A stretch of DNA of 64,000 nucleotides, from contig OX597824.1 of assembly GCA_951406725.2 (NCBI GenBank), forward strand, positions 29,016,001 to 29,080,000. The letters run 5' to 3'. Positions 1 to 64,000 of the stretch are shown here, in pieces. The stretch is from Octopus vulgaris. Taxonomy: Eukaryota. A program made the translations under genes and the position numbers. The notes beneath the pieces were generated by a model that saw only the letters and a program-made list of their open reading frames with translations, did not search any database and was not told the DNA's origin. How positions within the stretch are numbered: the first letter of the stretch is position 1; each line of letters opens with the position of its first letter.

Positions 1-340
1 GAAATGCAAAGTCAGCTCCAGCGGCATTTGAACCCCGAACTTAAAGACGGAGAGAAGGCCGCCAGACATTGTGTCCGACGTGCTAACGATCCTGCCATCT
101 GAACGACTTATACGCCTATATAATTATTCTTTTCTATTCTGGGCACAAAGCCCAAAATTTTGGGGGAGGAGGCCAGTCGATTAAATCGACCCCAGTACGC
201 ATCTGGCACTTAATTTATCGACCCCGAAAGGATGAAATGCAAAGTCAGCCCCAGCGGCATTTGAACCCAGAACGTAAAGACTGACAGAAGGCCGCCAGAC
301 ACTGTTTTCCGGCGTGCTAACGATTCTGCTTATACGCCTT
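1..340 (-). mobile_element. Two tandem copies of tRNA-derived SINE family A (tail type 2)
   Basis: Reverse complement of the family-A body (tttcatcctttcggggtcgataaattaag). Both copies share private variants (aaatgcaaagtcagc, gaaggccgccagaca) at about 233 bp spacing, suggesting local duplication. Confidence 0.8.
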
Positions 341-751
341 TATAATTATTTATAATTATTAGCATAACGAAAGCTTTTTCTGGTTAGTCTTGATTTGTAA
401 AGAGAAGTTCTGAGAAGTTCTGAGAAGTTTTGATATTTGATATAATGAAGTATTGCGTTGTTCAGTTGGAATGCCATTTGTAATAATTGGTAGAATATCA
501 GCTGAATGGTTATTCTAAAATTAGGTGTGGATGCGAAGGCTTACTGTGAAATTGCTTAAAATATCTAATTTATAATATTATTTCATATATGGTCTTAATG
601 TAAAGAAACAGAGATGATATATGTTGATGTTAGGACCTCTGGGATTTTCCAACTAGCGGCAAGTTTGTGACCGCATTTTATAATAGACGAAAATTAGTGA
701 ATATACGCTTGTGTCGCTTGTTTATACTTGAGCTTTCGCGTATATCGGTCA

Positions 752-786
<35 letters not shown>

Positions 787-990
787 TACACACACACACA
801 CACACTCATACACCCTCCACACACATATGTATACATGTAAGTATGCATATGTATATTTGTGTGCATATGTGTGCGTATGTCTGTCTATAAATTAAGAATT
901 GAATATATATATATATATATATGTATGCGTTTATGTGTATCTATGCATGTGTGTGCACGCGCGCACGTGTGTGTGTCTGTGTGTGTCTGT

Positions 991-1029
<39 letters not shown>

Positions 1030-1030
1030 T

Positions 1031-1063
<33 letters not shown>

Positions 1064-1649
1064 ATATGTCTATTTTCCAACAACAAAATAGGGGCAAGCA
1101 AACGAAGAATTTCAAATGCACATACTTCTTGGATACCAACAGGAATTTATTTATTACTTTACCATATGGTAATGAACCAGAAATAAATAGAATTTGTTTA
1201 TCTGCTCGTCGAGGTTTAGTTCTCTGTTTCATTTAGTATTTTCTTTTAATGGAGACTGATCCACATGCAAAAGTATGGATCGTCTAACGGATGCAAAAAG
1301 TTCGAAATTTTCTAAGAACAGATTAGAATTAATATTGGTTTCGATGTTTGTTACAAGGCCAGCAATTCTGGGGGTAGGGGAAATCCGATTACATCGATCC
1401 AGGGCTCATCTACTATTTATTTTTCCCTATACACCGAATCGATGAAAGGCAAACACGTGCTCGACGGAATTTGAACACAGAACATGAAGTCAGACGAAAT
1501 GTTGCTAAGCTATTTGCCCACTGCATTACCAACTCTGCTTGGATTAGATTAATATTGAACTCTAACAAAGAGCCGTAAATTTTGGAGAAGGTAAGTTTCT
1601 ATTAGATCCATAGGTAGTTCTTTGATGTTAATATTTAATTATGATGTTA

Positions 1650-2375
1650 AGGCGGCAAGTTGGCAGAATCGTTAGCATGCTTAGCGGTATTTCGTCTGCC
1701 GCTACGTTCTGAGTTCAAATTCCGCCGAGATCGACTTTGCCTTTCATCCTTTCGGGGTCGATTAAATAAGTACCAGTTACGCATTGGGGTCTATATAATC
1801 GACTTAATCTGTTTGTCTGTCCTTGTTTGTCCCCTCTGTGTTTAGCCTTTTGTAGGTAGTAAAGAGATAAGTATTTCGTCGGTTGTTACGTTCTGAGTTT
1901 AAATTTCACTGAGGTCGACCTTTCGGTTTCGATTATATGAGTACTAGTTACGCACTGGGGTCGATGTAATCGACTTAATCCCTTTCCCAAAATGTCAGGC
2001 CTTGTAGGAAGGATTATTCCATTATGATTCTAAAGCCGCAAGTTGGCAGGTTTGTTGGCACGTAGCTCTGAAAATGTTTTGCGGTTTTTCATCAGTCTTT
2101 ACGTTCGTAGTTCAAATATCCCCGCGGTCAACTCTGTCTTTCATCCTTTTCGAGGTCGATAAAATAAATACCAGTTGAGAACTGATTTCGATGGAATCAA
2201 TTTCCTCCTCTGAAATGGCTGGATTCGTGTCAAAATTGAAACCGTTATTCATTTATGATGCTAAGGAGGTGACCTGGTATGGCGAACAAAATTCTTATCG
2301 GCATTTCATCCATTTTTACGTCCTTATGACGCATTCCATCGAAGTTGACTTTGTCTTTCATCCTTTCGAGGTTGA
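1650..2375 (+). mobile_element. SINE-A cluster: tail-1 copy running into a tail-2 copy, plus degenerate copies
   Basis: Head ggcggcaagttggcagaatcgttagc (A-box-like), B-box-like gagttcaaattcc, core cctttcatcctttcggggtcgat, then tail 1 (tttagccttttgtaggtagtaaaga) and tail 2 (tcaggccttgt). Confidence 0.85.
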
Positions 2376-2651
2376 TTATTTAATTATGAATTTATTCGAT
2401 GCTTCCCGATTTCTCAATCAGTTAATGCTGATTTTTAATGAAAATTGAACGTTCAAAACATACAGAAAGGGACGCGAGCGTCATTATTTTAGTGTAATAA
2501 ACATTCTCAACCATATATACTTAACCCACAGTCGTTGCATATTTGTCGGTTGGCCGTTAAGGGTGTGGAAGAAGATACTCTCTCAAAACGTCGGGTGTTA
2601 AAATACCTGAAAGTCATGGACAAGAGATAACTTCACTCTAATACCATCCTG

Positions 2652-2701
2652 GAGTTATGGACATCGATGTTTCGCCATTTTTGTGGCTTGTCAATAACTC
2701 G
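2652..2701 (-). ncRNA. Degenerate type I hammerhead ribozyme (Penelope-like relic)
   Basis: Minus strand reads gagttat-tgacaa-GCCA-caaaaa-TGGC-GAAAC-ATCGAT-GTC-cataactc. Stems I, II and a palindromic stem III are present; the CUGANGA core is damaged. Confidence 0.55.
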
Positions 2702-3200
2702 TACAAAAACAGGATTGGAGATGAATCATATGCGCTAGGTGTTCATAGTACAATTGGATGCTACGTTTTCTATTAATTTTAACCTGTTAATTTTAACCGG
2801 TACTACTTCTAAGTACTGTAATAATCGCATCATTTTACTGGAAGTAGATGGGATGAAGGTAATCTACGTTGAGCTCTAAACTGATAGGTAGCAACCATAT
2901 GTTTTACTCTACACACAAGAAATACACATACACTCACACACACGGACAGATACACACACACACGTACATACAGAGTGAGACACACATATATAGAAAGAAG
3001 AGAATGTTTTATACACACATACACACACACACACACACATATATATCACGTAATCACGCGACCGACCACGCTATCAGATGTGCTACACATCGCTGGTCAC
3101 AATGCGCTTCACATTGTTTTAGCCTTCAAATGACGCCACCCCACGGAGGGGAGAGAGATGTATGAATAGATGGATGGATGGATGATGAATGGATGAATGA

Positions 3201-3267
<67 letters not shown>

Positions 3268-3666
3268 GATAGATAGATAGATAGATGCTATAATTATATA
3301 AAGGTTTTAAACTCCAGTCTGTTGTTCAACGGATACCGTTGTAGCCTTTAATACTACTTTCATGTATATATATTTACACATACAACGAAGACGTCGTATT
3401 AAATATCTAGAAAACGTGGTTATATACAACCTTACGATGTAACATTTTAACGATCTTTCAGATCAAGCACTCTTTCTGATAAGACTGTTCTTAAAGATAA
3501 CATTTTTTCCTTTTGATAAATGTCTTTCTTGTAAAGTTTGTGCGAACTAATCATTACCACACCTTAATTTACATCAAAATTTGATGTGCTAGCCTTGGCA
3601 GTCAAATTCCGTCTCTAAAATACAGAACGTATTAGTATTCGTTTCAAATTTTGGCATAAGATCACA

Positions 3667-3792
3667 GTAATAGTAGTGGTGGTGGTGATGGTGATGGTGG
3701 TGGTGGTGGTGGTGGTGGTGGTGGTGGTGGTGGTGGTGGTGGTGGTGGTGGTGGTGGTGGTGGTGGTGGTGGTGGTGGTTGTGGTTGTGGTT

Positions 3793-3887
<95 letters not shown>

Positions 3888-3938
3888 CGTCGTAGCAGCA
3901 GCAGTAGTAGTAGTACTGTAGTAGTAGTAGTAGTAGTA

Positions 3939-3976
<38 letters not shown>

Positions 3977-3985
3977 TATAATTAT
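3667..3985. repeat. Compound trinucleotide microsatellite (GGT)n/(GTA)n/(AAT)n
   Basis: Direct inspection. Confidence 0.97.
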
Positions 3986-4470
3986 ACTTGCTAAATATTG
4001 ACACGCGGGTACAGATGCAGAGGGATCACTGGATTATTAAACTGAACATCCTTCTGGTATTTGACTTTGGTGTCGTAGGGAAGATAAAATAGATGATTTG
4101 TGAGAGATGTGAATTCAAAACATAACTAACAAATACATATGTTCAGAGAGAGAGAGAGATTGGCACTAATCGAGGCCTTTTCCTCACTGTAGAAAGCTTC
4201 AAATACAGGCGTCACTTGATTTCTAATATCTCTATTATGTGTTACACTTTCTACTTAGTCGTAGTCGAAAAAGGCAAAGCAACCAGTAAAAAATTTCATG
4301 AAAGAACGAAGAGTGAAGTCTCTCTCTATACACCTGCTGCAAGAGGCGCCCATCGTTACCACATGTGTGCCAAAGACGGAGTTCCCTTGCAGGAATGAAA
4401 AGCCATATGCGTTCAGATTATGTTTAAGGGAACAATCAAGTGACGGCATTTGTTCGAAATCTAGTTGCAG

Positions 4471-4521
<51 letters not shown>

Positions 4522-6037
4522 ACTGTACATTAACTATGTGATACTAATAGTACTTACATAATTGAGCTATTCTAGTACAAATTTTGAAATTTGCTAATAC
4601 ATAACAAAAAAAAAGAGATTTTTTCTCGATTTTTTTTTTTACATAATTCTAGCTGGATATTTGAATTCCTTTTGAATTTTGTTATTTTGTTCTACATGTG
4701 CAACGCTAATGCAAATCGGGAAATAGATATTTACATTATTTGTCTATATACTTCTAGCTACCTCTTTTTGGAATTCGTTTTGGAAGTGGGATCAGGACAC
4801 ACACCGATGATAAGGAAAAACTGTGAAATATAGACATATATGTCGATCTCGTCCACTTCCTGCTCGATTTCGTTTTGCCAATTTTTGAAGTATACTCTGC
4901 TTTTTTTGTTAGCCCTGTAGTCTTTGAAGGGACCTCCCTCAGACGGCATAACACAGCTACTTGCGTTTAACAGCATATATACGTTTAGTGTATGACACTG
5001 ATTATATATGCGTGGTGGGGGGTAATGGCAGCACACCAACATGCCCACAGCCTCTCAATGAAATCAATAGCAGAACATACTCTGGCGCCAAGTCTTTCTT
5101 ATGCAAGCGAGTATATTATTCATGATGGCATTCGCTGTATGTTTCTACTTTTGTTATTCACAATTATGCTGATCTTTTCGCAAGACCGAACCGCGATAAG
5201 TAGAACATCGTAGATTTCACGACAAACAAGCATGCAAAATTTATATTTGCTTTAACTGTTTGGTACACTCAAATAAACTCTTTCAATTTTCATGAGTATT
5301 ACGTTAGCGTTATTGTTTTAGAATAAAATTTTGAAGCTCTAAATAAAAAGAAAAGAAATACGCGTAGATAAACATATGTTCAATGGTTCAAAGGCTTACA
5401 ATGTAATGAACTCGCCTTTGTTCCACAATAAGACTATAGAGTTTATTTCTACAAATTCAGCTACTTTCCGTATCTATTTCATCGTCAGACCAATGTATTG
5501 TTTTTATTTTCTTTTGTGTTACTTCTACATTGAAGAAACACGTTTAGGCAGCTGCAGGAACTAACTAGTGGATATATTACATCATTATTTCGCTATTTGT
5601 TGTTTCATTTTTTCATGCACAAAATTCTTTGAGCTGGGTAAGAATGACAGATGAAAGAAAAAGAAAAACAGACGAGAGAAAAAAACTTCGTAATTCCAAA
5701 CGATTAGAGCGATGGCTGATCGTGAAGTATCTCGTACGAGGGAGTTCGCACGTGTTGTTGTTTTCGAATAGCCAAGCACTGAAGGCAGTCTAGCCGTGGC
5801 CATCTCTTCTATTACGTGGGACAGTATAAAAACAATTTATCCTATATGTACTGATGTATAGCGGCAGATATATTAATGCCAAAACGTAATCGTGATCTCT
5901 AGCTTAACAACACTGATTGTTAAGTAGTGGACAACACAAGCAAAATACAAACACACACACACACTCACTCACACACACATATGTATACATATATAAATAT
6001 ATGTATATATGTATATTTATATTTATATATACGTGTG

Positions 6038-6093
<56 letters not shown>

Positions 6094-6223
6094 TTAATTA
6101 ATAAGGGTGAGTATATATGGCCTAGTGCTACGAGAAACCTGGATTATTATAATATTTTATAACATATTATAATATTTTCACAAAATAAATATAAGAGAGT
6201 ATATATTGATCACTCTAGCACCA

Positions 6224-6257
<34 letters not shown>

Positions 6258-6541
6258 GTAATATTACTTACAATAATCCATTTGTAGCTCGTCAGCCAAG
6301 ACTATCTGGATGAAATCCACTCAATCACACGCTAGATTTTACCATAACGATAAATACGATAAATAATTATAATTATGCTGCATTTATTTCTAAATGCTGT
6401 ATTTGTTTTCCGTGAGAGTTTGGCGCGCTGTTGGTTGGGGCATTTGAATTATAACGTCGGATGTAATCAATTGAACCACACGCGTATTTATCGTTATGGT
6501 AAAATCTGGCGTGTGATTGAGTGGATTTCATCCAGATAGTC

Positions 6542-6617
6542 TTGGCTGACGAGCTACAAATGGATTATTGTAAGTAATATTACATTTAATTCATTAATAG
6601 CGAAACAATTGTCCCAA
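6542..6617 (+). ncRNA. Type I hammerhead ribozyme, copy 1
   Basis: TTGG (stem I) - CTGACGA 6546-6552 - GCTA...TAGC long stem II - GAAA 6602-6605 - C-AATT-G palindromic stem III - TC (cleavage predicted after 6613) - CCAA (stem I'). Confidence 0.85.
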
Positions 6618-7074
6618 AATAATCTGTATTTTTGTTATTTTTTATTTGCCCTGTCCGTGTGAGCTAACAGTCGTACTGGCTTTCATGGGAAACATGTATT
6701 TTCGTGGTTGAAACCTTTTGGATTAACTGGTGCTAGAGTGATCAATATAGTGACCACTCTCTTATATTTATTTTGTGAAAATATTATAATATGTTATAAA
6801 ATATTATAATAATCCAGGTTTCTCGTAGCACTAGGCCACTTGGTGTGGAATAAATATACTATTAAATTAGTATCTAATTCTCTCACCCTTATTAATTAAT
6901 TATAATTATGCTGCATTTATTTCTAAATGCTGTATTTGTTTTCCGTGAGAGTTTGACGCGCTGTTGGTTGGGGCATTTGAATTATAACGTCGGATGTAAT
7001 CAATTGAACCACACGCGTATTTATCGTTATGGTAAAATCTGGCGTGTGATTGAGTGGATTTCATCCAGATAGTC

Positions 7075-7150
7075 TTGGCTGACGAGCTACAAATGGATTA
7101 TTGTAAGTAATATTACATTTAATTCATTAATAGCGAAACAATTGTCCCAA
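7075..7150 (+). ncRNA. Type I hammerhead ribozyme, copy 2
   Basis: Identical to copy 1, 533 bp downstream: CTGACGA 7079-7085, GAAA 7135-7138, GTC 7144-7146. Confidence 0.85.
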
Positions 7151-7202
7151 AATAATCTGTATTTTTGTTATTTTTTATTTGCCCTGTCCGTGTGAGCTAA
7201 CA

Positions 7203-7302
7203 NNNNNNNNNNNNNNNNNNNNNNNNNNNNNNNNNNNNNNNNNNNNNNNNNNNNNNNNNNNNNNNNNNNNNNNNNNNNNNNNNNNNNNNNNNNNNNNNNN
7301 NN
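7203..7302. other. Assembly gap (100 N)
   Basis: Run of N interrupting the tandem repeat. Confidence 1.
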
Positions 7303-8133
7303 AAACAATTTTCGCCAGAGATCACAACTCTGTATTCTGCACAACCACATAAACTCTCAGAGATACGAACCAGTGATGAACCGATGAATACACAACGCTA
7401 TTGATTTTCTTATATGAGACACGCCGAAATACTTTCTCCTTGTAGTGTGTGGCTCCATTCTTGCGCATAGAAAATCTCAACATTGTGGGTCCAACGTTTG
7501 ATGCAGAAATTGGTACTTTGGCACCTCTGGGATGAAAGTGTATGCCCATCATAACTCATTGTATACTGAGGTTCCTTGTAGAACCGATTCTTAAATATAC
7601 CCATCAGTATTCCACAAATCTGACATTATACAGCATACAGAAACACCTATCATGCATCTACAACTACACGTTACTAAAGTTTCCGTTCCAACGGCACCGC
7701 TAGCCTTACAATGTTTGAGGATGATGGAAAACTTACACTATCCTCAGTATAAAAGATTGATGTACGGCTGTCCTATTTCTGAGTACATCCAGAAGTCCCC
7801 ACCATTATCTTCTGACATGATAACGCAAAGTGCTTAGGAAGCAAATATGGGTGACAAATTTTCAGATGCACAGTGCAACGAATAGTCCAAAGGAAAAAAA
7901 GACAACATCCAAAAGAACGCATTCAAAAACAGGCGGAGGAATATCCACAATTTTCCTTGGAAATATCAAGACTGAAATGTAAACAATTCTTCCGGGTTCC
8001 ATAGACTTCCATCTTGTGACATCAAACGAGTATTTGATTAAACTTCTGAACAAACTGCGGGAAGAAACATAATCGAGAAGCTGGTTTGTGAATAAATGGA
8101 AGCAGACTACAGTGTGTACACAAAAGATCGACG

Positions 8134-8291
8134 GGCACAGGAGTGGTTGTGTGGTAAGTAGCTTGCTAACCAGTCACATGGTTCCGGGTTCAGTCCTACT
8201 GCGTGGCACATTGGGCGAGTGTCTTCTCCTATAGCCTCGGGCCGACCAAAGCCTTGTGAGTGGATTTGGTAGATGGAAACTACAAGACACC

Positions 8292-8348
<57 letters not shown>

Positions 8349-8769
8349 CGCAGGAGTGGTTGTGTGGTAAGTAGCTTGCTAACCAACCACATGGTTCCGG
8401 GTTCAGTCCCACTGCGTGACACCTTGGGCAAGTGTCTTCTGCTATAGCCCCGGGCCGACCAAAGCCTTCTGAGTGGATTTGGTAGACGGAAACTGAAAGA
8501 AGCCCGTCGTATATATGTATATATATATGTGTGTGTGTTTGTGTGTCTGTGTTTGTCCCACCAACATCGCTTGACAACCGATGCTGGTGTGTTTACGTCC
8601 CCGTAACTTAGCGGTTCGGCAATAGAGACCGATAGAATAAGTACTAGGCTTACAAAGAATAAGTCCCGGGGTCGATTTGCTCGACTAAAGGCGGTGCTCC
8701 AGCATGGCCACAGTCAAATGACTGAAACAAGTAAAAGAGTAAAAGAGTATATATATATATATATATATA

Positions 8770-8818
<49 letters not shown>

Positions 8819-9030
8819 ATGTGTGTGTGTTTGTGTCTGTATTTGTCTCCCCAGCATCGCTTGACAACCGATGCTGGTGTGTTTATGTCCCCGTAACTTA
8901 GCGGTTCGGCAAAAGGTACCAAAAGAATATGTACTAGGCTTGCAAAGAATAAGTCCTGGGGTCGATTTGCTCGACTAAAGGTGGTGCTCCGGCATGGCCG
9001 CAGTCAAATGACTGAAACAAGTAAAAGAAA
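8134..9030 (+). mobile_element. SINE family B (tRNA-like head, CORE-like ccttgggcaagt, internal microsatellite): full copy 8347-8748 nested in another copy
   Basis: 5' half at 8134-8295, then (TA)n, a complete copy, (TA)n(TG)n, and a 3' half at about 8812-9030 ending gactgaaacaagtaaaaga. Confidence 0.88.
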
Positions 9031-9304
9031 GTTTAATAAACAGAATACTAGTAACGGCGTACTGGCACATATATATGAGCTCTCAGAAGAACGGGGTCAA
9101 TTGCTGTCTACATTGGCATTCGGACTTTTTAGAGGTTCGTTGAGAACGGAACAATTTGAATGGTACGTATGTCAGACAGGGTCACCGAGTACCTTAACAC
9201 TACCAAGCTGATGGCTTCTCACACGTGTGAGTGTTTTATTCTAAATATTTTACACATTTGTTTATCTTTTCTTTGGCTTGTTTCAGTCATTAATCCTGAA
9301 ATAT

Positions 9305-9534
9305 ATTTCTTTACTACCCACAAGGGGCTAAACACAGAGAGGACAAACAAGGACAGACAAAGGGATTAAGTCGATTACATTGACCCCAGTGCGTAACTGG
9401 TACTTAATTTATCGACCCCGAAAGGATGAAAGGCAAAGTCGACCTCGGCGGAATTTGAACTCAGAACGTAACGGCAGACGAAATACGGCTAGGCATTTCG
9501 CCCGGTGTGCTAACGTTTCTGCCAGCTCGGCGCC
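9305..9534 (-). mobile_element. SINE-A full copy (tail type 1)
   Basis: Reverse complement of ggcgccgagctggcagaaacgttagc...tttagccccttgtgggtagtaaagaaat. Confidence 0.9.
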
Positions 9535-9721
9535 TTAGTTTAGTCGAACAACTCGACCCCAGTACATTCTCTTTAGGCCTGGTACTTACGTTATTGGGTT
9601 TCTTTTGCCGAAATGCCACGTTACAGTGACGCCAACGCACCAACACCGATTGGCAAACGGTGATAGCAGACAAATACACGGAAAGACACTCACACACTCA
9701 TATGTGTGTGTGTGTATAGAT

Positions 9722-9784
<63 letters not shown>

Positions 9785-10931
9785 TGTTTCTTTATTAGCC
9801 ACACAGGGCTGCACACAGATAGAACAAATTACAAGGTAGAGCTTTTCTTTTGGGGTAAAAAAAGGGGGGTTGGTTTTCGATCAAAAGGGATCGTAAAAGG
9901 AGAGAAAGAGGACAAAAAAGGGGGGGTTAAAAAAAAGGGGGAGAGGAAAAAAATTTGATCAATAGGGATCGTTATCACAGAAATGTCAATATGAAGTGTA
10001 AAGGGGAGGACAGGTGAGGTTTACCCGTGGAAAGAAAAGCCTACGGAAAAGACCACGGTAACCTCGGTCAATGAAGTCACATGTTATATTTCTTTTTTTT
10101 TTTTTTGCAAATAAGCAACTCTCTGTATTAATTTTTACGGTTCATAGAATCATAGTCAAGGTGGCTTCGTCATTCATACGTGCCATCCTTGCTACATTCA
10201 CCCATCTTTTTTTAAAACATTCACTAGACAAAACTTGCCTCTCTACTCTCACTTTTCTCTTCAAGTGATACTTGAAGAAGTTGATGAGAGATTGACCAGA
10301 GAGGAAAGTGTTTGTCTCTAATCCTTTCAGGCGCGTCCACCAGATACATTCTTTCGCCATAGCCACAAGTATGATAAAAATAGCTCTTCCTTCCCGTTTG
10401 AAGGAAGGAGGCGTGACGATATTAACGATAGACTCGGCTGATAAACCGACACGTCCCACACGTGACTGCAGTCGTTCGACATAAGCCCACAGGTCGGAAA
10501 TTGCTGGACACTGCACGATTGCGTGCAGAGCGGTTTCGTCGCTCTGCCCGCATCTCGGGCAGGTCGGCCCCGTGTTTCTCGAGCCATGCCTATAGAGCTT
10601 ATCCCGAACGGGTAGCGCTTCTCGGTAGCACCGCCAGGCCAGGGATCTCTGGAAGTTGTCCATAGATCCCGGGCCGAAAGTCGTTTGAAACAGGCGGGTC
10701 AGGTATTCCTCGTCGACGCCCAGGTTTGCCCCGAGATCGTCGTCGTACCTCCCCTCCACTAATCCCCTATAGAATGCTTTGGTTGTGTTGAAGTCACTCA
10801 AGGTCGACTCGGGACGGTAGAGTTGCTTGAGAGCAACGCGACACTCGCGGTGCCATTCGCCCTTCCTCGGCCTCTTTTTGATCCACGACTGCAGTTCGGT
10901 CATGGAGACGAGTTGCGGGAATGCGTGCCAT
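9785..10931 (-). mobile_element. 5'-truncated Tx1/L1-clade LINE (ORF2 C-terminus plus 3' UTR), inserted in (GATA)n inside an older SINE-B
   Basis: ORF 10142-10903 carries a zf-RVT-type motif; 3' UTR ends aataaagaaacat; (GATA)n on both flanks; SINE-B halves at about 9545-9700 and 11017-11180. Confidence 0.85.
10142..10930 (-). CDS. Tx1/L1-type ORF2 C-terminal fragment (zinc-binding region downstream of RT), 5'-truncated
   Basis: LAWRCYREALPVRDKL...TCPRCGQSDETALHAIVQC matches the CxxC...HxxxxC motif of L1/Tx1 ORF2 C-termini. The frame is uninterrupted up to the truncation point. Confidence 0.8.
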   Translation of the reverse strand, partial: WHAFPQLVSMTELQSWIKKRPRKGEWHRECRVALKQLYRPESTLSDFNTTKAFYRGLVEGRYDDDLGANLGVDEEYLTRLFQTTFGPGSMDNFQRSLAWRCYREALPVRDKLYRHGSRNTGPTCPRCGQSDETALHAIVQCPAISDLWAYVERLQSRVGRVGLSAESIVNIVTPPSFKREGRAIFIILVAMAKECIWWTRLKGLETNTFLSGQSLINFFKYHLKRKVRVERQVLSSECFKKRWVNVARMARMNDEATLTMIL

Positions 10932-10932
10932 G

Positions 10933-10996
<64 letters not shown>

Positions 10997-11354
10997 TATA
11001 TGGGTGTGTGTGTGTGTACGACGAGCTTCTTTCAGTTAGCCGTCTACTAAGTCCACTTTGAAGGATTTGGTGGGCCCGAGGCTACAATAAAAGAAACTTG
11101 CCTAAGGTGCTATGCAGTGGGACTACACACAGAACCATGTGATTGTGAAGCAAACTTATTACCATCCAGCCATACCAGTGTATCTTATATTAATTATATT
11201 ACTTTTAAATATAGAACGTCTCTATACAATTCTCAATTTAGGTTTTCTACTGTGCAGCTACAGGTAAAATACAGGTAAAAACGGTGAAGTTACCTTCTAG
11301 AGTGATACCTTCTCTTAAGGACAGTTTTCCCCTTTTCCATGTCGTATAAATTCC

Positions 11355-11535
11355 CTACATGAGTGGGACGGGGTCCGTCGTGGGATTACTCATTTTTGCC
11401 AGCTGAGTGTGGACTGGGGCAACTTGAAATGAAGTGTTTTGCTCGAGAATACAACGCGTCGCCCGTTCCAAGAATCGAAACCACATTCTTACAATCATGA
11501 ATCTAACACCCAAACCACAAAGCCACGCGACTCCA
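11355..11535 (-). mobile_element. tRNA-derived SINE family C (V-domain-like ttgagcaagacact), degenerate
   Basis: Homologous to 32963-33290 and 35250-35553. Confidence 0.65.
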
Positions 11536-12764
11536 CTTTCGAAATGCAGCCAACAATTCGAACACACCTGACATTTTTTTTAAACAGGCTGCACTGTTTC
11601 AAAACCAAGAAAAAAAGAACACAAGATAATATATCTTCGAGAAGCAACTACTTTCATGAAAACGCAATCATAAAGATAACAGAACAAATATTTCTTCGGA
11701 TAACCGCACTAAAAATATGTGCGACTCCCATCAAACCTGTCACGCATGACGTGGTAGTTTTAAAAGGAAATTTGGACAGGAAGTTGTCAGAAGGTTCTTC
11801 CTATGCTCCTAAAAAGTATAGTATCTCTCACCAGGGTAAGTGACCCTCTCTCACGTTTTTAAGCATTTTGGCAGCTTCTTTATATGGATATTCTACGATA
11901 GGTTGCTTAAATTAACGTGACACTGGTACAGCCTGAATGCATGAATACTTACTCAACGACCTCAGGATACAACATGTAGTGGTGGTAGTCAGTAAACAGA
12001 AACGTGGAGCTCCGAGATACACTATCGCGCCAACCTTCTTAGCCGTCGGCATAGTGTACGTCTCTTTCGCGTTGTCCGCAAGAATGACGTGGCAATTACG
12101 TATTGAAAAATGTTGGATGTAAATAGATTTTTCTTAAGCCTCGGGTTGTAAGAGTTTAAACGTGGAAAAGCAGAGACATTCTGAAAAAAACATCTCACCC
12201 ATTAAGTGTCTGTGCTCGATTACAGTGGAACCTTAGATACATTTTAGTGCCATGTGGGAGCAGCATTGATAACTTGATAGACCTGAGATATATCGCCCAA
12301 TACTTCAAAAACAAAACAGTGGTATATTCAGGTCATAAGTTTAGGTGAAAGGCTCAGTCTACGCTGCCCACGGTTTCTAAGTAGCTGGCTATACGGAGCA
12401 CAAATTCCTAATCAGCACAGTCAATTTAAATAAAGGCAACAAACGCTTATGTGAAGATAGAATGTGTCTTTACCAACACAATAGGATTTGAAAACTGACT
12501 TGGCGAATTAGTTAACTTTGATCGTTTTTTTTAGCTTTCGTTTGCTTCGGTCATTGCACAGCAACTATGCTGAGGCAACGCGTTGAAAAGCTTTCATGAG
12601 AAAAGGATAAAAAAAAAGAAAAGAAAATGATTCCGGTATGGTGTCTATTCTAATGCTCGCTTTTACTGAGATGCTACGTTACAGGAATGTAAACAAACCG
12701 ACTGCGATTGTTAAGCGTTGGGAGGTGAGGACACGGACAGATAACAACGTTAAGTTTACAAGTT

Positions 12765-13017
<253 letters not shown>

Positions 13018-13240
13018 AAACTTAGTTCGTCATCGTATCGAGTCATGTAGTGAGACCTTTGATGAACTTGGTAGATAAAACATTCTGGCCATCCTACAAA
13101 AGTTCCATAGCAAATGATGTTATTTCCGAATTGCAAAGCATCTCGAAACCAACATGGCGAAGGCAGTAGGCAGGGGGTTTATACTGTAAAACCAGCCATC
13201 GATACGAATGTTACAAAAGTATACAAACATACATTGAAAG

Positions 13241-13295
<55 letters not shown>

Positions 13296-13345
13296 TGTAT
13301 ATAGGTATGTTTGAGTATGAATACGCAAGTACACATATTTGTATG

Positions 13346-13416
<71 letters not shown>

Positions 13417-13509
13417 TTGTATGTATATATATATATATGTACGTAGGTTTGCATATATAAATAGGTATATATTATGCACGTTTGCATGTATAAATGAATA
13501 TATATATAC

Positions 13510-13551
<42 letters not shown>

Positions 13552-14148
13552 TTATACATATATATATATGTATAAATATGCATAATTATGTACATATATA
13601 CATGTATGTATATTTTATATATATATATATATATTATACATATCTAGATTATGTGTGTGTGTGAGCGCGCTCACGCGCACGTGTGTGTGTGTTTTAGTGT
13701 GTGCTTGTGTATGTATGTGCGTAGGCATGTATGTATGTTTGTCTCCTACACACACACATACACACAACACTAACAAACAGAACTATCTCCTGTCAAACGA
13801 AACCGCAAAATTTCATCGCCAAAGAATATGGATCGCTGTATTTACGAAATTCTATCTGGTGACATAAAAATAGTTATTAGCAGGAATATAATCTGAGCCG
13901 AAGTTCTAGCTTATACAGACGTTATTCCAAACATACCAAACTAATGTTATTGTTTATAGCGAACCATATTCTTTATGAGATTCCACTATTTTCTATCAGG
14001 ATAAAAATGCCAAACATTTGATGGAAGGCATACTAGTTGAAAACATTGTATATACATACATGCACCTGCACGTACGTAGATATTTATTACGTAGACATCT
14101 ATACATGCCCACATACACACACACACACTCGCACACATATATATTTAC

Positions 14149-14276
<128 letters not shown>

Positions 14277-14281
14277 GGATG

Positions 14282-14322
<41 letters not shown>

Positions 14323-14361
14323 ACAGATAGATGGGTGAATGGGTAGATAGATAGATAAATT

Positions 14362-14439
<78 letters not shown>

Positions 14440-14441
14440 CA

Positions 14442-14475
<34 letters not shown>

Positions 14476-15008
14476 ACAATTGCAGTATGGAAGGTGTTTG
14501 TAAGCCATTTAAGAAACACACTTGCTATGCAAGTATATCTCCGTAATATATATATATATATATATATACAATCACATACACGCATACAGATACTGGAATA
14601 AGTAAGTACACGCAGATCCAGATATATAAATATATGTGCGTGTATATAAATACGTGTGTGTGTTTGGGAGGGGGGTTATATATATATATATATATGTGTG
14701 TGTAAGCGTGACTCTAAGATTGAGAAAAGATTTGAATATGTTGTTACAAGTATATAAATGGAGATACGTACAAATATCTCCGTATGTTTGAGGATGCATT
14801 TCGCAGATTTACATGCCTGGTTGTATGCGTGGTTTGGGTATGTGTATACAAGCATATAATTTTATATGGGGAAACGTGTGCGCAGTATACTCATGCATTT
14901 TCAGGAATATTTCAACATGGTCAGTCAAACATGTAAACTATCTGCATACACACAACACACACACATATATATATATATACTATATACTTGTATATATACT
15001 TATATATA

Positions 15009-15046
<38 letters not shown>

Positions 15047-15051
15047 CCAAT

Positions 15052-15082
<31 letters not shown>

Positions 15083-15117
15083 TATGTACAAATATGTATG
15101 TTTATATGTTTACATAC

Positions 15118-15171
<54 letters not shown>

Positions 15172-15762
15172 GTATACATATAAACATACATATTTGTACA
15201 TGTATATATATATATATATATATATTATGTATGTATGTATGTATATATATATATATATAGCCTATGTTGTTTGTATCCATAGTCTTCAATTATCGATGCT
15301 TGCTGAGGTCACACCAGCTGTGAGTATAATATAAACTTACTGATCACTATCAGTTAAAATTACCCCAAACTCGATCGTTTTTATTACACCAAACATTCCG
15401 ATCTCTACTCATTCAATATCGGTTGATTCTTCTCACATTGTATATATAATTTTTTTTATAACATAGCCCAAGGTCATGGGGGTTCAGCATTTCACTTGTA
15501 AATCACGAAATTACCAGCTCGATCTCACTGCGTATTGTTAGAGTTAAGTGTGTAAGTGTGTTCGACCGCCTCCTCAGTTTCAGCCAAACATTGTTAAAAA
15601 AAACGTTGACTATACATAAACTGTTTCTGTGCTTGTATGTTTCCATGTATAAATCCGACAAAGAACCATGGCCGAAACGTCATGTTTTTACATTTTATTT
15701 TTCACCTAAATCTTTCAGTGTGGATGTGAATCAGATTTAGCTACTTATTTATCTGCTTCTTT

Positions 15763-15819
<57 letters not shown>

Positions 15820-16024
15820 TACACACACACAAACACACAGTAGCATATCTATGTGTGTATAATCTATGTATGTTTGTATGTACACGCACATGTCTGCGTG
15901 CATAGGTACACCATGATCTATACACATTTAGACGAGGGTCGATTAATGTGAAAAAGAAAGTGAACAACATGAAATACTTATATATCATGCATACACACAT
16001 ATGCACATCTATATATACATAATA

Positions 16025-16082
<58 letters not shown>

Positions 16083-16097
16083 TATATATATATAATA

Positions 16098-16156
<59 letters not shown>

Positions 16157-16168
16157 TATATATATATA

Positions 16169-16474
16169 TCACGTGATCAAGTGACCGACGAGGCTATTAG
16201 ATGTTGCTACACATCGCTGGTCACAATGCGCTTTGCATTGTTTTAGCCTTCAAATGACGTCACCCCGCTGGCTAAGTGAGCAGGCCAATAGTAAAAAGAG
16301 TGAGAGAAAGTTGCAACGAAAGAGTACAGCAGGGATCACTAGCACACCCTGCCGGAGCCTCGATGAGCTTTAGGTGTTTTCGCACAATGAACACCCACAA
16401 CGCCCGCTCTGGGAATCGCAACCGCGATCCTACGACTGCGAGTCCGCTGCTCTATCCACTGGGCCATTGCGCCT

Positions 16475-16476
<2 letters not shown>
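16169..16476 (-). mobile_element. tRNA-derived SINE family D
   Basis: Head ggaggcgcaatggcccagtggatagagc...ggttgcgattccc (A/B-box-like). Its tail is also seen at 3047-3145, and a degenerate copy lies at 42312-42592. Confidence 0.75.
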
Positions 16477-16528
<52 letters not shown>

Positions 16529-16606
16529 GTATCTTTATGTATATCTAGATACATACATATATACATACATACATTTACAAAAACACCACATATATACACA
16601 CACACA

Positions 16607-16838
16607 GGCGGTGAGCTGACAGAAACCTTAGCACGCCGGGCGAAATGCGTAGCCGTATTTCGTTGGCCGTTACGTTCTGAGTTCAAATTCCGCCGAGGTC
16701 GACTTTGCCTTTCATCCTTTCGGGGTCGATAAATAAAGTACCAGTTACGCACTGGGGTCGATGTAGTCGACTTAATCCCTTTGTCTGTCCTTGTTTGCCC
16801 CCTCTATGCTTAGCCCATTTGTGGGCAGTAAAGAAACA
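16607..16838 (+). mobile_element. SINE-A full copy (tail type 1)
   Basis: Complete consensus-like copy flanked by near-duplicated acatatatacacacacaca. Confidence 0.9.
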
Positions 16839-17409
16839 TATATATACACACACACATATTCATATGTGAATACGGACTAGTGTATGCACATGTCTGTCTA
16901 TACATCCACTCATACACACACACACACACACAAACACACATACATGCAAACAGACGCAGAATCTCTCAAACACTCAGTTGCTCAAACTCTGTACTAAAGC
17001 TGCAACATCTTTCCTCGTGAATTACCATAAGCTACAACGCATTCACACATTTCCGTTCTTTAAAACTTTACATACAACGCCAACACAAAGCATTTAGTCT
17101 CGCATGACGTAAAACACCGTGAAACACATTCAACGTATTAGATGCAATCCTTTTTAATTATAATTACTCTTATTAATTCTCGTCGCTTTGTTTAGTTCCT
17201 ATTCATAGGTATTTTGTATGTCTTTACTTGTGAGCTTCTGGATGAGTTTGTTTAGATATATATATGTGTGTATATATATTGAATTTTACAAGAATGCAGG
17301 CATGTAGGTATTGTAAAAGTGTCAGTGACTACATGTGGAAAATATATATCTATTTCTTTCTCTCCCTCTCTCTCACTCTCCCCCTCTCTCTGTCTCTGTC
17401 TCTCTCTCT

Positions 17410-17454
<45 letters not shown>

Positions 17455-17527
17455 CAAACACAGACACACATATATGTCTATATATACGTGTGTGTCTATG
17501 TATATATGTATTATATATGATTACATC

Positions 17528-17562
<35 letters not shown>

Positions 17563-17734
17563 ATATTTATGTATGCATATATGTATATATGTATATATAT
17601 TATATCTTCATATCTATGTGTGAGTATATATATGTATAATTATACATGCATATATATGTATAATTGGTACACTATATATGTGTATATATATACAAACATA
17701 CACAAAAACACGCGAACACATAGAAACATAGATG

Positions 17735-17803
<69 letters not shown>

Positions 17804-18138
17804 AGGCTCATATGTGTATATGTATGACATATTTATGCATATTTACAAATTATGTATTTACTCATCGCATATATGCTTGCAGATGCGGAAATTCATTTAC
17901 TTATGTATGTACGTACTTTACTACTAATGTTTATACATACTTATATATATATATATATATATGTCTGTGTGTGTGTGTGTATGTATGTAAGTATGTATAT
18001 GTATATGTATTTATACTTGTATCAATGTGTAGGCATGTATGGTAATTTAATACATTTTGCTAATATCTAATCAATTAAAAATATTCACTGAAATATCCTT
18101 ATTGTTAGAAATATTAATAAATAGTTAGATAGATCGTT

Positions 18139-18318
<180 letters not shown>

Positions 18319-18895
18319 TGAGTTCTGATCAATAAGTATCCGGACTGTTGCCATCGTAACGAAGCTTAAGCATGCAGAGTGAAGTCGCTAGGCAAAGATT
18401 GATTTTGAACTCTGATTTGTATGCGCACGAAGTTTTAACGCTCTCGTTCACTTCCGCTGCTTACAGCAGTGCTTTGAAGGAAGGTGTGTAGCGTATGTTC
18501 GTTGCATTGACCATGATAGTGAAAGTTGTGATGGCGATTCCTGCTGTGAGACCTATGCAAAGTTGCAAAAAGTGTATGAAGAGGAGTGTATGAGCAGCAC
18601 ACCAGTGTACGAGTCAGACTTTTCGAAGGTGGCCCAAAACAATGTCGATATTGACGAACGTTCTGGGAGACTCGCAACCAACAGAACTGAGAAAAAACAT
18701 CGCAGTTGTGCGTGCAGCTGTGAGAGAAAATCGTCAAATCACCACCCGTGAGTTAGTAGAGGGTGTGCACATTAGTTACGGCTCAGTTCAGTCCGTTATC
18801 CCTGAAGATTTGGGTATGAGATACGTATCTCCAAAGTTCTTGTCAAAACTGCTTTCAGCTAACCCCAAAAAAAAAAAACTATGGTTTCAGTTGTT
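18319..18895 (+). mobile_element. Mariner family 1, non-autonomous, 3'-truncated
   Basis: TA followed by the left TIR shared with 27428-28265. Decayed HTH coding (ENRQITTRELVEGVHISYGSVQSVIPEDLGMRYVSPKFLSKLLS). Runs into a SINE-A tail. Confidence 0.85.
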
Positions 18896-18976
18896 CACTG
18901 GAGTCGATCGAATCAACTTAAATACTCCTCCACAAATGTCAGACCTTGTTTCTACAGTAGAAAAGATTATTATTAA

Positions 18977-19375
18977 GGTGGTGAGTAGGCTGAAAGTTAG
19001 TACGCCGGGCGAAATGCTTAGCGGTATTTCGTCTGCCGCTACGTTCTGAATTCAAATTCCGCCGAGGTCGACTTTGCCTTTCATCCTTTCGGGGACGATA
19101 AAGTACCAATTACGCACTGGGGTCGATATAATCGACTTAATCCGTCTGTCTGTCCTTGTTTGTCACCTCTGTGTTTAGCAACCTTGTGGGTAGTAAAGAA
19201 ATAGGTATTTCGTCTGCCTTTACGTTCTGAGTTCAAATTCCGCCGAAGTCGACTTTGGCTTTCATTCTTTCGGGGTCGATAAATTCAGTACCAGTAAAAC
19301 ACTGAGGTCGATGTAATCGTCTAGTACCCTCCCCCAAAATTTCAGACCTTGTGTCTTTAGCAGAAAAGGCTATTT
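18977..19375 (+). mobile_element. SINE-A dimer (tail 1 then tail 2)
   Basis: Tail-1 copy ends aaagaaata and restarts at ggtatttcgtc. Confidence 0.85.
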
Positions 19376-19460
<85 letters not shown>

Positions 19461-19483
19461 CATTATTATTATTATTATTATTA

Positions 19484-19586
<103 letters not shown>

Positions 19587-19629
19587 TATTATTATCATCA
19601 TCATCATCATCATTATTATTATTATTATC

Positions 19630-19897
19630 GTCTTTGCACAGCTTCTAATGCTGGAGATGTACTACAGTGTCAGCTGTTCACTACCAGTGAAATAAGGTAA
19701 CACCTCTTATTATTCGAGCGGTTCCAAGAAGTGCTATTTTCTGCAAGTGCTCCATCCTTATTACAGCCCCTATTTGTTCCACGTACTTCTCGAGATTTTT
19801 GCTCACAGCTCCCAGGGCTCCGACAATTATTGGTACTACTGCTACCCTTTTCAACGACCACAACTACTTAACTTCCCAAGCTAATCTATCATATCTC

Positions 19898-19898
<1 letters not shown>
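19630..19898 (-). mobile_element. Dong/R4-type REL LINE 3' fragment in (TAA)n
   Basis: WSLKRVAVVPIIVGALGAVSKNLEKY...LQKIALLGTARIIR; (ATT)n arrays on both sides. Confidence 0.8.
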
Positions 19899-19964
<66 letters not shown>

Positions 19965-19976
19965 GTTATTATTATT

Positions 19977-20754
19977 CTATGTTTGACTTTTGCTTTATGT
20001 CTGTACAAGTTGGCTCCAAGTCTCACCCAGAGACCTCAAGAGACAACAGGTTTGAAGTTCACGTTGTTGTTATGCCTAGTGTGCCATATATTTGGGGGGT
20101 TTTTTGGTGTTGTACTAGTGAATGTCTAATAAATAAATAAGAAAAAAAAGTTTGTTTTAAACGTTGGGATTACATAGAGAGTATTTTGCGTAGGATATGA
20201 GCAGTTCCCATGAGCACTATCTTTTGAATTTCTGCCATTTTTGGGGTTTCCTGGTATCTGAGTTAGGTAGCAATCGGCCCCTTTCGCTATCATTCCCAGG
20301 GCACCTATGACAACAGGTATTGTTTTAGTCCTCAGGTTCCACATTTTGCTGATTTCTATTTCAAGATCTTTATATTTGCTCAGTTTTATGGTAGGTCTTG
20401 ACAGATACGTTTATATCGATTGGGACAGTCATATCAATGAGGAGACATGTTCTTTGTCTGAAGTCTTTCAATATGATGTCTGGCCTATTTGCATCTATCT
20501 TTCTGTCAGTTTGAATGGTGAAGTTCCAGAGGAGTGAGATGTGGTCATTTTCAAGCACTGGAGGTGGATTGTGTTCCCACCAGTTTTTTTCATGGGGCAA
20601 ATCCAGGTTTTTGCAAATTACCCAGTGAATATATTGTGCAGCTCTATCATGCCTATTGAGGTCCTCTGTAGGCGCTAGAAGACTGCATTTGGAGACAACA
20701 TGATCAATGGTTTCATTTTGTTGTCGGCATACACGACATGTTGGGCTACTGCCG
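19977..20754 (-). mobile_element. Dong/R4-type REL LINE 3' fragment (CCHC finger plus REL endonuclease, frameshifted)
   Basis: CRVCRQQNETIDHVVSKC...RHD...ANRPDIILKD...LIDMTVP...MWNLRTKTIPVVIGALG. The 3' UTR is shared with 55166-55386. Confidence 0.88.
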
Positions 20755-21155
20755 GGCGAAATGCTTAGCGGTATTTCGTCTGCCGTTACGTTCTGAGTTC
20801 AAATTCCGCCGAGGTCGACTTTGCCTTTCATCCTTTCAGGGCCGATAAATTAAGTACCAGTTACGCTCTGGGGTCGATGTAATCGACTTAATCCGTTTGT
20901 CTGTCTTGGTTTGTCTCCTCTATGTTTATCCCTTTGTGGGGAATAAAGAAATAAGAATCGTTGGCACGCTGGACGAAATGTTTAGCGATATTTCGCCCGT
21001 CGCTACGTTCTGAGTTCAAATTCCGACGAGATCGACTTTCCCTGTCATCTTTTCGGGGTCGATAAAGTAAGTTACCTGAGAAACACTGGGTTCGATATAA
21101 TTCTCTAGTCCCTTGCTCCAAATTTTAGGCCTTGTGCCTTTGGTGGAAAGGATTG
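20751..21155 (+). mobile_element. SINE-A dimer (5'-truncated tail-1 copy, then tail-2 copy)
   Basis: Restart at agaatcgttggc after aaagaaata; tail-2 hairpin aggc-cttgt-gcct at 21127-21139. Confidence 0.85.
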
Positions 21156-21216
21156 CTATTATTATCATTGCGACAAGAGCAGCAACGGCAGTGGCAGCAG
21201 CAGCAGCAGCAGCCGC

Positions 21217-21276
<60 letters not shown>

Positions 21277-21338
21277 GGTGGTGGTGGTGGTGGTGGTGGT
21301 GTGGTGGTGGTGGTGGTGGTGGTGTGTGGTAGTAGTAT

Positions 21339-21393
<55 letters not shown>

Positions 21394-21427
21394 GGTGGTG
21401 GTGGTGGTGGTGGTAGTGGTGGTGGCG

Positions 21428-21470
<43 letters not shown>

Positions 21471-21649
21471 AAAAGAGGAGGAGGGGAAGTAGGAAGAGAA
21501 CGAGGAGTAGAAAATTTGAAGAAGAAGAAGAAGAAGAAGGAAAAGAAGAAGAAAGAACTCAAACGTAAGGTGTTTCTTTGTTTCTGTAACATAGACTTCT
21601 AATTTGCATCTGTTATAAGGTACACACACACATCAGTATATATATATAC

Positions 21650-21680
<31 letters not shown>

Positions 21681-22101
21681 CATATATTTATGTTTATGTG
21701 TGTGTACCTGTGTGTGTGTTTGCGTAAGCGTGCGTATGTACGCGTGGGGGTGTGTATGTGCGTTGGTGCGCCTGCATTTTGTTCATCTAATGGTGTTGTT
21801 GAAATTAACGAACTGAGAGGCAGAGGCTGTTTTGGTAAATGAAATAAGCAGACGGACAGGAAGTCTAGCGATATCGCATTTCATTCTAATTGGCGTAGAT
21901 GCATACACAGACTCGCACGCACACATACATAACAACGTATAAAGCATGCACACACGCGTACACACACAAATATCAAAAACACATATGTAAGTGAATGCGC
22001 ATGGATATTGTTTTGGCTTCATACGCTAATACATGAAACAGACATGTAAATAAAATGATCCTATATGTGTGTGTATGTGTGAGTGTGTTAGTAAGGGTGT
22101 A

Positions 22102-22137
<36 letters not shown>

Positions 22138-22489
22138 TGTGTGTGTGTAAGTGTTAGGATGTGTGTGTGTGTGTGGATATGTATGTATATACATATACAT
22201 GTACATATGTACATATATATACATGTATATATATATATATACGCATACACATATATGTATATATATATATGAGTGTGTGTGTATGTGTGTGTGTGTGTGC
22301 GTGTAATCATATATACACATATATAAATGTATGCATGTATGAGTATGTGTGTGTGTATACAAATATACATATATTGCATATATATACGTTTATATATATT
22401 TGTTGATGTACTTTTATATGTTTGTATGTATTTGTGCGTGTATAAGTCTGTGTGTATCAATATACATGTATATGCATACACCCCTCCCC

Positions 22490-22528
<39 letters not shown>

Positions 22529-22722
22529 GCGCGATCGTGAATATATATATATTATGCGTATATGTTTGAGTGTGTGTATACATTTACGTATAGATTCGCT
22601 TCTTCTTGTAAGCTAGGCTAGCTACGGGTGTACCTTTTACCGGTATGAAATCGTCTGAAGAGGCTTCATTTAGTATCGTGGTAATATGGTAAAAGGAAGC
22701 GAAAAATAGAATCCCTGAGATA

Positions 22723-22774
<52 letters not shown>

Positions 22775-23548
22775 GCTTGGTGTTGTGTGTGTGTGAACGT
22801 TTGTTCGATATATCGATATATATATACGTGTGTGTGTGTGTGTGTGTGTGTGTGTACCATTAACTGTAAGTTTGAGACACTGTTCCTACAGGAAAAAAAA
22901 CATTCGTGAAACTTTTCTATATAGATTTTTTTTTCTTCCCTGGTAAGTATTGAACCTGACACCACAGGCAAAGAATCCTACCACCAATTTCACATAGAGT
23001 GTATAAAATGTACTGTAATATGTTGTTTTTTGTTGCATGCATACATACATACATACATACATACATACATACATACATACATACATACATACATACACAC
23101 ATACATACATACATATATACCTAGGATATGTAACACACTGCCAACATACCATTCTTCTCAAAACTAGAAAGGAGAAAGCTAATTCGTAGATTACAGATCC
23201 AATGTATCACTAGAACTGTAGAAATCTGTGAAACTTTCCAGAAGTTTATCATTTCAATATTTATGAGCATATATGCAAATACATAACTGGGAATATATGC
23301 ATAAAACAAACCATAAAAATCTGCACATATACATACATACACACAAAAATACCCTCTCGTTGATGTTTGAATTCCAATGAAGGAGCCTTGGATCTAGATT
23401 AGAAACCGGTCCTTTCTCTGTTGCAAGAAATCTTGAAATTAAACTGAACAATGGCATACAAACTTTCATACATACATACATACATACATACATACATACA
23501 TACAAACATACATACATAAATAATTTTTTTTAAATACATACACACATG

Positions 23549-24288
23549 CATAAATGGTATCAAAAATGTTCCTGGGCTAGTTATGTTTAATAAAAAATAA
23601 CTTATTTGCCTACGTTTTAGCATCATCTATTTCGAAATAGTCACCTTGCGGAGCAAAACACCTGTCGTAGCGTTCCTGTCATTTTTGGAATCTGACCTGG
23701 AAGTTGGTTTTCATAAGCGAGTCGAGGACCTTCTGCAATTTGCCCTGGATCTCGATAATGGTGTTAAAACAATGACCTTTGAGCTGCCTTTCAGCTTGGG
23801 GAAGAGATGGAAGTCCGCAGGTGCTAAATCAGGGCGGGTGCAGCAGTGATATCATTTTGTTTATGGCGAGAGATTTTCAAGTGAGGAGAGCTTGGTTACA
23901 GGGTGCATTGTCAATGTGAAGAACCCACTCCTTCGCGCTCGACTGACCAGGGTCACTTTCCTTGAATGCCGTCCCTCAAACGCCTCAAAACGTCGCAGAA
24001 AAATTCATCCCATAGTGTGGACCTGGAAGATGAATTCTCGATGCACAATACTGCAGATGTTTCTTTGCACTTCTGAAGCACCCGTGCCACTCGAAACATT
24101 GTGTACGGCTACATCGCCGGCTACAGCACACACGTGATCGCAGAAACATAAACTTCACAATTTGCGAAGTAAACATACCGATGTTACTGAGCACATTGCC
24201 TCATGATAGTTATTACTAACTCTCACTGCGCACGCAATAGTCTGCTACAATCAGTTGGTGGACTACAGAACCTTTTGATACCACCTCG
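23549..24288 (-). mobile_element. Mariner family 2, internally deleted, decayed transposase
   Basis: Minus-strand peptides SRTQCFEWHGCFRS, IVHREF, WVLHIDNAPC, PDLAPADFHLFPKL and FQK*QERYDRCFAPQGDYFE. TIRs tggtatcaaaa...ttttgataccacctcg followed by TA. Confidence 0.88.
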
Positions 24289-24300
24289 TACATACATACA

Positions 24301-24331
<31 letters not shown>

Positions 24332-24390
24332 TCTGTGTCCTTATATTTGTAAAAAGGGGAGGCAATCACCCCCGCCAGCTGGGACTAGAG

Positions 24391-24436
24391 CCTGAAGACA
24401 TATGTTTCTGAGTGCATTGCTTGTCATCAGTCCAGG
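24391..24436 (-). ncRNA. Type I hammerhead-like motif with imperfect stem II
   Basis: Minus strand reads CCTGGA-CTGATGA-caagcaatgcactca-GAAAC-ATAT-GTC-TTCAGG: intact core, 6-bp stem I, palindromic stem III. Confidence 0.65.
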
Positions 24437-25883
24437 GTAGTCAGTTTCGCTCGCTGAGATGACTGCAACCTCTCTGCAAATATATCCTATTTTCGGTAAA
24501 ATTTATTTACTGATCACCAAAATTAGAAATATTGAATTTCTAAATGTCTCAGACAGACATGAGCAGTTGTGGAGCGATATAGTTTCGAGATTATTGTTCT
24601 TCATCAACACAGAGTAGCTGTATGGCTAGGCAGTGTTGGCGAATTCACGGTTCAACGGGACACACAAAGTGTGTGTGTGTGTGTGTGTGCCTGCGCGCCT
24701 GCCTTTGTGTATGTATGCATGCATGTATATGTATTAATTGGCTGCAAAGACACAGTATTTAGTTTGGGAAGCATAATATACTACCAAGTATATTAAAGGT
24801 TTACGAGTCAATAATGTGCTTTATTTCTGTGTTAGCAGTGCAATGTTTTCATTCTTAAGTTAGATTTACTTTAGAATTAAGAGCCAGCATCGAAATTTCC
24901 GATGTTTCATATACGAAACATTTCATCTAAACAAAGCGATCGAAGATAGAGAAAATAGGTAATTGTATTGAATACATGATTTCTCATGTTTTCTCTCTTT
25001 GTCTCTCTCTGTCTCTCTTCACTCTCTCTTTGTCCACACTCTGACTCTTTCCTTCTTTCTCTGTCTCACTTTCTCTCTCTCTCATTATCTTTCACACTCT
25101 CTCAATCTCTCGCATTCTCCCTCACTCCCTTTCTGTCTTTCTCTCCCTCTCCTTTTTCTTCTCCTCTCTCTCACTCTCCTTTTCTATCTCTTTCTCTTCC
25201 CTCTTCTCTCTTTCTCCCCACTCACTCTCTTTATCCCCCCTCTCTCTCTGTGTATCGTGGCCTGAAGCCCATCGTACACACACACACACACACACACATA
25301 TATACACGCACACACACAAATACAAACACACACACACATACACACACACACTTATATATGTACGACGGACTTCTTTCAGTTTCCGTCTGCCAAATCCACT
25401 CACACGGCTTTCTTAATCCCGAGGCTATACTACAAGAAGACACGTGCCCAAGGTGCCACGCAATGTGAGTGAACCCGGAACCACGTGGTTGAGAAGCAAG
25501 AGAGAATAATTTCAATGAATCAATAACTTGTAGCATATTTAATATACCTTTATTCTTCTCCGTCCTTCAAGTGTACGCCACCATCCACTCTGAGACACTT
25601 ATTTTCATTTCACTTGTATGTGTATGCGTGTGCATTTATGCTTGTGAGTGCGTAAGTATGTATATTTGTACGTGTATGAATACGTGTGTACATGCATATA
25701 AGCACACATCTGTGAGTGCAATTCTGTCACCACACATGATATATGTATTCGTATGAGGTTGAGGTTCATTCCGCATTATGAGCCATCACGTTCGCCAAAG
25801 CCCTATTCATCCCTGCAATTAATCAATTATGAGCTTGTGACCGTGTATGTGAGTGTTTGTGCGACATGTTGATATTTACGCAT

Positions 25884-25920
<37 letters not shown>

Positions 25921-26013
25921 TGTGTGTGTGTGTGTGAATGTCTGTGTGTGTGTGTGTGTGAATCTCTGTATGTGTGTGTGTGTGTGTGTATAAACGCACG
26001 CGCTCGCAGTAAG

Positions 26014-26112
<99 letters not shown>

Positions 26113-26298
26113 CAGACAGATAGATAGATGGATGTAAATGTAGTTATCTATATGTATATATGCACACCGGCACAAGCACACAATCGCATACACATGTGCA
26201 TGTATATATATGTATATATGTATATCAGCCTCATTATCGCCATAGATCGTTCGGTATATATATGTGTGTGTGTGTCTGTGTCTGTGTCTGTATGTGTG

Positions 26299-26339
<41 letters not shown>

Positions 26340-26535
26340 ATATATGTATGCATGTATATGAATATATGCATATATATGTATATGTATGTATATATTATAT
26401 ATACTTGTATATATGTATGCACACACACACACATATATATATATATATTCACCCACATATATGTATATTTGTATGCATGCATGGGTGTGTGAGCGTGTAT
26501 GTATATTTATGCATATAAGCACCCTCATATACAAA

Positions 26536-26588
<53 letters not shown>

Positions 26589-27297
26589 ATATATATATAT
26601 ATGTATATGTATGTATATATATATGTATACATATATATATATATATACACACACACACACGCACACACACACACATATATATGTATGTATATATATATAC
26701 ACACATCTATATATGTGAGAGTGCGCGTGTGCATTCGTGTCTGTGCATGTATGCATATGTATGTAGATATACACCCACATATACATGTTTGTATTATACA
26801 TGTGTGCACGTGTGTGTACGTGTATATATGTACGCATGAATGCATGCATTTATGCATCTATGTATGTATGCGTGTGAGTGTTTATATGTCTGAATGTAGA
26901 TAAGTATGTGCATATGTACTGTCCACATTATGGTAGATGAAAAGTGAGTGTTCTGCATACTAAACATAGATTCGATGTTTTCGTATGTAACACAGCAAGT
27001 AAAACGAAATCTAATTAAAGGAAACTACCACAATTCGTAAGTGAAATCTCCCTATATTTAGATTTTAAAAGACCGATGCAAGACAAAAATAACTGCATTG
27101 AGGTCAGTTATTGTTTATCATTTCTTTATTTCAGTCATTGGAAGGTGGTCATGCTGGAGCACCGCTTTGAAGGGTTTATAGTCAGACAAATCCACCGTAG
27201 CACAATTTTTTTAAGACTGATACTACTTCTATCGGCTCCTTCTGTCGAAGAGTTGAAGCTACGTATATGCAACCATACCAACACACATACACACACC

Positions 27298-27331
<34 letters not shown>

Positions 27332-27332
27332 G

Positions 27333-27363
<31 letters not shown>

Positions 27364-27427
27364 CATACATACATACATACATACATACATACATACATGT
27401 AGATCAATGTATAACTATCTATATATA

Positions 27428-28265
27428 CGAGATCTGATTAGTGAGTATCTGGACTGATGCCATAGTAACGAAGCTACTATGGCTAAAGCACGCAGAGTGA
27501 AGCCTCTTGGTACAGGTTGGCTTTGAACTCTGTTGTGCATGCGCACTAAGTTTTAACGTTCTATCTCACTTCCGCTGTTTACAAGCGCTTTGAAGGAATG
27601 CGACGATTATATGCTACAGCATACAATCGTCACATTGAATATGACAGTGAAAGTTGTGATGGCGATACCTACTCAGAGGCCTATGCAAAGTTGCAGAAAG
27701 TGTATGGAGAGGAGTGTATGAGCCGCACTCATTAGTACGAGTGGTTCAGGCGATTCCAAAATGACCGAAAAAATAGCGATATTGACGAACGTTCTGGGAG
27801 ATGTGCAAACAACAGAACTGAGAAAAACACCGCAAATGTCCGCGCAGCAGTGAAGGGTAATCGTCGAATCACCACCCGTGAGTTAGCAGAGGATGTGCAC
27901 ATTAGTTACGGTTCAGTTCAGTCCTTTATCACTGAAAATTTGGATATGAAACGCGTATCTGTCAAGTTTGTGCAAAATCTGCTTTCAGCTGACCAAAATC
28001 ACACTCGGGTTTCAGTTGCACAAGATCTCCTTGATTGTATCGAGAATGATGAAAACTTTTTAAAACTTTGCCTAAATCTCTGAGCAGGTAACGCCGAGCA
28101 TTTGTCAAAACTTGATGCAGATTCTCTGCTCAACTTTCTCTGTCATTAAAACTTTGTGCACGTGCACAGCCGAGTTCAAAATCAATCTGTCTGAAGCGGC
28201 TTTATTCTGCGTGCTTTAGCTTCGTTACTATGGCAACAGTCCAGATACTTATTGATCTGACTACA
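27428..28265 (+). mobile_element. Mariner family 1 non-autonomous element with long (about 130 bp) imperfect TIRs and TA target duplication
   Basis: Left gtatctggactgatgccatagtaacgaagct matches right agcttcgttactatggcaacagtccagatac. The interior encodes only the N-terminal DNA-binding part (YGEECMSR...YEWFRRF, NRRITTRELAEDVHISYGSV, KFVQNLL). Confidence 0.9.
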
Positions 28266-28289
28266 TATATATAGCTTACTATTGTTATA

Positions 28290-28346
<57 letters not shown>

Positions 28347-28354
28347 ATAGATAT

Positions 28355-28393
<39 letters not shown>

Positions 28394-28481
28394 TACATAC
28401 ATACACACACATACGTATATCACTCTGTCTCTCTTTCTTTCTCTTTCTCTTTCTCCCCATATATATATATCTATCTATCTA

Positions 28482-28521
<40 letters not shown>

Positions 28522-29196
28522 GTTTGTGTGTATTACATATATTAGACATTAAAATAAAATGGTGAATCACACATCTACACAGATGTATAATCGCAGTCTC
28601 TTATACCGTATATTCTCTTTAAACATGTCTGACATATGTTTCTGCTGCATGGATATCTGATGTGTTATTCATTTACAACCTCGGCTGTATTCGGTTTTCC
28701 ACGTATCCATGCAACTTTGTTTAAGTTGTTGCCACTAATAGATCTTGAAGTGAACTAGAGTATAACAAATGGTGTTGACAGTCTATAATATAAAACTGTT
28801 CTTAACCAGGAGGAAATCTGAATGCAGCGAAACCAACGGATTCAAATGGACACCACTTACAAGCTTTCCTTGTAGCAGAAACATATATCAGAGTATAAAG
28901 AGTATACTGTGCAAAAGGAAAGCTCTAATGATAAAAATTAAATGTAGATGCACAGTTCTGCATCTTGATTTTTATGTCTTGGGTATATAATACAACCAAG
29001 TGAACTATTGGATTTTATTTATCGGTTGAAATACTGTGTGATTACTTCCCTTAAACAATTACAAATTAGTTCATATCATTCGCTAAAGGTTAACCAGAAC
29101 ATAGATTATGCTAGAGTGCTTGGACGGTACTCGCCTGGATAAATTATCTCAATCTATTCAATATACATACAAACATTTATATATATGTATGTATAT

Positions 29197-29263
<67 letters not shown>

Positions 29264-29285
29264 CATATATATATATAAATATATA

Positions 29286-29518
29286 CTCTTTACTTGTTTC
29301 AGTTATTTGACCGCGGCCATGCTGGAGCACTGGCTTTAGTCGAACAAATCAACCCCAGGACTTATTCTTTATAAGCCTAGTATTTATTCTGTCGGTCTTT
29401 TTTGCCGAACCGCTAAGTTACGGGGACGTAAACACACCAGCATCGGTTGGAAAGCGATGTTGGGGGGACAAACACAGACACACAAACGTATACAGAAACA
29501 TACACACAAACACACACT

Positions 29519-29610
<92 letters not shown>

Positions 29611-29740
29611 GTTTCCGTCTACCAAATCCACTTACAAGGCTTTGGTAGACCTGAGGCCATAATAGAAAACGCAGTGGGACGGAACCCGGAACCATGTGGT
29701 TTGTAAGTAAGCTACTTACCACACAGCCAATCCTACGCCT
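29286..29740 (-). mobile_element. SINE-B near-full copy with expanded internal (CA)n(TA)n
   Basis: Reverse complement of the 8347-8748 copy. Confidence 0.88.
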
Positions 29741-29777
29741 TATATATATATATACAGACACATATGTATGTATGTAT

Positions 29778-29859
<82 letters not shown>

Positions 29860-30071
29860 CTAAAATTTGTCTAAAAATAGACAAAAAGAAAAATGAAGCA
29901 GGGATGGGAAGAAAAAGCATAGTGTATCAGTTTGACGCTCAACAAAAAAGGATTCATAAAAGAATTTACATATATCTGTGTGTGTGTGTGTATCTATATA
30001 CATGTATGTGTATATATATATACATATATATATATTTTTATATGCACACACACACATATACATATACAGAG

Positions 30072-30121
<50 letters not shown>

Positions 30122-30572
30122 GCAATGACACACACACACACATTCATATACCCGCATTCATACCTATATTATGTATACACACGCCTATCCATCACAACTG
30201 AAAATTCCATTTAAAATCTATCCAACCCTTAATAAAATAATAATAATAAAACACAGCAAATAAACTAAAACAAAAAATTAATATTTCTGAAGTGAGTAGA
30301 AAATTAAATATAACACAATCATTAATTTTCTTTTTCTGACGATGATCTAATCTACAATGTTGTTCGTCTTCCTGCTGTTGTTGTTATTGTCGCTGTAGCT
30401 GTTGTTGTTTTTGCTCTTATTGCTCTTCTGAGTTGTGAATTTTCTTTCAGTTTAATTAATACAGAGCCGACTTCAACCCTAAATGCTCACGTCAATCTGC
30501 GTTGCTCAACTCTATTCTCACCTCTTTAAAACAATGCGGCGTGCGCTTATTTTTCCTTTTTTTATATAATTG

Positions 30573-30728
30573 CCTTCTTTTCTTCTTCTTCTTCTTCTTC
30601 TTCTTCTTCTTCTTCTTCTTCTTCTTCTTCTTCTTCTTCTTCATTTTCTTCTTCTTCTTCTTCTTCTTCTTCTTCTTCATCAAACTGCTACTAATAATAA
30701 TACCATTACTACTACTACTGCTACTACT

Positions 30729-30761
<33 letters not shown>

Positions 30762-30868
30762 GTTGATGATGACAGCGACGACGACCTCCACGATGATGTT
30801 GATGATGATGGTGGTGGTGGTGGTGGTGGTGGTGATCATGATGGTGGTGATGATGGTGGTCCTGATGG

Positions 30869-30913
<45 letters not shown>

Positions 30914-31070
30914 GGAGGAGGAGGAGGAGGAGGAGGAGGAGGGGGAAGACGATGACGACGACGGCGAAGACGAAGACGAGAAAAGTGATGATGATGATGA
31001 TGATGACGACGACGAAGACACGACTACAACGAAATCGAAAATGATGATGATGATGACGAAGATGATGTTG
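30573..31070. repeat. Compound trinucleotide array (CTT/TAA/GAT/GGT/GAG/GAC)
   Basis: Direct inspection. Confidence 0.95.
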
Positions 31071-31563
31071 AATGCAGTTTTGTCTGCCAGTGTAAGTAAA
31101 AAAAAAAAGAATCATTACAGTCTCCTGTGTGAAAGGCAATTGCGATATCGGACGTCACTAGAACATGGATTGATGTATTGAATTCCGTCGCTTTGTATCT
31201 AGAGTTCAAATTTCACCGCAGATAGCTTTTATTTTCATCATTCCAGCACCGATAAAACACATACGAAGCGGGTTCAGGGTGGAGTTATAATTGACTCGAT
31301 TTCTTTATTATTTCCGTTCCATGCTCCAATGGATGTTATTCTATCACTGGACGGCTCCAGTATTATATTAGGGGTTTTTTTTTCTTATATTTTTTTTTAT
31401 GAGAAGAGATTTATAGCTTTATTTTTAATTCTTCTCCATTTCTTGAGATAACGATGCTTCGAGTGTTATGAGTGGTCGCTCTCGATCCTTCTGAAGATAT
31501 AAGATAGCCGAATCTGAGAAACAGAGGGTGAGGGCGAGAAAGAAAGAAAGAAAGAAAGAATGA

Positions 31564-31623
<60 letters not shown>

Positions 31624-31829
31624 GAGAAAGAAAGAGGGAGGGAGGAAGAGGAAATTAGAATCGATTTTTCCACTTCACCAGGAATTTATATATCGGTCTC
31701 AGTAGAAACAAAAAGTGCGCAACCCATCACGACGAGTTTGAACTCAGAACGCATAGAAACAGATTATATACTGTAAGTTACTCGAACGGACGCTCTACCG
31801 ACTTTGACATTTCACCACTAAAATTAATC

Positions 31830-32925
31830 CTTTTTACTATAGGCACAAGGCCTGAACTTTTTTTAGCGAGGGGACTAATAGATTACATCGACCCCAGTGT
31901 TTCACTGCTACATAATTTATTGACTCCGAAAGGATAAAAGGCAAAGTCGATCTCGGTGGAATTTGAACTCAGAACGTAGCGACAGGCAAAATACCACTAA
32001 GCATTTCGTCCAGCGCGCTAACGATTCTGCCGGTTCGCCGCCCTGTTAACAACAAAAATTAATGACTACATATGCTTATGATTAAATGATCATAATATTT
32101 CTTTCTAATGTTTACACAAAGCCAGCAATCTGGACGGCATGTTGACTGAGATCAATTGGTAATTATTTTATCGACCCCGAAAGGAAGAAACGCAATGTCA
32201 ACCACGGCGTATTTGAACTTGGGACGTAAATGATTGGAAGAAATGCAGCTAAGCATTTTGCCTGGTGCAGTAACAATTCTTCCAGCATCTTGCACGTTTA
32301 ATCCTTTCTGCTATAGGCACAAGTCCTGAAATTTTGTGAGAGGCAATTAGCCGAATACATCGAACTCCAGTGCTGAACTGATGCATATTTCGTCAACCCC
32401 GAAGGGACCAAAGGCATCGTCGCTCTCCTCAGAATTTGAACAGAGAACGGAAAGCGCTTGAAGTAATACCACCAAGCATTTTGATCGGTATGTTAATAAT
32501 TCTACCAGCACGCCACCCTTAAAGTCATAATGTTCCTTTCTGTTATAGGGGTAAATCGATTACATTGAACCCAGTGTTCAACTAGTACTTCTTTCGTCGA
32601 CGCTGAAAGGAAAAACGTCAAAGTCAACCTGGGCGGAATGTGAACTGAGAAGGTGAAAATGGAGGATATGCCGCTTAGCATTTTTCCCGGCGTGCTAACG
32701 ATTTTGCCAATACACCTGGTTTCAAATCTTGGCACAAGGCCAGCAGGTTTGGGGAGGGGCTAAATCGCTTAAACCGACCCCATTGTGCAAGCGGTACTTC
32801 TTTCGTCGACTCCGAAAGGTTGAAAGTCAAAGTCGACCCCGGCGAAATTTGAATTCAGAATGTAAATCGGGTGAAATACCACTAAGTCAGGCGTGCTAAC
32901 GATCCTGCCAGCACACCGCCGTTAA
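31830..32925 (-). mobile_element. Head-to-tail cluster of about 5 diverged SINE-A (tail-2) copies
   Basis: Recurrent ggcacaaggcc...tcgaccccgaaagga...tttgaactcagaac...gctaacgattctgcc at about 220 bp spacing. Confidence 0.8.
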
Positions 32926-32962
32926 GGTCATAATAATAATGATTGCAATTGTTATCCTATAT

Positions 32963-33290
32963 GAAGGCGCATGGCTCAGTGGTAAAAGTATCGAACTTAC
33001 GACCGTCAGGTTGTGAATTCCGGACCGGGCTCAGTGTTGTGTTCTTGAGCAAGACACTTTATTTCACGTTGCTCCAGTTTACTCAGCTGTAGAAATGAGT
33101 TGCGACGTCACTGGTGCCAAGCTGTATCGGCCTTTGCCTTTCCCTTGGGTAACATCGGTGGCGTGGAGTAGTGAGGCTGGTATGTAAAGCGACTTTAGGT
33201 CTTCCATAAACAACTTTGCTCGGACTTGTGCCTCGGAGGGTAACTTTCTAGGTGCAATCTCATGGTCATTCGTGACCGAAGGGGGTCTGC
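32963..33290 (+). mobile_element. SINE family C copy
   Basis: Head gaaggcgcatggctcagtggta, then body ttgtgttcttgagcaagacactttatttcacgttgctccagtttactcagctg. Related copies at 35250-35553, 54676-54945 and 57325-57565. Confidence 0.75.
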
Positions 33291-33894
33291 GATATTATCA
33301 TTATTAGCAAGGCAGCGAGCTGGCAGAATCGTTAGCGCGCCGGGTGTGTGCCTCTACGTTGAGTTCAAATTGCTTCGAGGTCGATTCTGCCTTTCATCCT
33401 TACGGGGTCGATAAATTGAGTACTGCGGTCGATGTAATCGACTTAAACTGTCCACCAAAATTTCAGGCCGTGTGCCTCTAGTAGAAAAGATTATACTGCA
33501 TGGACTAGTTAGTCCATGCAGTATTTTTCAATTCCCCAGCATGTTTTGTTTTTAACATGTGGATTACTCCATTCTCGCTATTTCTTGAGTCTGGGCAGCT
33601 AAAGCTACAAATAGAAATACAGACGTAGTGTATTTTGCTGTGATGTATTTAGGTGTGGTACTCCACTTCACAACAGATTTCAAGGACGGACTCATATATC
33701 ATCCTACAATAAGACAACAAAATGTATACATCATTCTATCAATAGAAAGATGTGTGTGTTGTTGCTGTATTTTGTTTCTACAATGTTGCATTGCTGTTGT
33801 AGAGGGAGTAAGACCCTTTTGCACAGCTGTTTTGGCGCCACATTTTTGGAATCATTGATTCGACGATGCCTTATTGACATCAGACTTTCTAATG

Positions 33895-34095
33895 TTTTTC
33901 TCTCTCTCTCTCAATCTATCTATTTATTTACCTCTCTCTCTCTCTCAATCTATCTATTTATTTATCTCTCTCTCTCTCCCTCAATCTATCTATTCATTTA
34001 TCTCTCTCTCTCTCTCAATCTATCTATTTATTTATCTCTCTCTCTCTCTCTCTCTCTCAATCTATCTATTTATTTATCTCTCTCTCTCTCTCTCC
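33895..34095. repeat. Minisatellite of about 30-36 bp, (TC)n-aatctatctatttattta, about 5-6 copies
   Basis: Direct inspection. Confidence 0.85.
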
Positions 34096-34528
34096 CTCCC
34101 TTGCTTATGTGTATGAGCATCCTGTTATGTACATGTGTATAATATCACTTTCTTTCTTTTATTCTCTCTATGCGTATGAGTATACTTCTGTGTGCATCTA
34201 CGCGTGTTTTCTGTTTGCCTTCAGCACAAAACAGTCCCGTCACCCCAAACAGGTTGAACATCCAGTTAACCGTGCCCCATCAGGGTTCAAACAGCCACGT
34301 CCAATCGGCTCATTCTAAGCTTTGGGACTGCTCTAAGTTTAAACTTGTAAGCTAGACGCATATAAATTCTCAGGGTTTCGAGTGCACATAGAACTGTGCG
34401 GTCCCAGACTGCAGTTCTCTACTATAAAGAGGACTGCGCCATTACCAGCATTATCCCTATCTTCATCATAATCGCCGTCGTCGTTATCGCAGTAGTAGTA
34501 GTTGTAGTAGTAGTAGTAGTAGTAGTAA

Positions 34529-34559
<31 letters not shown>

Positions 34560-34923
34560 CCTTTCAAAGTTGAATGGTGCATAAATACATTTTTTTTTTC
34601 TTTTTCAATTTTATTTTCTCTTTATTCTAGCTGCGTTTATTTATTATTTTGGTCGAAATTGCTTGATGTTAATAACGAAGACAACGACGACGATGGGGGC
34701 GGTGGTGGCGGCGGCGGTTGGGGGGGGGGCTCGATAGTGCTGCTGCTGCTGCTGATGATGATGATGAGACTTACGTTTGCGATGGTGATGGCGTTGTTTC
34801 TAATCATCACCGTTTTTTTTTTTTTTTCTTTTGGAGTGTTGAAATGAGATAAAACAAAAAAACTATCATGACAGCATGCGACATGGGTAGAGTAAGAGAG
34901 AGAGAGGGAGAGAGAGAGAGAGA

Positions 34924-34960
<37 letters not shown>

Positions 34961-35573
34961 TGAGAGAGACGAGGAGAGGCAATCATTTAGATGTTATCTC
35001 AGTTCTGGAAATGATGAAATGATGAAATGATGTTTACTTGATGACTACCGATGAAAGAGATAACTATAATTGAACAATATCTTTAAATTGAAATAATATT
35101 CAATGACACACCAATCATTTCTGAAGCCTTCGTGCTGTTGTCGTAGTTGTTGTTCTTGGTGGGCGGGGGGGGGGGGTTCGTTCTTCTCTTTTACTTTTTT
35201 TTTCTTTGTATCTATTTCTATGTATTTCACTGTTATATGTGGCAAACTGGTTCTCCGTCAGTTTTGGCGATGAGGGTCCTCCTCATCCGATCAACGGAAC
35301 GGCCTGCTTGTGGCTGAGCACGCCACCACAGACACGACTGCCTTTAATGTAGTTCTCAGGGAGACTCAACTTGACACAGAAAGTGACAAAGCTGCTCCTT
35401 TGAAATACAGGTACAACTCATTTTTCCAGCTGAGTAGAATGGAGCAACGTGAAATAAAGTGTCTTGCTCAAGGACACAACACGCTGCTAGGAATCGAACT
35501 CATGAACTTACGATCGTGAGCCGAATACGCTAACCACTAAGTCAGGCGCCTTCACATTATTTAAAACAATCCA

Positions 35574-36110
35574 GGCGATGAGCTGGCAGAATCTTTAGCA
35601 TGCTGGCCGAAATGCTTAGCGATATTTCGCCCGTCGCTGTCTTCTGGGTTCAAATCCCGCCGAGGTCAACTTTGCCTTTCATCCTTTCGGAAGTACCATT
35701 TACGCACTGGGGTCGATGTAATCGACTTAATCCGTTTGTCTTCTCTTCTTTGTTTGTCCCCTCTATGTTTAGCCTCTTGTGGACAATAACGAAATAAGAA
35801 TCGTTAGCGCACTGGACGAAATGCTTAGCGGTATTTCGCCCGTCGCTGCGTTCTGATCTCAAATCCTGCCGAGATTGACTTTGCCTTTCATCCTTTCGGG
35901 GTCGATAAATTAAGTACCATTTGCGTATTGGGGTCGATTTAATCGACTGCCCTCTCTCCCAAAAATTTCGGGCTTTGTGCCTAGATTAGAAAGATTATTT
36001 AAAACAATTCGGGGTTGATAAATTAAGTACCAGTGAAATACTGAGGTCGATCTAATCGACTAGCCCCCTTACCCCAAATTTCAGGCTTTGTGCCTATAGT
36101 AGAAAGGATT
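35574..36110 (+). mobile_element. SINE-A cluster (tail 1, tail 2, extra tail-2 3' half)
   Basis: Restart at agaatcgttagc after acgaaata; duplicated 3' half at about 36008-36110. Confidence 0.85.
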
Positions 36111-36804
36111 ATTTAAAACAATCGTTAAGGCGTCGTATAAAAAGTTTTATAGTATTACCTCCATGATCTAAGTTCAAATCACGCCAATGTGAATTTTATA
36201 TTTTCTCCTCGTGGGGTTGACAACATAATGTTGTAGCCTAGTATTTGTTGATTTCTTGGCGTTGGGTCTTTGTTTTCGTCTTTTTCAATGTTTTCTTTCT
36301 TTCATTTCATTTTTGTATCGCGGCAGAATCGTTAAGGCGTCATGAAAAATGGCAAGTATTTCTTCCAGCTCTGTATGTCCTAAGTTCAAATAACACCGAG
36401 GTGAACCCTCGCTTTTTCTCTTTCGGGATCGATGAAATAATATACGGGTTGACAGATCTAAGTTGTGATGCGAATAAAATACTAAGTTGTAACCATTTCA
36501 AGTATACTTCTGGCAAATTCCAACACGCACAAATATTATACACTGTATTTTGTTATGGAGAAAATTTCTCGATGTCGACAAATAGATATAAATACACCAA
36601 GTAATCCAACAATGCACACGAACTAGAATGTTGGAGATGCTGTGAACGGGTTTCTTGATAGTTCGAATATGTCTCAAATATATTTCAGCTAGTAACATGT
36701 TCGTATCAATAAAATAATGTACAAGCCAAAATCTTGGGTCGAGTCTGTGGTCACAACTACTCCCGCTTCATTAATTTTAGTGTTTGTAACTAATTTAAAT
36801 ATAT

Positions 36805-37183
36805 GGCGCTGTGATAAGTAGCTTGCTTACCCACAACATAGTTCCGGGTTCAGTCCCACTGCGTGGCACCTTGGGCAAGTGTCTTCTGCTATAGCCTCTA
36901 GCCGACCAAGGCCTTGTGAGTGGATTTGACAGACGGAAACTGAAAGAAGCCCCGTCGTATATATATGTATGTGTGTGTATATGTTTGTGAGTCTGTGTTT
37001 CTTCCCCAACATCGCTTAACAACCGATGCCGGTGTGTTTACGTCCCCGTAACTTAGCGGTTCGGCAAAAAGACCGATAGAATAAGTACTAGGCTTATAAA
37101 GAATAAATCCTGGGGTCGTTTGGCTCGACTAAAGACAGTGCCACAGTCAAATGACTGAAACAAGTAAAAGGGTAAACGAGAGT
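36805..37183 (+). mobile_element. SINE-B near-full copy
   Basis: Matches 8347-8748. Confidence 0.88.
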
Positions 37184-37388
37184 ATAATAATTATTAAAAT
37201 TTGATGGATAAGTAGAATAGTTAGATCATCGACTTAATTCAACCGTTCTGAGTTCAAATCCTGCGTAGGTCAAATTTTCCTTTCAGCCTTTCAAAGTCTG
37301 CAAATTAAAGTACAGATAAAGTACATCATCATCATCATCACCACCCCCATAATCATCATCATCATCATCATTCTCATCATCATCATCA

Positions 37389-37479
<91 letters not shown>

Positions 37480-37490
37480 TATTGTTATTG

Positions 37491-37591
<101 letters not shown>

Positions 37592-37973
37592 TGGAAATAT
37601 ATGTTGGCGACTGGAAGGACATCCAGCCATATATAATCTCCTTCAATGAAATCCTCCTGATCCATATGAGCATGGAAAAGTAGATGTTAAAACGACGATG
37701 AGGATCAAAACCATCACACTCTCACTCACACAGACACACACACACATATTCTTTTATTCTCTTATTCTTTTACTTGTTTCAGACATTTCACTGCGGCCTT
37801 GCTGGAGCACTATCTTAAAGGGTTTTAGTCCAAGAAATCGACCGCAGGACTTTTTCTTTGTAAGCCAAGTACTTATTCCCTCGGTTTCTTTTGCCGAACG
37901 GCTGGTAGAGGAACAAACACAGACACAAAGACACACACATAAATACACACACTTACAATCACAGGTATATATA

Positions 37974-38600
<627 letters not shown>

Positions 38601-38947
38601 TATGTATATATATATATATATCTTTCAGATCATAGCATTACCGAACACAACACACATATTGTAGGGAGTACTTTGAATATAACGGCATAATCAAAATATG
38701 ATAGTAGAAACTAGAAACACTCCATGTGATAGTATACGTCTTAGGAAGAGATAAATAATGCAATGAAATGCGTAACCAGAATCCCATGACTTGCACATAT
38801 ATAAACTCATCAGAAAGTAGCATTGCTGAACATTGCGTACATATAACAAGGAGATCTTTCAACATCACATGAGAGCAAAACAATACGATATAAAAAATCT
38901 GCACGTAACCAATACCTATACATGCAATATGAATCAGCCTCTGAATA

Positions 38948-39030
<83 letters not shown>

Positions 39031-39310
39031 ACAGCAATAAACTTTACTGTTATTTAATGACTAAAAAAACAATTGGGCAAGAAAAAAGTAATGAAAGAAT
39101 ACCAAAGCGAGATTAAATGTAGAAATTAAGTTTAAACGGGGAAAAAAATTAAGAAAATAATTAGGAGCATATTGCCGAAGTTGATAGCAATATGGCGCTA
39201 CAGTCTAAAAATTAAGCAGAATAATCTATTGTAATTTAGTTAAGAAGGTATTCTTTCATTTGTTGTTGTTGCTGTCATCCTCATTATCATCATCATCATC
39301 ATCATCATCA

Positions 39311-39452
<142 letters not shown>

Positions 39453-39734
39453 CATTGTTATTATTATTATTGGTGTTGTTGTTGTTGTTGTCTAATAATC
39501 ATTTCTAACATTTTGTATTAATTTCAGAACGGTTCCCTTTTCTTTAAACTTTCCCTGTTCTTCTTTCTGTCCCTTTCTTTCATTCTGTATTTCATTCCTT
39601 TATATCGATGCTTTGCTATTCTTCCTTCAACTACTACCCCCTCCCATACACCTCTCAACTACTTCGGATTTTCTGTATATTATTTACTTCATTTATTCTT
39701 TACAGTAATCTCACTAAATCTTCTGTTCTCTCTC

Positions 39735-40990
39735 GTCCTTCTTCTTCTTCTTCTTCTTCTTCTTCTTCTCCTCCTCCTCCTCCTCCTCCTCCCCCTCCTC
39801 CTTCTTCTTCTTCTTCTTCTTCTTCTTCTTCTCCTCCTCCTCCTCCTCCTTCTTCTTCTTCTTCTTCTTCTTCTTCTTCTTCTTCTTCTTCTCCTTCTTC
39901 TCCTTCTTTATCTCCTCCGCCTTCTCCTGCCTCTCATCATCATCATTTTCATCATCACTCTCATCATCATTGTCATCATCATCTCCACCACCATCGTCAT
40001 CATCATCATCCTTCCTTTTTCTTTCTTTTTATTAGTGTTGGTTTTCTTCTTCACCTCCTTCTCTTCCTGCCCTCTTTCTCGACCTTCTTGTTCCACCTCC
40101 TCCTTCTCCTCCTCCTTCTCCTCCTCCTACACTTTCTTCCTTTTTCTTCGCAGTTGCTTCACCGCCTATTCGTCCTTTTTCTTGTACTCTTTCTCTTCTC
40201 TTTCTAATTTTCTCCTTCTCCTCCTTCTCTTCCTCTTCTTCTTTTCCTTCTTCTCTTCCGCTTCTCTTTCTCCATCTATTCTTTTCCCTTTCTTCCACCC
40301 ACTCCATAGATTTCCTTGTGCGCTTAATTTTTTTCAGTACATTATAACATTTGTTATCAATTCTTATCTCTTCCGGTTACATCTCTTCAATACAAATCAC
40401 AACTACCATCACCACTATCTCTATCCACCCCATCATCATCATCATCATCACCATCATCTTCCTTTTCTTCGTCATCATCATCTTCCTATTCCTCCTCCTC
40501 CTCATCATCATCACAATCAACATCACCAATCTATAAACATCAACATCACCATTATCATCACCAACATCATCAAAACCTTGTCTTATGCCCCCCTCCTCCA
40601 TTCACTGTCATTGCAATCGTTGCCGTCATCTACGTCTACACCATGAATCAACCCTGATCCTTATCACACTTATCCTCATTAATCGCCCCCAATATCATCA
40701 ATATGATCTCCAATCCAATCATTCTGTTATCATCATCATCATAATCATCATCATAACCCCCACACACACACACACACACCATCTCTCGTTATTTACTGCA
40801 AGCATCACCAACGCCATCGTGTTATCGTTCTTTCTTCCTTGCCAGCAACATTATCATCTTCACTGCTGTTACCATCATCATCATCATTATCATTATCACC
40901 ACAACCACCATCATCACTACCACCACTACAGTCATCATCCACCTCATCGTCAGCATTATTATTATCATCAACCTCATCACCACCATCATT

Positions 40991-41038
<48 letters not shown>

Positions 41039-41245
41039 GTCATCATCATCATCAATTCTTCTAATACCACTACTACAACTACTGTAACAACAACCGCCAC
41101 CGTCATCAATGTCATCTTCAACATTCAACGAAGGAGGAGGAGGAGGAGGAGAAGAAGAAGAAGAAGAAGAAGAAGAAGGAGGAGGAGAAGAAGAAGAAGA
41201 AGAAGAAGAAGAAGAAGAAGAAAAAGAAGAAGAAGAAGAAGAAAT
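39735..41245. repeat. Long degenerate trinucleotide low-complexity region (CTT/CCT/CAT/GAA)
   Basis: Direct inspection. Confidence 0.9.
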
Positions 41246-41313
41246 TCGGCGGGCATTACTCGTTTCTAGATACTACACGAACCTAGAATTTCATTTATGA
41301 AGGGAACTTCTTA

Positions 41314-41543
41314 TTTCTTTATTGCCCACAAGGGGCTAAACACAGAGGGGACAAACAAGGACAGACAAAGAGATTAAGTCGATTAGTTCAACCACAGTGC
41401 GTGACTGGTACTTAATTTATCGACCCCGAAAGGATAAAAGGCAAAGTCGATCTCGGCGGGATTTGAACTCAGATCGTAACAGCAGACGAAATACCGCTAA
41501 GCATTTCGCCCAGCGTGCTAACGTTCCTGCCAGCTCGCCACCT
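41314..41543 (-). mobile_element. SINE-A full copy (tail 1) with 16-bp TSD
   Basis: TSD tgaagggaacttctta (41298-41313) / tgaagggatcttctta (41544-41559). Confidence 0.92.
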
Positions 41544-41777
41544 TGAAGGGATCTTCTTAACTACTCAGATATTCCTACACGCCCCCCACCACCACCACCA
41601 CCACTGGCTGCCACAATATCAAGATCGTTAACAGCACCACCCTCATCATTACATCACCCTTGTCTCCACCTGCCTCCCATTCGTTACCTTCTCAAGTTTC
41701 TTCACCAACGTGTACAGTATGAACGATCTATGTAACTTAATATTAGTTATGGCAACTTTTTTATGTGAAGTATATCA

Positions 41778-41819
<42 letters not shown>

Positions 41820-41836
41820 ATCTATCTATCTATCTA

Positions 41837-41920
<84 letters not shown>

Positions 41921-42887
41921 TATATATATCCCATAGCCACAGGCTTGGCTGTGTGGTAAGAGATTTGCTTCCCAACCACATGGTTCCGGGTTCAGTTCCA
42001 CTGTGTGACACCTTGTGCATATATTGCATACATCATCTAGTATAGCCTCGGGCCGACCGAAGTCTTGTGAGTGGATCAGGTAGATGGAAAGAAGACTGTC
42101 GTATATATGTGCATCGTCTTCCATTCCTTTGGACTTTCCTCTGCTTCCGAAGAAGAGCATCTGTTCGAAAGGTTAAACCATCTTTCTTCTATTTTCTGAC
42201 GGTCTGCTAACACATTACATGTACCACGTCGTCGCGTCGTTGCCTTTTGTGTTTGTGTTTGTTCTTTTCGTTTGTGTGTGTGTGCATACATATATGTATA
42301 TATGTATATAACACGTGATCAGACTATCGGATGTTGTTATGCATTGCTATTCCCAATGCGCTCTAAATCGTTTAATTATTGCATGATGCCGCTTCACTGG
42401 CTGTTGAGCAAGCCGTCATTCTCACTAATCGCGAGGCTCGTCCATCATAAAGTTATACATTTATAGCTGACTAGAATATGAGCCATGTGAAATGAATTGA
42501 TTTGCTCAAGATCTCACCGCACCGCCCTGTTCGGGAATGGAAATCATGATCGCTAGATCGTGAAGTCAACGTCTTAAATACTAGGCCACGCTAAAATCAC
42601 ACACACACACAGCCGTTTCATGAGTTCTCATTTTGATAATAATCTGATGATTATTGCATACTCTCATCCTCGTAGTCGTTTTTCTATTCAAATCATTATA
42701 TACATCCAATTTCTGTATTCAATTCCTTCATATACATACGAATTAGTTTTTGTTTTACGCTTACATTCTCTACCAAATATATTCATGTTCATATTTTGTG
42801 TTCTCTCATATGGTACCTTTCATTTTAATCGTCAGTTAACTATGTGTCTTCTGTACTTTTCTGTTTCTTTGAGTGAATATTTGTGTG

Positions 42888-42989
<102 letters not shown>

Positions 42990-43228
42990 GAAAAATACAA
43001 ACTGGGACAAGAACGTAAAACATTTAGAAGACGATACAAAAAACATGGACGGGACATTCGAAGCCTTCAATCTTCAGTCAAGAACCGGATCATCCTCGCA
43101 ATTTCGGCTGATTATATATGTATATATATATATATATATATACACACACGCTTACAAACAGACACACACACACACGAACACACTTATATATATATGTATA
43201 TATATGTATATACATATATAGATAGTTG

Positions 43229-43286
<58 letters not shown>

Positions 43287-43552
43287 CAGACAGAGAGATA
43301 GATAAGCAGACTGACAGACAGACAGAGATAGATAAATAGAAAGACATAAACACAGATAGGGAGAGAGTTACTCAGATAGATAGACATATTATATGTATAT
43401 ATATATGTGTCTGTGTATGTGTTTCTGGCTGTCTGTCTATCTGACTAACACTTTCCCTCTCTGTATTTTTGTCTATCTATTTATCTATCTGTGTCTGTCT
43501 GTCAGTCTGTCTATCTATCAGTTATCTATCTATCCATCTCTCTATCTCTCTT

Positions 43553-43642
<90 letters not shown>

Positions 43643-43701
43643 GCAGGAGTGGCTGTGTGGATAGGCGCAGGAGTAGCTGTGTGGTAAGTAGCTCGCTAAC
43701 C

Positions 43702-45722
43702 TCTGACGTGTTCGGACGTGTTTTTTTTGGCTGCTTCAAATGTCACGTGTTGCCACGTGAAATATTGAACTTTGAACTTTTTGGACGACGACAGGTAGGA
43801 CGTTTTATATTTTTAGGGGCTTAGTGAGGTTTATTGCTTGCTTTTAATGTCTTTAGCATTTAATGTTATTTAGCATTAATATTTTTTAGCGGGTAATAGA
43901 CTTCACTTTGCTCCAGATATATTTTTTCTGCCTGTTGTCGAGTTTAAAGTCTCACTTTTTAGTGAGAATTGTGTTTTTTGAGGAGGCGTAGCCCCTCCTC
44001 AAAATATTGATTCAATTTGGATATACCAGGAGGCACCAGGGATATTCGAGGACTGTTTTTTTTTGGGAAGCACCAAGAATAACCATGGATTGCTGTTGAC
44101 GCTTGGCCAGGACTACCTTTTCGGCCAAAAAAAAATATTAATTCTTTGCCAAATTTGAACTCTCTTCCTTTCAGCTATCTTTTATTTGAAAACTCTCTGA
44201 ACTGTATTTTTATTGTAATTCTTCGCTTCTATTGTGTTTTCTCTTCTTACTCTTTCTATCATATTTATTTTTACACCTATTGAACTGTTATTGCATTTTG
44301 TTAAAAATGGCAAAAGAACTCATTGTGTGGGAGCTGGAACCTCCCAAAAAGTAATTGAAACAGCTGGAGGATAAGACCGTGGTGTTGAGAACTTATTCAA
44401 AGTCGCTCAACACCATCGCTGTCTTTCCGAAGGCAACAATCATTGACGAGCTGGCAGATTATATGCCAGCCGTGAAATACATTGCACGGGGAGCCAAATA
44501 CGCAACGGTTTGGTTGCTGTTTGACTCCCCTAAAGCAGCTTGCGATTTCGCAAGCAAGCCCATTGAGGGCAAAGAGATTTTGTTTGTCCCTAGTTACAAG
44601 GGAGAAAAATTAATAAGATTATGGATCTGCGGCCTGCCACCCGGCATTGAACCCGAGTGGATAGAAGACTCTATCCGCCGGGGTCTGGGTGGTAGTAGCG
44701 CTAAGATCCTAAATGTTAGGATACAGCCTGCGGCTGATTGGGGGGATCAGGGTCTGCTTTGGCCCTGTGGGCCCAGTCAGCCAAGAGTCTGGTTTTGTCG
44801 GACTTTTTGAGGATGGCCGGGTCCAAGTATCCGGTGATGCTTGAGGGACGCCCCCCCAAGTGTCACCTGTGTTTGGAGACCGGCCACATCAGGAAGAACT
44901 GCCCCAGGGACCAGAGCGGGATCCTGGAGCGGCTGATATCGGAGCCTCTCCCTGCCTCCTCAACGGAGGGAGAGAAACAGACTGAGGAGGAAAAGACTTC
45001 CTCCAAGGGAAAGAGAAAGGTGGGGAGCAATGGCGACCCACCAAGGGACCTGAAAGCTGCGGGAGAGGAGAACCCGGTGCGTGCGGCTCCGGAGCCTCGG
45101 CCTCCCGTGGCCCAAGGCCAGGGGAAAAGGAGAGAAGGGAGAAACGGAGCGCCGCCGGCGGATTGTGATACGCAGACGGCGTCTCCCGAGTCTCCCGGGT
45201 CCTCTCAGGCGGGTGTGCCGCCTGAGGGACAATTTGTGGAAGAATTCGTGCTCCTCTTTTCAAAGGAGGAACGGTGGAGAATACCGTACGCAAAATGAGA
45301 AAGCGAAGACATTGGGAGGGACTCCGGTCCTGCACGGAGGACCCCGAGTGGCTTTCACAGTTGACTGCGGAGGTCGTAGGAAGGGGTAATCTAGGCAGGA
45401 TCGTGGGTTCCTTCCCGGTGGACTCATTCAAGATCATACCTGTGGACCCCGACCTGACCAGCGATTATTGCCTCGATGAGGCAAGAGCGATGGTCGGCCG
45501 GGTTACATAGGCTTTTGCATTGAACATTTATAATATATTGAAAAAGAGGTTCATTGCCTCCTTTAAAATTGTAAACTGTTGTATCTATTGTAAATTTTGA
45601 ACAATGTTTTAGAGAAGCGAAAGTCTCCCATCACCATCTTCATCCATCACCATCATGCATTAATGTTTTTGTCCAGCCTGCAGCTACTCTTTGTGCTGCC
45701 CTAGTGGCAAATTTTTGAAATA
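43702..45722 (+). mobile_element. ORF1-only non-autonomous non-LTR retroelement (HAL1-like, probably Tx1/L1-derived), apparently full length with 16-bp TSD
   Basis: TSD aagtagctcgctaacc (43686-43701) / aagtagcttgctaacc (45723-45738). It has a 5' UTR of about 600 bp, one GC-rich coding region, an AT-rich 3' UTR of about 210 bp and a terminal stem-loop. No RT or endonuclease sequence is visible. Confidence 0.8.
44307..45510 (+). pseudogene. Disrupted ORF1-like protein (about 400 aa) with a CCHC zinc knuckle and an RRM-like N-terminal region
   Basis: aaaATGG at 44307 gives MAKELIVWELEPPKK, then an in-frame stop at 44352-44354 before ORF 44355-44810. A frameshift near the G-run at about 44740 leads into ...VMLEGRPPKCHLCLETGHIRKNCP (CX2CX4HX4C). 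A probable second shift near 45280 ends at TAG 45510. Confidence 0.75.
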
Positions 45723-46120
45723 AAGTAGCTTGCTAACCAACCACAACATAGTTCCGGGTTCAGTCCCACTGCGTGGCATCTTGTGCAAGTGTCTTCTGCT
45801 ATAGCCTCGAGCCGACCAATGCCTTGTGAGTGGATTTGGTAGACGGAAACTGAAAGAAGCCTGTCGTATGTATGTATATATATATAAGTGTGTGTTTATA
45901 TGTTTGTGTGTCCGTGTTTGTCCCCCTAGCATTGCTTGACAACCGATGCTAGTGTGTTTACGTCCCCGTCACTTAGCGGTTCGGCAAAAGAGACCGATAG
46001 AATAAGTGCTGGGCTTACAAAGAATAAGTCCCGAGGTCGATTTGCTCGACTAAAGGCGGTGCTCCAGCATGGCCGCAGTCAAATGACTGAAACAAGTAAA
46101 AGAGTAAAAGAGTAAAAAGA

Positions 46121-46156
<36 letters not shown>

Positions 46157-46989
46157 GTCTGTCTGTCTGTTTGTGTGTGCGTGTCAATCTGTCTATCTGC
46201 TTGTTTATTCCCTTCTGTGTGTGCGTGGATTTGTATATATGGATGTGTTCAAACATAAATGCAATCATGCCTGTCTATCTATCTTTCTATCTACTACCTA
46301 CCTACTTACATACCTACCCACCTACCTATACCTATCTACATACATACATGCATTCTTACATATATGCACGCATACATACATACATACATACATACATACA
46401 TACATACATACATACATACATACATACATACATACATACATACATACATCCATACCCATTGTATGACACAATAAGATGGCACCCCTTTAACATCTCTCAG
46501 CAAGATGGATGGATGGATGGATGGATGGAAGGAGGTATCATTCCGACGGAACCGATATATGCAATTGAGTTCCTTCCACTGAACTGCCATAAATGTATGG
46601 AAGTACATTAGTAGCATTAATTGTATTAAAAGGGGAAAAATGTGTATTACAAGTTCCCATAATGGATCTGATGATGCAAGACAAGTTGATTGACAAACTT
46701 TATCAAAGAGAATACAAGAAGATGAAATAATGATAAAAAAAAAACAGGAGAGAAAGAGAGAAGGAAAGAAGGATGTTGTAATACGGTTATTAATGGCGGT
46801 GTAGGTAACGGTGATGAATTGAACGTTATATTCTGTGCAGAGGGGGAGGCTTGGTGGTATTTTTGTTGTCGTTGCTATTATCGTTGTTTTGGGTTGTTGC
46901 TGTTTTTTTTTACATTTTGGATGTGGTTGTTTGGGGTTGTTTGGGGTTGTTTGGGGTCGTTTTGCTGGTGGTTGTGGTGACCGTGGTAG

Positions 46990-47903
46990 AGAATGTTGTT
47001 GTTGTTGTTGTTGTGGTGGTGGTTTTGTGGTGATGGGAAGGTTGTGGTGGTAGTGGTGGTCACAAGAGAAACAGAAACGCTGTTGCTAATGATGATGAAG
47101 ATGATGATGATGATGATGATGATGGTGATAATGATGATGATGATAATGATGATGATGATGATGATAATGGTGAGGAGGAGAAGAAGAAGAAGAAGAAGAA
47201 GAAGAAGAAGAAGAAGAAAGAAGGAGGAGGAGAAGAAGAAGAAGAAGAAGAAGAAAAGAAGAAAGGGAAGAAGTAGAAGAAGAAGACGAAGAAGAAGAAG
47301 AAGAAGAAGAAGAAGAAGAAGGTGAAGAAGAAGGAGAGGAAGACGAAGAAGAAGAAGAAGAAGAAGAAGATTGTTTGGATGATTCTTGACGATCATAATC
47401 AGCGTGGGCATCATGCAGTATATAAATGCCATCATCATCACCAGCAGCAGTATTATTACCATCATCGTCTTGTTTCATCATTATCATCATCATCGTCGTC
47501 GTCGTCGTTGCCGTCATTATCATCCTTGTCATCATTAACATCATCATCATCATCATCATCAGTATAATCATTCTCATTCTTCGTATTAGTATTAGCAATA
47601 GTATCAGCAGTAGCAAAATTAGTAGAAGTAGTAGTATACTGATAACGATGATGAAGATGATGATGATGATTGACTTTTTAGTGTTAATGATGTTGATGAT
47701 GATGTTAATGACGATGGTGATGATGATGATGATGATGATGATGATGGTGACGACGGCAATGATGAGGATGATGATCATGATCATGATGATGATCATGAGG
47801 ATGGCGACGACGATGGTGATGATGATGATAAAGCATTATCGGATGCTTACGCTGCATCCGATGATGTTGCTGCTGCTTTTGTTGTTGTTGCTGCTGCTGC
47901 TGT

Positions 47904-47935
<32 letters not shown>

Positions 47936-47950
47936 GTGTGGTGGTGGTGT
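46990..47950. repeat. Compound trinucleotide low-complexity region (GTT/GAT/GAA/CAT/GCT)
   Basis: Direct inspection. Confidence 0.9.
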
Positions 47951-48334
47951 TCTCGGTGGCGGGGAGGTCGTTGATGGCGGCGGTAAAAGTGATGCAACCC
48001 AACCATTGTAAAGACAGCGATAATTATGTTGCTATATATATTACACTTTTCCGAAGAAAACCACTCAAATGTGAAAACTACAAATCTTTATATCTATTTC
48101 AATTTATTGAAGCGTGAAGTGAATAGCGTTATTTTTAAATCGAGTAGAAACATTTAACAAATAATAGCGATGGAATCTGTGATTAAAATTGCCATATTGT
48201 CATTTGACGAGGAAGCATTCCTATTGATAAAGACTGATGATGTTAATAATAATAATGAACACTAAAATACATAGATTTATAAGATGGGCGGGGAGAGCCG
48301 GAAACGATTTATAGGAAGTAAAGAAATAATTAAA

Positions 48335-48410
<76 letters not shown>

Positions 48411-48481
48411 GTATGAAACGTTTCCAAAGTGTGTAGGGTGCGGTGGTTGCAGCGTGTGGGAAGGGAGCTTTGGAGGGGTGG

Positions 48482-48523
<42 letters not shown>

Positions 48524-48634
48524 GGTGTTTGTGTTGAACGTCTTTTAAAAGAAGAAATGTATTGTAATAATCCGTAGAGGAATGGTTAGGGGGTGAATGG
48601 CTTTATGCAAATACATACACACATACACATACGT

Positions 48635-48683
<49 letters not shown>

Positions 48684-48760
48684 GTATGTATACAAATACA
48701 TACATACATATGTATGTGTGTGCATGTATACGTATACACACATACGTGCAGGCATATGTC

Positions 48761-48796
<36 letters not shown>

Positions 48797-48797
48797 C

Positions 48798-48828
<31 letters not shown>

Positions 48829-48842
48829 CTTTCCAAACGGAA

Positions 48843-48892
<50 letters not shown>

Positions 48893-48898
48893 TATATT

Positions 48899-48944
<46 letters not shown>

Positions 48945-49103
48945 TATATTCATACATATATATGTGTATATAACTATATTTGCTTATATCTATATAAGTA
49001 TAATATATATATGTACATATGTATGCATAAATATATATATATATGCACATATATTTCATATGAGTGTTTATATTTATATGCATATATGTATGCGCAAATA
49101 CGT

Positions 49104-49179
<76 letters not shown>

Positions 49180-49538
49180 ACTGATAGAGAAAGAGAGAGG
49201 AGTAGTAAGAGATTGGATGAGAGAGTCAATGGCTTACGTAAGTGTGAACCGTGTGTGAGACACAAGAATGTGTCGGTAACTCAAGTTGTTGAATTTACGG
49301 ATGTATTTGTGCGATAAATTTAATAAATATTTAAATATTGTGCCACATATATTCAATTATACACATACCAATACACGAATGTAAGCGTTTGATTGTGTGT
49401 GTTATTCGAGGTATGTTATATAAGAGCCTATATGTGTGTGTGTATTCGTATGTGTGTGTGTATTTGCATAAAGACATTCACGTAAACCATTCCTCTACCG
49501 ATTATTATATAAGATTGTATAAGAGCCCGTGTGTATGT

Positions 49539-49601
<63 letters not shown>

Positions 49602-50269
49602 TGTACGTGTTTGTGTAAAAACACTATCTTTGCTGATTGTGTAGAAATTAGTGTAAGAAGGTTTCTCAGTTTGCTCTGTGGATTTATTTCATATTCCCTT
49701 ATAAGGAGCTTCGAAGTCCTCGACCCGAAACTTTGAGAAAGAAACGCGTTTCAAGGGGAAAATATTCCCCATGCATACAGTATACTATAGTTTCTGCTAT
49801 AGTTACAAGTCCTGGAATTTTGTTGAAGATGATTACATCGTTCCCCTAGTGCTCAATTAGTACCTACTTTATCTAACCCGAAAGGGACGAAAGGCAAATG
49901 GACTTCCTTTCAATTTGAACTCGGAACATGAACAGCTAGAAGAAATGCCGCTAAGCATTTTGTCCAATGCGCTAAAAATTCTGCCAGCTTGCTATTTTGC
50001 ATACAATATACAATCTTTCAATTTAACAGCACGTTAACATTTCTATTAAGGCTTCCATGGAATTATCAATAATTTCATCGAAACACACAAAAAAGACGGA
50101 CAAAATACTTAACGGCCTCACTTCCGTCTTTCCGTCTTGAGTTCGAATTCCGCCGAGATCGATTTTGCTTTGGGGTCAGTGAAATAAGTATCAGTTACGC
50201 ACTGGGGTCGATGTGATCGACTAACCATCTCACCCCAAAATTTCAGACCTTGTGTCTATAATAGAAAAG

Positions 50270-50344
<75 letters not shown>

Positions 50345-50347
<3 letters not shown>

Positions 50348-51394
50348 TAGTCTTATTTTTATAACGTGCTTTCACTGCACTACCCAAGCGCGGCTCTGTG
50401 TGCCTTGGGTATGTGCTGTGGTTTGCTGCGATGCTCTTATGGTTATTGTACTAAAAGTGTTTTACGTAAGATGTGTGCAGTGTCAAGTAGGGCTATTTTC
50501 TGTATGTTATATATATTTGTAAGTCCTGGTGTTTTTGTTATGTATTTGTCTGAATATTTTTTTATCATACCTAATGCGGCCACTATAATATGAATTGCTT
50601 CTGTTTTTAGATTCCACATTCGAGTTACCTCTATATCCAGGTCTTTGTATTTTGAAAGTCTCTACTTTTCTTTTAGAGAAACGTTGTGATCTGTTGGTAT
50701 TGATACATCAGTTAGAAAGCATTTTTCCTTCATGATCTCTGACAACTATATCTAGCCTATTGGCCTTAATTGGCACTTTCTTTCAGTATTATACCTCCTT
50801 TTCAGATCCTTGTAGTTTTGTTCGCTTTTAATCTCCCCTTTCTCTTTTCGGTCTAACACAGAAATGTAGCTTCGAGAGCATATCTAACCCTGCCTGTATT
50901 CTTCTTTTCTACCATGGATCTTTACTTTTGTCACTCCCGTTATATTTATTTTTCCTGACATCAACACCCACGTTTTCTGCTACAATAATACTTGCTGCCT
51001 TGATCAAATTATTAACTTCTGTGATGTTGTTTGTTATGATATATTTCAGAGTTTCATTGATATTTTTCGTTTCTTGGTTCAATTTCCACTGACCAACCTT
51101 TTTAAGGTTGCAAATAATGTCACTATCGTTCTCCTGTAGTCTTGCCTTTATTCTGTCGTAGATTGCCTTTTGCTCATCTGTCATGTCACCATTAGTTTTA
51201 ATATCTTCTTACAGATCATCTGTATGTCTCTCATCAAGTAAGCCAATACTGCTCCTTTCCTGTGCTATGAGATTACTTTTATTAGTAAGAACTGTATTTT
51301 CATCATTATCTCTGCTGCTATTTTCCAAGACCCATCTTTTGATAGCTTCGAGCTCTACTTCTGCAAACCAACAATTTTTTCTTATTGCTCTAGC
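50345..51394 (-). mobile_element. Dong/R4-type LINE: N-terminal region joined to REL C-terminus (RT absent), in (TAA)n
   Basis: N-terminal part ARAIRKNCWFAEVELEAIKR...NITEVNNLIKAASIIVAENVG...DPW*KRRI. C-terminal part IKANRLDIVVRD...KYKDLDIEVTRMWNLK...IQKIALLDTAHILRK. Junction near 50772; (ATT)n on both sides. Confidence 0.8.
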
Positions 51395-51484
<90 letters not shown>

Positions 51485-51501
51485 AACTACTGCTGCTGCT
51501 G

Positions 51502-51534
<33 letters not shown>

Positions 51535-51829
51535 TCATTATTATTATCATTATTATCACTATCGTAAAGATCGTCTTCATCAAGGCAGAATCGTTAGCCC
51601 CCCCCCCCCCCATGCAATGTGCTTAGCGGCATTTCGTACGTCTTTACCTTCTGATTTTAAATTGCACCAATTTCTACCTCCAACATTTCGGCGTCGATAA
51701 AATAAATACCAGTTGTGTACGGAGATCAGTGTAATCAACTCAGCCCCGCTCCACTACCACTACCACCACCAGCCTCCAAAATTTCAGCCCTTGTGCTTTT
51801 AGTAGCAATCATCATCATCACCATCATCG

Positions 51830-51860
<31 letters not shown>

Positions 51861-52245
51861 CATCATCCTCATCATCATCATCATCATCATCGTCATCATC
51901 ATCATCATCATCATCATTATCATCATCGTCATCGCAGCCGTCGTCATCATCATCATCATCAAGACGTCGAGCTGGCAGAATCGTTATCGCACCGTAAAAA
52001 CATAATTTTAAAAAAAGTGGTTAGCGGCATTCCTTCCGCCTGTACACGTTGAACGACGATTTTTGCCTTTCACCCTTTCAGTGTAGATAAAATAAAATAC
52101 CAGTCAAGTGCTGGGGGTCAATATAATCGACCTACCTCCTTCTCCGTAATATTACAGGCCATGAACCTGTAATAAGAAAGAATTATTATTATCATTTCTT
52201 TCACAATATTGGTTTCTAAAAATAATCATTTATAATCCATTTTAA

Positions 52246-52575
<330 letters not shown>

Positions 52576-53196
52576 ATTTACTCGTGTATATATTCGAGTT
52601 TTTCAAAATAATTTGTTGAATACTTCTTAATGCTTTGGCTTAATATATAAGAAATATTCTTTTTCCTTTACTATATATTTCGTAAATTTTTTTCGTTTGC
52701 TTTTTGTTAATTAATATTTCAACGATAAATATATGACATGGAAAGAGTAAGGTTAGAAGATTACAAACGAAAAAAAAATAACAACTGAAATTGATGTTGT
52801 GGACGGTGTTGGTGTTGGTGTTGCTTATTTTATGTAGTTTTATGTTGTTATAGGTTGAGATCAGCAGGGATATAGATGCAAGGTTGTGGATGTGCAGTTT
52901 GTATTAGGAATGTTCAGTGTGTGTGTTGACTGTGTTTCAGGATAATTAATATCATACTAAGGATAGATATTCCTATATAAAATTACCCCTAAAATTAACA
53001 CACACTTATATATATATGCACACGTACATTGATCGTATGTTGCTCTTTTTTTGGGGTGTTAGCGTTAAATTGTTGTTTGAGAAGAATATTTAATTAAATT
53101 TTGTACGTAAGCAATTTTTTCTCGTTTCTATTTTTTCAGAAATATTAGTAATGAATTTTTTTTATAACTGTATTGATATTTTAATATATCACACAC

Positions 53197-53245
<49 letters not shown>

Positions 53246-53259
53246 ATATTAAAATATCA

Positions 53260-53293
<34 letters not shown>

Positions 53294-53295
53294 AA

Positions 53296-53328
<33 letters not shown>

Positions 53329-53378
53329 TGATATTTTAATATTACATATATATATTTGTTTATATATATATATGTATA

Positions 53379-53409
<31 letters not shown>

Positions 53410-53436
53410 GCATATATATATATATGTATGTATGCA

Positions 53437-53468
<32 letters not shown>

Positions 53469-54103
53469 GGTAGGTAGGTAGGTATTAAGAGACCGACAGA
53501 TTTAGATGCGTATATATATACATAGGCAGTTGTTTATATACATACACATACGCGCAGACAAACGTACACATGTTGAGTGTGTGTTTCTCTGCGTGTGTTT
53601 CGTGCATGTGTATGCGCGCGCGCGTGACTTTGCGCGTTCCCGTGTATGTGTGTAAATGAATTCTGTGAGATGCCTTGCTTTTATTGTATATACACTGTGT
53701 CTCAAAGAAGTTTTTCAATATTTGATTTTATATTACACAGTTATTAATATTAGCCCCCGTGGGGACAATTGATTAATTAATTAATTAACTGATTAAAGCA
53801 CTCTCTTTAGTTACTTTTCTTAACAATGTGAGTTCTAATACCGATCAGAACGATTTTATCGACTGAAGGTGTTAGCCGCCATTTTCTTCACCAGGCAAAG
53901 AAAATGTCAGCCTTGTATGTCTTCTGAAGAATCGTAATTCACAATGATCAATGAGTGTTGCATTAATACACTGTGGAATAATGTCATTATATTATATAAA
54001 GTGATCATTTCTTTGGGTTTTTGGTAAGATTGTAAGCCATCTTTATTTGATTAGTATGAAGTCGCTCTCGAAACACCGACCTAAAAATATAGCTGGCACA
54101 ATA

Positions 54104-54674
54104 GGCGTAGGAGTGGCTGTGTGGTACGTCGCTTGAGCAAGTGTCTTCTACTATAGCCTCGGGCCGACCATAGCCTTATAAGTGGATTTGATAGGCGGAA
54201 ACTGAAAGAAACCCGTCGTATATATGTATGTATATATATATATAGTTAATCCAAGCATGAAAACACAAAGAGAAAACACAACAACGCGAGGACGTGGAAC
54301 AAGTATAGTATTATTGGACGCTCAGGAAAGAAGGAAAGAAGGAGTGCTTAACGTTTCGAGCGGAGCTCTTCGTCAGAAACATAGGAAAAGGAAAGATTCA
54401 AAGAGGGGAAGACGGAGGGAAAAAATCGCCAATGGTACACACGCGGTATATGTATGTATACGTGTGTGTCTGTGTTTGTCCCCCACCCAACATCGCTTGA
54501 CAACCGATGCTGATGTGTTACGTACCCGTAACTTAGCGGTTCAGCAAAAGAGACCGATAGAGTAAGTACTAGGCTTACAAAGAATAAGTTCTGGTGTCGA
54601 TTTGCTCGACTAAAGGCGGTGCCCCAGCATGGCCACAGTCAAATGACTGAAACAAGTCAAAGAGTAAAAGAGAG
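54104..54674 (+). mobile_element. SINE-B copy with a 200-bp Penelope-like fragment (54245-54447) in its internal TA tract
   Basis: SINE-B halves flank an insert homologous (inverted) to 42110-42270. Confidence 0.8.
54346..54380 (-). ncRNA. Minimal hammerhead-like motif of the Penelope variant type
   Basis: Minus strand reads GTTT-CTGACGA-A-GAGC-tcc-GCTC-GAAAC-GTT-AAGC. A decayed homologue lies at 42143-42179 (+). Confidence 0.6.
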
Positions 54675-55165
54675 TCTCCGTCGGTTACGACGATGATGGC
54701 TCCAGTTGATCCGATCAACGGAACAGCCCGCTCGTGAAATTAACGTGCCAGTGGTTGAACACTCCTTAATGTAGTTCTCAGTCAGATTCAGCGTGACACC
54801 GAATGTGAGAAGGCTTGAGTCTTTGAAATACAGCTACATCTCATGTTTGCTAATTGGGACACTGCAGCATCGTGAAATTAAATGTCTCGCTCAAGGACAT
54901 AATGTGCCGCACGAAAAGGAACTCTTAAACGTACGATCGTCCTAAAAGCATGACGTCTATACTTTTCTACCTTTTCGGTCCGTATTACGATGGCTTCTAA
55001 GGGACATTCAACTCACTCCTATCTAGACGGTTAATTATTCAGTCTGTATCCGATGTTTTGCTAATCGCTACCACCGTTCTCCCCAGAATGTTGACAACTA
55101 TTCCCCCTCCAGGCACACACATACAAACACTCTTTCATTTTATTATCATTATTATTATTATTATT

Positions 55166-55386
55166 CTATGTTTGATTTTTGCTTTATATTTGTACAAGTT
55201 GGCTCCAAGTCTCACGCAGAGACCTCAAGAGACAACAGGTTGGAAGTTCATGTTGTTGTTATGCCTAGTGTGCCATATATTTGTATTTTTTTGGTGTTGT
55301 ACTAGTGAATGTCAAAAAAAAACGAAAATTATGTTTGTTTTAAACCCTGAGATTACATAGAAAGTATTTTGCGTAGGATATGAGCA
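55166..55386 (-). mobile_element. Dong/R4-type LINE short 3' fragment (same family as 19977-20754)
   Basis: Near-identical 3' UTR (tacaagttggctccaagtctcac...gagacctcaagagacaacagg) and terminal codons AHILRKILSM*. Confidence 0.85.
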
Positions 55387-55394
55387 TTATTATT

Positions 55395-56609
55395 TTTTTT
55401 TCTTCTTTCAAATTTGCTTCCATTTCTTGCCGAGTGTCTTCCCGACTCCTGGGGCAAAGAAACTCATAGTATACATTGGTAGGCCATTAAACTAAACTCA
55501 ATAGTTCGTTCATTTTTTTTTAAAGTTAAATTAAAATACATGGGTAGTAATAGTTCTCACATTGACAGTGCTCTTCTCAATACGTGTGATGTACCAGTTA
55601 AGACAATCTTTTGCAATTCTTGCAGGGATGGTAAGCCAGGGATCATTCTCATATAATTTTCGGTTCCCTTCTTGATCATTCCTAGTGCTCCTACGATCAC
55701 TGGTATTGTAACCGCCTTGGGATGCCACATTTTCTCAATTTCAATGAGTAGGTCTTTATATTTTCTGAGCTTGTCAAACTCTTTTGCTGAGATATTATGA
55801 TCACAGGGGATGCTCATGTCGATCAATAAGCAAACTTTATTATCTTGGTCTTTCACAGCAATATCTGGTTTATTGGCTTTGATGGTTCGGTCTGTATGTA
55901 CTGGAAAGTCCCACAGAATCGTTACATTTTCTCCTTCAGTTACAGCTTCAGGGTGGTGATTATACCACTTGTCGGCAGTTTTGATATTGTAATGCCGACT
56001 TATTAGCCAGTGTAGATATTGGCCAGCTCTGTCATGTCTTAATTTATACTCCACTGGTGCTAAGACTTTACATCCAGAGATTAGGTGGTCCACTGTTTCA
56101 ATCATGTCGTTGCAGAATCGGCATTTTGGGTCTGCTCCATTTTTCATCACATTGGCCTGGTAGTTCCGGGTTAATAGGCTTTTATCTTGAGCAGCCAGGA
56201 TGAAACCTTCGCTCTCTGCTTTTAGCCCTGAGCTCCGTAGCCACTGATGGGTTTGCTTCTGGTCAACATCAGCTTGTTTGCTGCGGGCCACATATTTGCC
56301 GTGCAGAGGTTTCTCCTCCCACCTATCAGCCAATTGCTCGTGCGCTTTTTTCGTTGCCATTATTTTCACCTTCTTTGCAACAATAGTTGCCTTACTTCCC
56401 TCGGGTTGTTCAGTTTGGGTATCCTGCACGAGATCAATAGCAAATTTTTTGCTTTCCTTTATGATAGACTGAAGCTTCTTTCGTCTCTCGTGACTTTCCA
56501 CGAGCTTTAGCATCCAGTCATTCGTTATTTCAAGATATTTGGCCAGTCCAATTGTGGTTGTTTTGTAAGCTAGTTCAAATTGGATCAGGCCTCGACCTCC
56601 TTGGGCTCT

Positions 56610-56610
<1 letters not shown>
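55395..56610 (-). mobile_element. Young 5'-truncated Dong/R4-type REL LINE
   Basis: Intact frame plus 3' UTR, bounded by attattat and (ATT)n. Confidence 0.92.
55557..56609 (-). CDS. REL-type non-LTR retrotransposon ORF C-terminus (end of RT thumb, CCHC finger, PD..D restriction-like endonuclease); 350 open codons, 5'-truncated
   Basis: RAQGGRGL upstream of the listed ATG; KPLHGKY, WLRSSGLKAESEGFILAAQD, CRFCNDMIETVDHLISGC, RHD, KPDIAVKD...LIDMSIP...KLRKYKDL. Confidence 0.9.
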   Translation of the reverse strand, partial: RAQGGRGLIQFELAYKTTTIGLAKYLEITNDWMLKLVESHERRKKLQSIIKESKKFAIDLVQDTQTEQPEGSKATIVAKKVKIMATKKAHEQLADRWEEKPLHGKYVARSKQADVDQKQTHQWLRSSGLKAESEGFILAAQDKSLLTRNYQANVMKNGADPKCRFCNDMIETVDHLISGCKVLAPVEYKLRHDRAGQYLHWLISRHYNIKTADKWYNHHPEAVTEGENVTILWDFPVHTDRTIKANKPDIAVKDQDNKVCLLIDMSIPCDHNISAKEFDKLRKYKDLLIEIEKMWHPKAVTIPVIVGALGMIKKGTENYMRMIPGLPSLQELQKIVLTGTSHVLRRALSM

Positions 56611-56707
<97 letters not shown>

Positions 56708-57659
56708 ATTATTATTCTTTTGTAGTTGTTGATTAGGTACAGTTTATGAGATATTTTAAACCCATTCATCTCACCAGTGTTGCAGCGTCTGCAAAAACCC
56801 ATTGTCGCAATTATTTGTTCAAGACCTTGCATATAAAAGTAAACAGCTGAGAAAGTTTTCCGCACAATCCGACGGAGGAGCTTCTACGTGCTGGCTTAAC
56901 CTGCTAGAAATAACAACAAAAATATCCCTCAAATCCTACTTAAATAAATTCGGAAATGAAAAGGCATTATCATGCCCTGATGCAGTACCAGACAATGGCT
57001 CTCATGGCTTTTGATCTTAACTGATTGGAAGTGTAATCATGTAAATTGTTTTGTCTTGATATAAAAGAAGGGCTACAGCAAATATTCGGCTTCAATACCA
57101 CAGATTTACTTGTCAGCTTTTTGGCCTTAACCAGTTGACCATGTCCCTTAGTGGCTGACGATATGTGCATCTCTGACCACGAGCAGAAGTAGAGGGGGAG
57201 CATCATAGCTGTGTATTGAAAGGAATTTTTGAAAGTTTGGATAATTCACCTTTGGAAAAAGTCACATAGATAATGTTGTCATACATCCCCATAAAGAATG
57301 TATGGGTTAGCTGGATTGTCTTTATATCCTTGAGCAAGACACTTTATTTCACGCTGCTCCAGTAAACTCAGCTCGCAAAAACGAGTTGTACTTGTAATTC
57401 AAAGGGCTAGCTTTTCCACATTCTGTATCGAGTTGAATTTCCCTGTGAACTACGTTAACGGTACCTGCATCTGCGACGTGCTCAGTCACTTGCACATTAA
57501 TTTCAAGAGCTGGCTGTTTGGTTGATCGTATCTGCTGGGGCACTTGTCATCGTCAGTGGCGGAGAACCAGGCACAGCCAATGAGGACTAAAAAGGGACCA
57601 AATATCAACAGGAACAACAACAAAAACAGCAACAACAACAATTATGGCAACAACAACAA

Positions 57660-57737
<78 letters not shown>

Positions 57738-57772
57738 TCTTCTTCTTCTTATTATTATTATTATTATTCAAT

Positions 57773-58154
57773 CTTTTACTCTATTACTTGTTTCAGTCAT
57801 TTGACTGCGGCCATGCTGGAGCACCGCCTTTTTAGTCGAGCAAATCGACTCCAGGATTTATTCTTTGTAAGCCTAGTACTTTTTCTATCGGTATTTTTTG
57901 CAGAACCGCTAAGTTACGGGGACGTAAACACACCAAGTTGTCAAGCGATGTTGGTGGGAGAAACATAGACACACAAACATATACATATACATATATACAT
58001 ATATACAACGGGATTCTTTCAGTTTCCGCCTACCAAGTACACTCACAAGGTTTCGGTCGGCCCGAGGATATAGTAGAAGACACTTGCCCAAGGTGCCACG
58101 CATTGGAAATGAACCCGGAACTATGTGGTTGTTAAGGAAGCTACTAACCACACA
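57773..58154 (-). mobile_element. SINE-B near-full copy
   Basis: Reverse complement of family B. Confidence 0.85.
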
Positions 58155-59537
58155 TTATTAATACTTATTTCAAATTTCGACACAAGGTCAGTGAATGAGG
58201 GGACAAGTCGATTACATTGACGTCTGTGTTTAAACTGGAGTTTCTTGAAATTGATCCCGAAATGCTAAAGAGTAAAAGTCGACGTAAACAGTATTTTAGA
58301 AAGTAAAGAGTTAGGAAAACTACCGCTAAGCATTTTGTTCGCCGCTCTAACGTTACTGCGAGCGCGCCGATAAACTAGTATTTTGTCCAGTATATAGTGA
58401 ATGATTATATCAATGTCTGAACATTGTATGGAATTTAGTTAATTATTTAGAAATCTCTCATAAAAACAGATATTTGTCACACCATCTCCTTTCCTACCCA
58501 GTGAAGACCTCATTAAATATTAGTACAATGTTGCTGTGGGTCAGGTAATATTTTATAGGAAAAGTGTGGCAGACAAATAGTTTGGTTCGGTAGAATCATC
58601 AAATAACCAACGAGTAGTATAAGTGATGTCGCCAAATAGTCCAGTTTACCAATACTCAAAAGACTTTCATATTGGTACGGTAGGTTTTGCTGTGTCCATG
58701 CATGCATGCATATATACATGCATACATTGATACATACATACATTGATACATACATACATACATACATTCATACATACATACATTCATACATACATACATA
58801 CATTCATACATACATACATACATAAAAGCATATAAATTCATACGTGTGTATATACAAACATGCAAGCATAAATGCATACATACATACACACATGCGTATA
58901 CACATGTAAATATATCCATATATACATACAAACATGCATACATAAACACATACATATATACAAATACACATGCGTATATGCAAATAAATACATACATATA
59001 TACATACAAATATGCGTTAATGCAAATAAATACATACATATATACATACAAACATGAATACTTAAACACATATACATACATACAGACAAACACACAGACA
59101 GGCAGTCAGGCAGGCAGGCAGACAGACAGACATGTAGGTCTGATGATGCAAACAAGAAAAATAGAACTCTGAACATGAAAAATATATTCTTTTATTATCA
59201 ATAATCGGCAAAAGCCGGCGAGCTGGTAGAATCATTCACACGCTGAGCACAATGCCTGCCAGAATTGTGTCCATCTTTACCTTATAAGTTCAAATTCCCA
59301 TGGTATTGATTTTTTTCCTTTTATCCTGTCGAGGTTGATATTTTATTATGTACCACCTGAACACTTGGGTTGATGTAACAGCCAAATACCTCCCGGACTC
59401 TTTTATTTCTAATGAAATCTGTTTGTTGTAGAGAAGTGTATTTGAAATAACTATAGCTGGTTATTGAGATAACGTAGAAAATATGTAAATGAAAATAAAG
59501 TTTATTTGACATATGTAATTGATTTGATTGTTCTGGA

Positions 59538-59735
59538 AGGCGGCGAGCTAGCAGAATCGTTAGCATGCCGGGCAAATTACTTGAGCTGTATTCCGCCTGT
59601 TCAAATGCCGTCGCGGTCAACTTTGCTTTTCATTCTTTCGCGGTCGATAAATTAAGTACCAGTGATACACTGAGGTCGATGTAATTGACTGGTTCCCTCC
59701 CCCGAAATTTCAGGCCTTATGCCTATAGTAGAAAC
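59538..59735 (+). mobile_element. SINE-A (tail 2) with perfect 15-bp TSD
   Basis: atttgattgttctgg on both sides. Confidence 0.88.
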
Positions 59736-59787
59736 AATTTGATTGTTCTGGTATTAACATCAGTTAGTAAGAATGGAAGTCATAGAA

Positions 59788-60010
59788 GGCGGCGAGCTGG
59801 CAGAAACGTTAGCACGCCAGGCGAAATGCTTTTTCGTATATCCATACGTTCTGAGTTCAAATTCCGCCGAGGTCGACTTTGCCTTTCATCCTTTGGGGGT
59901 TGATAAATTAAGTACCAGTTACACACTGAGGTCGATGAAATCGACTGAATCCGTTTGTCTGTCCTTGTTTGTCTCTCTATGTTTAGCCCCTTGTGAGCAA
60001 TAAAGAAATA
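59788..60010 (+). mobile_element. SINE-A full copy (tail 1)
   Basis: ggcggcgagctggcagaaacg...tttagccccttgtgagcaataaagaaat, with a diverged taagaat..aagt.at flanking duplication. Confidence 0.9.
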
Positions 60011-61494
60011 AGAATAAAAGTTATTAGACGACACCCTTTTGTTTGTAATTGGCTATCCTGCTGCAGGTTCAATCCGAGGAATAATGAAATAATACCCATC
60101 TTGTCGATTCCACAGAATAAGATTATGCTGGAGAGCATCATAAGAGGGATGAGTCTGTGAAACACGTTTAGGGTTGTTATCTTGAACACGAATGAAAATA
60201 TCATGATTTCCAATGGGACCACCAACCATAAGGATGGCTACTTCATTAGATGTGGGCTCATTAAAACAGCGTAAAATGTTCTTTACTATAGTTTACTATA
60301 GACGTAACGAACGCAGAAACACACACACACACACTCACACTCATAGAATCGATAATACTGAAAACAGCAAAACGTACACACACGAATTTCAAGCGAAACG
60401 AAATATAGTCAATATAGGTGCAAAACATACTTTCTGTAGCATAGTTATGCTATAAAAAAACGGAAAGTCACCAATTTAGCAAAAGTTAATATGCATCACT
60501 AATGTAAGAAAGAACAGAAAATCAACATTTATTTGAAACATGGACTAAATGTTATAAAATTCACGATTGAATGAATGTGACGGTGAAGAAAGTGAAAGTT
60601 CAAGAAAATTCAGAAGGCATAATTCAGTTTTACATACAAAAATAATTTATTTTACAATTTTGAAACGAATGCTGGACAAAGTGAATAAAAAGGAAGATGC
60701 TGTTTTTGAACCTTGCAACATTATAGGCTGTAGAATAAATACTGAGTAACGCAGTAACAATGAAGAATACAAGGACTGTTAAAAAAAAACATATCAAGAA
60801 CTGTTAAAATAACATTTCTGTTATTATATTGAAAGACCTGCTGAGGCTTTCTACTTCGTTTAAGTTTCCGAATTTGCTATAATAACCTGAATAATATTTT
60901 TTTTCAGATATATTTACGAGTATTGTAAATGGTGTTAAATCAGATGTTAGGAGTACTTGAAAGTTAACGTTGTTGTTTGTTCGAAGTCCAAGCCGCAAGT
61001 AAACTTTCAATATCCGCGCGTTTCACAGTTGGGGGAGGAGAAGTTACCGACATAAACTAAGAGACACACGTACATAAACGCAAACGTGAAGCCTATCTCT
61101 GTCCCTGTGTGTATTTGTCTCTGTTTTTAGATGCGTGTGTGTGTGTCAGTCGTCACAAAAATGTATGTATACTGACATACACGGTCACACACATATACTT
61201 GTCAGTCATCGGCCTAACGTAAGTAACGAACGTGCGAATACGCGCAGATAAAAATGTGACGTCATCGTCATTGCGGTGGTGATATAAAATGTCGATAGGT
61301 GACTAAAAGAAAAATGATAATGTTAAATTTTTGTAATGCAAATATGTGAATGAAAATATAGTTTAGTTGATAGCTAAAAGCATACTGAATCATTTGATAC
61401 CCCATACGTCAAAAACGGCAACTCGGTTTTGGAATGCATAAGGAACATACGCGCGCACACACATACACACAAATATACACGCTCTCTGTTATAG

Positions 61495-61565
<71 letters not shown>

Positions 61566-62300
61566 GTGCTCTATACCCATCTACATACATATGTGTTTCT
61601 GTGTGTGTGTATGCATCTGTGAGCGTATATGTGTGTGTATCAATATGAGGCAGTACATACTCTTCACTATTTGTATATATATATATTTAAATATTTATAC
61701 TTGTGAATGAAGTTATACTTCCAGTCTTATGCTTTTGATTCTTTTTAATTTGTAAATCGATCTGAATATACATACATAAATACATATGTGTGTGTATGAG
61801 AGAGAGAGAAATAGACAGACGAACAGACAGACAGACAGATAGACAGATCGACAGTCCAAGTGTGTAAGTGGTGGGTGAGCATGTATATTCAAGAATGCAT
61901 TAGTGTGTCTATACGCCCTTACATATCCAAATATACATATTTGTCTACAAACGGATGGGTATACAAACGTATGTGTCCATGAATCTATGACTATTTTATA
62001 GACACAAATATATTTGTCACAAAACGTAGATATGCATAAAACATTTATATTAATATGTAAGCAAAGTGTAAATACAGAATTGATAACAACTAGTGAAGTG
62101 TAATTTAGAAATATATCTTAATATTCACAGGCACACATCTCATATGTATTTTATTATACGCAAAAAAGTAATTATACATATGTAAGATCTCATTTATATA
62201 CGAACATTCAGAACAAGTTTTTTTTCAGTGATCGTTTGATTTTTACCAACACCATGCTTTTTGCCCTTACTAGGCACAAACACGAACACAAACATACGTA

Positions 62301-62373
<73 letters not shown>

Positions 62374-62843
62374 CATATATACATATATATACGTATGTAC
62401 ATATATATATATATATTATACATTTGTATGAATATGTGTATAGATATTTATATATATATATACTTATACAAACATATATATATATACTTATACAAATACA
62501 TATCTATACATACACATATACATATATATATTAATATATATATATATATATATATATTTATACGAAGATATATAGGTATATATAGTACTATATATATAAG
62601 TAAATATATTTGTATATGCATGTTTGTATATATATATAGATATATATATATATATACATATATACATGTATTGATATATATACATCAATGTGTGTATATA
62701 TAAATATATTTATATGTATTTAGATATATGTTTGTATTTATGTATACATATATGTATATATGTATAAGTATGTGTATATGTCTGTATGGACGTAGTATGT
62801 ATGTATATATGCATGTATGTATGCATGCATGCATGTATGTATG

Positions 62844-62874
<31 letters not shown>

Positions 62875-63264
62875 GCAGGTACGTATGTATGTACATATCC
62901 GTGTACATATAACATTGAAAAAAGTGAGGACGTTTCACAAAAACAAAAAGCAAAGACAAAGTCTGTGGTCAGAGCAGGAATGATAAGGAAGGCGAGAGGA
63001 ATAACCACAAATGTTGGGTGGTGCCTGCATTGTGTCGAGGGGATGGCAAAGGTAAATAATATATGCACAGAATGCGGTGGATCTTGGTGTGGTAGGGAAG
63101 GGATCGGTTGAGTTTTGTAAATATCTATGGAAGACTATCTGGACAAATTGACGATCAAGAGGACAACTGGGACATAACCAGATTTGAATTGAAAATATCA
63201 CTGATAAAAAATATATATATCTGCAACAAACAAACAGCAATATATATATCAGGAATAAAAAATG

Positions 63265-64000
<736 letters not shown>

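Follow-up and report, generated by a model that had tools for sequence, protein, structure and literature searches.

The question raised by this locus is whether an insertion with a single ORF1-like reading frame and no reverse transcriptase (RT) is a LINE that lost its ORF2 where it stands, or a member of a self-contained family, and, if the latter, which machinery copies it. The locus lies in a 64,000-nucleotide window of the Octopus vulgaris genome (assembly GCA_951406725.2, contig OX597824.1, positions 29,016,001 to 29,080,000), to which all unprefixed coordinates below refer. We conclude, with a probability of roughly 0.85, that this insert belongs, as a broken copy, to an old ORF1-only family of non-LTR retroelements, which occupies a fixed base in the head of an abundant SINE and is likely copied in trans by an intact L1/Tx1-type LINE using the same base. 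The members of this family (hereafter half elements) share a single site and orientation, have no ORF2 and keep an ORF1 under selection, and an intact LINE with a similar 3' end occupies the same site and stands in arrays with them.

The insert spans 2,021 bp (43702..45722; like all its features, on the forward strand), has SINE head on both sides and is bounded, as the earlier note described, by a 16-bp duplication with one mismatch (43686-43701 versus 45723-45738, 15 of 16 positions the same). The duplicated 16-mer reads AAGTAGCT(C/T)GCTAACC. Upstream of it lies the left part of the interrupted SINE head (43640..43685), whose first 21 nt are present in two copies and which includes a stretch that we take to be A-box-like. 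The left 16-mer (43686..43701) has the C9 variant, which was seen only in left or internal target copies; this single mismatch is a variant that recurs in left copies throughout the family. The right 16-mer (45723..45738) is of the target type and runs into the remainder of the SINE (45739..46110), where GGTTCAGTCC is presumably B-box-like; the likeness of both boxes was judged by eye.

Between the two target copies, a 5' UTR (43702..44306), whose first 20-nt motif also occurs in the autonomous LINE subfamily A2, has two CACGTG boxes (43744 and 43754) downstream of a DPE-like GGACGTG (43714). ORF1 runs from the ATG at 44307 to a TAG ending at 45510 and is GC-rich (45-67% GC, against 30-40% in the AT-rich UTRs). 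The one stop and two frameshifts reported earlier were found again when the frame was compared with a naturally open sister copy (locus L003), the stop being a premature TAA at 44352 and the frameshifts single-base gaps near 44742 and 45256. The zinc-knuckle sequence CHLCLETGHIRKNC is likewise present (44861..44902; Pfam zf-CCHC 16.8 bits, below the cut-off of 20.8). The 3' UTR (45511..45722) is free of poly(A) and includes an AGCTACT at 45682, which is antisense to the target, and a small hairpin at 45698-45708, the terminal stem-loop noted before; an AATAAA straddles the junction between element and target (45719-45724). The insert has no terminal direct repeats except the 16-mer and so lacks the LTRs of an LTR element. 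It also has no RT, since a query with an intact ORF2 matches the window at 10190-10921 only.

Is this arrangement peculiar to the window? Searched without its SINE flank, the insert gave 85 matches within the best 40 of 2,085 candidates, with at least 30 loci at 75-100% identity, most of them across nearly the full length. Querying with the first 214 aa encoded by an open copy extended the family down to 69% identity within the best 150 of 12,033 candidates. A census set was defined as 80 distinct copies with at least 50% identity to the N-terminal half of ORF1, duplicates being dropped by coordinate; 78 of these have 2 kb of room downstream, and the set includes purposely chosen arrays. In 76 of the 78, a shared junction lies 0.9-1.8 kb from the start of ORF1 and falls at one and the same base of the SINE head, beyond which there is SINE in 53 copies and something else, nearly always another element, in 23. 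An ORF2 between ORF1 and the tail occurs in 0 of the 78, and several subfamilies, which a quick ORF1 tree also recovers, include copies with naturally open frames of 394-414 aa.

The proposal that this is a self-contained ORF1-only family rather than an in-place loss of ORF2 is therefore upheld by the many copies, their open frames, the purifying selection described below and the absence of ORF2. The same ORF1-to-3' UTR layout was expected in many genomic copies and was found. The earlier note had further predicted that each copy would have a different target site duplication, and here it was mistaken, because a single SINE site and orientation is used throughout; it had overlooked the site specificity that accounts for a near-identical duplication at almost every copy.

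Several related insertions were seen. A second ORF1-only lineage of about 1.5 kb (L037, minus strand, 2058-3531; L036, L173, L180 and L216) uses the same SINE base, has an ORF1 nearer to the LINE type and lacks the antisense tail motif. Very short insertions of about 40-90 bp, consisting of the 3' end only, sit between duplicated target copies at L176, L183, L208 and L219. A 2,083-nt contig spans a member of a sister subfamily (L105:815-2875); it comes from a run that we only guess to be RNA, with neither strand nor start visible, and we give it no weight as evidence of expression. We found no description of a SINE-targeting LINE or half-LINE in cephalopods in the literature outside Repbase/Dfam and subscription journals.

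The target occurs in two forms, T4 and A4, with 1,232 exact 3' junctions at the former (control 35) and 258 at the latter (control 0), compared to at least 61,686 and 4,800 exact empty heads, respectively. On the possible tRNA origin of the head, ARAGORN reported no tRNA in the window, and none was among the 19 Rfam matches of one empty SINE copy. Used sites can be used again. Of 50 copies from the primary hits, 15 (two in one array) have a neighboring element on one side, where about 4% would be expected from the counts of junctions and empty heads. Among coordinate-ordered junctions, SINE follows in 28 of 30 at T4 and 24 of 30 at A4, by patterns that leave out some internal-junction variants. 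Stacking is thus clear among families that are young and intact, but as a general habit it is uncertain, its rate in the junction sample being far lower than in the primary hits.

The resulting head-to-tail arrays mix half elements and LINEs at the SINE site. Those at L109/L110, L111, L117, L158, L165 and L094 comprise two to five elements, often in a similar order of subfamilies. Variant 16-mers are found at 23 of 31 internal junctions versus 23 of 72 SINE-side left junctions. One further locus (G000:C1:111116891-111116968) has two 3' ends as an inverted pair between two target copies.

The left target copy differs in kind from the right one. Among solo elements, four recurrent variants, C9 included, occur in 19 of 52 left copies and in 0 of 52 right copies (Fisher p 5e-7, with left-variant classes set up post hoc, once the data had been inspected), and all four are absent from 27 empty heads. 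The left and right copies are the same across 15 nt in 28 of the 52 pairs, and two loci (L106, L027) have private target variants on both sides. The simplest reading is that a true staggered cut is combined with an RNA whose 5' end would carry part of the target, the left copy being resolved either way. A repeated SINE head lies upstream of 4 of 89 elements; with 4 of 73 occupied or other heads versus 0 of 42 empty ones (p = 0.29), the excess is not significant, and we do not propose that entire heads are transduced at the 5' end.

Measured from the first base of the 16-mer, the DPE-like motif starts at 27-29 nt in 30 of 73 non-empty heads, some of which are non-element sites, at 19-20 nt in 13 and at 16 nt in 3, and it is missing in the remaining 27. 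Insect LINE promoters have a DPE at +28 to +32, according to the available part of the relevant report (PMC4748587), and by that spacing the transcription start would fall in the left target copy. We take this analogy as a lead on where transcription starts and not as an established result.

Could all copies share a site merely by descent, an element having landed once in a SINE and the composite of SINE plus element having then been amplified as a unit? The common site and orientation would follow directly, and the donor-type left variants together with the 4 of 89 repeated heads suggest that some target sequence may travel with the element. However, two ORF1-only lineages and two LINE subfamilies, with ORF1s only 20-28% identical, use the one base, and their order varies between arrays. 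In addition, private target variants are duplicated on both sides at the two loci just mentioned, and T4 and A4 variants of the SINE are both targeted. Finally, a T run sits 20 nt inside the element and would halt Pol III. Single entry followed by composite amplification is for these reasons very unlikely, and recurrent insertion at one base is the reading that we carry forward.

If the half elements are copied in trans, which LINE does the copying? In one array, two half elements enclose a LINE of 4.1 kb with an internal deletion, and the RT of this LINE led to a young family with many open frames of 1,140-1,150 codons (best 135 of 24,325 candidates). Members of this family end at the half-element SINE base in 30 of 30 loci, 29 by the strict pattern and one with an extra T. 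The full element is 5.44 kb long, with an ORF1 of 466 aa and an ORF2 of 1,133 aa in which Pfam recognizes an APE endonuclease, RT and zf-RVT; the closest solved relative of ORF2 is human L1 ORF2p (E 1e-66, compared to 2e-19 for R2). Its two ORFs, APE, RT and C-terminal zinc domain are those of the L1 group. We call it Tx1-like from its architecture and target specificity, no named Tx1 reference being among the 120 listed homologues or the ten clusters checked. The final 35 nt of this LINE resemble the 3' ends of half elements. Common target base and 3' end together make the intact same-site LINE, rather than the LINE at 9.8 kb in the window, the likely helper that would mobilize the half elements in trans.

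The LINE at 9.8 kb (9787-10930, minus strand) is a 5'-truncated copy of a young and abundant L1/Tx1-type family, whose full copies have a 1,152-aa ORF2 and which ends at (ATCT)n in 28 of 30 loci. A third family (L159-L163; G000 C29, C6, C3 and C12) has a 1,138-aa ORF2, about 72% identical to the RT region of the helper, and ends in (TC)n, as does Kibi. Target choice has thus diversified within this group of LINEs, among (ATCT)n, (TC)n and the SINE base. Mobilization of half elements by one of these others, for example the (ATCT)n-targeting family, at which the shared terminal motif in the earlier note hints, would draw on 3' ends that are broadly alike and on the youth and abundance of that family, but an (ATCT)n end in 28 of 30 loci and a (TC)n end in the third family do not match a SINE-base end in 76 of 78 half elements, and we consider it highly improbable next to a helper that shares the base. 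Elsewhere in the window, a 351-codon frame (55560-56612, minus strand) resembles by eye the RTE-like LINE pieces in L032 and L105, and an inverted, repeated block of several hundred bases beside a 100-N gap (6040-7203 and 7204-7303) is possibly an assembly artefact.

The half-element ORF1 is only 27-28% identical to that of the helper and does not group with it in the tree. The low identity argues that the half-element lineage is old and, with the separate grouping, that the parent LINE is not among the loci examined. Indeed, no ORF2-bearing element with a close ORF1 was found among the top-candidate loci examined, and a rarer ORF2-bearing parent may lie beyond the best 150 of 12,033 candidates.

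What has kept ORF1 open in such a lineage? The core of the protein is under purifying selection, as the dN/dS check proposed with the original observation confirmed: maximum likelihood gives an omega of 0.27 (lnL -4240.9, versus -4373.3 for omega 1; 34 natural open frames, core residues 8-200). Pairwise dN/dS (45 pairs, from 10 of the 34 open frames) is 0.10-0.25 for the core; the C-terminal domain gives 0.18-0.85. In open sister copies, ORF1 comprises two predicted RRM-like domains, the CCHC knuckle, a low-confidence linker and a small C-terminal domain. The AlphaFold model has two alpha/beta domains (mean pLDDT 68.9, with residues 215-295 below 50), and the Foldseek matches listed are tandem RRM proteins (best E 2.8e-5). 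VIA-align scores are moderate, with the La RRM at Z 8.8 (rmsd 2.6, 81 residues) and RRM3 of Mip6 at Z 8.3 (rmsd 2.3, 75 residues). The expectation of RRMs plus a CCHC knuckle, taken from L1/Tx1 ORF1 proteins, thus fits a modelled tandem RRM-like fold and a knuckle that is present, and the product is predicted to be an RNA-binding protein. Pfam recognizes the zinc knuckle alone, and that below threshold, and L1 ORF1p is absent among the 30 PDB sequence matches and the fold matches listed, an absence to which we attach no weight.

Comparison with LINE ORF1 proteins, another of the proposed checks, did reveal homology: over about 200 residues, the core can be aligned at 27-29% identity with ORF1 proteins from three LINE families in this genome. 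In quick, unrooted trees made without bootstrap, the 35 half-element rows, an Octopus sinensis protein among them, group together at the end of a long branch (SH-aLRT 100) that separates them from every LINE ORF1, with the second ORF1-only lineage (L006, L036) elsewhere. A first protein search returned a sole homologue, from O. sinensis (64%), and ORF1-like relatives were also seen in O. vulgaris, O. bimaculoides and Argonauta. Some relatives are carried in databases as host genes, namely O. sinensis LOC115225585 and an O. vulgaris protein annotated 'EPM2A-interacting 1-like' (both in the P0004/P0009 set), a labelling that bears on the annotation of octopus genomes.

Two other origins, a LINE that was deprived of ORF2 once inserted and a processed pseudogene derived from a host gene or an LTR gag, can point to PDB matches with the Gag knuckles of retroviruses and Copia (in the knuckle region only) and to the relative annotated as the gene LOC115225585, but they are extremely improbable given a common layout in 80 copies with ORF2 in none, the absence of both LTRs and poly(A), LINE ORF1 homology over some 200 aa and a predicted fold that is RRM-like and not that of a capsid. 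The match to an LTR gag or host gene that the earlier note had held in reserve against its own proposal was thus not borne out, and an ORF1-only family copied by a same-site LINE remains the preferred account.

The 3' ends of these elements are tied to the target in two ways. First, poly(A) is absent among the copies listed, and AATAAA bridges 74 of the 76 census junctions (counted by eye, under a junction pattern that demanded AAAT plus A or T); a poly(A) signal that spans the junction makes a short read-through into the target likely. The AATAAA at 61 of 61 junctions in the tail-motif sample is discounted as evidence, the search pattern forcing it. A short read-through into the target has also been proposed for R1Bm (PMC7265360, in the available part of the paper).

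Second, the antisense motif in the tail covaries with the form of the target. Among 60 coordinate-ordered junctions, the form of the motif matches the target in 22 cases at T4 and 15 at A4 and is the other one in 0 and 1, respectively; 22 of the 60 have no clear tail motif (association p 1e-9). A genome-wide search for the tail-target pattern gave 694 matches (control 7). By eye, the first 100 rows of these include 64 with TAC at T4 (two of them from one inverted locus) and 31 with TTC at A4, compared to mismatched pairs in 4 (TAC at A4) and 1 (TTC at T4). Both tail states are represented among elements with ORF2 and across more than one group of half elements; barring an exchange of tails, this implies three or more concerted changes. 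These statistics treat copies that are not independent, and a link between families and SINE variants may come from age. Pairing of the motif with the read-through is predicted for 26 of 39 tails, though not for that of the window copy (probability 0.30), and the second ORF1-only lineage lacks the motif though it shares the SINE base.

A cycle that would accommodate these features can be proposed. Pol II would start at or near the left target copy, positioned by the DPE-like motif about 28 nt downstream, and the element RNA would hold part of the target at its 5' end, with the result that donor variants would return in left copies. The AATAAA would be finished only by the first bases of the target, the RNA running slightly into it. 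ORF1p may coat this RNA, and the helper ORF2p may bind the common 3' end, with its hairpin and GAAATA. After an endonuclease nick in the SINE, the read-through RNA would anneal to the strand that serves as primer, so that the 3' junction would be exact to the base and free of poly(A), and the site, rebuilt at each insertion, would allow arrays to grow.

Perhaps RNA-target base pairing aids site recognition while the SINE supports the expression of the elements themselves, a possibility that we put forward tentatively and rate as rather doubtful. The antisense tail motif, 6-9 nt long, would pair with the read-through target RNA or with the displaced top DNA strand; it would have shifted with the T/A variant of the SINE in at least three lineages, autonomous as well as ORF1-only; and the target would both complete the poly(A) signal and provide the transcription start.

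How does this family relate to known systems? The comparisons that follow draw on the available parts of the papers cited. HAL1, HeT-A and Ag-Sponge are non-autonomous LINEs in which ORF1 is present (PMC5753468, PMC5786205). Like the octopus family, they encode ORF1p only, have LINE-like 5' and 3' ends and form their own subfamilies; unlike them, the octopus element belongs to a mollusc, uses one fixed SINE base, is free of poly(A), and has an additional C-terminal domain in an ORF1 only about 28% identical to that of its helper. HAL1 is moreover defined as an L1 derivative, whereas the octopus family has no named parent among the loci examined. A parallel in lifestyle comes from Dictyostelium, where TRE5-A.2 has ORF1, is deleted for ORF2 and is mobilized in trans by its full-length partner (PMC3159450). 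It shares its target preference with that partner, and its short 3' module is essential. In contrast to the octopus element, TRE5-A.2 arose from its helper directly by deletion, the octopus half-element and helper ORF1s being deeply diverged, and it finds its target through protein contact, at about 50 bp upstream of tRNA genes, whereas the octopus site is inside a repeat.

Target-specific LINEs of the Tx1 clade include Tx1 in Tx1D, Tx1-Mar with SINEU in Mariner-N4_AMi, Keno, Kibi and Koshi (PMC4494074). Insertion into another repeat, a 16-bp target site duplication, tandem insertions that sandwich it, non-autonomous passengers at a common target and microsatellite-targeting relatives are features in common with the octopus system. 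DNA transposons, LTR elements and snRNA genes serve those LINEs as targets; the octopus system instead uses a SINE head, and its passengers encode a selected protein and use one base, not two broad regions. For SART1Bm and R1Bm, target-matching RNA has been proposed to anneal to the cut strand and so aid accurate priming (PMC7265360); those motifs are sense to the target, whereas the octopus motif is antisense and changes with the target variant. In a repeat annotation of O. vulgaris (PMC13282606), L1-Tx1 appears once, in a table, and the words 'target', 'nested', 'non-autonomous' and 'ORF1' are absent from the available text, repeat library and supplements aside. The HAL1/TRE5-A.2 lifestyle and Tx1-style targeting are both known, and the octopus system brings them together.

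The octopus genome thus holds a three-level system, in which a SINE is the landing site, a LINE the probable engine and half-LINEs the passengers, and each insertion splits the putative promoter boxes of the SINE. With young, intact copies of helper and passengers at hand, two open questions become testable, namely why non-autonomous elements retain an ORF1 of their own under selection, and whether the RNA of the tail helps an APE-type LINE to pick its site. The covariation of tail and target is the part that most deserves experiment. If the tentative pairing scheme is true, this genome would harbor a guild, made up of LINEs and protein-coding parasites, whose members follow a SINE as it evolves and pile up at sites that have been used before.
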